In this document: one piece after another, positions 1 through 713 of the stretch | Layout: the number at the start of each line of letters is the position of its first letter | Position numbering within the stretch: the stretch's first letter is position 1 | Assembly: GCF_003334305.1 (NCBI RefSeq) | Contig: NZ_QOWS01000071.1 | DNA length: 713 nt | Reading direction: 5' to 3' (one strand) | Origin: Escherichia coli | GTDB lineage: Bacteria; Pseudomonadota; Gammaproteobacteria; Enterobacterales; Enterobacteriaceae | Translations under genes and position numbers: made by a program | The notes under the pieces: generated by a model | What the model saw: the letters and a program-made list of their open reading frames with translations, nothing else | The model's database searches: none | Told to the model about the DNA's origin: nothing

Positions 1-464
1 TTGTCATGCAGCTCCACCGATTTTGAGAACGACAGCGACTTCCGTCCCAGCCGTGCCAGGTGCTGCCTCAGATTCAGGTTATGCCGCTCAATTCGCTGCG
101 TATATCGCTTGCTGATTACGTGCAGCTTTCCCTTCAGGCGGGATTCATACAGCGGCCAGCCATCCGTCATCCATATCACCACGTCAAAGGGTGACAGCAG
201 GCTCATAAGACGCCCCAGCGTCGCCATAGTGCGTTCACCGAATACGTGCGCAACAACCGTCTTCCGGAGACTGTCATACGCGTAAAACAGCCAGCGCTGG
301 CGCGATTTAGCCCCGACATAGCCCCACTGTTCGTCCATTTCCGCGCAGACGATGACGTCACTGCCCGGCTGTATGCGCGAGGTTACCGACTGCGGCCTGA
401 GTTTTTTAAGTGACGTAAAATCGTGTTGAGGCCAACGCCCATAATGCGGGCAGTTACCCGGCAT
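1..464 (-). CDS. insB: InsB (the B' catalytic part of IS1 transposase), 3'-truncated by the window edge. Annotated ATG at 462-464; 154 complete codons in the window; last complete codon at 3-5 (GAC, Asp); positions 1-2 are the first two bases of the next codon.
   Basis: Manual minus-strand translation from the ATG at 462-464: [154 protein letters not shown], with no in-frame stop. This matches IS1 InsB as I recall it; full InsB is 167 aa, so about 13 codons plus the stop lie outside the window. Confidence 0.9.
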
Positions 465-658
465 CCAACGCCATTCATGGCCATATCAATGATTTTCTGG
501 TGCGTACCGGGTTGAGAAGCGGTGTAAGTGAACTGCAGTTGCCATGTTTTACGGCAGTGAGAGCAGAGATAGCGCTGATGTCCGGCGGTGCTTTTGCCGT
601 TACGCACCACCCCGTCAGTAGCTGAACAGGAGGGACAGCTGATAGAAACAGAAGCCAC
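1..658 (-). CDS. InsAB' transposase: the fusion product of the insA and insB' frames via the -1 frameshift at 401-407, 3'-partial in this window
   Basis: Inference from the intact insA frame, the intact A6C motif and the uninterrupted insB frame downstream, combined with the established IS1 expression mechanism. The fusion is not directly observable from sequence. Confidence 0.8.
383..658 (-). CDS. insA: InsA, the IS1 DNA-binding protein and transposition inhibitor/repressor, 91 aa, GTG start, TAA stop at 383-385
   Basis: Matches the six-frame [38 protein letters not shown]...[18 protein letters not shown]. It has an N-terminal CxxC...CxxC zinc-finger-like motif (C8, C11, C32, C35) and a C-terminal helix-turn-helix-like segment. 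The protein matches IS1 InsA as I recall it, at the expected IS1 coordinates 56-331. Confidence 0.95.
401..407 (-). other. Programmed -1 ribosomal frameshift slippery heptamer A6C (AAAAAAC) that fuses InsA to the InsB' frame
   Basis: Seen: plus-strand gtttttt at 401-407 reads AAAAAAC on the minus strand, within CAC TTA AAA AAC TCA near the end of insA. insA codons begin at positions congruent to 1 mod 3 and insB codons at positions congruent to 2 mod 3, so a -1 slip moves from the insA frame into the insB frame. Established knowledge: the IS1 transposase InsAB' is made by -1 frameshifting at this A6C run. Confidence 0.9.
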
Positions 659-665
659 TGGAGCA

Positions 666-669
666 CCTC
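666..669 (-). other. Ribosome-binding site (GAGG) for insA
   Basis: Seen: GAGG on the minus strand, 7 nt upstream of the insA GTG start codon at 656-658. Confidence 0.5.
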
Positions 670-689
670 AAAAACACCATCATACACTA

Positions 690-702
690 AATCAGTAAGT
701 TG
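690..702 (+). promoter_or_regulatory. Candidate IHF binding site inside IRL
   Basis: Seen: plus-strand AATCAGTAAGTTG matches the IHF consensus WATCAANNNNTTR with one mismatch (G for A at position 6). Established knowledge: IHF binds the ends of IS1. Site is predicted from the motif only. Confidence 0.4.
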
Positions 703-713
703 GCAGCATCACC
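691..713 (-). repeat. IS1 left terminal inverted repeat (IRL), about 23 bp
   Basis: Window 691-713 is atcagtaagttggcagcatcacc; its reverse complement GGTGATGCTGCCAACTTACTGAT is the canonical IS1 end. The matching IRR is outside the window, so the inverted pairing cannot be checked here. Confidence 0.9.

Follow-up and report, generated by a model that had tools for sequence, protein, structure and literature searches.

A 713-base Escherichia coli sequence matching the first 93% of insertion sequence IS1 on the minus strand

The DNA analyzed here, a stretch of 713 nucleotides from Escherichia coli referred to below as the window, lies wholly inside the insertion sequence IS1. The reverse complement of window positions 1-713 coincides with positions 1-713 of the 768-bp element at 100% identity and without gaps, base 713 of the window being base 1 of the element. 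The window corresponds to the first 93% of IS1 in minus-strand orientation. Its end falls 55 bp before the right end of the element, leaving out the right inverted repeat (IRR) and the final 40 nt of insB. We conclude that it almost certainly represents positions 1-713, minus strand, of a 768-bp IS1 copy, an IS1A-type isoform with the InsA substitution A68V, whose remaining 55 bp are most likely present in the source molecule. IS1 is one of the earliest known and most thoroughly studied insertion sequences of bacteria; the element is already known, belongs to a known isoform family and holds nothing unexplained.

A preliminary description made from the letters of the sequence had presented the whole window as a known IS1 element. 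The placement inside IS1 stands, but not the implication of a complete element, since 713 of the 768 bp are present. The further statement that every base is IS1 was borne out: all 713 bases align to annotated IS1 in reverse orientation, ungapped and at 100%. Where partial or low-identity matches, or a segment other than IS1, had been proposed as signs to the contrary, we obtained full-length, 100% identical, reverse-orientation matches to IS1 and found no foreign segment.

Three full-length copies were retrieved with their flanks. In each of them the window matches element positions 1-713, and beyond element 713 the copies have a further 55 bases, AAGTCATCGGGC...GGAGTCATTACC, which bring them to 768 bp. 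Matching copies carry the RefSeq label 'IS1-like element IS1A family transposase', and the CDS note on the three full copies reads 'programmed frameshift'. The source sequence is 713 bases long, all of them window, with no flanking base on either side; a source of this length with one exact IS terminus resembles a collapsed-repeat contig of a short-read assembly. The parts that had been listed for the window (IRL, insA promoter, insA, frameshift site and insB) were all recovered on the minus strand, the promoter as a motif-based prediction. They are given below with the two bases that differ from the IS1A of strain MG1655.

691..713, minus strand: left terminal inverted repeat (IRL), GGTGATGCTGCCAACTTACTGAT; full copies begin exactly here
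679..706, minus strand: promoter-like site overlapping IRL, with a 16-nt spacer (sequence match)
706-701, minus strand: -35 hexamer CTGCCA (promoter motif search)
684-679, minus strand: -10 hexamer TATGAT (promoter motif search)
666-669, minus strand: GAGG, Shine-Dalgarno-like motif
383..658, minus strand: insA open reading frame, GTG start (658-656), 91 codons and a TAA stop (385-383)
456, minus strand: element 258 C>T relative to MG1655 IS1A; A68V in InsA/InsAB', HTH domain
452, minus strand: element 262 A>T relative to MG1655 IS1A; synonymous in insA
1..464, minus strand: insB reading frame, annotated ATG at 464 (element 250), cut by the window end (K-12 annotation)
401..407, minus strand: A6C slippery heptamer A AAA AAC (element 307-313), -1 site (motif and register)
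87..335, minus strand: span of the three putative catalytic DDE codons of InsAB' (computed positions)
333-335, minus strand: putative catalytic D109, in EMDEQW (motif context)
162-164, minus strand: putative catalytic D166, in MTDGW (motif context)
87-89, minus strand: putative catalytic E191 (motif context)

Terminal inverted repeats of about 23-30 bp, starting GGTRATG, are found at both ends of IS1. The IRR lies beyond the window itself and was found in the three full copies, which are otherwise identical to the window; in these, the first 23 nt of the element and the reverse complement of the IRR agree at 18 of 23 positions. A published account puts the IS1 inverted repeats at about 30 bp and places a weak promoter partly within IRL (PMC12428005). 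The promoter-like site that overlaps IRL is the single sigma-70-like match in the window, against a mean of 0.3 in shuffled sequences, and as a candidate it fits the weak insA promoter known as PIS1 or PIRL.

The insA frame occupies the same element position as the K-12 insA1 annotation, and its translation ends in ...LKNSGRSR. The protein domains agree with IS1 in both Pfam and NCBIfam. By its Pfam domains InsA is a zinc ribbon and helix-turn-helix (HTH) protein, a predicted repressor: Zn_ribbon_InsA covers residues 1-36 (E 1.5e-20) and HTH_Tnp_IS1 residues 43-86 (E 1e-27). The NCBIfam model IS1_IS1595_Zn is matched at 40.9 bits, relative to a cut-off of 28. We also observed a 13-nt inverted repeat inside insA, 92% complementary, whose arms (498-510 and 597-609) stand 86 nt apart; it is probably a chance occurrence.

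The heptamer AAAAAAC occurs only once in the element, 18 nt upstream of the insA stop and in the register A_AAA_AAC relative to insA. From the slip site to the end of the window the -1 frame is open, and a -1 slip at A6C would fuse insA to the insB frame, giving the transposase InsAB', a mechanism published for IS1 together with the mention of a stimulatory pseudoknot at the site (PMC12428005). We looked for a stimulatory structure by folding 86 nt that begin 8 nt upstream of the heptamer (window 415-330, minus strand). The minimum free energy of -22.7 kcal/mol is not more favorable than that of shuffled sequences (z = 0.10; 118 of 200 dinucleotide shuffles fold at least as well), a result that neither supports nor excludes the published pseudoknot, as the folding tool cannot model such structures.

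The insB frame is free of stops from element 229 to window base 1; the K-12 insB1 annotation covers element 250-753. The missing tail of insB amounts to 40 nt, that is, 13 codons, KVIGHYLNIKHYQ, and the stop. When the -1 slip was simulated, 219 of the 232 codons of the fusion were found to be encoded within the window. Residues 102-219 of the fusion match Pfam DDE_Tnp_IS1 (PF03400; E 4.5e-69) over model positions 1-118 of 131, the match being cut by the window end. Furthermore, the NCBIfam equivalog transpos_IS1 is matched over its whole profile (1-199 of 199) with 241.5 bits, compared with a curated cut-off of 100. Judging from motif context, D109, D166 and E191 are likely to be the catalytic DDE residues, and all three fall inside the window. 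Open reading frames on the plus strand, such as 1-285 (94 aa), are antisense to insB and were set aside as unsupported.

For this copy, we infer the mechanism from sequence identity to IS1. A weak promoter overlapping IRL would transcribe insA and insB. Standard decoding would yield InsA, which would bind the terminal repeats, repress the promoter and compete with the transposase. Close to the end of insA, a rare -1 slip at A AAA AAC would bypass the insA stop and yield the 232-aa InsAB', a predicted DDE transposase that would act on IRL and IRR and generate target duplications of 8-9 bp. The same organization and regulation have been described for IS1 (PMC12428005; PMC12903888). The reported rate of -1 frameshifting at A6C is about 2%, and removal of the frameshift requirement raises IS1 transposition about 1000-fold, a rise that is reversed by added InsA (PMC12428005).

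The 55 bp that are missing from the window more likely reflect a window or contig edge than a real truncation. IS1 is a multi-copy element and commonly breaks short-read assemblies. An edge is favored because such an element typically collapses or breaks these assemblies, because a window that ends exactly at an IS terminus fits an assembly break, because the retained part is without decay, and because a copy that covers 80% or more of the query is found in about 95% of the matching E. coli records. Assemblers are commonly run with a k-mer size of 55, and we may speculate that the missing tail is a trimmed k-mer overlap (768 - 713 = 55).

The window could instead derive from a genuine truncated remnant of IS1, in which the last 55 bp, comprising IRR and the InsAB' C-terminus, were lost by deletion, insertion of an adjacent IS or recombination. 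One end of the window is the exact IRL terminus and the opposite end, at element 713, lies inside insB, an arrangement that a genuine truncation would also give. Partial copies do exist: in about 500 of the 9545 records that match, no place covers 80% or more of the query, and IS1 fragments are common in plasmids. However, the window holds no junction sequence, and a truncation point at its end would look no different from a window or contig edge. In addition, copies that span 80% or more of the query are found in 9045 of the 9545 records, the open reading frames are all intact, and copies flanked by target duplications match the sequence at 100% identity. We therefore consider a remnant unlikely. 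Without one of its ends, such a remnant would be unable to move as a unit, yet it could still produce InsA, serve as homology for recombination or pair with the end of another IS1. With an edge as the preferred explanation, the source sequence would be expected to continue past window base 1 with element 714 onward, AAGTCATCGGGCATTATC... (AAGTCATCGGGCATTATCTGAACATAAAACACTATCAATAAGTTGGAGTCATTACC).

To survey the distribution of the element, we reverse-complemented the window and compared it by megablast with every complete E. coli genome in RefSeq. Matches were obtained in 9545 records, belonging to 4971 of the 5426 complete genomes, with a median of 11 match places per genome. In 6164 of the 9545 records the best place has an identity of 99% or more, and the top matches show 100% identity over 1-713 in a single ungapped piece that bears IS1A-family transposase features. 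In the plasmid collection, at least 5000 records match the window; among the matches listed, those that are full-length and 100% identical come from Escherichia, Klebsiella and Salmonella, and plasmid matches also occur outside these three genera. The phage collection contains 20 records with the element, including P1, SfIV and GER2, with identities of up to 99.7%. Across the full window the copies in P1, SfIV and GER2 are 98.7-99.7% identical, and none of them reaches 100%. Since these phage copies are near-identical, the genomic context of the window is not deducible from the insertion sequence alone.

Another possible origin is a non-natural locus, with IS1 having hopped into a cloned insert, a vector or a phage while these were propagated in E. 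coli, or with the sequence being E. coli contamination of another sample. Nearly every E. coli genome has IS1, which also occurs in phage records such as P1 and SfIV, and the window has no host-specific flank. However, nothing positive points to such an origin, this exact isoform is found widely among natural isolates of human, animal, food and water origin, and the identity of the sequence would be unchanged either way. We regard this origin as very improbable.

The window had also been described as free of cargo and unexplained structure, and our searches agree, with nothing further revealed: Rfam at permissive E-values gave no match on either strand of the window, a scan of the window for tRNA and tmRNA returned none, and a scan of the window for tandem repeats returned none. 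Internal repeats, direct and inverted, are limited to 10-15 nt and all lie within coding regions. They were treated as chance or coding-sequence matches, none being needed to explain the window. A terminator-like match on the plus strand (573-587) was likewise dismissed: one was found where 0.6 are expected by chance, and it is antisense to insA. For annotation purposes, the window should be masked, or labeled as an IS1 whose 3' end is incomplete. When so short a contig terminates at an IS end, it probably reflects a break in the assembly at a multi-copy repeat, and the neighboring genes, possibly including resistance genes in IS1-bounded composite transposons, must be looked for in other contigs or long reads.

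The isoform was characterized by a base-by-base comparison of the window with the annotated IS1A of MG1655. The K-12 IS1A/IS1E sequence, the 'consensus' and transpositionally active IS1, is the same as the window at 711 of 713 bases and shares its IRL, promoter region, insA, A6C site, insB frame and DDE region; it differs in having element 714-768, which the window is without. Over the shared length, element 258 and element 262 are the only differences. As both lie upstream of the frameshift site, any effect that they have in the insB frame is absent from InsAB'. We then searched the E. coli records with a 61-nt query centered on the two variant bases (window 424-484). This segment is matched at 99% or better in 912 of 8351 matching records and at 95-99% in 7411 of them. 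The T258/T262 isoform is a minority type, but a common one.

Two of the full copies of this isoform interrupt other genes. One is located inside a leucine-rich-repeat gene and is bordered by an 8-bp target duplication, CAAACTCT; the other interrupts a fimbrial usher gene and has a target duplication of 9 bp, TAGCCATCT. Duplications of 8 and 9 bp at unrelated sites are the mark of independent transposition events, and the isoform is, or recently was, mobile. There is a rather small chance that A68V in the HTH domain might alter binding of the inverted repeats by InsA/InsAB', or that the copy is a real remnant devoid of IRR. If the reading of A68V were true, the balance between repression and transposition, the transposition rate and the spread on plasmids might differ from those of K-12 IS1A.

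The third full copy, at positions 401-1168 of plasmid p4_0.1 (NZ_CP023850.1), is without a target-site duplication and adjoins a frameshifted RelE/ParE toxin pseudogene. The lack of a duplication fits a later rearrangement, and the setting points to IS1-mediated rearrangement or deletion more than to simple insertion.

A more distant relative is the IS1 copy beside catA1 in plasmid R100 (NC_002134.1, 21225-21992), which has the same length and organization. It is 98.9% identical to the window over 713 bases, ungapped, with eight substitutions as compared with two for K-12 IS1A, which is thus the nearer of the two to the window. The differences from R100 cluster at element 258-304 and 393-444, and RefSeq labels the R100 copy 'IS1B family' and the isoform of the window 'IS1A family'.

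Follow-up and report, generated by a model that had tools for sequence, protein, structure and literature searches.

The window, by which we mean the whole 713-nucleotide stretch of DNA analyzed here, corresponds along its minus strand to the insertion sequence IS1 of the IS1A family, with window positions 1 to 713 matching element positions 713 down to 1 of 768. Very probably it represents 713 of the 768 nucleotides of such an element, the right-hand 55 being absent because the sequence ends there, at a stop likely to be derived from assembly. This is a known element with a known kind of assembly limit, and the stop at IS1 position 713 most likely reflects an assembly break that is reproducible and lies beside a SNP that marks the subfamilies of IS1. 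Among enterobacterial insertion sequences, IS1 is one of the most abundant and most thoroughly studied.

Identity and organization of the element

The minus strand of the window is identical at all 713 of 713 nucleotides (100%) to E. coli copies annotated as 'IS1-like element IS1A family transposase', which bears out the claim of an earlier note on this DNA that the element is an IS1 in minus orientation. A megablast search of 5,426 complete E. coli genomes returned matches in 4,971 of them, at 74,382 places, and numerous copies on chromosomes and plasmids match the window at 100% identity across the full 713 nucleotides. At least 5,000 records in the plasmid collection match the window, chiefly from Escherichia, Klebsiella and Salmonella. 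Twenty phage records also match, P1 among them, and these matches are partly incomplete, with some records covering 23–75% of the query. The full-length InsB protein of this variant is on record in 6,362 blocks.

The 'consensus' IS1 copies of E. coli K-12, IS1A and IS1E (768 bp), share with the window the left inverted repeat (IRL), the insA/insB' arrangement, the A6C motif and the reading frames, and are separated from it by two substitutions, C>T at IS1 position 258 and A>T at position 262. Compared directly with IS1A of K-12 MG1655, 711 of 713 nucleotides are identical, and these two positions (window 456 and 452, respectively) are the only differences. The C258T change replaces Ala68 with Val in InsA and InsAB' (A68V relative to K-12 InsA), near the helix-turn-helix (HTH) region. 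The A262T change is silent in insA and replaces Ser with Cys at residue 5 of the insB ORF. Judged from its sequence, the window is an ordinary, already known element that holds nothing new. The occurrence of 100%-identical copies across many replicons suggests that the variant may be active in transposition.

IS1 is 768 bp in length (PMC12428005). The inverted repeats are bound by its InsA protein, which also represses the IS1 promoter, and infrequent -1 frameshifting at the A6C motif gives rise to the 232-amino-acid InsAB' DDE transposase, which moves the 768-bp IS1 and leaves target duplications of 8 or 9 bp (PMC12428005). In K-12, appreciable transposition has been found only for the consensus copies IS1A and IS1E (PMC12428005).

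All of the features of the window lie on its minus strand. The IRL (GGTGATGCTGCCAACTTACTGAT) occupies window positions 691–713; its outermost base is window position 713, and the reverse complement of the window begins with it. Overlapping the IRL is a predicted promoter-like site (CTGCCA-16-TATGAT, positions 679–706), the one site found by a consensus scan in which 0.3 were expected. The IS1 promoter P_IS1 is described as weak and partly overlapping the IRL (PMC12428005), which is the same place as the site predicted here.

The insA gene in the ORF list (positions 383–658) encodes 91 amino acids from a GTG start to a TAA stop at window 383–385, or IS1 329–331. Its product is predicted to be a zinc-ribbon and HTH repressor. 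The InsA sequence matches the NCBIfam zinc domain profile NF050000 with 40.9 bits (cut-off 28), and NF033558 matches as well. The InsA gene called in loci L034 and L035, both fetched through the full-length InsB of the window's variant, additionally has recorded entries for Pfam families PF03811 and PF12759. Close to where insA ends is the A6C slippery motif AAAAAAC (positions 401–407, IS1 307–313), a predicted programmed -1 frameshift site leading from InsA into the insB frame. The -1 frame is open from upstream of the motif to window position 1, and window-identical copies carry the annotation 'programmed frameshift'.

The insB frame (positions 1–464) spans 154 codons from an ATG at window 464, or IS1 250. 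With the phase set from window position 713, it contains no stop between window 464 and 3, where its translation ends in ...SVELHD, and window bases 2 and 1 are the opening two bases of the next codon, which encodes Lys. The insB part alone scores 143 bits against NF033558, and the exact truncated InsB has a recorded match to PF03400 (DDE_Tnp_IS1). The insAB' transframe transposase gene (positions 1–658) has 219 of its 232 codons within the window. Against NF033558 (cut-off 100), the reconstructed 219-amino-acid InsAB' fusion reaches 241.5 bits, with an alignment spanning profile positions 1–199 of 199; the 13 missing residues therefore lie outside the conserved core. The stretch flagged in the earlier note, window positions 1–60 (IS1 654–713), is plain insB coding sequence with no separate feature, and window position 1 adjoins a dimorphic base, IS1 714. 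An Rfam scan of both strands gave no match at E≤1.

The missing right end

Exactly 55 nucleotides of the element, IS1 714–768, are absent beyond window position 1. The reverse complement of the window ends in ...GGAGCTGCATGACAA, and all five of the window-identical copies that were available with flanks (L001–L004 from E. coli and L007 from a metagenome) continue with AGTCATCGGGCATTATCTGAACATAAAACACTATCAATAAGTTGGAGTCATTACC to give 768 nucleotides, ending in ...GGAGTCATTACC. The absent segment comprises 13 codons (KVIGHYLNIKHYQ), a TAA stop at IS1 751–753, and the right inverted repeat (IRR), 23 nt long, at 746–768. The two 23-nt arms of the full copy L001, IS1 1–23 and 746–768, are 78% complementary. 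Target duplications of 8 bp in L001 and 9 bp in L002 directly abut element bases 1 and 768, and window position 713 is therefore the terminal base of IS1.

These results agree closely with the earlier note, which had placed the end of the window 55 bp short of the right end of IS1, described the insB frame as still open at window position 1, and held that the IRL side abuts position 713 exactly. It was likewise correct to put the IRR and the insB stop outside the window. The target-site duplications also lie outside, as it stated, since the sequence totals 713 nucleotides and is flankless on both sides. Its caution that completeness, the interrupted gene and membership of a composite transposon could not be judged from the window was justified for a flankless sequence of this length that thousands of records share.

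Among the 76 distinct full-length IS1 copies in the fetched loci, 33 are flanked by a perfect duplication of 8–10 bp (20 of 9 bp, 12 of 8 bp and one of 10 bp), and 43 are not. The earlier note had proposed that an absence of flanking direct repeats would speak against its reading; because 43 of 76 full-length copies lack a perfect duplication, this is a weak test. That most copies have none would fit with IS1 often mediating deletions or with its copies often recombining with one another.

Recurrent contig ends within IS1

The stop at IS1 position 713 is not peculiar to the window. The 154-amino-acid truncated InsB ending in ...SVELHD has been recorded in 55 blocks, and in 53 of them it occurs solely on contigs shorter than 2 kb. 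All ten of the Logan contigs inspected for this protein, which are independent assemblies, carry IS1 1–713 and end exactly at 713. The equivalent truncated protein of the IS1F type is on record in 68 blocks, and its contigs, too, all stop at 713. The names of these IS1F-type contigs indicate NODE_, k119, k127 and k141 assemblies, in addition to Logan (k=31). The end is thus the same at k values of 31, 119, 127 and 141, and is therefore independent of k.

Other ends are also on record. Control truncations one, two and five codons earlier (at 708–710, 705–707 and 693–695) occur in 24, 4 and 14 blocks, respectively, which makes 713 the commonest of the four ends tested, and contigs of exactly 710 nt were seen from different assemblers. 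InsB truncated at 713 is nevertheless scarce compared with the full-length protein (55 versus 6,362 blocks, or roughly 1%). The position at which the earlier note had the sequence end stands, with the refinement that a stop at 713 matches a recurrent assembly break and is probably not arbitrary.

Contigs from unrelated samples and assemblers reproducibly stop at IS1 710 or 713 in loci L009–L018, L024–L033 and L163–L165. In one of these, a metagenome scaffold (L029, positions 1–810), an IS1F-type right end (715–768) is followed by a 43-nt spacer and then by an IS1F-type copy in the same orientation (1–713), so that two IS1 copies lie a mere 43 nt apart. From its first base, IS1 715, to its last, position 713 of the following copy, the scaffold leaves out base 714 alone.

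Base 714 is polymorphic. In an alignment of seven IS1 types, IS1F differs from the window's variant by A>G at 714, and the preceding difference is at 678. When the species-representative genomes were searched with any nucleotide (N) allowed at that base, at least 42 matches with A and at least 42 with G were found among the matches listed. The allele mostly tracks the subfamily; however, mosaics occur, and one Kluyvera genome has both alleles. In E. coli, an IS1A-like right end with 714G is present in 88 of 9,364 matching records. One such copy, in the chromosome of E. coli NT1F25 (L162), is full length with a 9-bp target duplication. It differs from the window's variant only at positions 258, 480 and 714, and the two are identical over IS1 481–713. 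Such IS1A-like mosaics, in contrast to the window's variant, carry 258C, 480G and 714G. The 480G marker of this copy is also present in two Logan contigs (L009 and L017), both of which stop at 713.

We propose that the window is a collapsed-repeat contig of a short-read assembly. Its IRL end would be the repeat boundary, where differing flanks diverge, and its other end would be a fork in the assembly graph between IS1 713 and 714, caused by co-resident copies with A or G at the latter position. Beyond 713 the paths would read A or G and then GTCATCGG. With no more than 54 nt of IS1 left after the SNP, the two alleles would, for k≥55, enter different flanks unjoined and the contig would stop at 713. 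Canonical IS1F was considered as the sole cause of the fork and found insufficient, as IS1A and IS1F share only 679–713 (35 nt) before it. Given so short a shared segment, large-k assemblers require IS1A-like copies with 714G, and such mosaics were later found; they would force a fork directly after window position 1.

A fork of this kind also predicted, from the 710-nt contigs, a variant base at position 711, and 46 E. coli records do contain such a variant, the synonymous C711T. Additionally, the ratio of 714G to 711T records (88:46) parallels the ratio of blocks with ends at 713 and 710 (55:24). The fulfilled prediction and the parallel ratios support the fork as a general explanation for such ends. 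There is a weak point at k=31, where a bubble at 714 could re-close within 715–768, yet the Logan contigs end at 713. We consider it reasonably likely that the window itself was produced by a fork between 713 and 714, and we infer that it stems from one or more full-length copies.

In its general properties the window resembles other collapsed-repeat IS contigs, which likewise have one end at an exact IS boundary and a length below 2 kb, and which show identical end points across many unrelated samples and assemblers. It departs from them in one respect, as a fully collapsed IS1 contig would be 768 nt and the window stops 55 nt early. This shortfall could instead reflect a real truncation, in which a deletion, or a different element inserted between 713 and 714, left a delta-IS1 remnant that has neither the IRR nor the C-terminus of InsB and would be immobile on its own. 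Partial IS1 matches do exist in public records, for example the phage matches that cover 23–75% of the query, and the window itself carries no information past element position 713. However, a true junction would normally leave non-IS1 bases at the end of the contig, and the window has none. All five of the window-identical copies inspected are full-length, and a single deletion does not explain an end that recurs across many assemblers and both IS1 subfamilies. The prior for exactly this base is also only about 1 in 768, and we regard a real truncation as very unlikely. It is just as improbable that the window derives from an IRR-less remnant still encoding InsA and an InsAB' shortened by 13 residues; such a remnant might serve in trans as a source of repressor or transposase for other IS1 copies while being itself immobile.

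An end set when a longer sequence was cut by a scanning pipeline or according to an annotation rule, which would make the deficit meaningless for both assembly and biology, is unlikely, if less so than a remnant. An exact 43-nt pattern spanning the two variant bases had no matches in viral_contigs and none in genome_contigs, which holds the species-representative genomes. The same pattern was found in three contigs of metagenome_contigs, none of them 713 nt long, and the lack of any 713-nt contig with the window's sequence in these three collections speaks for limits imposed afterward. However, the length of the source is itself 713. Furthermore, the window has the terminal base of IS1 at one end and, at the other, the commonest of the four recurrent ends tested, a combination that arbitrary cuts would be unlikely to produce. 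A last group of explanations attributes the stop to an offset that depends on k, either a SNP k-1 nt upstream (IS1 683 at k=31) or a trimmed overlap at k=55, a common final k of SPAdes-type assemblers. The arithmetic is suggestive, since 768-713 is 55 and 713-30 is 683. However, k119, k127, k141, NODE_-type and Logan contigs share one end base, and L029 starts at 715, which leaves a k-dependent offset barely credible. In particular, the trimmed overlap is ruled out by the k31, k119, k127 and k141 contigs that stop at one base, and an incoming branch from a SNP at 683 is ruled out by the independence from k and by the seven aligned IS1 types, which show no difference at that position.

The finding carries little biological weight. 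In practice it serves as a filter, correctly describing missing data rather than a feature. Neither the open insB frame nor the absent IRR should be read as a truncation event. SNPs that lie within k nucleotides of the end of a repeat, such as those at IS1 711 and 714, lead to reproducible early contig ends, and large gene catalogues consequently contain partial InsB 'proteins' that recur.

Other IS1 types and related copies

IS1F (K-12 type IV, with a copy in phage PPompW_EH2246, L019) has the length and organization of the IS1A type, and its last 54 nt (715–768) are identical to the IS1A-type end. However, it differs from the window's variant at 66 positions over 768 nt, including the G at 714, and by its sequence the window is not of this type. 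In K-12, IS1F is reported to be essentially non-transposing (PMC12428005). IS1 has expanded strongly in some single genomes. In the draft genome of Mixta sp. Marseille-Q2659, at least 30 IS1F-like copies were found (L057–L084). Citrobacter amalonaticus AUH_CA_2023_1 has at least 17 IS1 right-end matches on one contig among the matches listed (L098–L114), and 14 of these are IS1A-like.

One copy appears to combine the two subfamilies. In the Klebsiella phage ST974-OXA48phi18.2 (L020), 15 of the 20 differences from the window's variant within the first ~130 nt are those of IS1F. Beyond that point almost no IS1F-specific differences are present, and there are changes also found in the IS1A-like copy of phage P1. 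This arrangement suggests a mosaic IS1 that arose through recombination between subfamilies.

Several related copies carry substitutions in functional elements. The IS1A-like copy on a plasmid of E. coli CFSAN061762 (L160) has an A311T change that turns the A6C motif into AAAATAC and would be expected to hamper the programmed frameshift, yet the record is still annotated as a programmed-frameshift transposase. The copy in phage P1 (L021) has a G757T substitution in its IRR; in its record the repeat is termed 'mutant' and the element is described as possibly defective. Two IRR substitutions, G754T and G757T, are present in the copy on pKL53-L (L161).

Contigs that start or end inside IS1 also occur in metagenome-assembled genomes labelled Lachnospiraceae, Erysipelotrichia, Candidatus Nanosynbacter and 'Proteobacteria bacterium' (L052, L056, L116 and L042–L044), which probably reflects mis-binning of enterobacterial or plasmid fragments and not the presence of IS1 in these lineages. 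The record of Escherichia phage PhiR11_1_star (L023, PV340548.1:1-863) opens exactly at IS1 position 1 and has two IS1 places, which suggests that the ends of the deposited genome were set at an IS1 boundary.

Follow-up and report, generated by a model that had tools for sequence, protein, structure and literature searches.

Does a 713-nucleotide stretch of an Escherichia coli contig (RefSeq assembly GCF_003334305.1, contig NZ_QOWS01000071.1), here called the window, hold an intact copy of the recoding signal through which the insertion sequence IS1 makes its transposase? The original prediction placed a canonical, unaltered A6C -1 frameshift site at positions 401-407. It further held that this heptamer sets the ratio of the inhibitor InsA to the transposase InsAB', and that changes in its A run raise transposase output strongly. 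The A6C site of IS1 has been a textbook example of recoding since 1989-1991. Our analysis adds nothing new to its biology: the window is an ordinary IS1A-type copy of IS1, and its A6C site was already known and is still under experimental characterisation (2025 studies). We hold with high confidence that the window is IS1 of the IS1A type on the minus strand, and that the bases running from 407 to 401 are its programmed -1 ribosomal frameshift site, acting through the mechanism set out below.

Identity of the element and its left end

The window corresponds to positions 1-713 of the 768-bp IS1, read on the reverse strand. It is collinear with IS1A of E. coli K-12 MG1655 (NC_000913.3, 19796-20563), and the two differ at 2 of 713 bases with no indel. 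The reverse complement of the window begins with GGTGATGCTGCCAACTTACTGAT, the left terminal inverted repeat (IRL; 691..713, minus strand), which is identical to the end of K-12 IS1A and makes window edge 713 the exact left end of IS1. The right terminal inverted repeat (IRR, …AAGTTGGAGTCATTACC) lies beyond the window, as does the rest of the final 55 bp of the element. In a complete copy that is 100% identical over the window (L001), the IRL pairs with an IRR that matches it at 22 of the outer 35 positions. This copy spans the full 768 bp, is flanked by an 8-bp target duplication, CAAACTCT, and interrupts a leucine-rich-repeat gene; the exact variant found in the window has therefore transposed as a whole element.

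Base-by-base comparison places both differences from K-12 IS1A at 452..456 (minus strand), and neither falls within 40 nt of the heptamer. The first, at window 456 (IS1 258, C>T), replaces alanine 69 with valine in InsA and InsAB', inside the HTH domain (HTH_Tnp_IS1, residues 43-86). The second, at window 452 (IS1 262, A>T), leaves the InsA protein unchanged, and the same change occurs in four other copies that we inspected (L003, L004, L015 and L020, described below). In all other respects considered, the window resembles K-12 IS1A and IS1E: 711 of 713 bases, the IRL, the length of insA, A6C at IS1 307-313, its register, the insA stop and the B' frame agree. We also considered IS1R of plasmid R100 as the identity of the window and rejected it, given that 8 of 713 bases differ and that the R100 copy is labelled as IS1B type.

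IS1 is abundant in this species. A megablast comparison with 5,426 complete E. coli genomes found it in 4,971, at a median of 11 places per genome, and numerous copies, on chromosomes and plasmids alike, match the window at 100% identity. Sampling the match ranking at even intervals gave 4 fully identical rows out of 60, which suggests that roughly 6-7% of matching records hold the window's exact variant. One identical copy carries the RefSeq annotation "IS1-like element IS1A family transposase", with a CDS joined from two pieces and the remark "programmed frameshift".

A consensus scan returned a single sigma-70 promoter-like site in the window, CTGCCA-16-TATGAT (679..706, minus strand; 9 of 12 consensus positions), which overlaps the IRL. 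The weak IS1 promoter, PIS1, is located partly in the IRL according to the literature, and we infer from its sequence and position that the site at 679..706 may be PIS1.

The heptamer and the two reading frames it joins

The plus strand reads GTTTTTT at 401-407, so the heptamer AAAAAAC belongs to the minus strand, where it runs from 407 to 401; the predicted coordinates were exact, and only the strand had been left unsaid. The T run at 402-407 is exactly 6 bases long and is the sole homopolymer of 6 or more across the window. AAAAAAC occurs once in the 713 bases, both strands counted. In dinucleotide-preserving shuffles its mean count was 0.09, and because 16 of 200 shuffles contained at least one copy, its presence by itself is mildly unexpected at most.

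The non-random character of the heptamer comes from its placement rather than its presence. It lies 251 nt downstream of the GTG start of insA, where the codons of the 0 frame are UUA AAA AAC, and it thus stands in the X_XXY_YYZ register as A_AAA_AAC. It also falls within the 103-nt stretch (IS1 229-331) in which the -1 frame is already open and insA has yet to stop. With the strand, this overlap and one register fixed, a rough estimate puts the chance expectation of such a heptamer at about 0.002. Overall, the window holds a single exact A6C match at 401..407 (IS1 307-313, minus strand), inside the insA / B'-insB overlap, in register and ahead of the insA stop, at the same place as in the ten IS1 variants compared below.

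The upstream frame is insA (383..658, minus strand; GTG at 658-656, TAA at 385-383; 91 codons), whose product serves as the InsA repressor and as the N-terminal, DNA-binding portion of the transposase. It was recognised from the list of open reading frames, from Pfam and from an exact 91-aa protein on record as IS1 InsA, and its product carries the zinc-ribbon and HTH DNA-binding domains expected of InsA (PF03811, E = 1.5e-20; PF12759, E = 1e-27). Its UAA stop (383..385, minus strand) lies 15 nt, or 5 codons, downstream of the heptamer and, as translation of the 0 frame and of the -1 fusion shows, is bypassed by a -1 shift. The downstream frame, B'-insB (1..485, minus strand), is in the -1 frame relative to insA. 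Frame analysis shows that it is open from IS1 229 (window 485), overlaps the end of insA and stays free of stops until it runs off the edge at window 1, with its last 13 codons and stop outside the window. It encodes a DDE catalytic domain (PF03400, DDE_Tnp_IS1; E = 4.5e-69) that matches model positions 1-118 of 131, clipped by the window end.

A conceptual -1 slip, with one A re-read after Lys AAA and translation resuming at window 404, joins the two frames into a fusion of 219 aa within the window and 232 aa in the complete element, with the junction ...HLK-K-LRPQ.... This fusion is the full-length IS1 transposase. It matches NCBIfam NF033558 (transpos_IS1) at 241.5 bits over model positions 1-199 of 199, in one stretch that spans the junction; InsA alone covers positions 1-81 only and, at 89.4 bits, stays under the cut-off of 100. 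Pfam likewise finds Zn_ribbon_InsA (residues 1-36), HTH_Tnp_IS1 (43-86) and DDE_Tnp_IS1 (102-219) in order along the fusion. The 232-aa form with a Lys-Lys junction has an exact record as "IS1-like element IS1A family transposase" (UniRef Q5QJK2_SALTM), and no protein on record has the Lys-Asn junction of a tandem slip in which Asn-tRNA is retained. This difference between the records reflects annotation convention and is not evidence on the molecular mechanism.

These tests of element identity and geometry bear out the assignment of 401-407 as the IS1 -1 frameshift site. For annotation, the two overlapping frames are best called as a single gene for the IS1 transposase, expressed by programmed -1 frameshifting, rather than as a pseudogene or two separate genes.

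Alternatively, the heptamer could be functionally moot, in a copy that is truncated or otherwise dead and from which the IRR and the last 13 codons may be absent. The window covers only IS1 1-713 of 768, some IS1 matches in E. coli records are partial (for example, over 34-68% of the query), and four of the six K-12 IS1 copies are reported in the literature to be essentially immobile. Set against this, the IRL, insA and the stop-free B' frame are all intact within the window, the same 713 bases are found in complete elements with target duplications, and the cut may be a mere window boundary or a contig end. We consider a dead copy unlikely, and an intact heptamer is in any case no proof of transposition competence, because the window ends 55 bp before the right end of IS1.

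Recoding mechanism, context of the site and related systems

In the reading that we prefer, most ribosomes on insA would read UUA AAA AAC and five more codons, stop at UAA and release the 91-aa InsA repressor. In a rare event, the tRNA-Lys on AAA would slip back by one base along the A run; the next codon would then be AAA, and the B'-insB frame would be read past the insA stop to give the InsAB' transposase (232 aa in the complete element). InsA, which has the same DNA-binding domains as the transposase, would repress the IS1 promoter and compete at the ends of the element, and a low rate of slipping would for these reasons keep transposition rare.

Much of this mechanism agrees with published experiments. 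Transposition studies from 2025 describe the insA product as a repressor of the weak IS1 promoter and find that insB' has no independent translation, and experiments on IS1A and IS1E from the same year show that InsAB' needs the -1 shift at A6C. These two elements have the consensus sequence in common. Frameshifting was measured at about 1.6% with lacZ reporters in chromosomal IS1E, as compared with about 2% in earlier plasmid work, and reviews count IS1 among the IS families that rely on frameshifting and point to it as a case in which an inefficient motif keeps the transposase scarce.

[quoted passage not shown] The window would be expected to behave likewise, because the sequence around its site is identical to that of the elements tested. 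The site is indeed unaltered, as predicted: the 79 nt at IS1 266-344 are the same in the window and in K-12 IS1A. The window's copy thus appears to carry the normal, tightly repressed configuration.

The further claim, that an in-frame change in the A run raises transposase output, holds with a qualification. Rewriting AAAAAAC in frame as GAAGAAAC (GA2GA3C; one inserted base and one substitution) raised transposase about 735-fold and transposition about 900-fold in the published work. The same rewrite abolishes InsA, and supplying InsA in trans largely undoes the rise. The effect of the in-frame motif is therefore not one of frameshift efficiency alone, since those mutants also lose InsA.

A different route to InsAB' would be transcriptional slippage, in which RNA polymerase adds an A at the A6/T6 run and brings a minority of mRNAs into frame. 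The Lys-Lys junction is expected from either route, so the sequence by itself does not separate transcriptional from ribosomal slippage. For transcriptional slippage to be productive, however, the run must usually be longer (about 9 or more), and mutagenesis reportedly placed the essential bases at adenines 2-4, the tRNA-Lys codon. Homopolymeric A/T runs can trigger transcriptional slippage and some IS elements use it, but IS1 is absent from a survey of the process, and the literature on IS1 assigns its recoding to ribosomal -1 frameshifting. We judge it very improbable that transcriptional slippage is the main source of InsAB', and retain ribosomal frameshifting as the mechanism.

Stimulatory elements were sought on both sides of the heptamer. 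The 91 nt from just before it fold with a minimum free energy of -26.8 kcal/mol (z = -0.35 against shuffles), and the 61 nt after it with -19.4 kcal/mol (z = +0.33); by this folding, which leaves out pseudoknots, neither stretch is more stable than shuffled sequence. Likewise, an Rfam search of the window returned no family at E <= 1, inspection by eye of the 30 nt upstream of the heptamer showed no Shine-Dalgarno-like motif, and the two substitutions of the variant IS1X3, at IS1 318 and 336, share no base pair in the predicted fold and so lend it no covariation support. On these predictions, the site looks like a bare slippery heptamer without the stimulator typical of efficient -1 signals, and this fits its low efficiency. 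Downstream structures were reportedly dispensable in the original IS1 frameshift work, in which the insA stop codon is said to modulate efficiency. A 2025 paper proposes a "pseudoknot" at the IS1 site; the proposal is neither supported nor contradicted by our predicted folds, which come from a tool that leaves pseudoknots out.

Ten IS1 variants were compared for conservation: the window, K-12 IS1A, IS1B, IS1F, IS1X3 and five unnamed variants with 97.3, 96.2, 94.4, 91.0 and 90.7% identity to the window. All ten have the heptamer at IS1 307-313, in the same register and within a 91-codon insA. In nine of them the -1 fusion reads through without a stop; the remaining variant (91.0%) is interrupted by a single internal stop and carries a pseudogene annotation. 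Substitutions adjoin the heptamer at IS1 298, 300, 301, 304 and 318. Across the ten variants, 109 of 713 columns (15%) are variable, and seven invariant columns would arise by chance with a probability of about 0.31. At identities of 90% and above, the conservation of the heptamer is thus consistent with constraint but statistically not decisive. A plasmid search for diverged IS1, covering at least 5,000 records, is uninformative on deep conservation because the matches listed were all at 95% identity or more, and the 90-97% variants from E. coli were used instead.

IS1R of R100, which PGAP labels 'IS1B family', shares the architecture of the window and has A6C at 307. Three of the 8 bases at which it differs from the window (IS1 298, 301 and 304) lie within 9 nt upstream of the heptamer, and all three changes are synonymous in insA, with ILRHL kept. 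The original IS1 frameshift work reportedly used this element.

Among other recoding systems, dnaX (A_AAA_AAG) and the IS3 family (IS911, IS150 and IS3) likewise place an X_XXY_YYZ heptamer on Lys AAA codons, and in IS3 as in IS1 the shift fuses a DNA-binding ORF with the catalytic ORF that follows it in the -1 frame. The signals of dnaX and the IS3 family shift efficiently and are typically aided by a stem-loop or pseudoknot downstream, by a Shine-Dalgarno-like stimulator upstream, or by both. In contrast, the heptamer in the window ends in C and is followed by no extra-stable fold, and the efficiency of IS1 is reported as about 2%.

Length of the A run across E. coli genomes

The original prediction had suggested counting the A run across IS1 copies, and we extended this check to all complete E. 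coli genomes. Each probe, a run A(n) with 40 nt of flanking sequence on either side, was matched at 99% identity or more; the resulting counts are per record rather than per copy, and miss variants with IS1B-type flanks. A6 is the norm, with 6,461 records against 121 for A5 and about 13 for A7 (15 records matched the A7 context, 13 of them at 100% over its full length). The survey shows that counting the A run is a sensible check.

It also bears on whether the run in the window might itself be a homopolymer sequencing or assembly error that hides a true A5 or A7. Such variants do occur in finished assemblies, and several carry a second indel typical of long-read error. A6 is overwhelmingly the commonest length, however; the window aligns with K-12 IS1A without indels and agrees at 100% with many independent records, and an error is likelier to depart from A6 than to restore the canonical length. 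We regard a miscounted run as the most remote of the alternatives weighed here, and take the A6 of the window as real.

Nine A7 copies and one A5 copy were inspected individually. Six of the nine A7 copies have further indels. In L002 (plasmid pYJ3-a), 11 bp are deleted between GGGGCTA direct repeats in insB (IS1 ~389-409), and the sole A5 copy inspected, L003 (pAA-EA11 of the O104:H4 strain 2011C-3493), has the same deletion; both are annotated as frameshifted pseudogenes. L004 (NZ_CP034589.1, 2818387-2819086) has a second homopolymer insertion, T4 to T5, 14 nt upstream, and L016, L017 and L019 have single-base indels. The extra indels in these A7 copies suggest dead copies or homopolymer errors of long reads, and a dead IS1 lineage with the 11-bp deletion may account for many of the 121 A5 records.

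PGAP assigns a 'programmed frameshift' and a normal protein accession to three A7 copies with a second nearby indel (L004, L017 and L019), from whose DNA one -1 shift at the run would fail to give the labelled protein. An intact A6C is therefore not guaranteed by the label.

The other three of the nine A7 copies are clean, 769-bp elements with an uninterrupted 232-aa InsA-InsB ORF that is annotated as a plain CDS. They are found in strain 162.2 (L015; NZ_CP059929.1, 483478-484176), as an insertion in treA with the 9-bp duplication CGCAATCAG; in strain E138 (L018, of IS1X4 type; NZ_AP022351.1, 4363775-4364473), with the 9-bp duplication CGATTTGGG; and in strain C10 (L020; NZ_CP195940.1, 2042774-2043472). 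The records that hold them have 23 to 40 or more IS1 places as compared with a median of 10-11, a comparison confounded by size-biased sampling. Judged from their sequences, the clean A7 copies may be either naturally occurring alleles with constitutive transposase production or artefacts of homopolymer assembly.

The population count of run-length variants, with rare in-frame A7 alleles present in finished genomes, is a mildly useful by-product of this analysis. It is conceivable, though we think it doubtful, that the A run serves as a mutational on/off switch in natural populations, in which A7 alleles would make the fusion and no separate InsA. Provided that these alleles are genuine and not sequencing errors, bursts of IS1 expansion could start from them.
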